A stretch of 64,000 bases of DNA from Patellaria atrata CBS 101060 (lineage: Eukaryota): positions 781,550 to 845,549 of the forward strand of contig MU006094.1 of the NCBI GenBank assembly GCA_010093705.1. Direction: 5' to 3'. The notes beneath the pieces are model-generated. The model saw only the letters and a program-made list of their open reading frames with translations. It had not been told where the DNA came from and did not search any database. Position numbers and translations under genes: made by a program. Below are positions 1 through 64,000 of this stretch, piece after piece. How positions within the stretch are numbered: the stretch's first letter is position 1; every line of letters starts with the position of its first letter.

Positions 1-314
1 GAAAGAGTTTTACTTCATCTCCGCAGGGGCCCGTCTGACTTATCTTCATCTACTTTGCACCTGCAATTCGACCTAGTATCGCAGCACGCTCATTCTGCTT
101 TCAGAATCATTCCCCCCTTCGAAAGCTTTTTGTCTAGCACGAGCTAGATACGACCGCACTCCTGGATTATCTACAGACCCAACGTGGTCATCTCTGGCCT
201 GGTGCGAGCGTCCCCTCGTTATCAATCCCTCATTCCCAGCAGGTCGGTTTACCTTCTCCCCCATCGTCGGAAGTCGGAGGGCCAATAGGCCAGTATCAAG
301 ACCAATCCGTCACC

Positions 315-1728
315 GTGGCTGCCGCAGTTGCTCATCCGTCCCTTATGCATTCTGGGCCGGAAAGTATGGGAGCCCCATCAAGCTTCACTGCTCGAAGGAA
401 CCATGCTTCACAGTTGCCTAACTTCGAGCTTCCGCCACCGCAACTGTCGAACCTCAACAAGTTTCATCATTTTGCGCCCGTCAACGCGACCCAGCCATCA
501 CCAGCGCCACCGGGGACCAGCGCAAGCGTGGGTAGCTTGCTCACTCCCCCAAGTAATATTCCAGGTGATGGATTAAGTCCCATTTCATCTAGTGTCGGTA
601 GCACCACCAGCTCTAGTTCAAATCAAGTAGCACCGTACACTCCAAACTCATATGTCTGGTCACAGAATCATCAAGGAGGTGCTCCATATGGTTTCCAATC
701 CAACTCATCCGGCCAGCCTTTCATCCCTGGACGTGGCCTGTTTTCACCATCTCTAAATCCATCCATCAACTCGATCGCTCGAGGACCTTCAAATTCACCG
801 ACAGCAGGTGAAGGGCTTCAAGGTCCACCTTATGAACTCAATCTACCTCCATTCCCTTCATCAGCACCAATGTCAGCACCAGCAACTTTACCCACAATGT
901 CATCACATCCCCCTGCAATGTCGCATGTGATGATGAACGGTCAACCACCCGTAACATCTTCATCCGCTCAACCGTCACCTGTACACGCTCAAGAAGCATT
1001 TCACCACAGACCACCCCCAACCCCTACTTACTACAATACACAACAAAACGGTACACCGCAGCAGTCAAATTTTCAATATTCCACAGGACCATCCCCGACT
1101 CACCCAAGTCCGATCAGTGCAGGTGGATCGTTAACAAGGATGTCACCAGTAAGCGCTGGATCAGGCCATCATATGCAACCACCTGCGCAGTCTCCCAACC
1201 AATATCAACGGCCATTCAATGGTTACCATGGCTTACCAGGACCCGTACTATCGAATATCAACAATCCACACGGCCAAATGGCTCTGGTAGGCGGAATGCC
1301 CCACGGAATCATGTCTGGAGGATTTAACAGTGGCCATGCTGCGAGCATGCAACATATGTACGGAGGCCATGCCGCTCAACAAACACCACCGAACGATCGA
1401 CCCTTCAAATGTGACCAGTGTCCGCAAAGTTTTAATCGCAACCATGACTTGAAGCGTCACAAGAGGATCCATCTTGCCGTGAAGCCGTTCCCTTGCGGAC
1501 ATTGCGACAAGAGTTTTTCACGAAAGGATGCGCTCAAGGTATGTTGACATCTAGTGCACCGTCAAGAAAATGCTTAACTGATGATTTTAACAGAGACATG
1601 TCCTAGTCAAGGGTTGCGGTAAGGGGACCACCCCAGCCGAAGGCGACAAGAACGACGGCTCAGCCTCTCCTGCCGCCAAATCGATCAGTGAAACCGGGGA
1701 CGTCAAACCCATGGTTGCAAGCCATTAA
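315..1728 (+). CDS. C2H2 zinc-finger transcription factor (long Pro/Ser/Gln-rich N-terminus, two C-terminal fingers)
   Basis: Exons 315-1538 and 1594-1728 (intron GTATGT..CAG 1539-1593). The spliced C-terminus reads RPFKCDQCPQSFNRNHDLKRHKRIHLAVKPFPCGHCDKSFSRKDALK|RHVLVKGC. The start is ambiguous: GTG 315 (CACC-GTG-G), ATG 345 or ATG 366. Confidence 0.93.
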
Positions 1729-3102
1729 TCACCTTCTATCTACTGGGCGTCACATTCAATATTCCCCACCCCATTGTATTACTTACACTCAAAGTTGATA
1801 ATTTATGTGTCCGGTGTCTAATTTCCCAATCATCCGGTTTGTGAATATTTTAGCGGGAATCCTGGAGAAGTTGTCGTTTGGGTTGGTTGGAGTTATATAT
1901 TGATCCGACGGGGATCTCTGCTCGGAATATCGGTTCATCATTATTATTTTTTCTGTTGATGTTTCAGATACCTCTTTAAGTGCGCTGGACATTTCTTCCT
2001 CGTCTCTTCTCAAACTTCTTGTCATATTTTCCTCCGGGCAGATTTCAGTGTTTGATCTCTATTTTATCTGGTAGCATGTTTTTGGGCAGCATCTTTAGCG
2101 GCGCCAAGTTCGAGGTTGTAAGGGTTACCCTTCGCTTTTCTGTTGTGGATGGGTAGGGCAGAGGGCGCATCAGATATTGATATCAAGCGGATGAGAGAAA
2201 AAGTAGTTATGATATGGAGGACATTGCGATATGAATCTACGTCTACATGTTCCCCTGACTTCGTGGTCCTACGTGCTCCCTTTATTGTGATTCGATATCC
2301 ATAGTCTGCCTTTCTGGTTTTAGCTATCTCGGCTTCACTGGGACTCGCTCGTCATCCGGCCACGCCTTTGTCCTCTACCCTTTCTCACCACCCTACTCTT
2401 AATACGATCATATAAACTTGAGCACCCGTATTGTCTCTTTGTCCTCACTCGTCCCCTACCATATTCAATCCACACACTTCCCGGATACAGCGTTCCACGT
2501 CGGACACCCTAACTTGACCATTCTCAAGCATCCTCACTCCTCAGCATCTCTTACCTTACGCACCAAGCTCCGACAATCTACTCCTCGCACTCATCCGCGC
2601 GATCCGCCTCCGAATCAACTTTCCTTCACCTTCACCGTACGCTTTTTATCCAGCAGTAAAACCTTTGAACATCCCCAGAACCCTGGGGTGTAATAAGCGT
2701 CATGGTTTATCACCCGGTACCAGGGTGGAATTTTTTTCCGACTTCCAAGGTCAATTTTATACCTCTAGGCCACCCCTTCCCTTCCCTTCCCGATCTACCC
2801 GCTCCTTCCTAACCTCCTTTTCCCGCAAAGCACGCCTTCCTACCGTCGGTATAGTACTCTCGCCCCTCCTGCCTTGCCCTGATCCATGCATTACTCTTTC
2901 CTTCATGTCGGCAATCGAACCTTTCCCTTCTGGCTCTTTCCCCTCCCCTTATCCCCTGCGGTCTTTCTATTCCCAAGCCCTGGTTACCCACACATGACAT
3001 ACCGACTCCCCTCGGCCAGGACGTACAGTACAGTACGGATTCAAAACCCCACCACGCCAGATCACGCCACGACGAACGAACTATATGGAAAGGGGAAAAA
3101 AA

Positions 3103-3202
3103 NNNNNNNNNNNNNNNNNNNNNNNNNNNNNNNNNNNNNNNNNNNNNNNNNNNNNNNNNNNNNNNNNNNNNNNNNNNNNNNNNNNNNNNNNNNNNNNNNN
3201 NN
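3103..3202. other. Assembly gap (100 N) between an A-run and a G-run
   Basis: 100 consecutive N; both flanks are low-complexity purine runs. Confidence 1.
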
Positions 3203-4183
3203 GGGGGGGGGGAAGGGGGGTTTCTTATCGACCCCTTTATCCAACTATGACAGAAAGAAAAACGCACAAGTAAAAGCATCCCCGAACTGTTCCGAAAGTG
3301 ATATTTTATCAGTTCTGAATTCTCGGGATCGTAGCAACGGAGATCAATGCCCTTCCTTACTATACGTACCTCGTGGTACTTCATCTCCATCTTATTTTGC
3401 TTCGTGCTGTGCGGGATGCAGGAACGTACGTGGGATGTGTGATGAGGGGGCGCACGTAGATGGAAACTAGGCGTTGAATCGGGAGAGGAGGAAGAGGAAA
3501 GGGGGGGGAAGAGAGGAAGGGGAGGAAGGGCGAAGGGGGTTTCTTCATGGTGCATGAGGTAGTTCCCTGATGTGAAGTGATAGTATGAGCTATGAGTGGT
3601 ATATGGATCAGGGGAGATTTTTTTAATAGTCATATATCGTTCTCAGCGACCAAGGAATTAGGGGAACACGGTGTTCTCTCTCTAGGCTTTGTTGAAGGGG
3701 AAGGGTTATGTGATATCTGAGGCATATTCCGGTTCTCTCAGTTGTCAGTTCCGAAGAGAGAAAAACCTATCCGCGGAGCTCTCTGCTGTGGTGTTTGAGG
3801 TGGGGTGGGCGTCGGATCGGTAGGTCTGGTTCACATGATGCTACTTAAGGCCTTTCAGTTCTGGATAGTGTTATTATTTTTACAATACCTCGGATTGGAG
3901 GTCGAAATCATCTCGCTCAGTACACCTATATCTCCATAGCATGAGGTTGATAATACGATCTGCTGTACGTTTGCTCACCACCATATCGCTACCATGAACT
4001 TTTTAGTTCCTCCCATACCTCTCGCTGAGAGGGGGACGAGGACGTGAGAGCGCGCTCCCTCATCAACACCATTTAGTTTCACTACCAGCCCGTGACGCCT
4101 ATGCACCCAGTTTTGACCCGTATCCCGAGAAGACAAGTAGATATAGTAGAGCAAATTTCCCTTACAGATGCCTATTCCGCTCC

Positions 4184-5718
4184 CTACACAGTCCGAAACC
4201 CCTGGCCCACACTCGGATACGAAGGATAAGAATACCTCTTCGACCTCCTGCTCGACGGAGAACTCGCAAGGTCCTCGAAAATACGCTCCTCATTAAAGCT
4301 ATTCTTCTTGACGACCGACTCATTCAGCCCGATGCGTGACCTCGACCTTCTCAAAGACCGATGGCGCGGCTGTTGGGGTGGTGAGTGGTCCGGGGTACGG
4401 GGGTGATGCGAGAACGATAGGGGGAAGGAAGATGAGTTGTTCTCGATGAAGACGCGGACGTCAATGGTGTTTTCCGAGGGTGCGGAAAGATGGACTCGCT
4501 GATGTTTCCCATTGTGATGCTGGTTCGGACTGGTATGGCGCCCTTGGGGAGCTCTTGAGTGGGCTGTGACCCCTTCCTTTGCATGATCTTGTGGACCAGC
4601 TGCCGGATTGGTTTCTACTGGCGTTGGATCCTAATACGAACGTCAACTGAACAGACCCTCCAGAACTTACTCAACGTGTCGATAAATGAGGAGATACATA
4701 CTTTCATGGAAAAAGTAGCCCCCGGTAGAGTCACAAAATCCTCTATTGCCAAATTCGCAAAATTGAATCCCCTAGGGTCATCAACAGGGTGGAACTTCTG
4801 GCCAACCTCGCCGTTAAGACTGAGATAAAACTTATGAAAAGGCTGATATTTCGATAACCCTATCCACCAGTCCGGGTAATGTCCAAGGAAGCGACTTGTT
4901 ATCTGGGGTTGAATCTCAATATCCAGCACTGCATTAACCCTATGAGATTTCTGGACCAGCATGACAAACGTAAACTCTCGTGGGAGGCCGGAGCGCTGAA
5001 TGAGGTTCTCCTCGAGAGACCAGACAATCTTGCCGTCCTCCACGTCAAAGGCTCTACCATAGGGTGATCGCAAGGTTCGCGTAGATCCTTGGATTCTCAT
5101 CATCTGATTGATTTTATAACTCCCCTGAACGCCCCCGGATGGGCTTAAGTTGGCGGATACGGGTGTTTGTGAGATTCCGAGGGATCCTGCGAGGTTGAAA
5201 TTCCACTGGAGGGTTGCTGATGAGATAGCGCCATATATGAGATGTGGTGCATGGCGAAGGAAACGTGGGCTCATCTGATTCTTGCCTTTACTAAGCTTCG
5301 GTTTTTCGAAAGAAGAAGAATTCGTTCGGGAATGAAGAAGTGTCATGTGGGGATCCGCCAGGTTGGGGTCATTTTGAACACTTATCGAGATGATGGCTGA
5401 CTTAAATCTGTTGGCCAGAGAATGTGACGGATGCAGAACGAATGAAACGGCAACAAAACAGACATAGTCAAGAGCTTGCTCATGAATGCTGGGGCTATCG
5501 TAGTAGCCACTTTGCAGACGGTCGACATGTGCTGTGATGTAGGCCCCACCTGGTAGATTTCTTTCATAGATACATTGATGATTGACCAAGAGACGTTGAT
5601 CTGGTGCATTTAGGTCCCGCGGCTTTTGCTGGAAAACTGTCATAGCATGTGGTTGGGCCACAGCCGACGAAGATTCAGGTGGAGCAACGGCCCGTATACG
5701 CTCGAGAAAGGAAGCCAT
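4184..5718 (-). CDS. Fungal hypothetical protein of about 487 aa, function unknown
   Basis: Exons 5718-4702 and 4630-4184 (intron GTATGT..TAG 4701-4631), phase-consistent and open to the TAG at 4184-4186. Globular-looking N-terminal part (FLRHAPHLIYG, WSLEEN..SGLPREFTFVML) and low-complexity tail. Confidence 0.8.
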
Positions 5719-7489
5719 GATTAGATGATCGAAATGAGAAATATTGTAAGAAATAGTCAAGTTCAAAGATGGTCTTGACTTTGAAACCAGAACTGTAAAT
5801 GAGTGGTTCATACAACTTTCCCTTTCCGTAGCCTTTTATCACTTACTCATACTCATAAGTAGTAACACAATCATCTATACAGACAGCTTCATAAGCTGTA
5901 AAGGGTTTGTTGGAGCATAAGTTTTCCTCTGGTATTATTCTCTGATGAGACTTAGATATCTTCAAGCCTCGAACGTGCACGTGATTCTGACCTCCCGATG
6001 CGGCCTGATCTCAATTAACTTGTAAATCTGTTTAGAACAGTGACTCTACTTTCTGTAAGAATTTCAGAGTAAGCTGGACGGCTATGATCGGTTTACTTCT
6101 TGAAGCGTTGGTCCACTAATAGATTTGATATTCGCGTCTTGCCGGAGGACGAGGAGCGCTCCAACTTAGACGATAATGTTTGTAGCGAATGAGCGCAAGA
6201 ACCGAAAAGATCGAGCAATGATCTCTTCGTATACAGAAGTTGGTCACCAATCTACGTGTCGCCAACACAAGGGACGGCGTTGGGACGCGTGGGACGTTAG
6301 TTGTCAATGATGGTGGTGGCAGCCCATGTGGTTGGGAAAGTCGAATACGGAAGGTACAATCTGTGGCCTTCAAGATGCCGATTCCCCTCTAATGCGGGAC
6401 TGGAGTCAGTCTACTCGTGAAGTCTCGTATATAGGGTTTCCTGGCACGTCTGGCTACAGTACATACAGTACGTCTTGCTCCTGATCTTCGCAGGAATATG
6501 CGGAGGAATATGCGGTCAAGGACGAATTCGGAACGAAAAGCTGTAAAAAGCAAAGGATAAACTTGACTTTCATGCGATACTGTACGAAGCGGTGGGGGGT
6601 TTTGATAATGGTGATGAAGTTATTGAAGGGTTCAAATGGAAGGGGTCGAGCGATGGATGATAGTTTGGCGCAGGGGCCGTTGTACGGCTTCTTGGGGCTT
6701 GCAGACTTGCAGTTCACAACTTCCAAGGGTTCCAAGGGCTCCCAGTTCACCACCTCAGGATCGAAGCTAAAGTAGTCCGCACGGTTGGGGGGAAAGATTT
6801 ATTCCTTTATCAAGTACAAATACGTTAGTACCTTAGGTAGTGGGAACGCAGCACCGGGGTTCTCTGGCCACTGCGCATCTTTGGGCCTTGAAACTTGGGA
6901 GAATTAAGTATTCTGGGTGGTCAGTATGCTTCTTACTAATCGTTCCTACTGCCCCGCCTAAGCACGATCTTTATATCGCGAATTTGCCCTGAATTAACCG
7001 TAAGAAACATGTTCAGTTTCTCCATAAACTTGACATTATAAAGGATCGCCTTATCAACTTCCAGTCCTCCGGAAGCGATCGGAAAACAACTCCGGTAGCT
7101 AAAAGGTAAGTACTGTACTGTACCAGCCGTGTTGGTTTCCTGGATGCATGTACCTGTACCTGTACTGTATATAAAAAACTAAGAGGTGAAAACAACAATG
7201 AATGAATCATGAAAATGAAAATCCGTAGCCCAGGGCGGGTGATGCCGTTATCCCGGGAAGCCGCATGTCAAGCCCCCGGTTTCCCATTTCCCTGATCATT
7301 TGCTGAAGAGCGATGGGCCTAAGCTTGAGCGAATCGGGAGCGGGCCGGACCTCAAAGTAAATACTTTATCCAAAACTGTCAAGCCTGTCAGCCACGTCCT
7401 GCACGGTCACAAACTCTCCATATCACTGGATATTTGTTCGAGACCCATATCAGCTTGGGACTCTTGTCCGTCCATTTTGTTTTGTTCGC

Positions 7490-9153
7490 TTATGCATTGT
7501 CATGCCGCAGCCATGTGGTCCTGCGGTGCAAATTCCAATACTCCGTCCCCTCATCACCTGTCATCATCCGAGCGTGGATAGTTGCCAGATCCACCCTATT
7601 CTTTGGGACGTCTTCCTCTCGACCCTTACAGGAAATAACATCTATCGTCGCTTTCTTTGCGCTGCAATCTTCTCGCATATTACTGAACGGTCTCTTCTCA
7701 CCGAGTGCTTCATCAGTAGCTGCTTCGACGTCCACATTGTCAACGCCGGTGCTAACTTTGCTAGTCTGGCCTTCGGCATCCTTTCGCTTGGAATTGGCTT
7801 GCCTCTTCTTTGCTTTCAAAGCCTCAACTAGCCGTCTGGCATCAGTAGAAGTGGCAAGCCGCGCTACAGCAGTCCGCCCATCCGGTCTGATATCAAGGTA
7901 TACGAGCTTCAGATCCCACCTTGTTTCTGCATAATCATCGCGGGTTCTCTTCCAAAACCAATTAACTGTGCGAATAAGAAAGGAGCGAAGGGTAGACCTG
8001 TTGATGTTGGGACGAAGACCAGAGATAAGAACGAGGGTACTATTGTCAGTCTCGCGTGTTAATACTTCTGTCCCGTTGTCTGTCGGGTTTTCTAGCGGGC
8101 CCTGATTCGGAGATTCCGCCGATCCTGTACGAAGGAGCGTTATGTATTCTTGAGTGCGCCGAGTATGCTCGTCTCTACCAAAGTATAGTTAGCATGGGTT
8201 CAAGATTGATTCATTCGGCCCGAAAAATCCTCCTAGAACTTTGGAAGCTTCCCCGCATGCTAGAGCGCATGCTGGCCCGCAGGAAATCCTTTGCCTTACT
8301 TGCTCAGTACAATCCAGTCGTCTGGCCAGCCCAGCTTCCGTACATCGCATTCAGCGACTTGCTTCCTCAATAGCACAAAGGCATATGCCACATGCGGTGA
8401 CCAAATTTTTTGAATCGGCAGGTATGCCTTCCGAAATCCTTTTGCTTTCTTAATCCACCACAGTACCTTAGCTGGAGTAGTACATAACATCGACAGGTGA
8501 GGTTCGATATAAACTGTCCGAGCATTCCAGAACTTGTTGTCTTTGGTTAGTTCACCGTCAGGTTCACCACCAGCAAGGCTTTGTGCCATGGACCCTGGAA
8601 TACGGCGAACAAGGTAACCATCTCTAGAATGTTGAAGTTGCGAATGGCCTTTGAGATTTGAGATCAATGCTTGACGGAATTGAACCTGAGAAGGTATTTT
8701 GCGGAAAGTGGTTAGATAGCTATGGGTCAGAAGAGCAGAGAGGTGGATGTATCCTTCTTCTCCATTGATACTTCGTTGATGTGTCTCTAACCATTTTCTA
8801 CTGTCCTTGTCTTTGTATGCATAAGTAGCGAATACCAATTCGACGGCACAAATAAGCTGCTCAAAATATTCTGTGTCTTCTTTCGTGAGGGGAGCAAAAT
8901 GTAGTCCTGATGGATTGGTATCTTCAATGCACTGTCTTTTTCGAGACGGTCCATTTTGGCGGGTAGTACTAGACTCTTCAATGCATCTTTTCCTTCGAGG
9001 GAGTTCATATTGGCGGGTAGCATTGAAGTCCTCAATACATCGTTTCTTTTGAGGCAGTTCATCTTTATGGGTTGTGCTAGAGGACTTGATCGATTGCTGT
9101 AGAGGGGTTGAAGACAAGTTCTTCTTGACTGCTAATTGTCGTGGAATGAACAT
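7490..9153 (-). CDS. LARP7: LARP7/Pof8(Lar7)-family RNA-binding protein: degenerate La motif, RRM1 and C-terminal xRRM, about 512 aa
   Basis: Exons 9153-8300 and 8174-7490 (GTAAGG..GCTAAC..TAG). La-like segment ends ..LQHSRDGYLVRR. RRM1 has RTVYIE and WIVLSKDEHTRRTQEY. xRRM has LVLISGL, VYLD, TAVAR and the terminal helix MTGDEGTEYW. These match remembered LARP7-family signatures. Confidence 0.8.
8921..9063 (-). repeat. 54-bp (18-aa) coding tandem repeat, about 2.6 copies, in the LARP7-like N-terminus
   Basis: TCYTCAATRCA recurs at 8921, 8975 and 9029. Protein: LPQKKRCIEDFNATRQYE / LPRRKRCIEESSTTRQNG / PSRKRQCIED. Confidence 0.9.
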
Positions 9154-9533
9154 TGCAGTACATTCAAAGAGCCTAGGTCTGTAGATCAGTGTTTATATCC
9201 CGAAAATTGTAGCACAAGAGAACTCCATGTGGGCATTGTAGGTGACGGGCGATAACTATGACACGTGTTACTTTGGCGAATGGAAAAGCTTGCCCATAAG
9301 GAGGTCCTTTGAGATAGAAATCGTGCTCTGTTCATTCCCCTGGGGATTGGTCTTCCAAGGAGATGAGGCCAGTCTTGTCGTTTATGATGGTGAACGTGCG
9401 AAAGCTCCAGCCAGAAGACGCGGCTCGCACAGACCACATCGAAATTCCGTCACCTTCCGAACAGAGACGCCTTGACTTCCTTAGCCTAGCCACAAAAGAA
9501 TAACACAACACAGCATTGACTACGCAGCACATA

Positions 9534-10622
9534 ATGGCGAAAGAGAAGAATTTCAATCCTGTGGCCGCACATCACAAAGCTGAGAAAGCAAAGAACCTGA
9601 AAAAATCTAAAGCGCAAGTCGCCGCGCAGCGAACCGAGAAGCTAGCCCGCCGCAACCCGGAGCGAATACAACGCCAGATCGATGATCTGAAGGCGGCACA
9701 AGAGGCTGGGGAATTGCGCCCTCATGATAGACAACGGCTTGAACAGCTAGAGAAGGACCTGAAGGGGATCAGGAAGGCTAGAGAGACCTTAGGGGATAAA
9801 GCTCCTCAATTTTCAGAACGGAGAAATGGGGAAGGGGAAGGTCAAGGACATGGAAGAAATAGAGGAAGAGGGGGTGACAGCGTACTTGGAAAACGACGTC
9901 GAAGTGGGTATGGCGAAGAAGGCGATAGTAGCGAGACGGACGAAGATGTGCGAGATATTCCCATGCCGCGAGACACCCCTCCCCCACTTCCCCGACGCGA
10001 GAAACGCAGCAACAATCCTAATCTCACACCATTAGGTGTTAGTCCAGATGGTGTGAGACTTCCCCACGCTTTACCTTCGAAACCGATAGTAGAGTCCAAG
10101 ACTGTATATGAAGCGGCACCCGTTCACCGTGATCTACGGAAAGAGGCCACGCGGTTCGTGCCAGCGGCTGTTCAAGTCAAATTTAAGGCAGCTCGTGGTG
10201 AGGGACGCTTGCTAGAGCCCGAAGAGCTCGAAAAATTGGAGCAGGCCGGATACAAGGATGCGAAGAAGGCAGCGAAGGAAGCAGAAAAAGAAGCAACCTT
10301 TTCAATGATGAACTTTGCAACCAGCAGTAGGCGGAAGGGAGAAGATATTGATTTGGAATCTGAGGAAGCAAAGTTTGAAAGGGAATTGATGGATGTTGAG
10401 AAGGACCTAGATATTGCGAGGCAAAATACCGCGGATGCGATGAGAAGAGATATTACCGGTCTAGTGGACGAAGCTGAAAAAGAGGCCGAGTTTAGCATCA
10501 TGGCAAGGGGTATAGACAGTGTAGAAGGGGAAAAAGGTGAACGTTTGGTTGAAAAGACTCTCGACAATGTTGGGAAACCATTTATGGTACAAATGGAGGA
10601 CGCTTCAGATGAGGATCCATAG
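9534..10622 (+). CDS. WBP11: WW-domain-binding protein 11 (Wbp11/Saf1-like) splicing factor
   Basis: Single exon, ATG 9534. N-terminal NPVAAHHKAEKAKNLKKSK..RTEKLARRNP coiled region, IPMPRDTPPP and YEAAP..RDLRKEA..FVP motifs are typical of the family. Confidence 0.85.
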   Translation: MAKEKNFNPVAAHHKAEKAKNLKKSKAQVAAQRTEKLARRNPERIQRQIDDLKAAQEAGELRPHDRQRLEQLEKDLKGIRKARETLGDKAPQFSERRNGEGEGQGHGRNRGRGGDSVLGKRRRSGYGEEGDSSETDEDVRDIPMPRDTPPPLPRREKRSNNPNLTPLGVSPDGVRLPHALPSKPIVESKTVYEAAPVHRDLRKEATRFVPAAVQVKFKAARGEGRLLEPEELEKLEQAGYKDAKKAAKEAEKEATFSMMNFATSSRRKGEDIDLESEEAKFERELMDVEKDLDIARQNTADAMRRDITGLVDEAEKEAEFSIMARGIDSVEGEKGERLVEKTLDNVGKPFMVQMEDASDEDP

Positions 10623-11019
10623 ATCGAAATTCACATATTTTAACAAACCACAAGCCTCACTACAATGTTAGATTGCGGCCCCAGCGCTGGTTTGTCGTTG
10701 AGAAATTATAAGTCTACCATACCCAGGAAGAGTGTGGCTGCAGATACTATGACAAGTGACTTCACGTATACGACACATTTCACATTTTACGACTTGAGGT
10801 ACAATCATTAGAGCCAATAATGCTTATAATCATTCCATAGGGTATCTAATATCGATCTTTATGCCGCCCTAGGTGTGTCCATCACCATGAACATGAAGGA
10901 AGAGGTGTTTCCCCCATCATATCAAATCCGCCAAAGGACCCAGACGGACGAGGAGAGGAATTGGTGTGTGAAGTGAAAGAGGTCCTCAATACAGTCCACA
11001 CGTCTTTGAGATGTTTGTT

Positions 11020-11427
11020 TTACTTCTTGCCTTGAAGAGTATCGCTGATACCTTGAGCGGCGTTGGCAACAGTCTCTTGTGCGGAGGCTAAGATACTCTG
11101 GCCCTCATTGGATGCGTCATCCTTGCCGGAGCGGGTGCTATCAGCCATCTTCTGAGAGGTGGACTTTTGACTCTCTAGAAATAAGATGTTAACAAAGGCA
11201 GATAGGTTGAGGACGGCGAGAAGATGACATACCAGGCTGGATGGCACCGGCGGCACGGTCATAGAGACCGGATGCTGAGTCCTTGGTTTGGTCAAGGGTG
11301 CTCTTTTGGCTATCGGGGGTGACCTTATCGGAAACCTAGCGTGCCATTAGTCCAGCCACTACTATCGAAAGATTGAGAAAGGCTTCATTACCTGGTCGGA
11401 GAGGTTCTTGCGGCCGGTGTCAGACAT
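11020..11427 (-). CDS. HSP12: Hsp9/Hsp12-family small stress protein, 97 aa
   Basis: Exons 11427-11392, 11335-11233 and 11174-11020 give MSDTGRKNLSDQVSDKVTPDSQKSTLDQTKDSASGLYDRAAGAIQPESQKSTSQKMAD...; the six-frame track shows only the C-terminal part because of the two introns. Confidence 0.92.
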
Positions 11428-11550
11428 GTTGATTTGAGGTGTGAGTGTTTGTTTGTTGGAAATTGATTTGGTTTGTGTATTGAGCTTGGGTACGGATGAA
11501 CAAGATGTTGTGTTTGTGAGAGAGGAGAAGAAATGTAAGAGTAGTGTGAG

Positions 11551-11708
11551 GTTTATATATCTAATGGATATGTTTATTTGGTGTTGGTGACGACTGCCTA
11601 CCGTTTTGCCCCTCCCCTACCATAGAAGGCAACCCACCTACCTAAGGACTGTATGACAGTTGCGTGACGTAACCAAGCATGAGCCGGACCTGAACTGATG
11701 AGTGACTC
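11551..11708 (-). promoter_or_regulatory. HSP12 stress-responsive promoter elements
   Basis: TATATAAA on the minus strand at about 11552-11559, two tandem STRE (CCCCT at 11609 and 11614), CRE-like TGACGTAA at 11665-11672 and TGACTC at 11703-11708. Function is inferred from known motifs. Confidence 0.55.
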
Positions 11709-14700
11709 TGGTCGTGTGTTGCGTTGCGTCATATTCAATGTACCTCCTAACAAATACAACCAAGAAGCACGCCGTTTACTGGATGAATCTTATGGAGTGC
11801 ACACCTCGGTTGAAGGGAGAGGTAAAAGGGATGCATATTCCAGTGATCACCGACTCCATGCCTTTACAAAGATAAGTTAAGGCACTGTAGAATCACGGAT
11901 TAGGAAGCCTATTTTTCGTTGAGTGACAACGGAGATTGGTACCTTTTGTATGAGGCCGCGGAGGTTTGCACGGGCAATATTACAACTAGACTCGGAAGTA
12001 GCGTCCTCACTCCGTACCTACCTATTAGTCGACAACTTCTTTCCTATCTAAGGGACACAAGCTCAAGTGGAGCAGTCGCTTTGGCGACGGGACGGGAGCA
12101 TCTTATGCAAGCATTCGGTACGATTTCAACTCAGGTACTCAAGTATCATTTTGAGATATAAGTATTGCAAACTCAGTATACAGTACTCAGTTACGAGCCT
12201 ATTGAGCTATTCTATGAGTCCTTGTATTCATGAATTAAAGAAGACTAAGGTGAGGACGTAGAACTTCGAATGGAAAGGGGAGGACCCAAGAGTTCCTCTC
12301 ATAACCCCGTGTGAACGTCACATGTACCCCTAAGGAAGGTGAAATCCATTGAGTTGTGTACAAGCGAAAATGATCTAAGCGAGAAAGAAAAGAAAATAAT
12401 GAAGACCGAAAGAACTCCATTATTCACATGTCTGAGAGGTATGATTTAGGAGAAGCAACGAATCAAATGGACTGGACCGCCGTCCCTGTAGATCCTGACC
12501 GAGTCCAAGATCAGACCTTGACATCCCACCCGATCATACAAGTAAGCCCAGGTAGTTTTCTAGCTAACGCTAATTCATAAAATCGCCGGAAGCACGTCAC
12601 TTTCACAACGGAAGCGGATTTCGACTTTGTGAGACCTTCAACGCGTGGCTCATGTTTTTTAAGGTAGGTTAGCACTAGAAACTACGGTACCCTAGCGTCA
12701 TGTGGCTTGCAGCCCTAAGATCGAAGGTAAACACCTCATCCTTTCGCGTTAAAGGCCAGATCGGAACATAGCCCGCTTAACGTCACACGCTCCAGACAGA
12801 TTCTAAATCTTTGCTTTTGTTCAGATTAAGATGCCTCGGTGGCTCCGTTTGCATGGTTGGCTGGCTTGGGACTACGATTTCGAAAGGATTTCTTTGGGTT
12901 CCCCTTTACGCTCACTCACATATCCCTTAGCGTCCACGGCGTCATAGCGCCTAACCCCTATGTTACTGTATGAACTATGTGACACGGCCATCTGTAGCAT
13001 AAGCTGTAGACCTTACAGTACATCTATAGGTACTTTAGATTTATCAAACTAAGTAGGTGCCTTTTTCGGCAAGTCTGAAATGACCCCACTATGAGAAGCC
13101 TTCTCCTCTTGAGGAATGTGCTCGTGTTTAGGGTTTCGCCTCAAGGCAAAAGGCCGAGCATATAGCCGTTCCTGGTAGACAGGCCGTTATTTAACAGCTT
13201 ATGCTCCGATATCATCGTGTCCGTGTCCTATAAATTGCTCACTCTTTGAGTTGTTATTCGACGAAAGATCAATCTATACGTGTCTTTCCCCAAAGCTATT
13301 CCTCGGACTCCACTAAATAGATAAGTGCATACGGATAGAAAACATACCTTTACACCTGGAAACCCTTGGTAATACATTCATGACGGTCTGCCTATACAAC
13401 GATTGTATGTTTACGTGAGATAGAAGACGGCTAGGGAAAACGATAACGTCCGCCGTATAAATGCTTGGATCAAGGTTCATGTGTTAAATGATCGAAATTA
13501 ATCAATCCTTGGATGTCCAAAGTTCCGCTATCCTGAGGATCCTATTTGTTAGATTGTCAAGAGTAGTCGATAGTGCGGTAAAAAAAAAAATAACGAAGAA
13601 TCTCTCAAACAAAAGTGAAACAAGGTGAAGGTCTTATTAACTATTTCACTCGTAGGATACAAGGTGCCGTAGAGAGTTCCCGCTTTATAGTTCTTAGATG
13701 GGATAAAGGTGTCCAATTTTCCTAAAGACTGATATAACCTAGAGGGACTAGCATCTAGACTGTCTGCATATGAACTGTATGGCTGGTTAAGAATTAGAGT
13801 TGAACGAAGGTGGGGGATAGAGAAGGATGGGGTGGTGCTCTCGTGGGTTTTGTAAAAAGCTAGAAAGGGGTTCACCTGAATGTTAGCAGGAATATACTTC
13901 CTTCCTAATGTAGTAGTGTTGTGAAGAGAACTAACAGACAGCTGTGAACTACTTCCCCAGACAATTTCTTCAAGAAGGAGAATGCTCTTCTGCTGTACTG
14001 TAAGTGGATCGAAGAGAAATCCGTGATTCTGCAGGCCCAGAGGACACGCGTGGTCAGGACCGACCTCTCAGGTTCCAAAACAGCATTGCTTTTCCTCGAT
14101 CCTTTTGAAAGAAGATAGAAACGAGTACGTCTCACAAAAAGAAAATACGTGCTCGAAACTCTAGACAGAGAATACGGAAAACAAACTTTCACAAGGCGCA
14201 CAGAGCGAGGTTAGTACTGGTTACTACCGTATTTTTTTTAAGAGACGTTTCATCTGCTAAGATCGCTTTATCAAATTTTTTGTTGGGTGCATAAACGTGA
14301 AAGACTATACCACGGAGGAAAAACTTTGCTTGAGATATTAAACAAGGATGATAAGTGGTACGAGACAGTGGTACAAACTCAATAAAATAGGCTATGATAG
14401 GTGCCCTTGCCGAAAGTCGAAAAGGTGAGCACTCCAGGATCTCTTTTCCAAAAGGGTAAACCTTACAGGTTGGTGATAGAATAAACCAAACGTTAAACAT
14501 GCCAGCACCCAGAATGAAGTGATAAAAATAACGAGGGTTGCCTCCTGTCAGTATTACAGTCGGTGTCACCACCATGTCCCAGTATCTTATTAGTTATCGA
14601 AGCGTGGTATTATTTGACTCTGAGAATGATCTTAACGGCCTTATGCAGTGTGCTTGCAACCTTTCTGGGTTTCCTTGTGCCGGGAGCATCCTCAATGTCA

Positions 14701-17700
14701 TGGTCTAGGCTCATTTACAGGATGTAACCCCATTTCCTAAGTAGTTCGGAACAGCTCTGCTCGAAGTCCAATACAGACTAGGTTCAACGGGATCAAGTAT
14801 ATCTTGGAGTCTTTGATGGTCAATAGGTCGATGGAGTTGGCACTGGAGCTGGACCGCGCCTCACTTATGTAAGGCTCAGGAGGAAAAGAAGAACTTTACA
14901 AACGCCTTCGGGTTTCGGAGCGACGATGGCGTTCATCCATTGCAGTATGCGAAAGAGATATCCTTGAGGTGTAGCCTATCTGCAATAATAGAAACCCGTG
15001 GATTGCTTTTCATGTGGACTCAAGACAGTGGCAAGGAAAGGGAAAAGTTGTTCACAAGAGAGACTCAATATGCAAAACCGCTAAAGAAAACAATCTGTAA
15101 GGTAGCCTTGCTTGTCGAACGCCGTTCTAGGATTAACTTGACGATGCATTGTTTGAGATAAACAACAGCTGAAGAGTGATGACAATCATTTCCAGTTGGT
15201 GATGTTCCCCCGCTGGGTGTTTCAAGTTTGAGAGTGGCAAGGCAACGTGGATTTCATGAACACATGGCGATGGCAAAAAGCACGGGATAAAAGCAAAGTG
15301 GGTAACGAATCCTTTCAAAGCTTTCAATCTCCTCCAGCGCGCAACTCCAGTAATCTGGTACTGGTAACAACCGGGAAGAAAAAGCAGATGGCGATTTGTA
15401 GTAAATCTAATATGCTGATCACTTCCCCGTCCCGACCCTCGGGAAAAATTCCAGAGAAGATCGGAGACAGCGAAGCAACACAGCGTCACGCCTTGCATAT
15501 CTCAGCTGTCATTTGGCCACTGATTAAATGATACGCTGGCACGAGTTCACAGGGAAAAGGATAATGGAGAGATACTAGATAATACGGAGTAAAAGTAAAA
15601 CTAGGTAGGTAAGTAGCGATACAAGGAGGGTACGCCTAGTATCACAGATGCTGTAACCCGTATAAAGTAACTTTAAGTTCCCCCGTATGCAACATAAGTA
15701 CCTCAGAATGCAACCAAGGATGCAGGAACGGGGGGCTTGTTCTAGCACCCTGTACTGCTAGACTCGGAGGTGTTTGACTTGCTGCATGAAACAGAAAAGA
15801 AAACAACATGACTATACAGTAGTACAGTAGCAAGAAAGGTTCGGTGAATTAATAAATGATTTTGTTACAGTATGGGTTCAGGCTACCTAGTACTCCAGTC
15901 AACTTACAAACAGGAATTAAGGAGAGGGTTGCTGACCTTCCCTTGCCGGATCCGAGGTCGCGCATATTCCCTTGCTATCTTGTATATTCTTGTTAATATG
16001 CATCTAGTCGTTCCAGCATTCTAACAACCTTTAAGGCATCCCTCGGATGCGGTCATTCTACCCGCGTAATTCAGGCTATCTAAAGGTAAAGAGACGAATG
16101 TGAATCCCTCATAGACTTAACACCCCTTTTACCCCAGAAGACCCAAACCTTTCAAATAATCAGACACCCGGCTGTTGGCGGCGGAGAACTATCCCGCTAC
16201 AATGGGCACCAATTACATCTTATCCTACAGGGGGACTTTATATTTGGTCAAGCTTTTCGTCATCCGAAGACCAGTTTGGGGTCTAATTGTGTGGAGAGGA
16301 GAGACACCATGCACGTCGACACTCGACTGTCAACTGTTCTCTCGGAATAACTCACAACACACCCCTAACCTTCGAAGGGGCTCTGGAATCCAAATACGAT
16401 CGCTGTATAGTCGGACTAGTCGCTTAATCCAGCACTCTGGCTACGTCTACAGCAAGACCCTAGGACCTGACCTGCTGATAACCTTCCAGAGGAGACTAGA
16501 GCGAGGAATGATGATTCGTTTTTACAAATTCTGATAGCAAGCTAACAGTTTAGTTCAAGAGTGATAATCCATACCGATAGAGGGCAAGAAGACCAAGAGC
16601 GATTGATCGTCCAGTGTGAGATTATCATTACGAGGGAAAAGAACTGGGAGTTATTATTATCACTCCTACCTTACCTTAAGGTAGAACTACGGAAGTGTGG
16701 AGTATGTTCTTCCGTACAGGCTGGCAAAAGCTCGCACCTCAGCGCCATCCGCGCAAGGCGAAGACCACGTTGATGTCGCAGGATTATTCCCATCACTGTG
16801 TATGCCATGTGACGATCTCACAATCCTGCATATGTGCCCTTATTATTTCCCATTTCCCCTGCAAGTACGGCCAATTATCTTGCGAGGATCGGATTACCTC
16901 TGGCCTATCAGGCTATCATCAGGGAAACAAGAGCCTGCGTGCTGGGTGTCAGAAAAAGCAATCGTCTCAAACGCTGCGTACAGAAAAGCAGCGCCAGGAG
17001 CTATTTCTGGAGCGGTTAACCTAACGGACGCCCACGATTTGCTTTGATGGCGCTGATGGCGTACCGGTCGACTTATTACCTCTATGGGCCATGACGCTAC
17101 CGGACCGAAGTGCAAAAGAAAGGAGCTCGTTTGTTCGATATTATTGACAACCTGTAAACGTTTAAGGGAATGATCTGTACAGTACACTACATGGTAATTT
17201 GCGTGTACAACACGGCTAATCGTCCTTTAGATTACTCCATACACTCGCCTCGTAACTCCTGATTATGAGTAGTTCCAGTTGCTTCCGCTGGCGGGTTCAG
17301 GGCATAAGGCTGGGAAAAGGTCTACCTCCATACCTCGCTGTTCCACTCCTCTTTCAGCACCATACGGAATTTTGGAAACCTCCGATATGACACCGACAGG
17401 CGTTGACATAGGTTACGGTGAAATGGACGCTAGTTTACCAGAAATTCTCGCATTAAATGGTAGTGACCGAGCTCCGTTCACGAAGCTGGTTAAGGTAGGT
17501 TATTCCTTGCAAGTTTCAACCCCTATGCTCCTCCACAGTACTGGTAGACTGAGAATCCAACCCTCATTCCAACCCTTAATCCCTTATCCTAAGCCTCGTG
17601 GCATGGCCTCATCATGGCATCGTTTTGGGCTTGCTTGCATGCATGGGTGTAATTTTGGTGGGGATAGTGCTTCGGCCCATAGCGACATCCCGCACACCAA

Positions 17701-18573
17701 GGTCACCAACGAGATACTAGCGCATCCAGGAGTTTGAAAAGTTGACCTTCCCATATGGTAAAAGATCGGCTCTGATGAAGCCAAGTGAACCAGGGCCTTG
17801 GGCCAATCTGACGCCGCTCTTTGTTGTTCTCTCACGGGGCATGGCCTTGGTGTATCGAATGTTATTAAGGAAATTTAGGAGTCCCTTCTTTGCATTCGCC
17901 ACAATGATAAATCGTCGTCAATAATGAGCAAAACAAGGCAAGATACGTAAGAATTTCAAGCCTGCACTTGTTTTCCTTTCTTTTTCGCTCTAATCCCAAT
18001 CTTACAACTCGACCCTGAGCACCGGTTCATGTACGTTACTGTACGTCTTTAACAACTTACTCGGAAATTCCGAGGCTTCCCACGGCTCCCTAGTTCTAAG
18101 GTACTCCTGTACTCATCACTCGCATGGTCCCCTTCCATCATACTTCTCCCGCCTTCTGATCCTCACTCTAGTAGATCTTAACACTACAATAGACCTTTCC
18201 TCCACTCTCTCTGTGTTACCATTGCCGTTTCTTTCACACTAACTCTAAACCCTCCTATCAGTCTGGTCTGACTCGTTACACCTAAAACCCCTACCTTTCA
18301 CTGATCTCTCAACGGCCCCCGCTTGCAATCTTCCTATGTGAAGGGCGGATCCAAGTTCAACTTCATCTTGATCATCGTTAGGGAAGAACTGTCCGTGTAA
18401 ATAGTACCCTTTCCCTTCACACCAATCCAGATTTCTGGATCAAATCGTATGCGGCTATTTGACGGGACTTCGCAAGCCACGTTGTGTTGATGCGGGACGG
18501 CCCATCGGCTCCTAGATTTGCGTGTGTATCTGTTTTCTCGACAGATGGGACTGGCTTTTGAATCATCATTTCT

Positions 18574-20083
18574 ATGGCAGTTGGACCACATCGAAGATCT
18601 AAACCGAAGCGAACGGAGGAGAGTCCAGTATCTAGACGTAAAGGGACTAAAAGAACCGATATCATCAGCGGCATGACCTTGGATCGCGCTTCGCAAAGTA
18701 CTGTAATGAAAGATCTCGAAGTTGATTCTCCACCTCTTGAAAATGAGGCCTCAGAGCAGCATCACAGAAATCCACTGGATCAGGCAACTACCAATGCATC
18801 ATCTACTAAAAAGCAAAAGTCAAATAAAGGAAAGGCACCGGCAGACTTACGGCGTTCACTTTCAACACCGCACATGCGTGGATTCCCAGCATCGGAGACG
18901 GATTTATCTTCACCCACGACGGAAAAGAGGAGAAACAAGCTTGGCTATCACAGGACATCTGTCGCATGTGGTAAGTTGATAAATACCTGGGACTTTTTTC
19001 TACTTCAAGTACAGTTTGTTTGACGAACCTAGGACATTGTCGAAGAAGAAAGATAAGGTGTTTACTTGCACCGAACGATCCTCAAGGGCGCTGCTCAAAT
19101 TGCATTCGCCTCAAAAAAGAATGTAATTTTTATCCCGTGGAGCAGCAACACCCAAGTGTTCTTCGACCACAGGTCACGCCAAAACGTGAAGTGCTTTCAT
19201 CTGCTCAGCCCAATTCAACTCCGACATCCCCTCGTCCTTCATCTACCATAGGATATGATCGCATTGATGATTTCAGTTCGTACTCACAGCTCAAGGAAGT
19301 GGACAGCCACGGCCTGTCACTCCCATCATCTGAAGAAAGTCCGAGCCCCGCATTACAAGGGAACACTGGTAGGTTATATTCATTTCGCAGAAGTCAGGGG
19401 TTAACGTGACAATAGCATCTTTGCACCATTCGATATATCCCTTTCCGGCGCCACTGGACCATCAAAGTTGGGCGCAGGCACAGCTGAACCATCCTACCTC
19501 GGCGCCCCGAGAAAGTCCGGAGAATATGTCACCTACCGGATACTGGAGTCCGAATCAGCCTGTCACTTCACATTCTTTTTCTAATATGTCCAAACAAGCA
19601 GTGATTCAACCTGCTTCCGCATTGAATGCAAACCAAATATTTTCATTCGCTCATCCAGGAGAGGCACATGGTTGGATGCCACCAACGCGTTCGATGTCAT
19701 ATGGCCAGGTAGAAGGCCTATCCCATAGCTACCCCATGCATCATCCGAATCCGGAACTTGTAAGATCTAGGCCATCCCCATTCCCTCACACTCCTGCCCT
19801 AGATACGAGTAGTAGTTCTGTAACTACTCTAGCATCTCTCGGACAACCTTCTGGAGCATTATCTGCGCCTGCGGGCGCTTCTGTCATCTCACCTTATGAT
19901 TATCAATCAGGTTGGGTTCCATATGGCGGACAAAGCCAATCTAGCCATATTCCTACACAAAGCCCTATGTCCTTCGGATCCCAGTGGTATCCGGATCCAT
20001 CACAACAGCTCGAAAAGGTAGATGAGGAACAACTATCATCCGTTCCGTACCACTACTATCAGGATCCTCATCCTCACGGTTGA
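18574..20083 (+). CDS. Zn(II)2Cys6 binuclear-cluster transcription factor
   Basis: Exons 18574-18970, 19033-19368 and 19416-20083. The spliced cluster reads RNKLGYHRTSVAC|GHCRRRKIRCLLAPNDPQGRCSNCIRLKKEC. An alternative start ATG lies at 18673. Confidence 0.9.
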
Positions 20084-23000
20084 GGGGACTTTCTCTATCT
20101 GTTATCGTTTACTATTGACTCCATTCACTCTATTTGCCGTATAATGAGCAGGGCCACCATTCGTTTCTCTTCCTGACGAAAGTCAAAATCAAGGGGCAAC
20201 AGCGACCAGTCTGAGGCCACCGAGTTCCAAATCCTGCATACCCCAGGATCTATCGTTTGTGGAGATGTCGAAGATCGACTCGAACTTGGCGCTTTAAGAC
20301 CGTCAAATAAACAGGAAGAATGCAGAAATTTCTGCAAGCGACATCAAATTAGCCCTAGTTCAGAAGGCAGCGAGAGAGGTTGTAGCGGTCACCGGTATGT
20401 GACCTTGTAGATGTAAAAGTAATGATTGATTCCAGCATGATAGACATGTTTATGGAGCGTTGTTTCCCCAGGAGGCATATAAGATCAGAAGTTTTGAGCC
20501 TCGCCTTATAGAGATTGGTCATTTTTCAATGAGCAATAGAGTGGGGCCATGAGGAACATAAATTTTTATTTTCACCTAGCAGAACTTTCCTCACCAAGCT
20601 TATATTTGACATGGTTGTAACCAGCTACACACTTCCTCTGGTCTTATTTTTGACACTTACTGTAATGATCGTTCATTGTTATCTAACCCCTATTAAGTCA
20701 GACGTTATCATCCCTAGTCGTAGAGGAACAGATATCTGGACATCATAGCATTTCACAAGGGCAGTTTAGTCAAAAAATAAACGATCTAGAGACCTATATC
20801 TTTAATCGGTGTCTCTGGAGTATGATATGGGAGTACGTAATAAACCAGACCAAAACTCCCTAACAGACGAGACTTCCATGAAGCACTTCGCCGGCGGCTT
20901 TAAGCCCACTCCCAAGGTACATACCCCGACCTCAGTCATGTACGGTAATATAATTTAACAACTGCCACACTACTGGGAAATGCTAGGTTGCATGAAGATG
21001 TAAAGCATCCAGCTGCAGACCCTAGCAACAACAGGCAATCTACTCTGTATCTAAGGACTATGGAACTGTCAGTTGCCATATTCATGATATGATACAGATA
21101 TCTCTCACTGTCGGTCTATTTTGGCCCCAAGCTCCGTAAGTTGTCGACCAATCCCACATAAAGATCAACATGTAGGCAGGTCAACAACTTAGCTGAAACA
21201 CCACCACACTCTCCCAGACGTGCCGTTCCGACAACGGCTGCGGACCACCCTAGTCAGGGTAGCTTACTATAACAATTGCCGTTTATAGATATTTCTTTGT
21301 AGTTTGTCATCCCACGATCTTAATCCCTCAACGCATACCCGGCACCAGTTACACGATCTATTTCGGTCATGCCGTAAGATATAGTTTTTGTACTACTCTA
21401 TCTGGTTGCGACTATCCTCTCTTTTAAATCACTGTGGGGTCTTTTATCATTGGTTCTATCTGAAGCAGCTTGCTACTGTCAGTCTATAAACACTAAACCT
21501 AGCATCATCACCGAGGTTCTACTACGATATGCGTTGCAACCAGTCCCACAAGTTCCGATGCAGAGTGATGGGCGGGGACAATGATATGCCGTATTATGGA
21601 TTCACTGGTCGTTGCTGTCTCGGTCCCATTATGCCCATGTCTTCCCTTCGCTCCTGCCGTTGAGCCGTTCCACGCTCTATACCTTCACCCGCCTATCTCC
21701 GTGAATTTCTTATTGCTCTTATCATGCCTAAGGTACCTTAAGGTAGGTTGTCGACAGAGAGAGTATCGAAGCCAGCAACTTATGGATCACTCCTTTTCTT
21801 GATGTCTACTTGCTCCCTCTCTCCCGACCTCCCGTCATAGGGAAGACCTATAACTTTTCTTCATCATCAAACAATCTATCCCTTTCCCTCCGTTATGAGT
21901 TTCGGAACGATATCGTCTCTTGTCAGGGCTAGCCCGTCTTACCATGCATCAGATACTCAAATATCTGACTTTCCGACCCATTCAGAGGTCTCTTTATTCA
22001 CGTTCGGTTCGCAACTTCCCAGTCTTCTCCGTAGTCACTAAAAATAAAGAATGAGCGTGAAACTCTACGGCTTTGCTCTGATGCTTGGATCGAGGTAGCC
22101 AGCTACTTCTCCACTCAGCTCACTTCTTGACGTGCTCCAGTGGAGGTATGTCTAGTCATACAGAAGTCCACAACCTAGCACCTACGTGTCATAACTCTCC
22201 GACTTAACTGAAAGTCAATCCACCATTTATGTCATATTGGGGTCTTTTCTTCTTCCTGATCTCCATTACCTTACCGTCCTCCCAACCTTTCACCAGTGAA
22301 CTATCCGTTACTGGTGTCTCAGGGGTACCATCGAGGACTAGCAAATTTGACATTGAGTAAAAAGCTATTGACTACAGAGACTTGTGTGATCTCATCGGCG
22401 GATTTGACAACACACAGCGCGAATCCAATACCCCTATATTTCCATCAGTGAAGTTGAGTACGCCTATTACTTGCGCCTTCTTTGGTTAAATGGACAGGCT
22501 ACAATGAATCTTCGTTTAACCCGATAGATTCAGCGCCTAATCCAAACAGAATTGGAGAAGTGGAGGCGACAATTGTCAAGTTTCACGTAAGAATAGTGCC
22601 TAGTGGGAGCAGAGTATTGCCCAAGGTGGGAAGGACATTCCAAACTCACTTGGACGCTCTTCAGGTTCGAAAAGGAACCACTTGGTTCAAGGTCATATTT
22701 GTCAGTAATCATGTTATCCCCAGTCGTAGAAGCAAGGACAAAGAATAAGTTGACTCATTAATACATGAAGACATTAAACATCTTTCCCTTTCGATCCACT
22801 GAGTCCACTCCCTCCATCATTCGTATTTCGACGACATAAACGCAGTATGACAGCGTCTAGTCCCCATCTCCAGTTTCTCACTACCTTAGAGACTTGAAAC
22901 CGAGCTTTGGTTTCTCTTAATCCCCTCACAGTATCCCACATCCTGTCAGCTTTGTTGAACTTCCCATTGCTACTTAACCCGCAGTCGGCGAGATGTTTGC

Positions 23001-23299
23001 TGTGAAACTATGGCACATTAAGAAAAAGGTCAAGGATAATAGATCAAAGTTATGGAATCAAGTGTATATTTGCTCCCATAGGGACGTAGAGCATTATGGA
23101 AGCAAAAGTAATCCGAAAATAGCGGGAACGGTTCTACCTAAAGGATCTTATACCTCCGTACACGTCTGATTTTCCTGGGTGAGGGCGTACCTTCTCCATC
23201 CTCGAGCGTTTCTTCCCTTTGCGGAAAGAACCCCCCTAACCGCACTTTCCCAAACCGATCTCCCACCTGCACTTTATGATTTCCGAATCTCGCTTGGCA

Positions 23300-23527
23300 C
23301 TTCGAATTCTCACGGGCGAATAGCCTAATGGTAAAACGCGGTACTTGTATCAAGTCAACTTCCTGCGTTGCAACTGGTATGTGGGTGTTTCCCCCGGTTG
23401 TGGCTGCCTAAGGACACTCACTTGAGATTTCAGAAGGAAACGAACACCATGCATTCTACGTTGAGTTAATTCGCCACAGAAAAATCAGTTCACCTGGTAT
23501 TCTGGGACCCTTCGGGGTCTTCTTTTT
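23300..23527 (+). ncRNA. SRP (7SL) RNA-like structured element, probably a degenerate copy
   Basis: Nested pairings GGCGAAT(23315)/ATTCGCC(23469), TCAAGT(23350)/ACTTGA(23420) and GCAACTGG(23370)/CCGGTTGT(23394). Helix-8-like CAG..GGAAAC..ACA at 23431-23446, terminal GACCC-TTCG-GGGTC hairpin followed by a T-run, and B-box-like TTCGAATTC at 23301. No 5' GCTGTAATGGC Alu motif was found. Confidence 0.55.
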
Positions 23528-24626
23528 GTGTTTTTTTTTTTTTTGCTCCATGGGTCACCCACCCTTCTTTTATCTGGATACACGTGCGATTATCTAAAAC
23601 TACTTTACAATAATAAGTTTCTTTTTACTCTCTTTTACTACTCGTAGCTTTTCCTTTCTTCTCTTTGAGTCGTTCTTTTTGTAGATGGGGGTAGATGAGG
23701 TAGGATGACTTCGCTGTAATTACGAGGGCGCGTCCTTAACTCTGTAAAAGCCCTATATGAAAAAAACAAATCAAGACGAAGCTCACAAATAATCTATCTT
23801 TTATTTCATTGATGATCACTGGACGAAGAATAAGAGAAACTAAATGCGAAAGCGACGCCTTCTGTTCCGCTGGACATGATGGCCAGATTAACCCAGAGAA
23901 GCAGTTCGAAGCAAACCTTTCATGATTGAGACATAACGATAGTACGTCATGTACCTAACACTATATAGATAAAACTAGACGTCTAAATAAACCGACGCAC
24001 TCAAGGCATTGCGACTGTGAAACACGAAGTTCAACGCCGACTTCCTCGTTCCGCATACCCCTTCGAGTGACCAAAGAACAGAGCAGCTGGTGTCCGAATC
24101 CTTCGAATTGTTTGCTGACCTCGAAGTGTGGATGTGCGTACAGAGTTATGAAGAGATACGTTATGAGAAGAGGTTCCACCATTGCGGAAAAGGAGATCTT
24201 GGTTCTTGGGATCGATGCATCTCAACTCTATCTCGCTCGGATCTACGGCTAACCGGTTGCGGGATAGGCAAAACGCACGGCGCCACCGCTGGGTCGGTTC
24301 GCACTATGATGGCGTACCTAGACCACGAGGATGCTTTTTGTGCTTTGCTGGCGCAGTGTCCAGAGGAGAATGGTCGCTGTTCGAAAAATCCTGCTTTGAA
24401 AGGGGTGGATGCGCATTCTGGGAAGCGTGCACAATCATCACGGCATCAGGAACGGTGTTTGAGCTAAAGTGAATCTCACATTAGCTTACCCACATACTTT
24501 TTGATCGACTTAACAAGTCGGCACGTAGTTTAACTGTACCAAATTATAAGTTTTTTGTCGTTCAATCATGAGAAATCAGAATAACTAATCCACGTCGATT
24601 CGGTCTCGAGCCAGCTGAACAGACAT

Positions 24627-26466
24627 CTAATAAACTGACCGATGAATGCCTTTGCTCATCGGATGCTTCGTCTTATGCCTGTTCTTATGTTGTTCCCCTG
24701 CACTTGCCTGCTCCTTTTCAATGCTGACTGTCCCTGGTTGCCAGGCCAATATATCTGTCAAATCAGTGTCCATCACCGTCTCGGTGACACTTCAGATGTC
24801 GGAGATAAGTCGATCCAGCAAGTCCATGCTCATTACTCTCACGTACTTCATCCCTTAGAATCTCAGTCTTATCTTCGTTCGGAGGTAAAGCGTAGCCTAT
24901 GAATCTCTGTCAGCATATTCGATAAGTATACAAGGTGTGATAATTACATACTTGGTACGATGTATTGCCTTGCACGTAAGAGATTGTTGATAGAGACTTG
25001 TTTGACATGCGGACACTTCCTTCTAAAATCCTTCGAAAGGTAAAATGTAACGACCGGCAAGGCAGCATTGTAATCTGCACTAGTTGATCCTTCGTACTGC
25101 TCTCTGCCCTTAACGTAATTGTGGTCCCCCTTTTTGCGGTGAATATCGCTAATGCATTCGTACCATCCTGTGGTCTCCAGGGATCGACTCAATAGTCTAG
25201 CATTCGCTAACGCATTCTCCATGATAATCCGATAGCCAGTGAAACCTAAGTGTATCAGGTTAAAGTATTGTGCAATGACATGTGCTCCCGGGCGAGAGAA
25301 GTTCAACGTGTAAGACTGTTCTGTTCCCCCTGGGTAATGAAGCTCGAAAATCAAGTGTTTGGGAAGGTATGACTCGTCCCGCCAGATAATCTAGCTCACG
25401 CCAGCGTACACAATGCCGAATTTGTGTCAACTTGCGTTGATGGATTTGACTCTTGGAAGTTCGATGTTCCATTTAGAGCCTCCCGCTTTAGCATGCGTGA
25501 ATGGCGCAATAAAGCCTCCAGAGGCCGCGTCAACGTGTATTGGAATATCGACACCTGTCCTTTTCTCGTACGCGTCCAGGATCTTGGATATCTCTTCCAC
25601 TGGTTTGAAATGACCTGTATACGTGAAGCCAAGAATTACAAAGACTCCAATGGTATTTTTATCGATTTTGTCTCTGACCAGATCCGGATCCAGTTGATAG
25701 TGGCTTTCGGCACTTACAGGGAGTAAACGAGCCTCTACTTCAAAGTACCTAGCAAACTTTTCGAGCGTTACCTGAGCATTCGCGCCCATAATGATGTTGG
25801 GCTTGGACTTGTCTTTCCCTTCAGCGTCTCGCTTTTCCTGCCAACGGCGCTTCATTGCTAAGCCGCCCAAATGAACGGCTTCTAAAGAGCCAGTTGTATC
25901 ACTACCGATGGCTGTTTCACCTTTCTGCACCCCCCATAAGTGAACCAGAATGGAAATACATCGAGCATGAATATTCGTCATCGCGGGATATTCATCAGCA
26001 TCAGCCATATTTTTAGAGATGTTTTCCATCAGCAGCTGTTCAGCTTCATGTTCCATGTAAGTTCCGACAAAGCTCCACTGGATAGTCAGTACCGACTCTT
26101 AGCGATTTCATGTGAAGGCGATTACCTTACCTGGATAAGTTGAGATTAGGACTTCCGTCCAAATCCAATTCATCTTTCACCAATTGATGGACCGCTTCAG
26201 CGGGCGCTCCATCGTGCGGTATCCGGAATTTGGAGAGCTCGCTCGCACTGGCATATCTGCTAGAGTAAGGAGTACTGTGCGAAATTGCTTGGTTTGTACA
26301 GGCCCGATGGCGTTGGCCGGGTGAACTTGCTCCCAGTCAGCCTTGATCTATTTCCAGAATGCTCTTTCTTTCTTTCTTTTTTTTTTTTTGTTTTTGGTTG
26401 ATGGACTCACTCACTCAACTTCTTCATAAGTCCGTCAGGGTCAACATGTCGCGCTAGGCCTGCCAT
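24627..26466 (-). pseudogene. GAD1: Glutamate decarboxylase pseudogene
   Basis: Full-length four-exon GAD homolog (MAGLARHVDPD.., DADEYPA, IHVDAASGGFIAPF). The PLP motif reads SINAS*HKFGIVYAGVS*IIWRD (TGA 25429-25427, TAG 25393-25391). There is a 1-nt insertion near 24834 and a TGA at 24794-24792. Confidence 0.92.
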
Positions 26467-26814
26467 TGTGCTGTTCTCAAAGCCCTGATTGTAATCAAAT
26501 GTCTGATTAGAGCTGTAGTTTCAGGTTCGAAATTCAACTCGAACTGATGTGGATATAGTTTTATAATTCAAAAGCATTACAGCGACCTGACGTAACTATA
26601 GCGAACTTGCCCAATGCTTGTTTGTATGACCATAACTCATCATATAATGTTGTATGTAATCAAACTTGTGGACGAGGCCTCAGGAAGTATAGCTCTGTGG
26701 CAGCTGTGGAGACGATAAAATTTAGGGAGCCACACTTTTTTCCAGTTGCGAGGAAAATAGTGTTTTAAAAAAAGCTTCCTTTGAGATCTGCAACACCATG
26801 ATCGGACCAACATA

Positions 26815-26984
26815 CAGCACTCGATTTTCTACGGTCGTTAGCGTTCCCGTCTAATCACGTCTTCATTTTAGAATTAAGCCAATCCGGTATCAAAAAAAGA
26901 ACGCTCTGGATGAATAACTAGCTGTAATTTTGCGCTGAACTGTGCCTGTAGGATGCACTAACGACCGTAGAAAATCGGGTGCTG
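26815..26984. mobile_element. 170-bp MITE with 27-bp terminal inverted repeats and TA target-site duplication (Tc1/mariner-pogo type)
   Basis: TA|CAGCACTCGATTTTCTACGGTCGTTAG (26815-26841) and CTAACGACCGTAGAAAATCGGGTGCTG|TA (26958-26984) form a 26/27 inverted match around a non-coding interior. Confidence 0.85.
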
Positions 26985-27102
26985 TAAATATCCACATTCG
27001 ACGAACTGTTCGCGCCGCAGAGCGATATGATTCTATTCCCTTATTCTAAGCGGAGGGAGAATTAAGCTTACTCGCAATGGAATGGAGCTAACGCGTAGAA
27101 CT

Positions 27103-27144
27103 TCACGTGATTAAATTAATATCATGTGATATAAACTCACGTGA
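27103..27144. promoter_or_regulatory. Cluster of three E-box-like bHLH sites upstream of the fasciclin gene
   Basis: TCACGTGA at 27103, ATCATGTGAT at 27121 and TCACGTGA at 27137, separated by AT-rich spacers. Confidence 0.5.
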
Positions 27145-27565
27145 AAACGGGCTTTAATGCCAGTCCCCACCTTCGGATGTCGGAGCTTCTTCGTCAGCCG
27201 GTGGATCGTCATTGTCTTCCAGGTATTCCCCCAGACTCAGTGCTGTGACCGCGTCAGCTTGAAAGCCTAATGAAGATAAAGAGACTGCCTAACTCCTAAC
27301 AGCTTTCACAGATTCATATTCGGAGTTGGATTCAGATTTGATCTGTCCTGTACAATTCTATCACATCCTGTATTTCCAACGTTCATAGACTTCACCCCTC
27401 TTGCTCTAAGAGTTTGCGGTTCATCTGATTTGCTGATCTAGGAGTGACGCCCAGAATAGCATCGTCATTGACTTGTTGCATTTCATGATCACCTTACTTT
27501 TGTATAATTGATCCATTGAACTCCATCTTCTATCAACGATTTACTTGCTCAATCAGATAGCAAAC

Positions 27566-29066
27566 ATGAGAGTTCTTCACCTCGTTTCCCTGGCCCGCAT
27601 AGGCGTGGCGTTCGTGATCCCAGATGAGGAAATTCTCAGAGACGTAGCAATCGAATCCCACCATCAAGTCAACTCAGTCTCCGAACAGGTGCCTTGTGAA
27701 GGAAAGATATCCAAAGATCTTCAAGATGCATTCCACAGTGTTAAGCAAGGCTCCACCGACATTATAGATGATGCTCTCAGCATGGCATCGGATGCCAACG
27801 ATGCTACGTCCAAAAGCGTATATGAAATGGGCTTCGATGTCGACTCGTGGCTTCAAAGTTCCCATGAACATATGGAGGTAGAGACGGACGAACAAGATCA
27901 TCCTCCTCATCATAAGCCGCACCATCCGCCACATCACAAACCAAATATGACGGTATACGAACTTATCTCGAAGAGCAAATATACCACGAAACTGGCTAAA
28001 CTCATTGACGAGTTCCCGGATCTCGTCGAAACATTGAATGGAACTGCTGCCAATTATACAGTTTTTGCTCCTACCGATGCGGCTTTTGAGAAAATTCCGG
28101 AGCATGCTCCAAAACCGAGTAAGGAGCTTTTGAAAGCAGTGCTGTCCTACCATGTCTCTCCAGCGTTTTATCCAGCTGGACGGGTTCTATGGACATATAC
28201 AATTCCCACCTTGTACAACGAGTCGGATCTGGCGGAAGAACCAGTACCCCAACGTCTTAGTATAAGTTTTGGTCTGGGTGGCCTCAAGGTCAACTTCTAT
28301 AGCAAAATCATGGCTGTCAATATCGTAAGAAACTTAGGCAATCTTATGGTACCTTTACTGATTTCTTTTAGTTTGGAACCAATGGTGTTATCCATGGTGT
28401 TGACCATATTATCGTTCCTCCCCCGGATACACTTACTATTCTGTCCTTCTTCCCTGGCGAATTCAGTACTTTGGAACTTGGTCTGACCAAAACCGGTCTT
28501 CTTGATACTTTGAATACGACTGCTCACACCGGGGGCACTTTTTTTGCACCCTCAAATTTTGCGTTCAAAAAACTTGGACCAAGGATCAACGGATTCCTTT
28601 TCAGCAAGTGGGGTGAGAAATATCTAAAAGGATTGCTCAAATACCACATCGTTCACAACCAGACTCTGTATTCAGACGCCTTTTATACGGTTGATACCAC
28701 AGAAGCCGAAGTCACTCGTCCACCATATGTCCATGTGAGTATGAGGTGCGTTATCTATTGTTTCATTATCCGCTAATCTTAGAAAAGCTTGACCTTCCTA
28801 CACTCCTCGAGGATCATTCTCTTGCCATTGACCTTCTTCGCCGTGGACCTTTCATCACTATAAAGATCAATGGATTCAGTACTGTCACCGTCCATGATGG
28901 TGTTGCGAAAGACGGTGTTATCCAAGTCGTGAGCAACGTGTTGGTGCCGCCTAAGAAGCTTTCTGGTTCCTCCGAGCCTCAGTTTTGGACTGGTGAGGAG
29001 ATGACGGTTGAAGAGTTCAAAGCCCGTCTTGAACCGTTTGTGTCGGATGAAAGCTTCGAATTGTAA
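27566..29066 (+). CDS. Secreted fasciclin (FAS1) domain protein with two FAS1 domains
   Basis: Exons 27566-28324, 28372-28734 and 28788-29066. Signal-peptide-like N-terminus, YTVFAPTDAAF / GTNGVIHGVD and TFFAPSNFAF / AKDGVIQVVSNVL motifs, and a His/Pro linker. Confidence 0.92.
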
Positions 29067-30077
29067 GGGTTCGCCAAAACGGCCTAACCTGAGTATGGCA
29101 TATTGCTACTGAAGGAAATGCTTGAAAACTAAAGTTAAGGATGACTGTGAGGTGACAACATTAAGTGAAACCAGTACTATAAAATATAATCGAGCACAAT
29201 ACATTAGGAAACGGAATGGATACAACATTACTCATATGAAAGTACTTCTCCTTTGAAGATTTCAAGCGCCTACTCATACAGTACAGTAGATCTCCGAGAG
29301 TGAAACTTTGATACATTCTATTCATCTACCATGATAAGTAGTAGTAGTCTGGTAGGTGAGTAAGAAAAATGAAGTATATACTCGTTTAGCTGCCAAGGGA
29401 GTATGTAGTAGGCGGACGATGTCGGATGAAGACATTCGAGTGACTTTGGTAGATTGCAAGACGCGCCGGCATCGGCGGCACGAACCGTCGCACCGACTAT
29501 CTGCGTGTTTACCTTATTCCCTTGTCCTTACTTGACCAGTAGTCTGTAGGAATATAGCAAGTGTGCATCCGTGAAGGTGATGATGTTGATATTGAAAATG
29601 GCAATATTGAAGATCTTTCAGGCAGATGCGATTAGGATGACGGAATTTCGTCAGTGGTTCATCGCGTGATGCTCTTTGAGTGAAAAGCAAAAGTACGCGA
29701 TGGTTTTAGATGGGAAAGACAAAGGAAAAAGTAGCTCATGATGATCGCCTAGGCCCTAGAACTACGTAACACTAGCTCGTATGAGGTTAAAATTCCGTAC
29801 CTCACGCTCTACTTCACGGGCGCTATCGTATTATAGTTCCTTAGGTTTCTGTACTCTAAAGTATACTCTCATCGAATTACGGGGTTTCTTTCCAGCAACT
29901 CTTACCTTAAGAATCATCCCTCCATATATTCACGCATTGAAATTGAGCCCTCCCACTCTCACTACCTCCATCTCCTGCATGGCTGGAGGACGCACTTTTA
30001 TTCCTAACACGGACGTAGTCTTCAAAGAAGACAATATAACTGACGCCCCAGCACCTTGAAGACTTCCTCCTAAGACA

Positions 30078-31870
30078 ATGGCTCGTACAGCGAAACCAGA
30101 GATACAACCAAGGCGAAAGTCTTCGGCACTCCACTACCAAACGTTTCCAACGCAGCCACCGACATCCCGAGGTCGCCCGCCGACTTCATCTTACAATTCC
30201 TACGCCGCCCACAGCGCCCATGAGTCCAGTTCTCCTTCGCACCATGAGTCTCCGTTACCGAAAAAGCAGCTTGGGATATTAGCAGTCATAGCTTTGGCAG
30301 AACAGACGGCGCTCAACTCAATAAGTCCTTACTTGCCAGACATGGCATCAACGTTTCCAGAGGTGGAATCTACTCAGGTCGGTCTATATGTCGGTTTGAT
30401 AGCGTCTTCTTTCGCGCTCGCTCAATTTGCGACAAACTTCTTCTGGGGCTGGCTTTCAGACCGGATAGGGAGGAAACCTGTGATTTTGATAGGGACTTTC
30501 TCAACAGCAGTATGCTTTGTCCTCTTCGGCTTCTGCAGAACGCTTTGGCAAGCAATCATAGTACAAGCATTGATGGGTTTAGTGAATGGAAATCAGGGCG
30601 TCGTTTCCACCTGTCTAGGGGAGATCACAGACCGAAGTAACCAATCTAGAGCCTTCACATACTTACCGGTCGTATATGGGATTGGTGGGATATTGGGTCC
30701 TGTTTTAGGGGGAATATTGGTCTTCAAGGAGTGGAATGGGATCTCAAATCCGTACCCATACCTAGCGCCCAACCTCCTCTCCGCCGTGATTCTCCTGATT
30801 GATCTGATCTTGACGATGATCTTTCTCGAGGAGAGCTTGGAGGAAGTCAGCCATTTGCCACCTCTAGGGAAGCGAATCACAAGTCTCTTCTCATGGATCT
30901 GGCAGTTCGCTAGCTCTACCAGGCCATCCTATCTTCACGAACGCCGTGCGAATCATTACCATCTTCACTTCGGACACAATGAAGACGGAGATAGTGAAGA
31001 ATCGGATGGTGAATCACGCGCATCCGTTCCAGCCCTCTTCCCAGACGTATCAACGGAGAGTCTGTCAAGGAAAGATGTTTTCACAAGAGATACGATACTT
31101 CTTCTTGTTACATTCCTAGTCTTTCAACTAGCTAATATTTCCTATAATTCGTTATATCCGATCTTTGGCCAAGCCAAGCCACCAACTGGCCGTGACTTGT
31201 CCCCTGAGGAGATTGGTTTGTCCCTTGGATTTGCAGGTTTAATGACAATAATTTTCCAGGTTGGAATATACGGCAGGTTGAGAGACAAGATAGGGAATAA
31301 GCTTACCTACAGGATAAGTTTGGGTGCATTTGTAGTTGCATTCATATTGATGCCATGGGTTGGATACAAAGATTCTAAACATTTAGGGATCGGTCAGGGC
31401 AAAGTCTGGATATGGATCGAGCTCGGAATCGTTCTCATAATCAAAACCATCGCTGCTGTTGGTGGTCTGACGTCCGCATTATTACTGGTATGAACCATGA
31501 AGTAGTTTTCGAACTTAGTATTACTGACAAATATATACAGATCACAAATTCGGCGCCGAACCATTCTGTTCTCGGGACTCTCAATGGCCTTGCGCAAACT
31601 CTTTCCGCAGCTGGCCGTGCTGCTGGGCCCTTCATTTCCGGGGCGTTGTTCTCGGCTTCTACTCATGTGAAACCTAAAGGGGAAGCCCTAGCGTTCGGTA
31701 TATTTGGAGGTATTTCCTTCATAGGTTTGCTATTAAGTTTCGGAATTCGGGGAGAAAACCTCGAAGCTGAAGGCTTTGATGAAGAGGAGGGTGAAGAAAG
31801 TGACGACGATGAAGATGAAGAAGATAATGATAATGGAAATGAAGAGCAACAAACACTTTTGAGAAAGTGA
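30078..31870 (+). CDS. Major facilitator superfamily transporter (DHA1/ZIFL-like)
   Basis: Exons 30078-31487 and 31541-31870. MFS motif A WGWLSDRIGRKP, multiple hydrophobic helices and an acidic tail. Confidence 0.93.
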
Positions 31871-32967
31871 CCAACATAATATCCCTTTTTGGGGGGCGAT
31901 TTAGCATCACGCTCCGCTTCAGGACAGTTACTTGGAACGGAAGTGTCATAATGATAGGATTCAGTGACTCGAAATTAGGCTAGCAGGTACAAATATGTTT
32001 TAGAGCTATCGGATTTCCCTTCGATGCAGAAGGCGGAGAGTAAATGTTCTTGTATACAATATACTGTTGAGAGCCTGTGATCGGACACTAGCGTAGAAAT
32101 CTTTCTGCCAAATACACATGCTCCCACGCTCCGTCTTTTTATCTCTGATCCAGACGGAATGATTATACTTAGGTGCAATCCTCCACGCCATAGGACTCTT
32201 TGTTCTCCTGTAGCTACAGCGCTCTGATTGATCACTTACCTAAACCGGATTTAGACACTGATGCAGTATCTACCGTAGATGGTGTGACTAGAACACGACT
32301 CTGGCATGATGTGTTCTCATGCTCAGATGTATAGTACTGGCTAAGAGGCGTTGAGAATATTGTGCAATGCTACCTAGGACCTTGTACGGAGTGATGTAGG
32401 CTTAATGATACTCCTGTCAGTTGTAAGGGTGCTGAACAGTGTAGATAATCGCTTGGTTTCTATCTGGTTTCGAAAGTTACCACTCTATATACTCAAGAGC
32501 TATAGAGAACGCGTATCCGGATCTCAATATAGTTAATAGTCGTTGAGGTATATGTTGAGACAGTAGAGCTGTTGAGGACGGATACAGATGCTGAAATCAG
32601 ATAATAGTTAAGCTAGGTCAGATCCACTAAGGTTAAGGGACCCATGCTCTAACGGCATGCGTGTCCAGAAATCCCGATGGTAACTCAAACTGTGACGTGT
32701 TTGCAACCGTAGGTATGAACTTCTTCCCGATATTCGATACGATAATGCTAACCTACCCTTCTTCTGATTTTCTATCAAGCTCTAATTCCAGTCGAGACCC
32801 CTTTCTAAATCATTTCATACCGAGAGTATTTATAGATACCCGTCTACTTCAGTTAAACCAAACAATTAGAATATTTCCAAGCTTATTCACACTGTCCACC
32901 TTAACTCGGGATACGTCCTTACATTTGCTTCTTAGCTGTTATAAGTCATACTTCAGATTGATTAACC

Positions 32968-33690
32968 ATGCCTTCGATCACTGTTCAAACTGCTCAAGCA
33001 GCGGTCTTAAGTGCAACCTCCAATATCCTCGCGCAAGCTCTTACAGCATATCGAGAAAATGTGAAGATTCCCCACTGCAAATTTCACGAGCCTACTTCCT
33101 CCTCTTAAGAGATTCCGTTGTGCTGAACATCTTCCAGAAAACATTCCAGCTAGCCCTTGAACCTATCTACAAATTTGTACTTTTCACGATCCTCAACACA
33201 CCGATCAACATTCTATGGCAGCGCTATCTCGAAGAGACGTTCCCTGGCTCTAAACCCGCAAGCTCGACTCCACCCGCCCAGACGAAAGAGGTAGGAGAGA
33301 AAGATGCATACAAGAACAAAGCGGTTGCTTCCAAGGATGTAGCAAGTAAAAGAAATATCGCTACCAAATTCCTACTTGATCAGACCATCGGCGCGGCGTT
33401 TAATACGGCATTATTCTTTATAGGAATGGGTCTGTTGAATGGTAATACCTGGGAGCAGTGCATATCTACGATGAAGAGGGTGGGACACTCATGCTTCCCG
33501 TGTCACTGCCGATGATGCTGACGTATATTTCTACGCGTAGGATTCCTTCAGCCTTTACGTCGCAGGCGCCAAGATTTGGCCGGCTGTCAGTTTAATAAGC
33601 TTCATCTTCATTCCGGTCGAACGACGAGTACTCTTCGCGAGCATTATTGGTGTGGGATGGGGAGTGTATCTCAGCTTGCTTGCTGCGTGA
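32968..33690 (+). CDS. Mpv17/PMP22-family membrane protein
   Basis: Exons 32968-33060, 33138-33479 and 33541-33690. Motifs SNILAQ, KFLLDQTIGA and KIWPAVSLISFIFIPVERRVLF..WGVYLSL. Confidence 0.9.
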
Positions 33691-35339
33691 ACCTCCAGGC
33701 CCGAAGACTACAGTATTGGTAGATTTGGTGGGATTCTAGATACTAGATGGGATATATCAGCTACAGGACTGCTAGCAGGTGCGAATAGCGGGGTGAGTCT
33801 ACGACTATAACTAAGAATCAATGAGCTTGTTAGAGGTTCAATAAGCTTGGATGATATTGGGACGATTTATTAGAAGGTTTGATTTATACCCACAGTAAAT
33901 TGGTATCTTGAACGGTTTATAGACTTCCAGATATGGGTCCTTTAAATGCTCCACGTTCACTTTTGAAATGGGGACGCTAGTTGACGGTCTCTACAGCATG
34001 TAGTTTCCTATCAAGCGATGTTTTCGGCATTCAGCATCTTCCCCGAGGAATCCCAAAGGCGTTGTCATTGACTGGACAACAAGTGGATTCAACATCAATA
34101 CTCAATCACTTGGACGTTTTCCTAAACCATACCGTACAGCACAGAGTCTCTGGCTCGTGCCTGAATCTGCCTCCTACTATCCTGATAGAGGCGCATCCGC
34201 CGTAACTATAGTTATTTAGATCCGCCACAGGATCCACATCAAGTAACACGTTAATAGATCAGTGAAAGGGCAGACAAAGTAACTACCAACAAAGGTGAAA
34301 GAGAATTGAGACTGAGTTTATACAGTCAACTGAAAACCATGAAACTGGAAGTAACCTACCATCATTATGAAATATACAGGACCGTTTAAGGTACTACTAC
34401 TTTGCTCTTATTCTTACAGAATAATCCCAGTTGAGACCTTCCCTAAAATAGAAAGGGCCGACTCGTATACGCAAGCTGACTAAGGAAATGGAACGCTTTC
34501 CGCCGCTCGGGTATTAGTACCCGTCACACTCCCGAGGTCAATATCAACGGTGGGTAACCGTGGAGACGGAAGTCAATTGTACGGTCCATCAAATAATCTA
34601 CTATGAAGTTGGGAATTTTGTGACATCTTATGTTGCTAATAGTACTGAAGTTTCTTGCGAGTGATTAGCAGTACTGGTTTGTTAAGATGACTCTTCAGGG
34701 GCTTTAGAAGATAGAACAGTGGTGATGATAAATAAAGAGCAAGGAATCAAATTGAAGAAACTTCGGAATAAATCTACGCTCGAACCTGACCACTTCAAGG
34801 TTCAGATCCTTCTCTCTCTCTCTAAATCATACGAACCCTTTCTTCATGCACACCGGAAGATGTAGTATTTTGTAAACTTGACTCGCAACGCTAAGATAAG
34901 GTTCGCGGAATGAGTTACGTCGATTATAGCGTGTTTGGGTGCTCCCGGCATCAAACTGTTTTCAGCCACATTATTTCTGACAATTGGTCTGGCAAGTAGC
35001 GGACAATTAGAATAATAAAGACTCGGAACTGGAGGCGATATATGCATATCGTTAGTACACAGTAGTGTTGGGCTCCCTCCAGTATGCATTGCGGCCACCT
35101 CGTAGATCTCAAGGTACCTCCAAGAAACTCTATTATCGTCCTGCCCAGCGTTATGACTCTCGTCTCATCCCTTTCAACTGCATCTTTTTCTTTAAGATGG
35201 CTCAGGACGCATCATGCATCATTCATACGTCCTGTTTATTTATCTTTAATGATCTCTTGAACCAAAAATATTCCATAGCCTTGGTATACGGAAATTTGGT
35301 CCATTAGGGGACGGTATACCAATCCGGCATCGTGCTAAG

Positions 35340-36798
35340 ATGGCCACTCCAACACCGGAAGACATCGCCGGCTGGCCCGAGCCAAACTATGATAATCCGG
35401 AAACTCGAGCGGCATTAGTGGTTGGCGTTCACATTGGAACTACAATTGTGATGGTAATCTTTCTGAGTGTTCGACTCTATACGAAAAGTTTCCTCAAGAA
35501 TGCTACGGGAGCAGACGACTATGTGATGGCCATTGCGGGGGTTTGTGATTTTAGTATAGTCTACTTTGAATATCTTTCTGATCGTCAATTAGGTAACGGC
35601 TCTGGCAATGGGTGTTATTGGAGCGTTAAGCACTAAATACGGTGGAGGCCATCATATCTGGGATCTGAAGGATGAATGGGCCACTCCATATGGAAAGGTA
35701 TGAACTTCGAAGCATTTTATATGAACTACCCTTATATGTAGTTAAACTTTGTGATCGTTCATCTAACCTTCCACAGCTGTCCCTTGCAGAAGACACCCTT
35801 TTTCCTACTTGTGTCAGTCTTACAAAAATCTCCATATGCATCACCTATCTGCGACTTTTCCCATCAAGGTCGAACAGAATCTTCTGCTGGACTTGCATCG
35901 TATATCTCACCTTATGGATGATAAGCGTTTCCATCATGAATATCCTACAGTGCATGTAAGCCATATTTCATCTCAACACTTCCCTGAGTTAGCGTTAACT
36001 TCCCAATTGTACAGACCTATCAAAGGTATGTATGATCCTTCAGTAACCGAGAAGAAGTGTATCGATTACAAATCCGCTTTACTGTCAACTGCCGCGCTCA
36101 ACAGTGTCAGTGATTTCATCGTTTATCTATGGCCAGCGAAACCACTTTGGCGGGTTCAGTTGCCCCTGAAACAGCGTATTGGACTCCTAGGGGTCTTTTG
36201 TATGGGATGCATGTAAGTCTTCATCGCCCCTTTTGTATCAAAGTCTTTTTCCATAAGAAGCTAATACCCCAAGAATAGAGTCTGTATTGCTGGCGTCTGC
36301 CGCATGTACTACCTGGAAGAGTACTTCAAGACCTACGACGGGCTCTACATCGGCGGAATCGTCTGGGTAACTCTTGCCATCGAATTCAATATCGGCATCG
36401 TAGCTGGCTGTCTCCCATCCGTGAAACCACTACTGAACAAGCTATTTCCTCGTTTCTTTCAATCTAGTAGTGGCGGGACCACACATCCTTCCAGAACAGC
36501 CAATCCGCACTCCCAGGGGTTTCCATTTCATTCGTTATCGGGTGGTACAAGGACGAATAAAGCCACCGCTCGCATTTCAGAAGGTGATCTTACGGGAACG
36601 CAGAGTTATGCTTGGGCTGTGGCTAAGAAGACGGGAGTTTTAGTCGAGGAAGATGAGATCCCTATGGGTGGAATTGCGGTCACGAGTAGTGTTACGGTTG
36701 ATCCAGGGACCAGACCTGGGAGTATCGCAAAACAGCCTGATAACAATAGTGAAGAGTGGATAATTCCCCCGCAAGCTGATCAAGGTCCTTCAAGATAA
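35340..36798 (+). CDS. Pth11-like (fungal rhodopsin-domain) integral membrane protein without a CFEM domain
   Basis: Exons 35340-35540, 35593-35697, 35777-35955, 36015-36212 and 36279-36798. Motifs WPEPNYDNPE, RLYTK..GADD, GHHIWD, KISICITYLRLF and IEFNIGIVAGCLPS. Confidence 0.9.
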
Positions 36799-38290
36799 TT
36801 CAGTATAAGATCAAAACCTTCCTACAACTTTGTATTATACCGGTGCTCATTGCCCATAAAGAAAAGTTATCGTTCGGTGTTGGGAGAACTTACATTTGTA
36901 GGACGCTTGTTTGGTACTATCTTTGGAAATATAGGGGACTCCTTCTATGTCTTCTTTCAAAAGTTGTACGGCTGTTTGATTGATACCCTTCAGTTTTCTT
37001 CATCATTTTTTGGGTAGTATAGTCTGAATTTGGCGTTTAGGTCGGCTCATAACCATTATACAGTTCTACATTTCATTTCTTGCCGACTACAAGGGGTTTT
37101 ATAGGCATTGTTTCGCGATTAATGTACTTATACATTCATTGACTTCCTGTCAATCACACTTTGACAGTTGTTAGTGATTTGAGATTTTGTCGTACATACA
37201 TCTACACGACCAGATACTAGACAGCCTTCCCATTCCTCTAGTTTGGGAAGAGGCACCCAGGACAGAGCTTCATTGTCCAGGAGTTCTTTTCTCTCGACGG
37301 GTCGATTTGTTTTCTATCGAAGTTCGTACGAAGTTTTGGTTGAAGGTTGTATACGGAGCAATGCTGAGGCTGATCGGTATCGGTTAATAAATGCGAGGTG
37401 GTGGCTGAGATGAGCTCTGACGTTCTCATTTTAGATTTCAGCCTCACACATCAACTGCAAGCATGAGTTCCGTGCGTCGGACGCACGTTTTTTCCTGGAA
37501 ATACAGATATCGTATTCCTTTCATCTTAACCAACTTGCATAATAAATACTTCTGATCAATCAAATTTCGTTATTTCAACACGTGTGAAATCTATGATAGC
37601 TAGTAAACAGTTTGCACGCTATAACTTATGCCTATCCTTTGTACCCTACTACCCCTATCTAGGTCTAGGATTCTACTACGGTACCCACGCTACCTAGAAC
37701 TAATAATAGCTCGATCTACTCCGTATGTGCAACTTATTCCCCTTTCCTTACTGATTCACTTCAACAGAGGTCCTCCATAGCTCCAGATATCTCAATCAGA
37801 CATCGCATAGTCCAACATGTACGGAGTACAGTACCTCGAGTCCCGGACGCTCAAAGTCTCAAAGTACCGTTGTGGCTGAGGATTCTTAATGCAGGCTAAG
37901 GAGAGCTTCATTCGATCGAGAACGAGGTACCATGCTTGTTTACTTGGAATTGGCAAAAAATTGTTGCTTAAATTTCTCAGCTGAAGCTTAAATACTTTGA
38001 AGCCCACAGGTTGTGCTAGACTCTAACCAAAAGAAACGCCTTATGAGTCTCCTCCCCGTTGTTGGACGGGAAGATCATGTACGGCATCTCCGTTGTAGTG
38101 GCTGGAGCTTTTAAGGCCATCCACTTAGTTTAAAAGTTATAATACTAGCCATTATCCTTATCGCGCGCTCTTCGTCTTCCATTTTTCTTTCGGCCTGTAC
38201 AGCGGTTCACAGGTTCTCATAGACCGTTTTCTTTTGTTATTCCTTTCTTGTTAATTCTAAGCTGCGATTGATTTATAGTAGCAGGTCGAC

Positions 38291-40542
38291 ATGGTAGGCT
38301 TATTCAAATCCTACCTCTCTCAGAAAAATAATTCTTCAATGTAGGTGTTTCAGAATTAAAGCCGCATCTCACAAGTAACAGCTCACCATCTAGTTCGACA
38401 GATCCGCAAGCTCGCGAGCAAAGCGTCAGCATTACTATGTACCGTGGATGGCATCGCCCATGAAGGGTGCAAACCAGGAAGAGCTTGTATTCTCCCAAAG
38501 ACACGAAGCGAACACTTTGGAGTTATTCTTCGATCTTTTCTTCGTAGCAAATTTGGCTACTTTTACAACCGTAAGCCATTCAAACACACTCTGTCACACT
38601 TTTAGACGGTGGACCATAGGTGTTTGCGGAGATAGGTTGTATGTAATAGGAATATGAACGCTGATATGCAACCCACGGCGTAGTACCATGCAGTAATTGA
38701 TTCCTCCACACTACTAGCCTACGTTGGCTTCTTCGCGTTCTTATGGAGTACTTGGTTCCAGATCACGCTGTTCGACGTACGATTTGCCAGAGACTCAGTC
38801 TATGAGCGGGTGTATAAAACCATACAGTATGTTGTATTCGTGGGTTATGCTCTTGTTGGGTCGGCTTTTCAACCGGGGGGAAAAACTGCGAATAATACTG
38901 TGAGTCGGTTGCGGGCCCCGTTATTCTTTCTAGGTCTGATGGTTTTCTTAGAATTTCCGGATCCTGTGTGCAATACTCTTCATTAGTCGAACCCTACTCT
39001 TTATTCAGTACTCGGTGGTTTTCGTATTTGCGCTACTTCACCGATATAATAAATTATATATTCCTCTAATTGCAACGGCACTCCCATTCCTCGCCGCAGC
39101 GGTTACTTTCTTTGCCATGACTCCTTTATTCAAGGAGGGGGAAGAAAGTCATCATGGGATATATGCTATATGGTGGGTGGTCATGTTCCTCGAGGCTGTA
39201 TTCGTGATCGGGGTGTCTTGCTTTTGGAAAATCATTAGCTTCAAAAAGACACATCTGGTTGAACGAATGGGTCTGCTGACATTGATTGTGATTGGCGAAG
39301 GAGCAATTGGGGTCACTAAGACGATTAGCAAGATGATGGGTAAGTATGGTCTCGACGCCGAGGGATGCATACTGGTTCTATGCATTATAATTCTACTCGT
39401 AAGATTCTGCCCAAGTCGATGGAGGGTAATCACTAACTTGCAGTTTATAGACCTTCATCTGGATGCTTTATTTCGACAACCAGCCCCATGGGCACTACGG
39501 GACCTTACGACAGCAGTTCTGGTCGTGCATTCACTTTCCCCTCCACCTTTCTATCGTAGGCGTTGTCGAGGGTGCTCAGCAAATTGCTCTCGCTCGATAC
39601 GTTTTGAAGAATGTCATGAAGGTGGTGGAAGACGTGAAATATTATTGCTTGGAGGAAAATCTGGAAGGTGCAAATCTACAAAAGGCATTACTCAAAGTCA
39701 CCGACTATTTTCAACTTGATTATAACGCCGAGACCGCTCAGCAGTACGAGGTCATCCTCGAAGACATTTACCGGATAGGGAATACCACGGACGTCTGCTC
39801 GCCGGAAGCGCTCTCCAATGTCACATCGACGGGGTTCCCGGTGGACTTCCACTGGTTCGTTTACGATGTAAGCGGCGCTCTGTTCCAGGCCAACGGGGCC
39901 AAACTGCCCAAGGATGAGGATCCAGCACAGATAGCAGATCATACCTTCTTGACCGTGTATCGTTATTTCTGGGGATCTGTACTCATCCTTTTGGCATGCT
40001 TTATTATCTGCCTTGTCCTCGTACGTAAGCACCATAAATCCGATATATTCGATTGGACAGCAATCACTACCCGTATACTCGCTTTCGTTGTCGCCGCTGT
40101 GCTTCTCGCATTCAAGGCCGATATCGAAATGTTGGCGGCTTTCATATCGTCTCCTTGGGTTTTGCCCACGCTTCTCTTCCTCCTTTTAATCATATTGATA
40201 GCTGACCGAGTGAGTGCTATGGTCTGCAATTGGAACCTAAAACGAAAAGGACTGTACCGAAAAATTGACCTAGAAAAGAAGCACGACGAGAAAAACGAGG
40301 ACGGACGCGCCCACAACCATGACTCTGACCATGAGGATGATCACAGCACTAATAATTTATTTGAAGTGAGGGGACATGAGTACGCATCCTCACAACATAT
40401 GAGCGTAGACTACGCGTCCATACATAGTGGGTATGCATATCCCCTCGCTATAGGATCACCATCTTATGCTTCGGAAATGGATATACCACTCGTACCAGTA
40501 CCTAATTCTGGAGCAGCATATGACCCGCATAATGTGCATTAA
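38291..40542 (+). CDS. Low-temperature-requirement A (LtrA)-like multi-pass membrane protein
   Basis: Exons 38291-38340, 38402-38570, 38684-38899, 38952-39398 and 39451-40542. Motifs LELFFDLFFVA, HLVERMGLLTLIVIGE and IWMLYFD..HFPLH. Confidence 0.88.
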
Positions 40543-42980
40543 AGATAGATTGAAGGTTTATAATAGATGACGCTTTTCCTTTAATAGACTCGTTTTTGGA
40601 CATATAAACATAGCGATTGGCGTTGGTAGGATAATCGAACAAAATTAGAGCGTTCAGTATAATGATGGGAGGTTGGGTAGAGAGACTTAAAATGCATAAT
40701 ATCTGTACAGGTCGTGTGTCTTTCGCCACATTGTTCTTCCTTGGCTAAAAGAAGTGACTTGGAGTGTCAATAGCACCGTCCGTTTGAAATGATACTCGGC
40801 ATTCTTTTTATATAAGAAATTCTTGCAGAATAGCAATAGTGTAAAACGTTCTATGGACTAGAGTCAATCAGGGTCTAGTGCGCCTGATTAGGAAAGGTAT
40901 CGAAGTTTGGGAAAGACCTAATTTTCGAACCTTATATTCTTCGACATCATTACAATTCTACGATCGGAAATGTCTTGATTCATGACATTATGTTTCAGCT
41001 CTTAATGATTAGAGGAGGGGAATATCACGCCGACTGGGTTCTCCACCGCGGTTCCTCCACTGACGAGAGTGGTAGTGCTGCTGGTTTTTACTCCTGGGGC
41101 GAGATACTGAGACTCTGTACTGCTGGCTTAGTAGTACAATATTGACATTATTTCTCGAGCTATCTAAAGATGAGGTCTCAGATGAGCTCGGAGCTCTGTA
41201 TCCAGACTGGTCATTGTGCAGCTCTGACCAGCCATCGACATGCTTAAGCAACAGAGTGGTCCTAAACTATCGTCCTTGAGTGGTACAAACCCAGCCTACT
41301 TTGCTATAACTTTGACTCTGACCTAGAGTTTTCTGATCTAAACCCACCGATACTGGAAACAAGAGAACTCTGGCGATCCATACTTCCACTTGCACGATTG
41401 AAGTCGGTACCATGCATAAAGAGTGGGTTCCTCAATCGATCTACGATGTCAAAATCACTTACGGTCAGTAACACTCTCATATCCTTCCTATCGTACTACC
41501 CCTAAACATGAAGGAAGCTTAAGAACACGCAATATATGTCATTAGTTGTGCGGACTTACACAAAGGATTACCGTTTCGCAAGTTAAACATCCTGCTAGGT
41601 GCTCAAACTCATCAGATTCCCGTTCCTAGCTTGGATCCAGTGTTCACTGCCACACTCGCCGCTACCATGACTAATAGAGCTATGTACCTGTTGTACTGGA
41701 AGTTTTGGTATCCGTTTGCGGCTTGAATAGCACTATTCGCGATTCTCCATACAAGATCGAGCGATTGATGGGAAGGATAAAGATCGTCCGACAATCTCAC
41801 GTGTGATGGTTACGTCTAACAGGTAACACCAACAAGGACATATCTCAGACCGGACAACAGTGCCAATGTCTGAACATCCATTAGTTCACCGGAGAGTCTA
41901 GCCACTTGAGAGTGTCTGCAAAAATTCTATTCCCCCGTCATTGACTAGTGCATAAACACCCTCGACGAGGTCCCGCGATCTGCCACAGCATTCCCCAGTC
42001 CAATAGAGACATCTGCTTTATTCGGACATATCTGACGAGGGTACAAAGGGGTGTCGAGGTCAAAGATCTTTTAGAATTTCTGAATCCGATGTTCGATCTA
42101 CGGATCAACAAAGGTAACACTCGTAATTCGGTCACCAGTAAAAGATTTAACGGGGAGCGAAGTGTTTCATTCGGTAAACGTCCGACAAACCCCCTCTTCT
42201 TATTATTCCTCCCGTCGTGTCCAGAATCCTGCGGGCTGAAGCGAGCAGTTTCAAACCCACCAATCTCTTGAACTAGTGAGACACCATTGGCAATAACTTC
42301 AAGGGTCTGACGGCAAGCATTTGGGTCTGGAAACGTCGCGACTGATTTAAGTTATTGGGGCCCCAGTCCTCAGTATCTTGAGTCCTTCCTTTTCTGGCGT
42401 AATTCCAGTCGTTTTTCAACGTCATTTTCACTTCCGTTTCTTGCTCCTGTCGTTCCGCCTTCATGCACTGTCACAGTCCAGTTCTAAACGAAACCCAAGA
42501 ATGCATAACCCCGCATGTCCTCCCCGTCTCGCGTTTGGCAATATATTCATAACAGCCTATAGGTCTAAACTATGGGGCTTCTTTCTTGTATTCAACGTTT
42601 TGATCTCGACGTAGTGTATCTATCCACTGCGATTGGATGCCAAAACTTTACTTGCTGCATATTCAACCTAACCATCATTATGATGGATATAAAACACAGC
42701 TGCAATGAGAAGCTGCAGGCTGACATCCGCCACTTTTAACTTTTACACGCCGGTTGGGGGTTTATGTTTGCCCTATTCTAATTTTTAAAGTGTTTCCCAG
42801 AACGTGATTGTGTCTGCACATGTCATTCTTTCTTTGCCCTTAGACATCTGACCTATCTCCCACGAAAGTCTCCAGTCTCCGGGAGTCTCTCTTTTCTTCT
42901 AAGTCAAATCTTAAACATCAACAACGTGAGGAAAGGTCGTTGCGAGTTTGTTCATACTCGTACTCATAACGACCTGAGCA

Positions 42981-43619
42981 ATGACCACAACCGCTCCGCC
43001 TGTCACTAATGATGGTCCTCCGAGTGGATTTCCTGGTGGGTATCCAGGAGGATATCCCGGTTGGCCTTCCTGTACGACATGGACCGATTCAATTCGAAAT
43101 GAAGTCTCCTCAAGCTGCACTGCAGTGCGTGGGCCACCACCCTTTGTCTCGGACATATTAGCAAGTCTAGCAAGAACTCAAACAGTTACTGTGGGTATCT
43201 CATCTACTACTCTCGACACATCAACAACTACAGGCCCTCCTACCCCCTCAAATACCGCTACAGCAGCACCAGCACAGGTACCACCATCTAGTTCGAGCGA
43301 CGGTCCTGCGCTGTCGGGCGGCACTATTGCAGGTATCGTTATCGGGGTCGTGGCCATAATACTTATAGTAATCTTGGGCTATTTCGTTTTAAGGCAGAGA
43401 AGGAACAAAGGTCCGGTCGCCACACAAGAACTAGAGGCACAGAAGCGGGAGGGTCCTCCAGTAGAGATGCAGGGAGAACTGGGGCTTGGACCGCAAGAGA
43501 TGGATGTCAAGGATAAGGGGGTGTTGAATCCGCCGCCGCTGGTATTTCACGAGCTTCATGGCGATTCAACCCCTACGGAGTTGGACGCAGAGAAGAGGAA
43601 ATCAACGCATTATAAATGA
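42981..43619 (+). CDS. Single-pass membrane protein with a Ser/Thr/Pro-rich ectodomain (Mid2/SKG6-like architecture)
   Basis: 212-aa ORF. LSGGTIAGIVIGVVAIILIVILGYFVL is followed by RQRR, and the tail carries repeated ExD/ELxG motifs. Confidence 0.8.
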   Translation: MTTTAPPVTNDGPPSGFPGGYPGGYPGWPSCTTWTDSIRNEVSSSCTAVRGPPPFVSDILASLARTQTVTVGISSTTLDTSTTTGPPTPSNTATAAPAQVPPSSSSDGPALSGGTIAGIVIGVVAIILIVILGYFVLRQRRNKGPVATQELEAQKREGPPVEMQGELGLGPQEMDVKDKGVLNPPPLVFHELHGDSTPTELDAEKRKSTHYK

Positions 43620-44660
43620 AGGGAGTGGAAAAAAGCAAACTGTCACGATAGAGACGAATATTACGACCACGAATTGTCGACTCGAAGTTCGAGAAGTCTG
43701 TCCTAGTTGAAGAGGGATACTGTCACGGCGGCGTTGACTCACCATTGAGTCACTCAAGAGCATTGTTAGGGGAGAAGTGATCCCTACAAGCAAATTGTTC
43801 GAAGACCGTCTTCATCTTGTCGGATTTCATGACGAAATGGAGCCATAAGAAATATTTACCTGAAGGGAACAACACCAAAGGAAACTTCGGCGTTACACAA
43901 GTGTAGCCATTTCATATGACTATTGACCGTTCTTGGTCATAATTCAAAAGCATCACTCGAAAGCGCTGGGGATTATCAGGCCTTTAGGCCATTCCAGATC
44001 ACCACCGATGAAACCAGCATAAGCGCAACCATTTTTCTAAACCTTCTACTGAGTCGCCGACTAGTGAGCAATATTAATCTTGGTGCGAATGTATCTTCTG
44101 TATATAAACGATAGTGGTACATATAAAACGCGGAGATCTCGCGTGTTCTATTTTCTCTCTCAGATCACGATTCACCTTCACGATTACTACAGTTTACTAT
44201 GTGAATGACAACAACTGGAAGAATACCCTTGATGATTGCATTTTATAACCTAGCGATATCGCTATCAGAAAGGCTACCAAGTCTGTCAACTGAATTACTG
44301 ATATGGTAATTCTTACGTCGTCTTCTACTGTCTGTTTCGCGTAACTAGGGAACGAGCACGAGATCTGTAAAGGAGACATTTTACCCTCAGAATAAAGATA
44401 ATGTACATACTCCAAATCAAGATATTATCATGACTGATATTTAAGAGGTTCAAGAATATCCATTAAACAAGCTTTCACATGCTCAGAACTTCACTGGCCG
44501 GTTTCTGCGAGAGATGTTCGATACCTATCAAACATCTCCACTACCAAAATCCCAACCTCAATCGCCGCCGGAACAAACAGGACAACCACTAAATATCAGA
44601 TATGACCTCTCCCACTACCAAAAAGCCCAAACCCCCATAGGCCCCCCAAGCCAAATATCC

Positions 44661-45365
44661 CTAGACATCACGAACACTCGATCCAAAACTATCATTCGGC
44701 CCCTCCCCATAAGCCATCCCATCACTCTCCGTCGACTCGCTCCAAGACCCACTAGAACCACTCGAGGTATACGAATCAGTAGGGCTCTCCTCCCTCACAG
44801 CTGCTTGCTCGCCCTTCCCCTTCTCCGACCCCATCAACCCATCCAACCGACCTTTCCTCACCCGCACATCCTCGCTATCCGGCGACGGCGTCAAGAACCT
44901 AGCTGTCGCTTTCTTCAAGATGCTCTTCAGCGGCTTGAGGATCAGCTTCGGTTTCTCTGGGTCTGTTTTCGCTTGAACTGGGCCCACCGCACTACCCACG
45001 CTCTCCTCTTGCGAGTTTTCTGCTCCCGGTTCACTGCCACCCTTTTCCTCTTTCTTGTCACTAGGTCCGCTAGACAGCCCCCTCCAGGCCTTAACGACAC
45101 CCCATCTGAGTCCCTTCCCCCACTCGATCATCACCAGCTTCCCATCCACCACTCCTACGCCGGCCTTCTCCATGGCGCCCCGGCAGCCGGCGCAGAACGT
45201 GGTCTCCCGCACACAGCGGATATTTCTGGGGTCCCGCGGCGGATTGCGGGGTGTGAGTTTGTCGAGAAGAGTGGGATGCGTGCTGAGGAGACAGAGATTG
45301 GCGCAGGGGAAGGTGAGGGTTGTTGTGCAGGGGCAGGCATGGGGATCGTGGGAGGTGGTGCACAT
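44661..45365 (-). CDS. Hypothetical protein with an N-terminal Cys/His cluster
   Basis: ATG 45365 in CACA-ATG context. MCxxxHxxHxCxC...C...C...CxxxxxxCxxC followed by a charged low-complexity tail; GC-rich relative to the flanks. Confidence 0.65.
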   Translation of the reverse strand: MCTTSHDPHACPCTTTLTFPCANLCLLSTHPTLLDKLTPRNPPRDPRNIRCVRETTFCAGCRGAMEKAGVGVVDGKLVMIEWGKGLRWGVVKAWRGLSSGPSDKKEEKGGSEPGAENSQEESVGSAVGPVQAKTDPEKPKLILKPLKSILKKATARFLTPSPDSEDVRVRKGRLDGLMGSEKGKGEQAAVREESPTDSYTSSGSSGSWSESTESDGMAYGEGPNDSFGSSVRDV

Positions 45366-45878
45366 TGTGCTTATATCTGGGGGAGGAGAGAAGGAGAAAT
45401 AATGCAAAGATTCTTTGAATTCTTAAAAGAATACTAAAGCTGCGTGGGATGGTCCGACTATGTATCCCCGGAGATCTTCCTTCAGAAAGAGTCTGGGTTG
45501 TCGGGAAAAGCTCTGAAGTCTTCGTGGATTCAGGGTTGTGATCGTCCCTGGTTCCTGGAAAGCGTTGCTGAAGATTTGATGTGGTGATCCGAGTATCGGA
45601 TTCTGATGACAACACCTTAAGAATAAGCGTGATGTACTACGTACAGGAGCATTGGACAGCTAGCATGATGACCAATGAGTGAGCTGTTATATGCTTTTGT
45701 CCGGCATCGAGGTATTAGGATGTACGCTCATGAGCGAAGAGAACCTTACGTGTCCTGAAGTCTGTGGTCGATTGGTCTACCAATCTATCGGTTTCCAATT
45801 TAGCTCACGCTCACAACCCTTCATATGGAAGCAGAGATCGTAAGGAATGTGCTTGAGACTCCCGTCTTTTCGTTCCTC

Positions 45879-47057
45879 TTATTCATTCTGGTGCATGTTT
45901 CTAGAATATGTTAACTGAGTGTATTCGTCGACTACTTCCAAGATCCAAGGGGGCATGACAAAGCTCTTTGTTATACCGTCGACCACTGTCCTTGCAGCTT
46001 CAACAACGATAAATGGCTGAGGATAACTTCCTGAAAAAACTTGGCTTCCCATATGTCCATGAGATAGTTCCCCAAGGTGTTGTGCTTCCGGTCTTTCCAC
46101 CGTTGCAACCATAAAACCGATAGGCCTTCTAATAACAAGGCCCCACCAGGCCTGGTTATAGATTCTAGGGAAATCACTTCCCTCTTCATCTACTCCGAGA
46201 TAGCTATAAGACCATTTACCGGATACGCAACTGAAATCGTGGCTTGAAAGATGTGCGGACCAATCATCACTCATACCGTCCGAGATATCTGAATCCATGT
46301 CCGACAAATCATTGCAGTGGTGAATTGCTATTGCGTTTTCTAAGAAACCGTACAGGATACGGCAGCTCACTCTCTGTTCCTCTGTAAGGCCCTTTAGCAG
46401 TTCCATTCTCTTCTGGAAAGGAAAGCCGAGCGTCGTGTTTCGATAGATTTTGACCGCAAGTTCACAGCTACTATATCATCAAGGTCAATTAGAACCAGGT
46501 CGAGCGATGTCCATTCTCAGGATATATCGCATGCTTCGCGACGACTACCATGAATCGGGCAACCCATCTTTCTTAGGTGATACTTCAGCTTCGAATTTGA
46601 AGACCTGGGTGCGGGAGGGATTTTATGGTTAGGGAGTCTCTCAACCTCCTTGCTAAGATTCGAAAAGCGATTCCATATCCTGAGACCTTCTTCAACATCA
46701 CACCTGTGCTCATCACCCAAAGGGTGTTCTGCAGGAACTCTAAACCGGTCGACCGTCCAATCAAGACAGTCGGTGGCAGTATGCTTCTCCACGATAACTG
46801 CTGCGAGATATTTCGGGAGGGGTTTTTTTTAGCCAGAAGAAACCATAGTTTCCGTCTTTCGGCGGAAGTGGTATACGTTTCATGGTAGGAAAGGTATTCC
46901 GAGCAACCGATAAACATATTGACGTTTCATATTGAAGGACAGTATAGGCGAGAGGACGTGAAGATTCACGAATAGATATGATATCCGGAATGGTTGGTAA
47001 ACTGAACATTAGGATGAGAATATCATCCGGCTGTAGGGTAGGGAGTGTAGCGACCAT
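45879..47057 (-). pseudogene. F-box-like protein pseudogene, copy A
   Basis: N-terminal LPTLQPDDILILMFSLPTIPDIISIRESS. Homology to copy B continues across frameshifts near 46825, 46415 and 46142 and a TGA at 46519-46517. Confidence 0.75.
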
Positions 47058-47432
47058 GTGACATGAGTAGGCTGGAGAACTGTATATATAAGATTCGTAG
47101 TTTTTCCGAAGATGGTGGTTAGAATATTTCAGGAATAGAAGTTCAAGGGGTTCGTGAGTTCTTCAATCACGTATGCACAGACACAGAGCTAAAGTCGGCG
47201 TAGGGCTCTGCACTAAGTAAATGGGGGTAATACAAAGTACTTAGCATCAGTTTGCCACTACGAATGCTCTGAACTTTGTATACCCTACTGTCAGAAAGGA
47301 GTAGATCGACCATGGATTCGGACGGAAGTTATTGCGTGCGTGTTCGAGAAAACCAATTTGTAAGCTCAAAAGAGCCAAGGTCTACTTAATCGAACCACAT
47401 CTGATCCACAATCCCTAGGAGCAGAACTTGAA

Positions 47433-48587
47433 TTAGAAAAAGACTCCGTAAAAAACGTTATGGGGAATTAAAAGAGAGCTATAATTTTCATCAAACCAGC
47501 TGGAGTACTGTTTGAATTCAAGTCCTTGTTTTGATACCATTTCCTCGTACGGTCTCCTACGGAGTAGCTCTCTTACGGATTTCAGGAAGAAGAGATGTTC
47601 GCACATAATTTGTCTATCCGATTTGGAGTCCCAGATGTTCATCATATGACTCCCTGCCACGAAGGATCCCCGAGGTGTATGCCATTGTAACCACAACAAG
47701 ACTGGGCCTGCTGTTAAGAAAACCCAAAAGGCTCGGTCGGACGCGTTGGGGAACCACCAATTGCCGAGTTCTGTTATCCTACCGTGTATATAAGATCTTT
47801 TATCGATCAGAGTTCTGCAATTACAGGCTTTCTCGGAGCTAAACCAGACGGTGGCTCGCAGTTGTCCACAGCCCTCAGTATGTGGTTCTATCACTCCCCA
47901 TAGGCAGGGTATACTCGACGATAGGAATGTATCTGTCTTCTATTCAGGCTCTTAAAAAGAGTCATTCTCCTTTGAAAGATAAGAGCTTTGCGTCGAGCTT
48001 CGATAGAGTTAAGATCTAGCCTTTCAACAATCTATTCAATATACCATAACGATTGTGCTCTGATTGCAGTTCTTACAGGGACACTCTCCTCTCGAAATCA
48101 GGGTATGAATGAGTGTTTGATCCTTCTAACATAGCGCCCCAACCTTTGTCTAACCCACCCAGGGCCTGGAGGAATCTGGTCGTCAGGAAGCCTATCGACT
48201 TCCTTTGCAATATCCGAAAAGCGCTTCTCCATACCTGAAGAGTGGTCTCGATATCAGTTCTGGACTTCTCGTCTTTGAAGTTCACTCGGAATAACACAAG
48301 AGCGACAAATTTCGGAACCAGATTTTTAAGCCTCTGAAAATCGTACTGTCTGTTCTGTGGATCTTTTATCCCAGGGAAAGTGTTTATAGCAACCGCTTTA
48401 CAGATCGCGTGCTTATTTGTATGACCGTAGACGCAAAACGGTACGATGTTTTACGCAGGGCAAAGATATCCGGGAGTGTCAGTAGTTTAAGTATCAAATA
48501 TGAGGATATCATCCGATAGCGTAGATAGTGCAATCTTGAAAAACTTGCCACCAGCAAGGCACCCAGATGAGCGAACTCCGCCAGCAT
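47433..48587 (-). pseudogene. F-box-like protein pseudogene, copy B (tandem paralog of copy A)
   Basis: LSTLSDDILI/ILKLLTLPDIFALRKTS.., ICKAVAINTFP, RFSDIAKEVDRLP and SIEARRKALIFQRRM align with copy A; at least four frameshifts. Confidence 0.75.
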
Positions 48588-49123
48588 GATTTCTAAAATA
48601 ATCCGTCCCTTTTGTCGTGGGTGAATCCATTACTGATATATCGATTTTGACACTTTTCTAACTTTCTATAACCCGCTATGGAGCCTTTCGCCCTTATAGG
48701 CGTACGGAACTCACGAATATCCTAAACAAGGTGATTACTGCACAACTGAAGCGTGTATAGACTAGAAGCAAAGATCATATGTAACAGGAAACGCTATTCG
48801 GGTCGTTAGTATTGTAGACGAAGGGTAGATGTTACCTCAACTGCGTGGCAGGGCAGACCATGAGAGGGCTGAGTCCGTGAGAAAGTTCGCTCCAGTAGAA
48901 GATGTTGACTATCACCATTGCGTTTCAGTCGCCAAGTGAACAATATCAGATTACGATATCTTTCTGCTAAAGAAATACTCAGAATCTCGAGTTTCCAACA
49001 TTAATAAGTCTATCAATCCTATCCGTTGTTTTATCATGCCATGCAAACACCCATTAAGCCTCCTCTATGAACATGCCATATCTCATAACGCAAAGTATTA
49101 GGAAATACGCACAATACCGCTCG

Positions 49124-52100
49124 CTACGCCTCATCGTCGGTATCTGGAGGATGCGGTGTCCCCTTCGGCCTATTATCAAATATCAGTCAAATGGTCCATA
49201 TTCAGGGGGAAAGATAGATAACCTACGAATTCAACCACTCGATATGCCTCAGTCTCCTCCTGACCTCCCTCTCCTTAATCTGCGCCCTCGTCAACTTTTT
49301 CTTTTTCTTCGCCTTGAACTTCATATCGCCGCCCTCGGCTTCGGAGTTTGCGGCACTAGCCGCAGCACTGCTAACGTTCGAGCTAGCAATCGGAGTTGCA
49401 CCCTTCAAGGGGCTATTGCCCGGGAAAGGCGAGGGGGATCCAGGCCGAGAGTCCTCAAAGCGATCAAGTGAGACTGCAAGATGACCTTTCTGGGTGAGGC
49501 GACCGTCATTGACATGCCATTGCTCGGGACAGAGAGCGCCAACAAACTCTTCGTTGTGAGAAATCATAACGACACCGCCGCGGTAATCCCTAATTGCTAC
49601 CGCTAAGCCACCCAAGGAATCACGGTCGAGGAAATTGGTCGGTTCGTCGAGGACGAGTAGATGTGGGTTATTCCACATGGCACCAGCAAGGACTACCTTT
49701 ACTTTCTGTCCACCGGAAAGACCTGAAATTTCGTTATGGTTCGCGATTTCGGGATCAAGGCCGACATCTTCGAAATGCTTTGATATAACCTTTGGCTCTA
49801 GGAGGCGGTATCCGAGGCCTTCTCGCGAAGCTTCGTGATCATCGAATTCCTGGACAAGTTTCTGGAAACCAAGGTCCAAAAGTGTCTCGCGGGAGACCTG
49901 GGAGTTGTGTTTCGGAAGCATATTGAGCCATTTTCTTGAAAAAACAATCAGTAAAATTCAACCTCAAGTTTTAGAGACGTGGGATAACTTACACCTCATA
50001 TTGAAAGCTCTTCTTGTACTTCTGTCTACCAATAAGGGCTTCGATTTTCCTACCTCCCTTACCGTCACCTAGATCGACCAACTTCTCCATCTGCGCCTTA
50101 TCCTCGTCTGTGAGGACACGTGTTTGCTTCATCAAGACCTCGCGGTCATCACCATTGGCATAACGCCATTGGAGATATTGGTTGGGCGTCTTCTCCATAT
50201 GCATCTCAACGTGTTCTAACGCATGCTGTTTGATATAACCAATACGAAGATTTGGATGCTTCTCGACCAATCCAGTTTGTGGTATGACTTCGCCAGTCAA
50301 GACTTTGATAAGAGTTGATTTTCCCGCACCGTTGGGTCCAATGATGGCTACACGGGATGAAAGCGTGAGTGAACAGCTTACATCTTGCAACGAAGGTTTA
50401 GGTGCATTCGGATAAGTGTATGAGCAAGTTGTCATTCTTAGAATTGCTCTCGTCATTGACTTTACACCGGTGAGGATTCCAGGCGGGGGAAATTTGAATT
50501 GAATCTGGGAAGCTGAAAGAGTATAGTAGCTCTTTGCCTCTGGTTTGACTTTAACGAAATCGGCCAAGTTGCCCTTATAGCAGACCAGCTTCTTGCTCTC
50601 GTAATGATAGATGTCTGTGCACACTTCATCCAAGAAGCCTGAGTCGTGACTCACGATTAGACTGGTAATTTCGGTGTGGCTCTTGAGATAGTCCTGCAGC
50701 CATTTCACATTGGCGACGTCCAAGTGATTTGTAGGTTCATCCAAGAGGAAGACATCCGCACGCATCAACATAGCCCTGGCCAGAGCAAGCTTCATTTTCC
50801 AACCTCCAGACAAGGAGCCGACTTTCTGTGATTGGCGACCTTCCGGCCCAGATGTGAAGCCAACCTCTTCAAGAACGGCCGAAATTCTCTCCAGACCTTC
50901 AGAAGCAATCTTCGGATCTTTGGATGTATATTCTAAAATACTCAAATCCGCATCCTCGCCTTGGTTGTGTTCGACAAAGCATGTCCTGACTTGATCTTGA
51001 GGTGGGAAACCTTCCAATTTCCCTTCTGCAATACTTCTCATAAGGGTAGACTTTCCAGCACCGTTTCTCCCGCAGAGACCGTACCGGTGACCCTTCAGGA
51101 GTCTCAGGTTCGTATGAGAGAGCAGAAGCATACCACCATATCCCAGAGAAAAATTTGCGTTGACGATCTCGACTTCACCATCATCCTCTTTGATAGGAGC
51201 GCCAAATTTGCGATGATCTTCCTCGATGAAGTGCTTGTGGACGATGTCCGCAACGGCGGAAGCTTTACAATCATTCATCAAGGGTTGTACGTATGGGTTG
51301 ATGCATGCAGAAATACGGTCGAATTCGCGCTGATTGACATCCTCAGCCACCATTCCAGACGTGTAATTCCTTGCGAAAGTCCAGACTTCGGAGTCTCCTG
51401 GGAAATTGACAAGGCCACCATTTCCGTGGACTGCTCTCTCCATGATCGCGAGGACATCGGCGGGATTCGTTTTAGTGATGACACCATTGGCGATGTTACC
51501 ATCCTTATCGTCACCCATAGCCTTATTAATGACGTCGAGAGCTCTAGTTGCAATCTCACGAACTTCTGGTAAAGAAGCACGATCCTTGACAGCCTTGATA
51601 CCAGGTTTAAGCTTTGGTAAGAACGTCCTCGCTTCGATGGGATCATGGACCAGCTTTGTCAAATTCTCGACAACGACAACTGTCTGTCGAAGCACTTCCT
51701 GGGAGGTTGTGGGAGTATTGAGAGAGCGCTCAAGGAGAGGCGTTAAGAGAGCTAGTACAGGCGAAGTGACAATTGCGACGAACGTGGTCTGTGATAAAGC
51801 ATGGATTGCCTTTTGTAAACTTTCAGTGGACGGGTTTTCCATTGACTTGATGAGTAGTGGTATGCGAGGTGCGACATCATCGTTTTGGAGGAGTGTGGTC
51901 AGGGAATTCATGGTCTTAATGGCTTGTTTCGAGACCTCTGACTTGAGGTCGTGCATACCAGCCTCTACCACTGGAATCAGTCCTTCAAGTCTCTTGCCCA
52001 TAGCTTCTCTCAAAATGTCTTTATTCTTCTCTTCTTCTCTGCTCCCCATGCCAATCTTGGCCTTATCCGCCATACGTCCCATCAGCTCATATGCGCCAAC

Positions 52101-52634
52101 AACACCTTGCCACTTGCCCGATTTCTTGCCTAGATATTTTACCAAGATTGGAAGTAGGCCATATACGAGCGACTCTGACTTGAGATTCAGGAAAAGTGCA
52201 TCGAGGGCGTATTTTGCCCCTTCGCGAATCGCACTGCCCTTGTCCCCAAGCAGATCAAGGGCGCGAGGAACCAGAGACTCCTCCTGAAGTAAAAATATCA
52301 CTTCACTCAGTGGATGTGCGGGTGGGAATCTTTCGAATAAAGCGCCGAGGGCAAACATGGCGCCCTCTCTCCTCGCGCCATCTTTCTTATTGACAGCATT
52401 CTTCTGTATTTCTTCAAGAACGCCATAGCCCCGCAGCCCGCGGAAGCCCACGGTGTTTATGAGGAGATTTGTAATGGCGTATGCGGAGTCAAGTGACTCT
52501 TGAGACTTCTTGGTCGTGAAAATAGTCGTGAGTATGGAGGATACTTCTTCGTAACTCGGTGGGACCGCATTGGACGAATCCGCGTTCTTAACCATGATAG
52601 AGGGTGCCATTGGAGGAGATTCGTGATGGGGCAT
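49124..52634 (-). CDS. NEW1: New1/Elf1 eEF3-like ABCF-type ribosome-associated ATPase, about 1131 aa
   Basis: Exons 52634-49993, 49934-49227 and 49169-49124. HEAT repeats, two ABC cassettes (GRNGAGKS, LSGG, DEPTN) and a chromodomain-like insert. The C-terminus RRRLRHIEWLNSPKGTPHPPDTDDEA is characteristic of New1 rather than canonical eEF3. Confidence 0.92.
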
Positions 52635-53191
52635 AATTTGCGCGTATAGCGATTAGTGTATCGATGCGTACTTGGGTATCTGAACTGCAAAAGGAAAATT
52701 CTCTTCGCTATGCTGCTATTCTGTACAGTACGGCTGAGAATGTATGGAGGGACTGGCCAAGGAACAATCGGGGCCAGCAATTAAAGAAAGAGAGATGTTC
52801 TCTCTCTACGTAAAAGCGCAGAGAAAGAAAAGCAGAGAAAACTCTGCGCGAAAAGGAAGAGCGGAGATTTTCTGAGAGCGGGTTAGAGGAGAAGGGAAGA
52901 AAAACTTTGGTCAAAAATAATTTCCAGAGGGGTCTTTGCCAGGTGGTCTAGGATGACACAGGAGTTACTGGGGTTCGATGTAGGGCTGAAAATATCCCAG
53001 AGCGCCACACCGCATGTTATAAACCCTTTTCAGTATTTTCACATGCAATAGAATAATAGGCATATATCTCTATAGTCATATACTATAGTGTATAGATATA
53101 GACAGCCGTATTCCTATGATACAACGCCCACGCTCGAAGCCCTATTCAAAAAGACCATACCGTATGAACACTCTAAGCTTTATAATCCCCC

Positions 53192-55276
53192 CTAACTCAT
53201 CAACAACCTCACCGCCCATTTAACATTCAGCGTCCTCAGGTCTGAATAATGCTGTCCCGTTCCCAGGAAGACGACTGGAATACCTGTCGCATGCACCATA
53301 CTAACCAACGTGCCTACCATATCCCCAACCGTATCACACTTGCTGATAATGAATCCATCCAAACTGCGTCCTGCTCCGAACGCCGCATTGAAGTGCCTGG
53401 CCTGCTGTACCGAGTCCGTTCCCACCAATGCCTCTCCAACCATGAAAATTTTATCCGGGTTCGCGAGTTTTGCAAACTTCTCGAGCGACGACATCAATCT
53501 GGCGTCGTTGTGCCGTCTCCCGGCCGTGTCGATGAGCACAACGTCGAAACCATTCTCCGTGGCATGCTTGACTGCGTCTTGAGCGATGTTGGCCGCATCC
53601 TTGCCGTAACCCTTCTCATAGATATCGACTTCGCCGCCTTCACGTTTGCTCAACTCGCGTAGATTTCGTACGTGGACCTTAAGCTGTTCTACCGCGCCGG
53701 AACGGAAGGTATCCGCCGCTGCTACTAGCACACGATACTTATTCTGTAGGAGGAAGAAGCAAAGCTTTGAGAGATTGGTAGATTTGCCTACGCCATTGAC
53801 TCCTACGATAGAGATGACATATGGCCGAGGCTTCTGTAAGGATAGAGCTGAAGGTGAAGTCACGCTCTGGATTTGGCGGAGTAAATCGAGCGAGGTAGCA
53901 GGCGTCAAAATCTTGCTTAAAGCAGATTCCATGGCGCTGTTTATCGTAGTCTCGACGCCTGATGTACATTAGTAATGATTTCATCTTCGTTTAGTTGCAC
54001 CTACTTGTGAAACTCGCCGTTTTCATGCCAATGAGTTCCCTCTCCACACTCTCGCAGAGTCGAACCGCTGCTTCACGTGCAACATTCTTCTTGAGGAGAT
54101 GATCTTCCATCCCTTTCATGGACTTCGCAATATCTTCTTTCGTCAGGGTCTTGCCACCCACAACGTTTCTAAACAGGCCTCCAATTACCCCTAGACTGCT
54201 TCCAACGATCCCGCCTGTCTGTTCGCTAGTAGCCTTCTTCGAATTGGCTGCAGCAAGTATCGAGTCCATCTCATCATCCAAATCTTTCAGCACGAACTCG
54301 CCTTTTCCTGTTCGTTTTCCCCAAGTACTATGGTCAACCTCTTCCATTGGTGTCCCCGCAGCTTCATCGTCCAACGACGCAGCCGAATAATCTAATACCG
54401 TCCCATCGTCCTCATCAGCCATGCCATTATCGTCCCATCTCCGCATAGACTTCTTTGTTGGACCTTTTTTAACCGCTTTCAAGCGCGCCGGGGATTCATC
54501 CCCTGAAGACACTGGTGCGGAGGAAATATTAGCCTTCTTGCGCCCACGCCGGGACAATTTGGCGGCCGGCCCAGCTTTCGCAGTCAGCAGCTGGCTCACA
54601 GCTGGGGATGACGGTCTTGAAGTATCGGGTGTAGGGACTGGTGTGGCATCCGTCGAGGTATTGTCCGAATATACGGGCTTTTGGGGCGCTTTACGCAAGC
54701 CAGGCATAGGAGGAGGCTCATCGCCCTCACGATCTGTCCCGGAGCTGGAAGGTGGCGTCAGATCCACGGAAGGTGTAGGTTCAAATATCTTAGGAGCTGT
54801 AGCATCGGCGTGCGGCTCCAACTCGTGTATCTGTCGGTCGAAGTAGTCGTCGAATGGGAACATTTGCGCGCTTGTACGTGGCTTCTTGAGTTCATCTTTG
54901 TATAGCTCTGTGAAAAGCGCGCGGACATTATCTAGGAGCTTGTCTATCCATGTGAGGTGTACTAAGGACTGATATACTGCCTGCATGGAGCTATTAGAAG
55001 CTCCTCTCTACTACGTGCGCTGCATGAATGTAGGAAGCTTACCACAAAAATCAACCCCAGATCTTTAGCTGCGGTCCATTTGAGAGTATATCCTTCTTTC
55101 TTGTACGATGGCTTGCGAGTATCAGAGTCCTCTCCAGCATTTGTCCCTGGCGCAACCTTCTCTTCTATGAATACCTCTCTGATCAAGCTATTGACCACAT
55201 TATTGCCAACGGGTATATAATTCTTCGACCACAGTACCACGCCGGAGGTGGATAATATCTCAAAAGTATCTATCAT
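53192..55276 (-). CDS. SRP101: Signal recognition particle receptor alpha subunit
   Basis: Exons 55276-55043, 54980-54005 and 53958-53192. SRX N-terminus and GTPase motifs GVNGVGKST, DTFRSGAVEQL, DTAGR and GTGQHYSDL. Confidence 0.96.
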
Positions 55277-55516
55277 TCTCAATACCTAGCGAAAGGACGC
55301 CGAGTGACAATATTCGAGGGTGTAGATGCGGAATGACGGAGGGGCGACTTTCAATGGTGGGATCTGGAAAAGGGAGCGCGGTTCTTGACTCGTGCAAAAA
55401 TCCCAAAGTTCAGACACGGTGAAGACACTTGGACAATTGAACAAAACCCCAGGCATCCACCTTCATAGTATACATTCTTCCGTATCCATCCTCCCTTACG
55501 ACTTTTGAAAAACATA

Positions 55517-56748
55517 ATGCATCGATCCGCTTACAATAATCCGCCACCCGCACACTCGCCGCCGCTCCACCATCCCGTCCCACAACATGTCTCGACTGTA
55601 CCCCAACTACGCTCTCCACCACCCCCCGTACCACAGTCACAGCAGCAATCACCAAATAGCTATGGATATCCACAGCAAGGAGGAGGACAGCAAGCAGGAA
55701 GTGGATATGCCCACGCCCCCTTTGGGGGGTTTATGAACGATCCAACGGCACAAATGGGATTCCAAATGGGGAAAACAGCAGTAGCAGCAGGACAGGAATA
55801 TATAGACCAGAACGTACAGAATCTCCCCCTCATCAGCTCAAATTTCCCAGAAAGTATCTATAGGAGCTATATTACAATGCTCCTATAAGAATCTATGGGA
55901 ACCATAAGGCTCTACTCTACTCAATATCTCCTAACAAAGCTAACCCCCACCCCAGCTAAACCGCTACCTCAACGTCAGCGCCCTAAAACACTACTTCAAC
56001 GTCTCGAACAGCTACGTCGCCTCAAAACTCTTCCTCGTCTTCTTCCCCTGGCGCCACCGCCCGTGGTCACGCCAACAACGCCTCTCCCCCAACGGCCAAG
56101 ATGGCTACTTCCTCCCTCCCCGCGAGGACATCAACTCTCCCGACATGTACATCCCTGTGATGGCCTTCGTGACCTACATCCTCTTATCCACCCTCCTCGC
56201 CGGCCTACGCGGAGCCTTTCACCCCGAACTTCTTGGTCTCACGGCAACCACCGCCTTCGCAGTCGTGATATTCGAGATCCTCGGCTTGAAGCTAGGAACA
56301 TACCTCTTAAGCATCAGCAACGAAAGCCAACTCCTCGACCTCGTCGCCTACTCCGGCTATAAATTTGTCGGCATAATCGTGACCCTCGTAGTCGCCGAGA
56401 CCATAAACGCCGGGCAGGGGACAGGCGGGTTAGTAGGCTGGTGTATCTTCCTCTACGCCTTCAATGCCAACGCTTTCTTTCTCGTGCGTCAAATATTCCT
56501 TTATCCTCTCTCCTTAAATTGTATAGCTAATAGTGTCGCTGTAGCTCCGCTCCCTCAAATACGTCCTCCTCCCCGACACCTCCCCCAACACCGCCAGCGG
56601 CGCCTCCTACACTATCGCTCGCAGCCAGCGCAACCGCCGCACCCAGTTCCTCTTCTTCTACTCCTACATCGTCCAGTTCGCCTTCATGTGGATCCTCACC
56701 CGGCAGGAGGCCTCGCCGACTGTGGCTGGGAAGGCGAAGGCCGCGTGA
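55517..56748 (+). CDS. YIF1: Yif1/Hrf1 ER-Golgi transport membrane protein
   Basis: Exons 55517-55813, 55956-56483 and 56545-56748. Motifs LKHYFNVSNSYV, PPREDINSPDMYIPVMA, DLVAYSGYKF and FFLLRSLKY. Confidence 0.95.
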
Positions 56749-57813
56749 CACACCTAACGACGTGGCCAAGCCCATCACGGTCAACGGGAAAGCATGGGGA
56801 CGTATGGTGTTGGGATTGGTGTTGGTATCGGTGTTGGCAGCACGACATGATGCTTTACGCGATTTGAGTAGGAGATAGGATGGTGGACGTGGAGCATGGG
56901 TATACTAGCCAGTTTACGAACGTGCAAGCATCCGAGAGAAGAAAGACAGGGAGACACACTGAATAAGACGAAGCTCACGATGGATGTTTGCACGACTATT
57001 TCCCATTTCACCACAGTCTCCCATCAGACGGACCAGCAGGATCTCAACGAGCACTCACAGCAGCGCAGAGGGTATGAGTTTAAGCTGAGGTTAAGGAAGA
57101 GAATATACAGCCATCAATACAATAAGTATACAACTAGATAATGTACGTGTACATGTATGCAAGCACACCAACCGAAACTGCGCATAGGAGAATGCAATGA
57201 CGTCCCGTCCCTGCATCAAGGGTGAGGTAGATATCACCTCCAGTTCCCGTCCTTTGCATGTACACCACACACCTCACCACACCACAAAATGCACGACATA
57301 TTCAAACGCACTAAATTCTCTAAACGTACATAATCCATCTACTCCGCCACTCGTGCGTAGAGATAATCCACGCACCCTTCCCCAAAGCAGCCCTAAAGAA
57401 GCCTTAATCGACTGATCCATCCACCCACCCATCACGCCATGGTAAAGTAAGTAAAAAGTGTGTTGAAAAAAAGCCTCACCTACCGTGGCTCCCATCACAC
57501 TTGAATAATCAGTGTTGTACCCGTCGTGCCAGCTCTCTAGTCACCGGTCGGAATATCGAGATAAAGGAAAATAAGGGTTAGGGGGAAATATACATCTCGG
57601 TGTAAGTGTGTGATTTTAGTTGTAAACGTTTCAGTTGTAGTGGATATGAGATATATCTTCATCCATCGAATCGCACATTTGTCATGAGGGAAGAGACGGG
57701 GAGAGTGGGGAAGCTCGAGATAGTGAGGGGAGATGATGTCCGCATGAGAATATTACAGCCGGATTTATTGATCATGTAGAAAAACACCACGACATCCCCT
57801 CCTCATCAGAAAT

Positions 57814-59943
57814 TTATAAGATTGCTTCCCACATTCCCGGACCCATCTTGACGGGAACATCAGTCTCACTCGCGCAACACGCACGCTTGCGGCCTGGACC
57901 TCTCTGGACCGGCTTTCTGTTCTCGGCACCAGCACAACGTTCACTGGGACTCTGCAGAGCCTTTGCAGCAAATCTTGTACTAGAGGTGCGGCCCTGTGAT
58001 GTGAGGGTAAAAGTCTCCGCAACATTGCGATCCGTGAGCACCCCGTTGGAGGCCGGGTGCCAGTCTGGATTGTTGAGGAGGGCACGGACCTCACTCTGCA
58101 AGCTGAGGTCGGTAGATGATCTGCCTCGCTTCCTCGTCTTAGCTTCCTCGGCGGAATGTAGCGCGGCTGACAGACTAGATTGCTGCTTTGACGCTTGCCT
58201 CCCGCGCTTTGGACCGGGAACGGGAGTCGCATCCGAGTCATCGAGGGTGAAGCTCGAGAAATCGGGTGAAGACATTGGCTCGGCCGTCAACGGTTCGTTA
58301 GTGAGGTCGATGATCTCCTTCTCCTTGACCGGTGCCACGCAGGGCAGTCTCGCATTACGGCAGGTCGCCACGCGAGCCAGTCTGGGTTGACTCGCCGCCG
58401 GCGCCCATGCAGCGGATGAGACTGACGAGATTGACGAGGCACGCGATGAACGCGAGGAATTATCGGAGACCATGGACTCGGGGGAAGACGAAAGCGACGT
58501 TGAGGATAGCGCAAGAGAAGGTCGACGACCGCAGAAGTGATAAGCTTCTAGACCATTCTGTTTCTGAATGGGGTTCCAGGGATCTAGAGCTGTGCGCGCC
58601 ATACAAGCATTCTGAGCCTGGGCGATTGCCGTGCACATAGACGGTCTCCTCGGTCCGAAAGCGGCAGTACCCACTGCAGGGGTACCGAACACAGTGGACT
58701 GAGGTGTTAGGATAGGTGTAGGCAATGGACCCATTCGTACTAACGACGGAGTAGGGGGGATATTCTCCGTCCTTGGCTCAAGGTAACTAGGTAGCCTTGT
58801 TGTTGGAGATGATGTGAAATCGTTGGTGAATGTGGTTTCAGGAATGTTTGTACGCAAGGATACCTTCCTCACCGTTGGGCGAGGATTGATAGCGATAGTA
58901 TCCAATTCGGGAGTTAGGCAAGGGACAATCGTTTTCCAATCGCTCGATGCCGGGCTAGTTGGACAGGCCCCCGGCGACGGAGGATGAGCGGCTGGTGAAT
59001 AGTTGAGGACGACTTCCTGCCATCGTTCGAATATTGGATCCGTGATATGTAACTTCCAGTCGACTGCACGAAGGAAAGCCAATTCGTTGGTATTGATCTC
59101 GCAGACCTTGAGTCCAGATATCTTACTCCAAGCTCTTGCTGAGTAATTACGATCCTGAAGATACTTCGACGCAAGAATAAGAGCCGCGAGAAACATACGT
59201 CTACCGCATTGGAGTGCGCGTAGTGAATGCTGGTCCTCCGGTTGCTCCATGGTGAAGTCGTGCTTAGGCACATGACCCTTGATGAGGATCAGATAGTAAA
59301 GAGCGACTTGTAACGTCGAATAGCTAGTACGAGATCGTCGCAAGGTCTCTTGAATGAATGTGCGAAGCGGTAGAACACGACCTTCATTGCGGCACGCCGG
59401 CATAGACAACGGCCAGATGACTTCAACCATTTGAGTGGCAGAGTCTCCAAGGAGGGACAATCTCAGCGAAAGTCAAAGAATTGGAAAGGGACAGTACTTG
59501 AACTCACCAACTAAACTATCAACGAAATTAATTTTCCTTTCGCTCTGGCGGACTAGCTGAGGTGGTGCACGGCTATTAGAGGAGGTTGAGCACCGTCGGG
59601 GGTTTTGCCGAAGCTCTTGCGGGACAGGTACATTTACGTCCGCATTCCGCAATGGTGGAAGACCCCAACTGGATCCTGAGACCACTGTTTGCTGTGCTTG
59701 CTGTAACTTTGGATTTTGGAATTGCGGACGGTTCAAGGCCCATAACTGGTCGGCACCATCCCAATTGCAATTGACGGAGCTCACCGCCGATGAAGCAGAA
59801 CTTGCTGAAACTTGCGATGAGGAGTCCACGACGGAGAAGACAGATGATGAAGATGATGAGGCGGATGAGGAGAGTGATGGCGCATACGGATGGCTGCGGG
59901 GTGATGTCGCATCAAAGGTCGGATGCGGGATGTCGTAGGTCAT
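57814..59943 (-). CDS. CLG1: Clg1-type Pho85 (PCL-family) cyclin
   Basis: Exons 59943-59508 and 59444-57814. FVDSLVDSATQMVEVIWP, LRTFIQETLRRSRTSYSTLQVALYYL and CGRRMFLAALILASKYLQDRNYSARAWSKISGL form the cyclin box. Confidence 0.93.
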
Positions 59944-60016
59944 TGTGGTGGGAAGGTAACGCCTTTTAACCGAAGATCCCCAAGACGTGTTAAAGGAAAT
60001 AGATATAATAAGAAGT

Positions 60017-60046
60017 GAGAGGAGAGGAGAGGAGAGGAGAGGAGAG
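60017..60046. repeat. (GAGAG)6 pentanucleotide microsatellite, read as (CTCTC)6 in the CLG1 leader
   Basis: Six perfect copies read directly from the sequence. Confidence 0.95.
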
Positions 60047-60495
60047 ATAATAGATTGGAACTTTTCCGGAAAGGTATTCTTAGAAAGAGCAAGTACTTTT
60101 CGTACCTAACTTGAAATGAAAATTGGGTCGAATGGTCGTGGTGTGACCAGAGGTAACCGATGAGACAAACCGTTCGGAGTGAGCCTAAACAACCCGTGCG
60201 TCGTGAGAACGGCAGCAAATTAGTTCTTCCACAAGTTCTTCTGCTAAATATGCAGAATAGAGGATGTTGCGGGTTGTTTTCCAAAGTGACTTTTTGAGAA
60301 TGGTCCAACAAACGAAACCGATATGTAAGGTATCCAATTGCTGGGCTGAGAAACCCTCCAGTCACCGTACGCTCAGTGTCACCTGAACAAGACCTTATGT
60401 GAGAACCTGACCGCAATGCACTCCGATGATGCGACTTCGTCGATAGCTCAAGCTACCGTAAAAGCCGAAAGGTCGAGGGTGTACGCGGAAAGAAT

Positions 60496-60600
60496 CTAGA
60501 CGAGGAAGCCTTCAAAATCAAAGGCCTTGTTCGAAGGAGCAGCGGTGACACATGAACGACGGATGACTGGAGATGAGTTAAGAGGAACGCCGGGGCACAT
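60496..60600 (-). CDS. Upstream ORF (34 aa) in the putative CLG1 5' leader
   Basis: ACG-ATG context; MCPGVPLNSSPVIRRSCVTAAPSNKAFDFEGFLV*; lies between two long ATG-free tracts. Confidence 0.5.
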   Translation of the reverse strand: MCPGVPLNSSPVIRRSCVTAAPSNKAFDFEGFLV

Positions 60601-61158
60601 CGTGACTCTGTTCGTTGTTGCGGTAGAGGTGGTTATCTGGGCATAAAGCTCGCCACCTAAGCCGGTTTGACTTTCAAAGTTAACGGATGATGTTTTTGAA
60701 TCAGGTGTTCGTCGGTCTTTTGGTCGTGTGTAGTAAGTTCGTAGATTTTTTTTTTTTTCAAGAACGTGAATTATTGTGTGGAATATATCGTTTGTAGAGT
60801 TGATGTTAAGGTCGTCGCGATCGAGTTAACGAGGCAAGGGCCGTTACAGGGTTAGATATGGGGTGTTGTTCGGAGGGTAATAGGCAAATTCAAGAGCAGA
60901 AATAATTAAAACTGAGTGGAGAGTATGGTTAAATAAAGGTACAGAAGGTCGAAGTGAATGACTATCAAGTATGAGTCTTTTGGGTAGGCGGCAGTGGTGC
61001 CAACGGCTTCAGTCGGGCTCGCGTTTGACTCTGCTTGCTGAAGGAAGGCTTTCGGAGGTGTGACAACGAGGAAATCTTGGAAGCAATCAAATAGTCAAGG
61101 GAACAAGTAGAAGAAGAATGAGGTGTCGATTTGATTGAGTATTTGAGACAAGCGTCAG

Positions 61159-61200
61159 TTAAACGCCCCAGCTCTCGTAGATGGACATGACGGTGGCCAT
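61159..61200 (-). CDS. Upstream ORF (13 aa) at the 5' end of the putative CLG1 leader
   Basis: Optimal CCAAA-ATG-GC context just downstream of a CCAAT box (about 61290) and a CT-rich tract; MATVMSIYESWGV*. Confidence 0.55.
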   Translation of the reverse strand: MATVMSIYESWGV

Positions 61201-64000
61201 TTTGGATTGCTGGTTTGACTTTTGGAAGAGGGAGGCGAGGGCTGGCGCTTTTGATAGAAGAGGAGAGAGATGAGAGCGCATCGGCGGTCATTGGCGGGCG
61301 GGTGTGACTCGACGCAACCAAAGGACCCTTTCAACTTTCAGCGCCTCCCACTTCCCACGAACCCCAGCCAACCTAACCTAGAGATAGAACTAATAATCCC
61401 CCGGGGCCTTTTTTTTTCATCTCTCTTTACGTGTCCCTACACCAAATTTGGCCACAGCAGATACGTTTCGAGAATTTACTGGCAGTTACACTTCTATCTG
61501 TTGATCTCTTCGCTCCCTTTGACTATGCCGCCTTCCGGTTCCTACGGTAGCTTCTCCTTAAAACCACTACCTTATTAGGTGCTGCTTAATTGACTCCCTC
61601 ATTTTGCAGAAACACAAAAGCATTTTGCGTCCACAGCTGCATCACTAAAAAGGTACCTACAGCTTATTTTTGATTGCTCTTTGCAGTACTCGTACAGCTC
61701 CTTTCTTCACTTTCGCTGCTCTCACGTTTCCTGTACGAGGAGGCTGCACCCTTACTGTAACTTGTACCCATCTTATGCCCCTCAAAGAAATGCGAGCTGT
61801 AACGTCGTCTGCCTGAAAGCTGAAGAAGCCAATCCTAGCTTGAATATATTTTTGCAATAAAGTCTGCCTTTGTTACCTTTGTTTGGGATATCGATTCCAA
61901 CCAGTCATCGCTCCCTGGAATCCACCATTACCACTCCCCTCTCTTCCGTCTTTCGTGTAGAACTCTCGAGCCTATTCTCCGTTTGCATCACCTCAGCCTA
62001 GAGATGCTCCTCCCTCTCCTCCCTTCTGCCAACGCTCTGCCTACGACACGCAAACATACAGTAATGATCCGTGCCGTCTCTCGCGATCGTAATACTGCAA
62101 TTTACGGCAAGGTGGTGTCCTGTTCTGCAAAGCGATCCAATGATGTAGTTGCTGGCTGACCTTCCCCTCATCCATACGAATCCGTGCCACAAGCTGATTC
62201 GAGAGATTCAGCTTTTCCCTTGTTTCCAAAAAGGCCGGAAAGTCCGAGCGGGCGTCCTTCCCCAAAGAGAGGAATTAGTGTATTTATTTTCATTAACCCT
62301 TACCGCAATCGGTTGAATTTGCGTCCTTTTGACTCACCACTTTCACCTCCAGAGTAGACAGCAATCTTTCAGAAAAGATATTATTATAATTGCCCGCCAA
62401 CAGTGCCTAGTAAGCCCTTAGCAAATCTATCTGCAAAGTAGAATGCCGTGACGATTACGGACTGTGAAGAATCCATATGTGTTACGGAATCATATGACGA
62501 GCTATGTAAGCGTACCCTCTAATGGGTACGGTCTCAGTACAGTCATCCAGATACTCCGCGGGGACGGACGAAAGGCCTATTAGAGAGTGTCTCTGTTGAG
62601 ATGCCAAATCATCTTCAAGGCCAAAAAGGGTAACATGAAGCTCGTTGTATTATGGTTCCAGAACGCATAAACGCACCGAAGGCTTCGAGAAGTTGTTTTC
62701 AGGAGAAAGAAAATAATGGTTCGAATGCCTATGGAGAGCTCTGGATCAACGGAACACAGCCGCAAGAAAAGATTGTCATTCATCAGTGGCTGCCTTCGCC
62801 CAAAGACAAAACCTGCCGGATACGCTCTAGAGTCATAACTTTGAGCAACTTTGAGCTTTGTCTAGGATCGTAGTCAGCCAGATTGGCATTATCGCTGAGA
62901 ATGGTTCCCTCTCTCAAACACCTCATCAAATCGAAGTGAAGCTCCGGAAGGCGATTGTTCGATTCCGAGCTTCATCCGATCTCGCGGTGCTGATATCCTT
63001 GGGGTTCCGATGGATTGGGAAAGGTGGCAAAGTCTGGAGGCTGAGTCAACGCTTTTCAACCTGAACTGCCCGACCCGACATCATACATGGCAACAGTCGC
63101 ATCATGTCACCACCCAACAACCTCTCTAACCTCCACAGCCCACACCGTGATCGGAGGGTAATCTTTATTTGAGGAACAGGCAGCAGAGCCACGGGCGCAC
63201 AGAGCTCCAGAGTTCGGTAATGGGGAACCGTGGCACCATAACGTGACCGATACTCGTTGGCAACCATGGGCTGGCTGTATCAAAGACACTTCAGCAGAGA
63301 CGCATCCTTGGTCATTGTTGACTTGTGGGATGGATCAAGATTATTTTCTCATCTGTTCTGCTGACCGTGGTTATCCGCGGCGATGGTGGCCCTGAAGGAC
63401 AAAACGTGTCATCCACCTGAGCGTGAGATTCTTTGTTGTGAGTTCGTAAAAGGCTGGTGGCTGCCTGGAGGTCAATCTCGAGTTCTCGATCTAGCGTGCT
63501 TGACGATTGCTCATCGTGTGTGTGATGCCCAAAATTTCCGCAACGACAGTGAGACACGGGCTGAATGTGATTTTCATGGGGCGATATGAGATACTGCAGC
63601 CTAATTATGGCGATTATTGATTGGTTGTGCAGTCACCCATTTGCATGGTATTATTGACAACAGTAACCAGATAACAGCATTCTCGCACAGATTAATGCTG
63701 ATTCTCGAAAAGATTGACGAATACGCAAGATACGTGCAAGACGTGAGATTTCAGCTCAGATCGCCGTAGGCTGCTTTGAAGATAATGCATACTTCTTGAC
63801 GCAGGAACGATCATATTGGAATTATACAATAAGCAAGATATCTGGAAACAATCCAATCTCAGTCCAGGTATGTCGAGAGATGACGATAGTAACAGTTGAG
63901 AAGGTAGGCGCAAAACCACCAGGCAACAACCGCCAACAATCGCCCCGTCAGCTCAGATGCATAATGCGACAAGTCAATGAAAAGTAAGATGCAACCCCAG

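Follow-up and report, generated by a model that had tools for sequence, protein, structure and literature searches.

Coupling of G1-cyclin synthesis to translational capacity was reportedly traced by Polymenis and Schmidt in 1997 to a uORF in the long leader of CLN3. CLN3 belongs to another cyclin family than the gene described here and has a single short uORF; we know of no conserved structure in its leader. For the Pho85 cyclin PCL5 of Saccharomyces cerevisiae, the accessible part of a recent report states that several uORFs in the 5'UTR repress translation and that eIF3 supports reinitiation (bioRxiv 10.1101/2023.05.11.540079), and this is the precedent that the initial annotation of our locus had cited. 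Within the genus Saccharomyces, these uORFs of PCL5 are conserved (PMC1964767). The leader that we describe here, from Patellaria atrata CBS 101060, likewise places uORFs before what appears to be a Pho85 cyclin, and many orthologues of the gene are named Pcl5. It differs in that the yeast element uses a 29-A tract and Pab1, as stated in the same part of the preprint (bioRxiv 10.1101/2023.05.11.540079), whereas the lineage of the window (the whole 64-kb stretch of DNA analysed) has no conserved A-run. The window leader has 13 consecutive A (60758-60746, minus strand), and of 32 leaders inspected, just 4 have a run of seven or more; a poly(A) tract was therefore rejected as a feature common to both. 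The window leader also contains a hairpin, and none is mentioned for yeast in that part of the preprint (bioRxiv 10.1101/2023.05.11.540079).

The cyclin gene is encoded on the minus strand. Exon 1 (59508..59943; 145 codons plus 1 nt) begins with the main ATG at 59943 in the context CACAATGA, where the public protein model also starts. One 63-nt intron (59445..59507, GTGAGT...AG) connects it to exon 2 (57814..59444, stop included), which contains the PHO80-like cyclin domain. Exon 2 matches the Pfam profile PF08613 with 29.8 bits (cut-off 21, E=9.6e-7), in agreement with PHO80-like membership, and the homologues match the same profile. The cyclin is identical to the public Patellaria atrata CBS 101060 protein, apart from 16 consecutive aa that are missing from the public model. 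The initial annotation had labelled the gene CLG1. Among the database rows of homologues that carry a name, the specific source names are 'G1/S-specific cyclin Pcl5', 'G1/S-specific cyclin pas1' and 'PHO85 cyclin-5', never Clg1; all these names are automatic, and the label CLG1 finds no support in them. Judged by such names, the product is probably a PHO80-like, Pcl5/Pas1-type Pho85 cyclin. The whole stretch is covered without differences by DNA contigs of two runs (one sample, one study), which may be the window's own source.

Upstream of the gene, exactly five minus-strand ATGs lie between 61200 and 59943, as obtained by listing all ATGs from 59900 to 61700. They are located at 61200 (13 aa), 61188 (an internal Met in frame with the 61200 ORF), 60644 (MPR*), 60600 (34 aa) and 60553 (11 aa, nested), precisely the inventory given in the initial annotation; further minus-strand ATGs are present just upstream of the leader, at 61281 and 61291. 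The two ATG-free tracts pointed out at that time are equally real. With 610 and 544 nt, these gaps exceed every other ATG-free interval on both strands of the 64-kb window, where the next two measure 491 and 466 nt. The expectation of one ATG per 64 nt, however, was an overestimate, since G makes up only 16% of the leader on its sense, minus strand. Compared with dinucleotide-preserving shuffles, the stretch of 1317 nt contains 5 ATGs versus 10.0 ± 2.6 expected (P(<=5)=0.039), no other of the 64 trinucleotides is as depleted as ATG, and a second gap of at least 544 nt arises in 0.04% of 5000 shuffles. The plus strand of the same stretch carries 24 ATGs versus 20.7 expected. From the shuffles, the plus-strand count and the window-wide ranking of the gaps, we conclude that the ATG depletion is real, strand-specific and beyond composition. 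It is conserved in the orthologues as well: across the 1000 nt that precede the start in 21 distinct genomic loci, there are 62 ATGs on the sense strand versus 162.6 expected, and 353 on the antisense strand versus 367.7 expected. The sense ATG density of the 21 loci falls downstream of about -1300, and the purge ends at uORF1.

The orthologues are metagenome contigs from one scan, a set to which leaders of Sordariomycetes, Saccharomycotina, Aspergillus nidulans and Neurospora do not belong. A contig was classified as spliced mRNA when the homologous CDS intron was absent and as genomic when it was present; by this definition, 28 of the 72 classifiable orthologous contigs are mRNA and 44 are genomic. 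Leaders of 1.0-1.34 kb were found on 12 of the 28 spliced contigs, and orthologous mRNA contigs begin 2-115 nt upstream of the uORF1 ATG. In four same-species pairs with at least 99% identity (L018/L029, L013/L015, L040/L042 and L041/L042), the leader is colinear with the genome while the CDS intron is removed, and such colinear leaders of spliced contigs carry uORF1-3. The single long uORF-bearing leader proposed earlier is borne out on these orthologous mRNAs, and for Patellaria atrata it follows by homology only; the same applies to the position of the uORFs on mature mRNA upstream of the main ORF. We take 61200-59944 (minus strand) as the probable unspliced leader of the cyclin mRNA, about 1.26 kb in length. 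Contigs with short leaders of 248-593 nt also exist (L003, L039, L045, L059, L067, L076 and L080); these could represent downstream starts rather than truncated assemblies, which counts against a single long leader.

In Patellaria atrata, transcription would start near 61200-61260. The CCAAT box and CT-rich tract reported earlier are both present upstream of 61200: the CCAAT motif (61290..61294, minus strand), a putative promoter element read from the sequence, overlaps the ATG at 61291, which is probably upstream of the main transcription start. The CT-rich tract (about 61276-61254), together with the motif TTCTATCAAAAGCGCC, forms a likely transcription-start zone (61244..61276, minus strand). 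The motif aligns with CCTATTAGTATCGCC of the relatives, and the GC skew flips at the zone. That the stretch is instead promoter or intergenic DNA of Patellaria atrata, or a separate upstream non-coding transcript, with ATG gaps that stem from composition and chance, might be argued from the modest P=0.039 of the ATG count in this single window. We consider it extremely unlikely: orthologous mRNAs span the homologous stretch, the window has every element at the homologous places, the depletion is confined to one strand, and the two gaps exceed all others in the window.

Two of the upstream frames form the conserved core. uORF1 (61159..61200, minus strand) consists of 13 codons (MATVMSIYESWGV) and a stop, in a strong context with A at -3 and G at +4. 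Its counterparts, 12-15 codons in length (8 in one), are located at -1041..-1332. uORF3 (60496..60600, minus strand) has 34 codons followed by TAG. All 16 representative leaders contain both uORF1 and uORF3, each with A at -3, as in the window. One HMM built from 16 orthologous uORF3 peptides, with the window left out, found the window uORF3 at E=6.2e-6, and its first antisense match has E=0.1. The ATG and TAG of uORF3 are invariant and in frame in 24/24 leaders, with lengths of 29-34 codons. All 9 indel classes inside uORF3 are multiples of three, compared to 5 of 32 after its stop. Position, length and frame are thereby conserved for the two uORFs that the initial annotation had placed at 61200 and 60600. 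Its other two candidates fared differently. uORF2 (60633..60644, minus strand; MPR and a stop), in a weak context with T at -3, is present in the window, and a tiny uORF of 2-11 codons occupies its place in 11/16 representative leaders; absent from the remaining 5/16, it is dispensable and was rejected as a core part. The nested 11-codon ORF in another frame (60518..60553, minus strand; MCHRCSFEQGL) is specific to this genome, as none of the 23 other aligned leaders has an ATG there, and was rejected as well.

The dominant conserved feature of the leader had escaped the initial annotation: it is one covarying hairpin that holds most of uORF3. The predicted domain (60355..60572, minus strand) is an elongated RNA hairpin of 218 nt with an MFE of -95.7 kcal/mol. 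The 5' strand of its main stem (60526..60572, minus strand) corresponds to codons about 10-25 of uORF3 and is composed of helices 60572-60547, 60546-60544 and 60533-60526; the uORF3 ATG lies 28 nt 5' of the hairpin base, and the stop codon of the frame falls in the apical part. In the predicted fold, the 3' strand of the main stem (60356..60391, minus strand) includes CGGTGACTGGAG, which has one single exact copy in the window, and it is the most conserved block of the leader outside the uORFs. A 281-nt segment of the window folds at -103.1, compared to -80.7 ± 4.6 in shuffles (z = -4.85, 0/200). Independently of this fold, the inverted repeats I1 and I4 were identified as well.

RNAalifold on the aligned leaders gave one long-range helix of 17 bp. 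In this helix 95.6% of the cells are paired and 13 pairs show double changes, versus 5.1 ± 1.5 in shuffles (0/500); slid controls are 27-50% paired. In the extended structure of 65 pairs, 89.3% of the cells are paired and double changes occur in 31 pairs, versus 16.1 ± 2.7 in shuffles (0/500) and 15-20 pairs in slid controls. The tested structure was derived from the very alignment on which it was tested, and it is therefore favoured over the slid controls. In the window, 58 of the 65 consensus pairs form. The compensatory changes supporting the hairpin are drawn from 24 leaders, and the arms differ in a complementary manner between classes, being CTCCAGTCACTC/CGGTGACTGGAG in Dothideomycetes and CTCCAGTCGCCA/CGGCGACTGGAG in Leotiomycetes. 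Within Leotiomycetes alone, double changes affect only 4 of 44 pairs. The base helix CTCCAGTC/GACTGGAG is nearly invariant in sequence across Dothideomycetes and Leotiomycetes; in one of the 19 leaders of its group (L042), the helix base is missing (7/12 pairs). The helix is found again in Leotiomycetes; it is less clear in Penicillium, where the predicted hairpin comes from single-sequence folds and an ungapped arm test gave 8-9 of 12 pairs, no better than shuffles (37-119 of 200 as good). Searches with the Rfam covariance models returned two chance-level matches only (17 versus 49 bits and 16.2 versus 40), neither of them on the hairpin. On the comparisons above, a hairpin in register with a frame-conserved uORF before a nutrient-linked cyclin is present in at least two fungal classes and probably in three.

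The hairpin bears directly on how the conservation of uORF3 is to be read. Like the arginine attenuator peptide of arg-2/CPA1 and the plant CPuORFs, uORF3 seems to keep its translated sequence across distant species (..TPVTRRSE..NKAF..GF.C), with a conserved frame and an invariant TAG stop, so that it might encode a nascent peptide that regulates like the arginine attenuator, with metabolite-dependent stalling. Different from those systems, conservation in the window lineage is at the level of nucleotides and pairing, with no codon-position signature. Amino-acid-level selection, looked for by codon-position entropy in 24 uORF3 sequences, was not found; the values of 0.97/0.81/0.87 for positions 1/2/3 show no third-position excess, and the conserved-peptide reading was demoted because of this negative result. 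In addition, the conserved segments fall on strands of the stem, and the sequence varies by class (PVTRRS, PVASLA, PIARVA) with the pairing kept. A nascent-peptide role is very unlikely on these grounds, and the apparent peptide conservation of uORF3 is nucleotide-level. Apparently 'conserved peptide' uORFs can thus arise as by-products of RNA pairing.

A role of the hairpin outside initiation has also to be weighed: it could bind a protein, direct localisation or mark the RNA for decay or processing (as a substrate of a double-strand-specific nuclease or a small-RNA precursor), and the uORFs would serve as generic dampers or NMD triggers. Sequence as well as pairing is conserved in the base helix, which hints at sequence-specific recognition, and the leader has more conserved unpaired motifs. 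However, the start, stop and frame of uORF3 stand in a fixed relation to the stem in 24/24 leaders, and AUGs are purged throughout the leader; both point to selection via scanning ribosomes and make such a role improbable.

The explanation that we favour, though with considerable reserve, is that uORF1, uORF3 and the hairpin constitute one conserved repressive leader: the hairpin would impose initiation at uORF3 and leave the cyclin dependent on reinitiation. The comparisons above show how the leader is built, that it is conserved and that orthologous mRNAs carry it; the transcript of Patellaria atrata and all mechanistic steps are what we infer. One scanning 40S subunit, arriving from the cap or resuming after uORF1, would be unable to melt the hairpin and would be held near the uORF3 AUG, so that nearly all subunits would initiate there. 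The translating 80S ribosome would open the stem and terminate inside the hairpin domain. The cyclin AUG would be reached only by subunits that remain bound to the mRNA and take up scanning again; cyclin output would therefore be low and set by reinitiation and helicase capacity, and would fall steeply when translational capacity falls. The layout of the leader probably throttles the amount of cyclin protein. Several points count against this explanation. At 32 codons, a uORF is long for efficient reinitiation, and the helix could re-form behind the ribosome, leaving the passage of the 3' strand unexplained. A downstream hairpin best enhances AUG recognition at roughly 14 nt, and the hairpin base is located about 23-28 nt past the uORF3 AUG, a larger distance that argues against a hairpin-enhanced start at uORF3.

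The initial annotation, with GCN4/cpc-1 as a parallel, had proposed reinitiation or leaky scanning past the uORFs. In delayed reinitiation of the GCN4/cpc-1/ATF4 type, 40S subunits coming from uORF1 would use the inhibitory uORF3 when ternary complex is plentiful and skip it under eIF2-alpha phosphorylation, so that starvation would induce the cyclin. The leader does share with those systems its length, a short cap-proximal uORF followed by a longer distal one, both in good contexts, and long AUG-free spacers. The spacers are much longer here, however: 320-514 nt separate uORF1 from the next AUG in 16 leaders, and in GCN4 spacing experiments a spacer that long reportedly lets ternary complex be regained even under starvation. 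Rather than lying near or over the main ORF, uORF3 leaves 552 nt between its end and the main ATG (363-653 nt across 16 leaders); in Dothideomycetes, hundreds of nt separate the distal uORF from the main AUG. One large hairpin surrounds the distal uORF, and subunits that had bypassed uORF3 would still face its about -96 kcal/mol. We regard delayed reinitiation as unlikely.

Ribosome shunt of the kind known from the CaMV 35S leader, in which the 40S subunit jumps the hairpin base after a short uORF and lands downstream, seems quite unlikely too. Both leaders are long and have short uORFs, and in both an elongated, stable hairpin stands in the way of scanning ribosomes, which have to get past it. 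The hairpin here is very stable and its base helix conserved, and in Leotiomycetes a gap of only 39-69 nt between the 3' arm and the main AUG would be favourable for landing. A shunt is defined by its geometry, with the short uORF terminating a few nt ahead of the stem. In the window, by contrast, the uORF2 stop ends at 60633, 60 nt upstream of the stem start at 60572; elsewhere, uORF2 lies 32-155 nt before uORF3 or, in the 5/16 leaders noted above, is missing. No uORF stops just before the stem, and the 29-34-codon uORF3 enters it instead. Different from CaMV, the gene is a cellular fungal one.

A bolder version of the repressive leader is possible, though we hold it as doubtful: a class-spanning, attenuator-like riboregulator, in which translation of uORF3 would remodel the domain of ~220 nt and the timing of elongation and termination would gate the passage of 40S subunits to the cyclin AUG. 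Ribosome speed on uORF3, set by amino-acid or tRNA supply, would then determine the level of the Pho85 cyclin and feed back on the starvation response, in an arrangement kept since before the split of Dothideomycetes, Leotiomycetes and Eurotiomycetes.

If the unit of uORF3 and hairpin does gate reinitiation, it would offer a concrete and easily mutable model for the coupling of fungal Pho85-cyclin output to translational capacity, and possibly for how the stability of the starvation regulator of the Gcn4/CpcA type is coupled to it. It would likewise carry the uORF control that was recently described for yeast PCL5 over to filamentous fungi, with one structural component added. Literature searches, which covered neither subscription journals nor supplements, yielded no description of a uORF-hairpin leader in filamentous fungi, and Rfam has no family for it. 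Comparative-genomics lists of conserved Aspergillus uORFs are said to exist and may bear on novelty. To our knowledge, covariation-supported structured RNA elements are rare in cellular eukaryotic 5' leaders.

Outside the uORFs and the hairpin, the leader alignment of 14 species also revealed one conserved motif between uORF1 and uORF2 (60804..60818, minus strand), which reads CCGACCGCCAC in relatives. Within the ATG-free spacer from the hairpin to the main ATG (59944..60354, minus strand), positions 60131-60163 form a conserved block and 60010-60045 a (TCTCC)n tract.

The cyclin gene is located on the minus strand, where exon 1 (59943–59508) is connected to exon 2 (59444–57814) through one 63-nt intron (59507–59445). 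Its product is 688 aa in length, and a match to the PHO80-like cyclin family (Pfam PF08613) lies in exon 2. The public protein of Patellaria atrata CBS 101060 has the same start Met and the same sequence minus 16 residues; these residues (GPKRGRQASKQQSSLS, 58168–58215, minus strand) are open and in frame in exon 2, and the annotation presumably calls a 48-nt intron in their place. The gene had been assigned to CLG1; Clg1 is not a source name of any of the named relatives, whose specific names are 'G1/S-specific cyclin Pcl5', 'G1/S-specific cyclin pas1' and 'PHO85 cyclin-5', all of them automatically assigned.

From 61200 to the main ATG at 59943, a full minus-strand listing of 59900–61700 returned the same five upstream ATGs as the initial annotation: uORF1 (61200; MATVMSIYESWGV, 13 aa), its in-frame internal Met (61188), uORF2 (60644; MPR), uORF3 (60600; 34 aa) and a nested ORF of 11 aa in another frame (60553). 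Two extra ATGs are present just upstream, at 61281 and 61291, and both the CCAAT box (61294–61290) and the CT-rich tract (∼61276–61254) described upstream of 61200 are seen in the sequence. The depletion had been judged against one ATG per 64 nt, which is too high, because the leader is G-poor on the minus strand (G 16%, C 30%). Compared to dinucleotide-preserving shuffles, the leader contains 5 ATGs versus 10.0 ± 2.6 expected (P = 0.039), and ATG is the most depleted of its trinucleotides; the plus strand of the same stretch contains 24, versus 20.7 expected. The leader's ATG-free gaps, of 610 and 544 nt, exceed all others in the 64-kb window, both strands compared; of 5000 shuffles, 0.04% produced a second gap of ≥544 nt. 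The sign of the GC skew switches at ∼61250–61400. The depletion recurs in orthologues: across 21 distinct loci, the final 1000 nt before the start contain 62 sense ATGs versus 162.6 expected, and 353 antisense ATGs versus 367.7 expected. Sense ATG density at the genomic loci is high upstream of ∼−1300 (1.6–2.5 per 100 nt) and low between that point and the start (0.05–0.67 per 100 nt), while antisense density is 1.0–2.5 per 100 nt across the entire upstream region. In the window, the region upstream of the leader (61300–64000) has no open frame above 106 codons on either strand and forms a long gene-poor flank.

Scanning of metagenome contigs with the cyclin alignment yielded 80 orthologous loci (L numbers below), 72 of which contain both exons. 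The exons abut without the intron in 28 of the 72, which are therefore spliced mRNA contigs; the intron is kept in the other 44, which are therefore genomic contigs. In twelve mRNA contigs, the main ATG is preceded by 1000 nt or more, up to 1338 nt. In four mRNA/genome pairs with at least 99% identity (L018/L029, L013/L015, L040/L042 and L041/L042), leader and genomic contig align colinearly and the CDS intron alone is removed, indicating that the leader is unspliced and joined to the CDS. The single long leader continuous with the cyclin CDS, as initially proposed, is thus borne out in orthologous mRNA contigs. Among the 12 long contigs, eight (L013, L014, L018, L022, L030, L040, L064 and L077) begin no more than 7 nt from the ATG of the first uORF, two start farther out, at 46 and 115 nt before that ATG, and two possess no uORF1 at the 5′ end. 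The eight clustered ends suggest that the main start site is so near uORF1 that its AUG might often be skipped, or may be an assembly artefact; the clustering also points to start-site choice as a possible means of including or skipping uORF1. The shorter leaders among the mRNA contigs (248–593 nt) could reflect either incomplete assembly or transcription from downstream starts.

The same three ATGs survive in most leaders. uORF1 is present in 16/16 representative leaders, at −1041 to −1332, with 12–15 codons (8 in one) and mostly A at −3 and G at +4. uORF3, of 29–34 codons with A at −3, is likewise present in 16/16; the positions of both are conserved. uORF2 occurs in 11/16 and is tiny (2–11 codons), with weak context. 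None of the 23 other leaders in our alignment of 24 distinct orthologous leaders has a counterpart of the nested ATG (60553). When 3489 sense and antisense ORF pieces were searched with a profile of 16 uORF3 peptides, from which the window was left out, the window's uORF3 was found at E = 6.2e-6, and antisense matches began at E = 0.1.

In 24/24 aligned leaders, the uORF3 start ATG and stop TAG share one frame. All nine indel classes within uORF3 are multiples of three, versus 5 of 32 past its stop, and we conclude from the alignment that its reading frame is under constraint. Its entropy is 0.97, 0.81 and 0.87 at codon positions 1, 2 and 3; because there is no third-position excess, uORF3 gives no sign of amino-acid-level selection. 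The conserved peptide segments TPVTRRS and NKA coincide with stem strands of a predicted hairpin, and a stalling nascent peptide encoded by uORF3 is very unlikely.

In a 14-species leader alignment, conserved nucleotide blocks lie within uORF3 and ∼100–140 nt past its stop; the uORF3 block CTCCAGTCAC and the downstream block GTGACTGGAG are reverse complements. For the 24 leaders, RNAalifold predicted one 17-bp long-range helix, in which 95.6% of cells are paired (slid controls 27–50%). With RIBOSUM scoring, the consensus extends to 65 pairs in a single elongated domain, with 89.3% of cells paired; the window sequence makes 58 of them. Double-change pairs number 13 in the helix (5.1 ± 1.5 in shuffles, 0/500; slid controls 3–8) and 31 in the larger structure (16.1 ± 2.7, 0/500; slid controls 15–20), counts to be read with the structure being derived from the very alignment tested and with kinship alone being able to outscore shuffles without structure. 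In the window, the domain occupies 60572–60355 on the minus strand (218 nt, −95.7 kcal/mol), and a 281-nt region folds at −103.1 kcal/mol versus −80.7 ± 4.6 for shuffled sequences (z = −4.85, 0/200). Both main arm pairs were also recovered by a separate inverted-repeat search of the window; Rfam gave no match to the hairpin leader. The 5′ strand corresponds to uORF3 codons ∼10–25, and the stop TAG, invariant in 24/24, is located in the apical part. As far as sequence comparison goes, the conserved property is a layout in which a ribosome could start ∼25 nt ahead of the stem, translate its 5′ strand and terminate within it. A stem with a non-translational role is improbable.

The loci compared were placed in classes by best match to named proteins. 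Dothideomycetes make up the first group and Leotiomycetes the second; L032, L050 and L064 are closest to Eurotiomycetes, at only 50–54% identity, and L047, L053 and L055 are Penicillium. The Leotiomycete leaders have a separate uORF trio of 5–6, 6–7 and 31–33 codons and share the long-range helix, with a stem of 25 pairs and double changes in 4 of 44 predicted pairs. The arms differ complementarily, being CTCCAGTCGCCA/CGGCGACTGGAG in Dothideomycetes versus CTCCAGTCACTC/CGGTGACTGGAG in Leotiomycetes, and L032 and L050 contain additional compensated changes. Two results count against a shared helix: L042 forms only 7 of 12 arm pairs, and the three Penicillium leaders form 8–9 of 12 in an ungapped test, no better than shuffles. 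The shorter Penicillium hairpin is predicted from single-sequence folds. In eight Leotiomycete leaders (L051, L056, L062, L063, L065, L066, L075 and L077), a predicted local hairpin, AAUGGUAGCUAGUA...UACUAGC.CACCAUU, ∼70–110 nt 5′ of uORF3, contains the uORF2 AUG (MVAS..) in its stem.

A stem this stable should halt scanning 40S subunits, and its base is ∼23–28 nt past the good-context uORF3 AUG. We infer a five-step gate of hairpin and uORF3 as the most economical reading of the leader. The stem would retain scanning subunits by the uORF3 AUG, making initiation there near-obligatory; the 80S ribosome would unwind the stem and terminate within the hairpin domain. The main AUG, 412 nt farther on, would be reached solely by subunits resuming scanning, so that cyclin output would be low and coupled to reinitiation and helicase capacity. 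The short, cap-proximal uORF1 may fix the share of subunits arriving in reinitiation mode. Bypass of uORF3 in a GCN4-like manner we regard as unlikely, and ribosome shunting across the hairpin as quite unlikely. Taken together, the initial observations were confirmed, and their interpretation, one long mRNA whose cyclin output would be set by reinitiation or leaky scanning past the uORFs, is supported in part.

Control of a Pcl5-type cyclin by uORFs is already known from yeast PCL5, for which two AUG and two UUG uORFs, an A29 tract, repression of translation by the uORFs and reinitiation supported by eIF3 are described in bioRxiv 10.1101/2023.05.11.540079; conservation of the uORFs within Saccharomyces is described in PMC1964767. 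The window leader contains an A13 run between uORF1 and uORF2 (60746–60758, minus strand), which recalls the A29 tract; different from yeast, an A-run of at least 7 occurs in only 4 of 32 orthologous leaders examined. For filamentous fungi, no description of an ATG-purged leader with a frame-locked uORF and a covarying hairpin was found in the literature covered, which excludes supplements and most subscription journals.

Outside the uORFs and the hairpin, two further motifs are conserved in 14 species, ATCGGTTA..GGTCAC.CCACGACC (60131–60163, minus strand) and CCGACCGCCAC (60804–60818, minus strand). The spacer between the hairpin and the main ATG contains a perfect 10-nt inverted repeat (60187–60196/60270–60279), which could form a second, small hairpin. 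Shortly ahead of the main ATG is a (TCTCC)n pyrimidine repeat (60010–60045, minus strand); 60008–60056 was treated as repeat and passed over in read placement. The 3′ arm of the hairpin has a single exact copy in the window, and its motif CGGTGACTAGAG has three matches versus 0.24 expected. One one-mismatch copy is located at 42870–42881, and the other at 57535–57546 (minus strand), ∼270 nt past the cyclin stop and probably within the 3′UTR.
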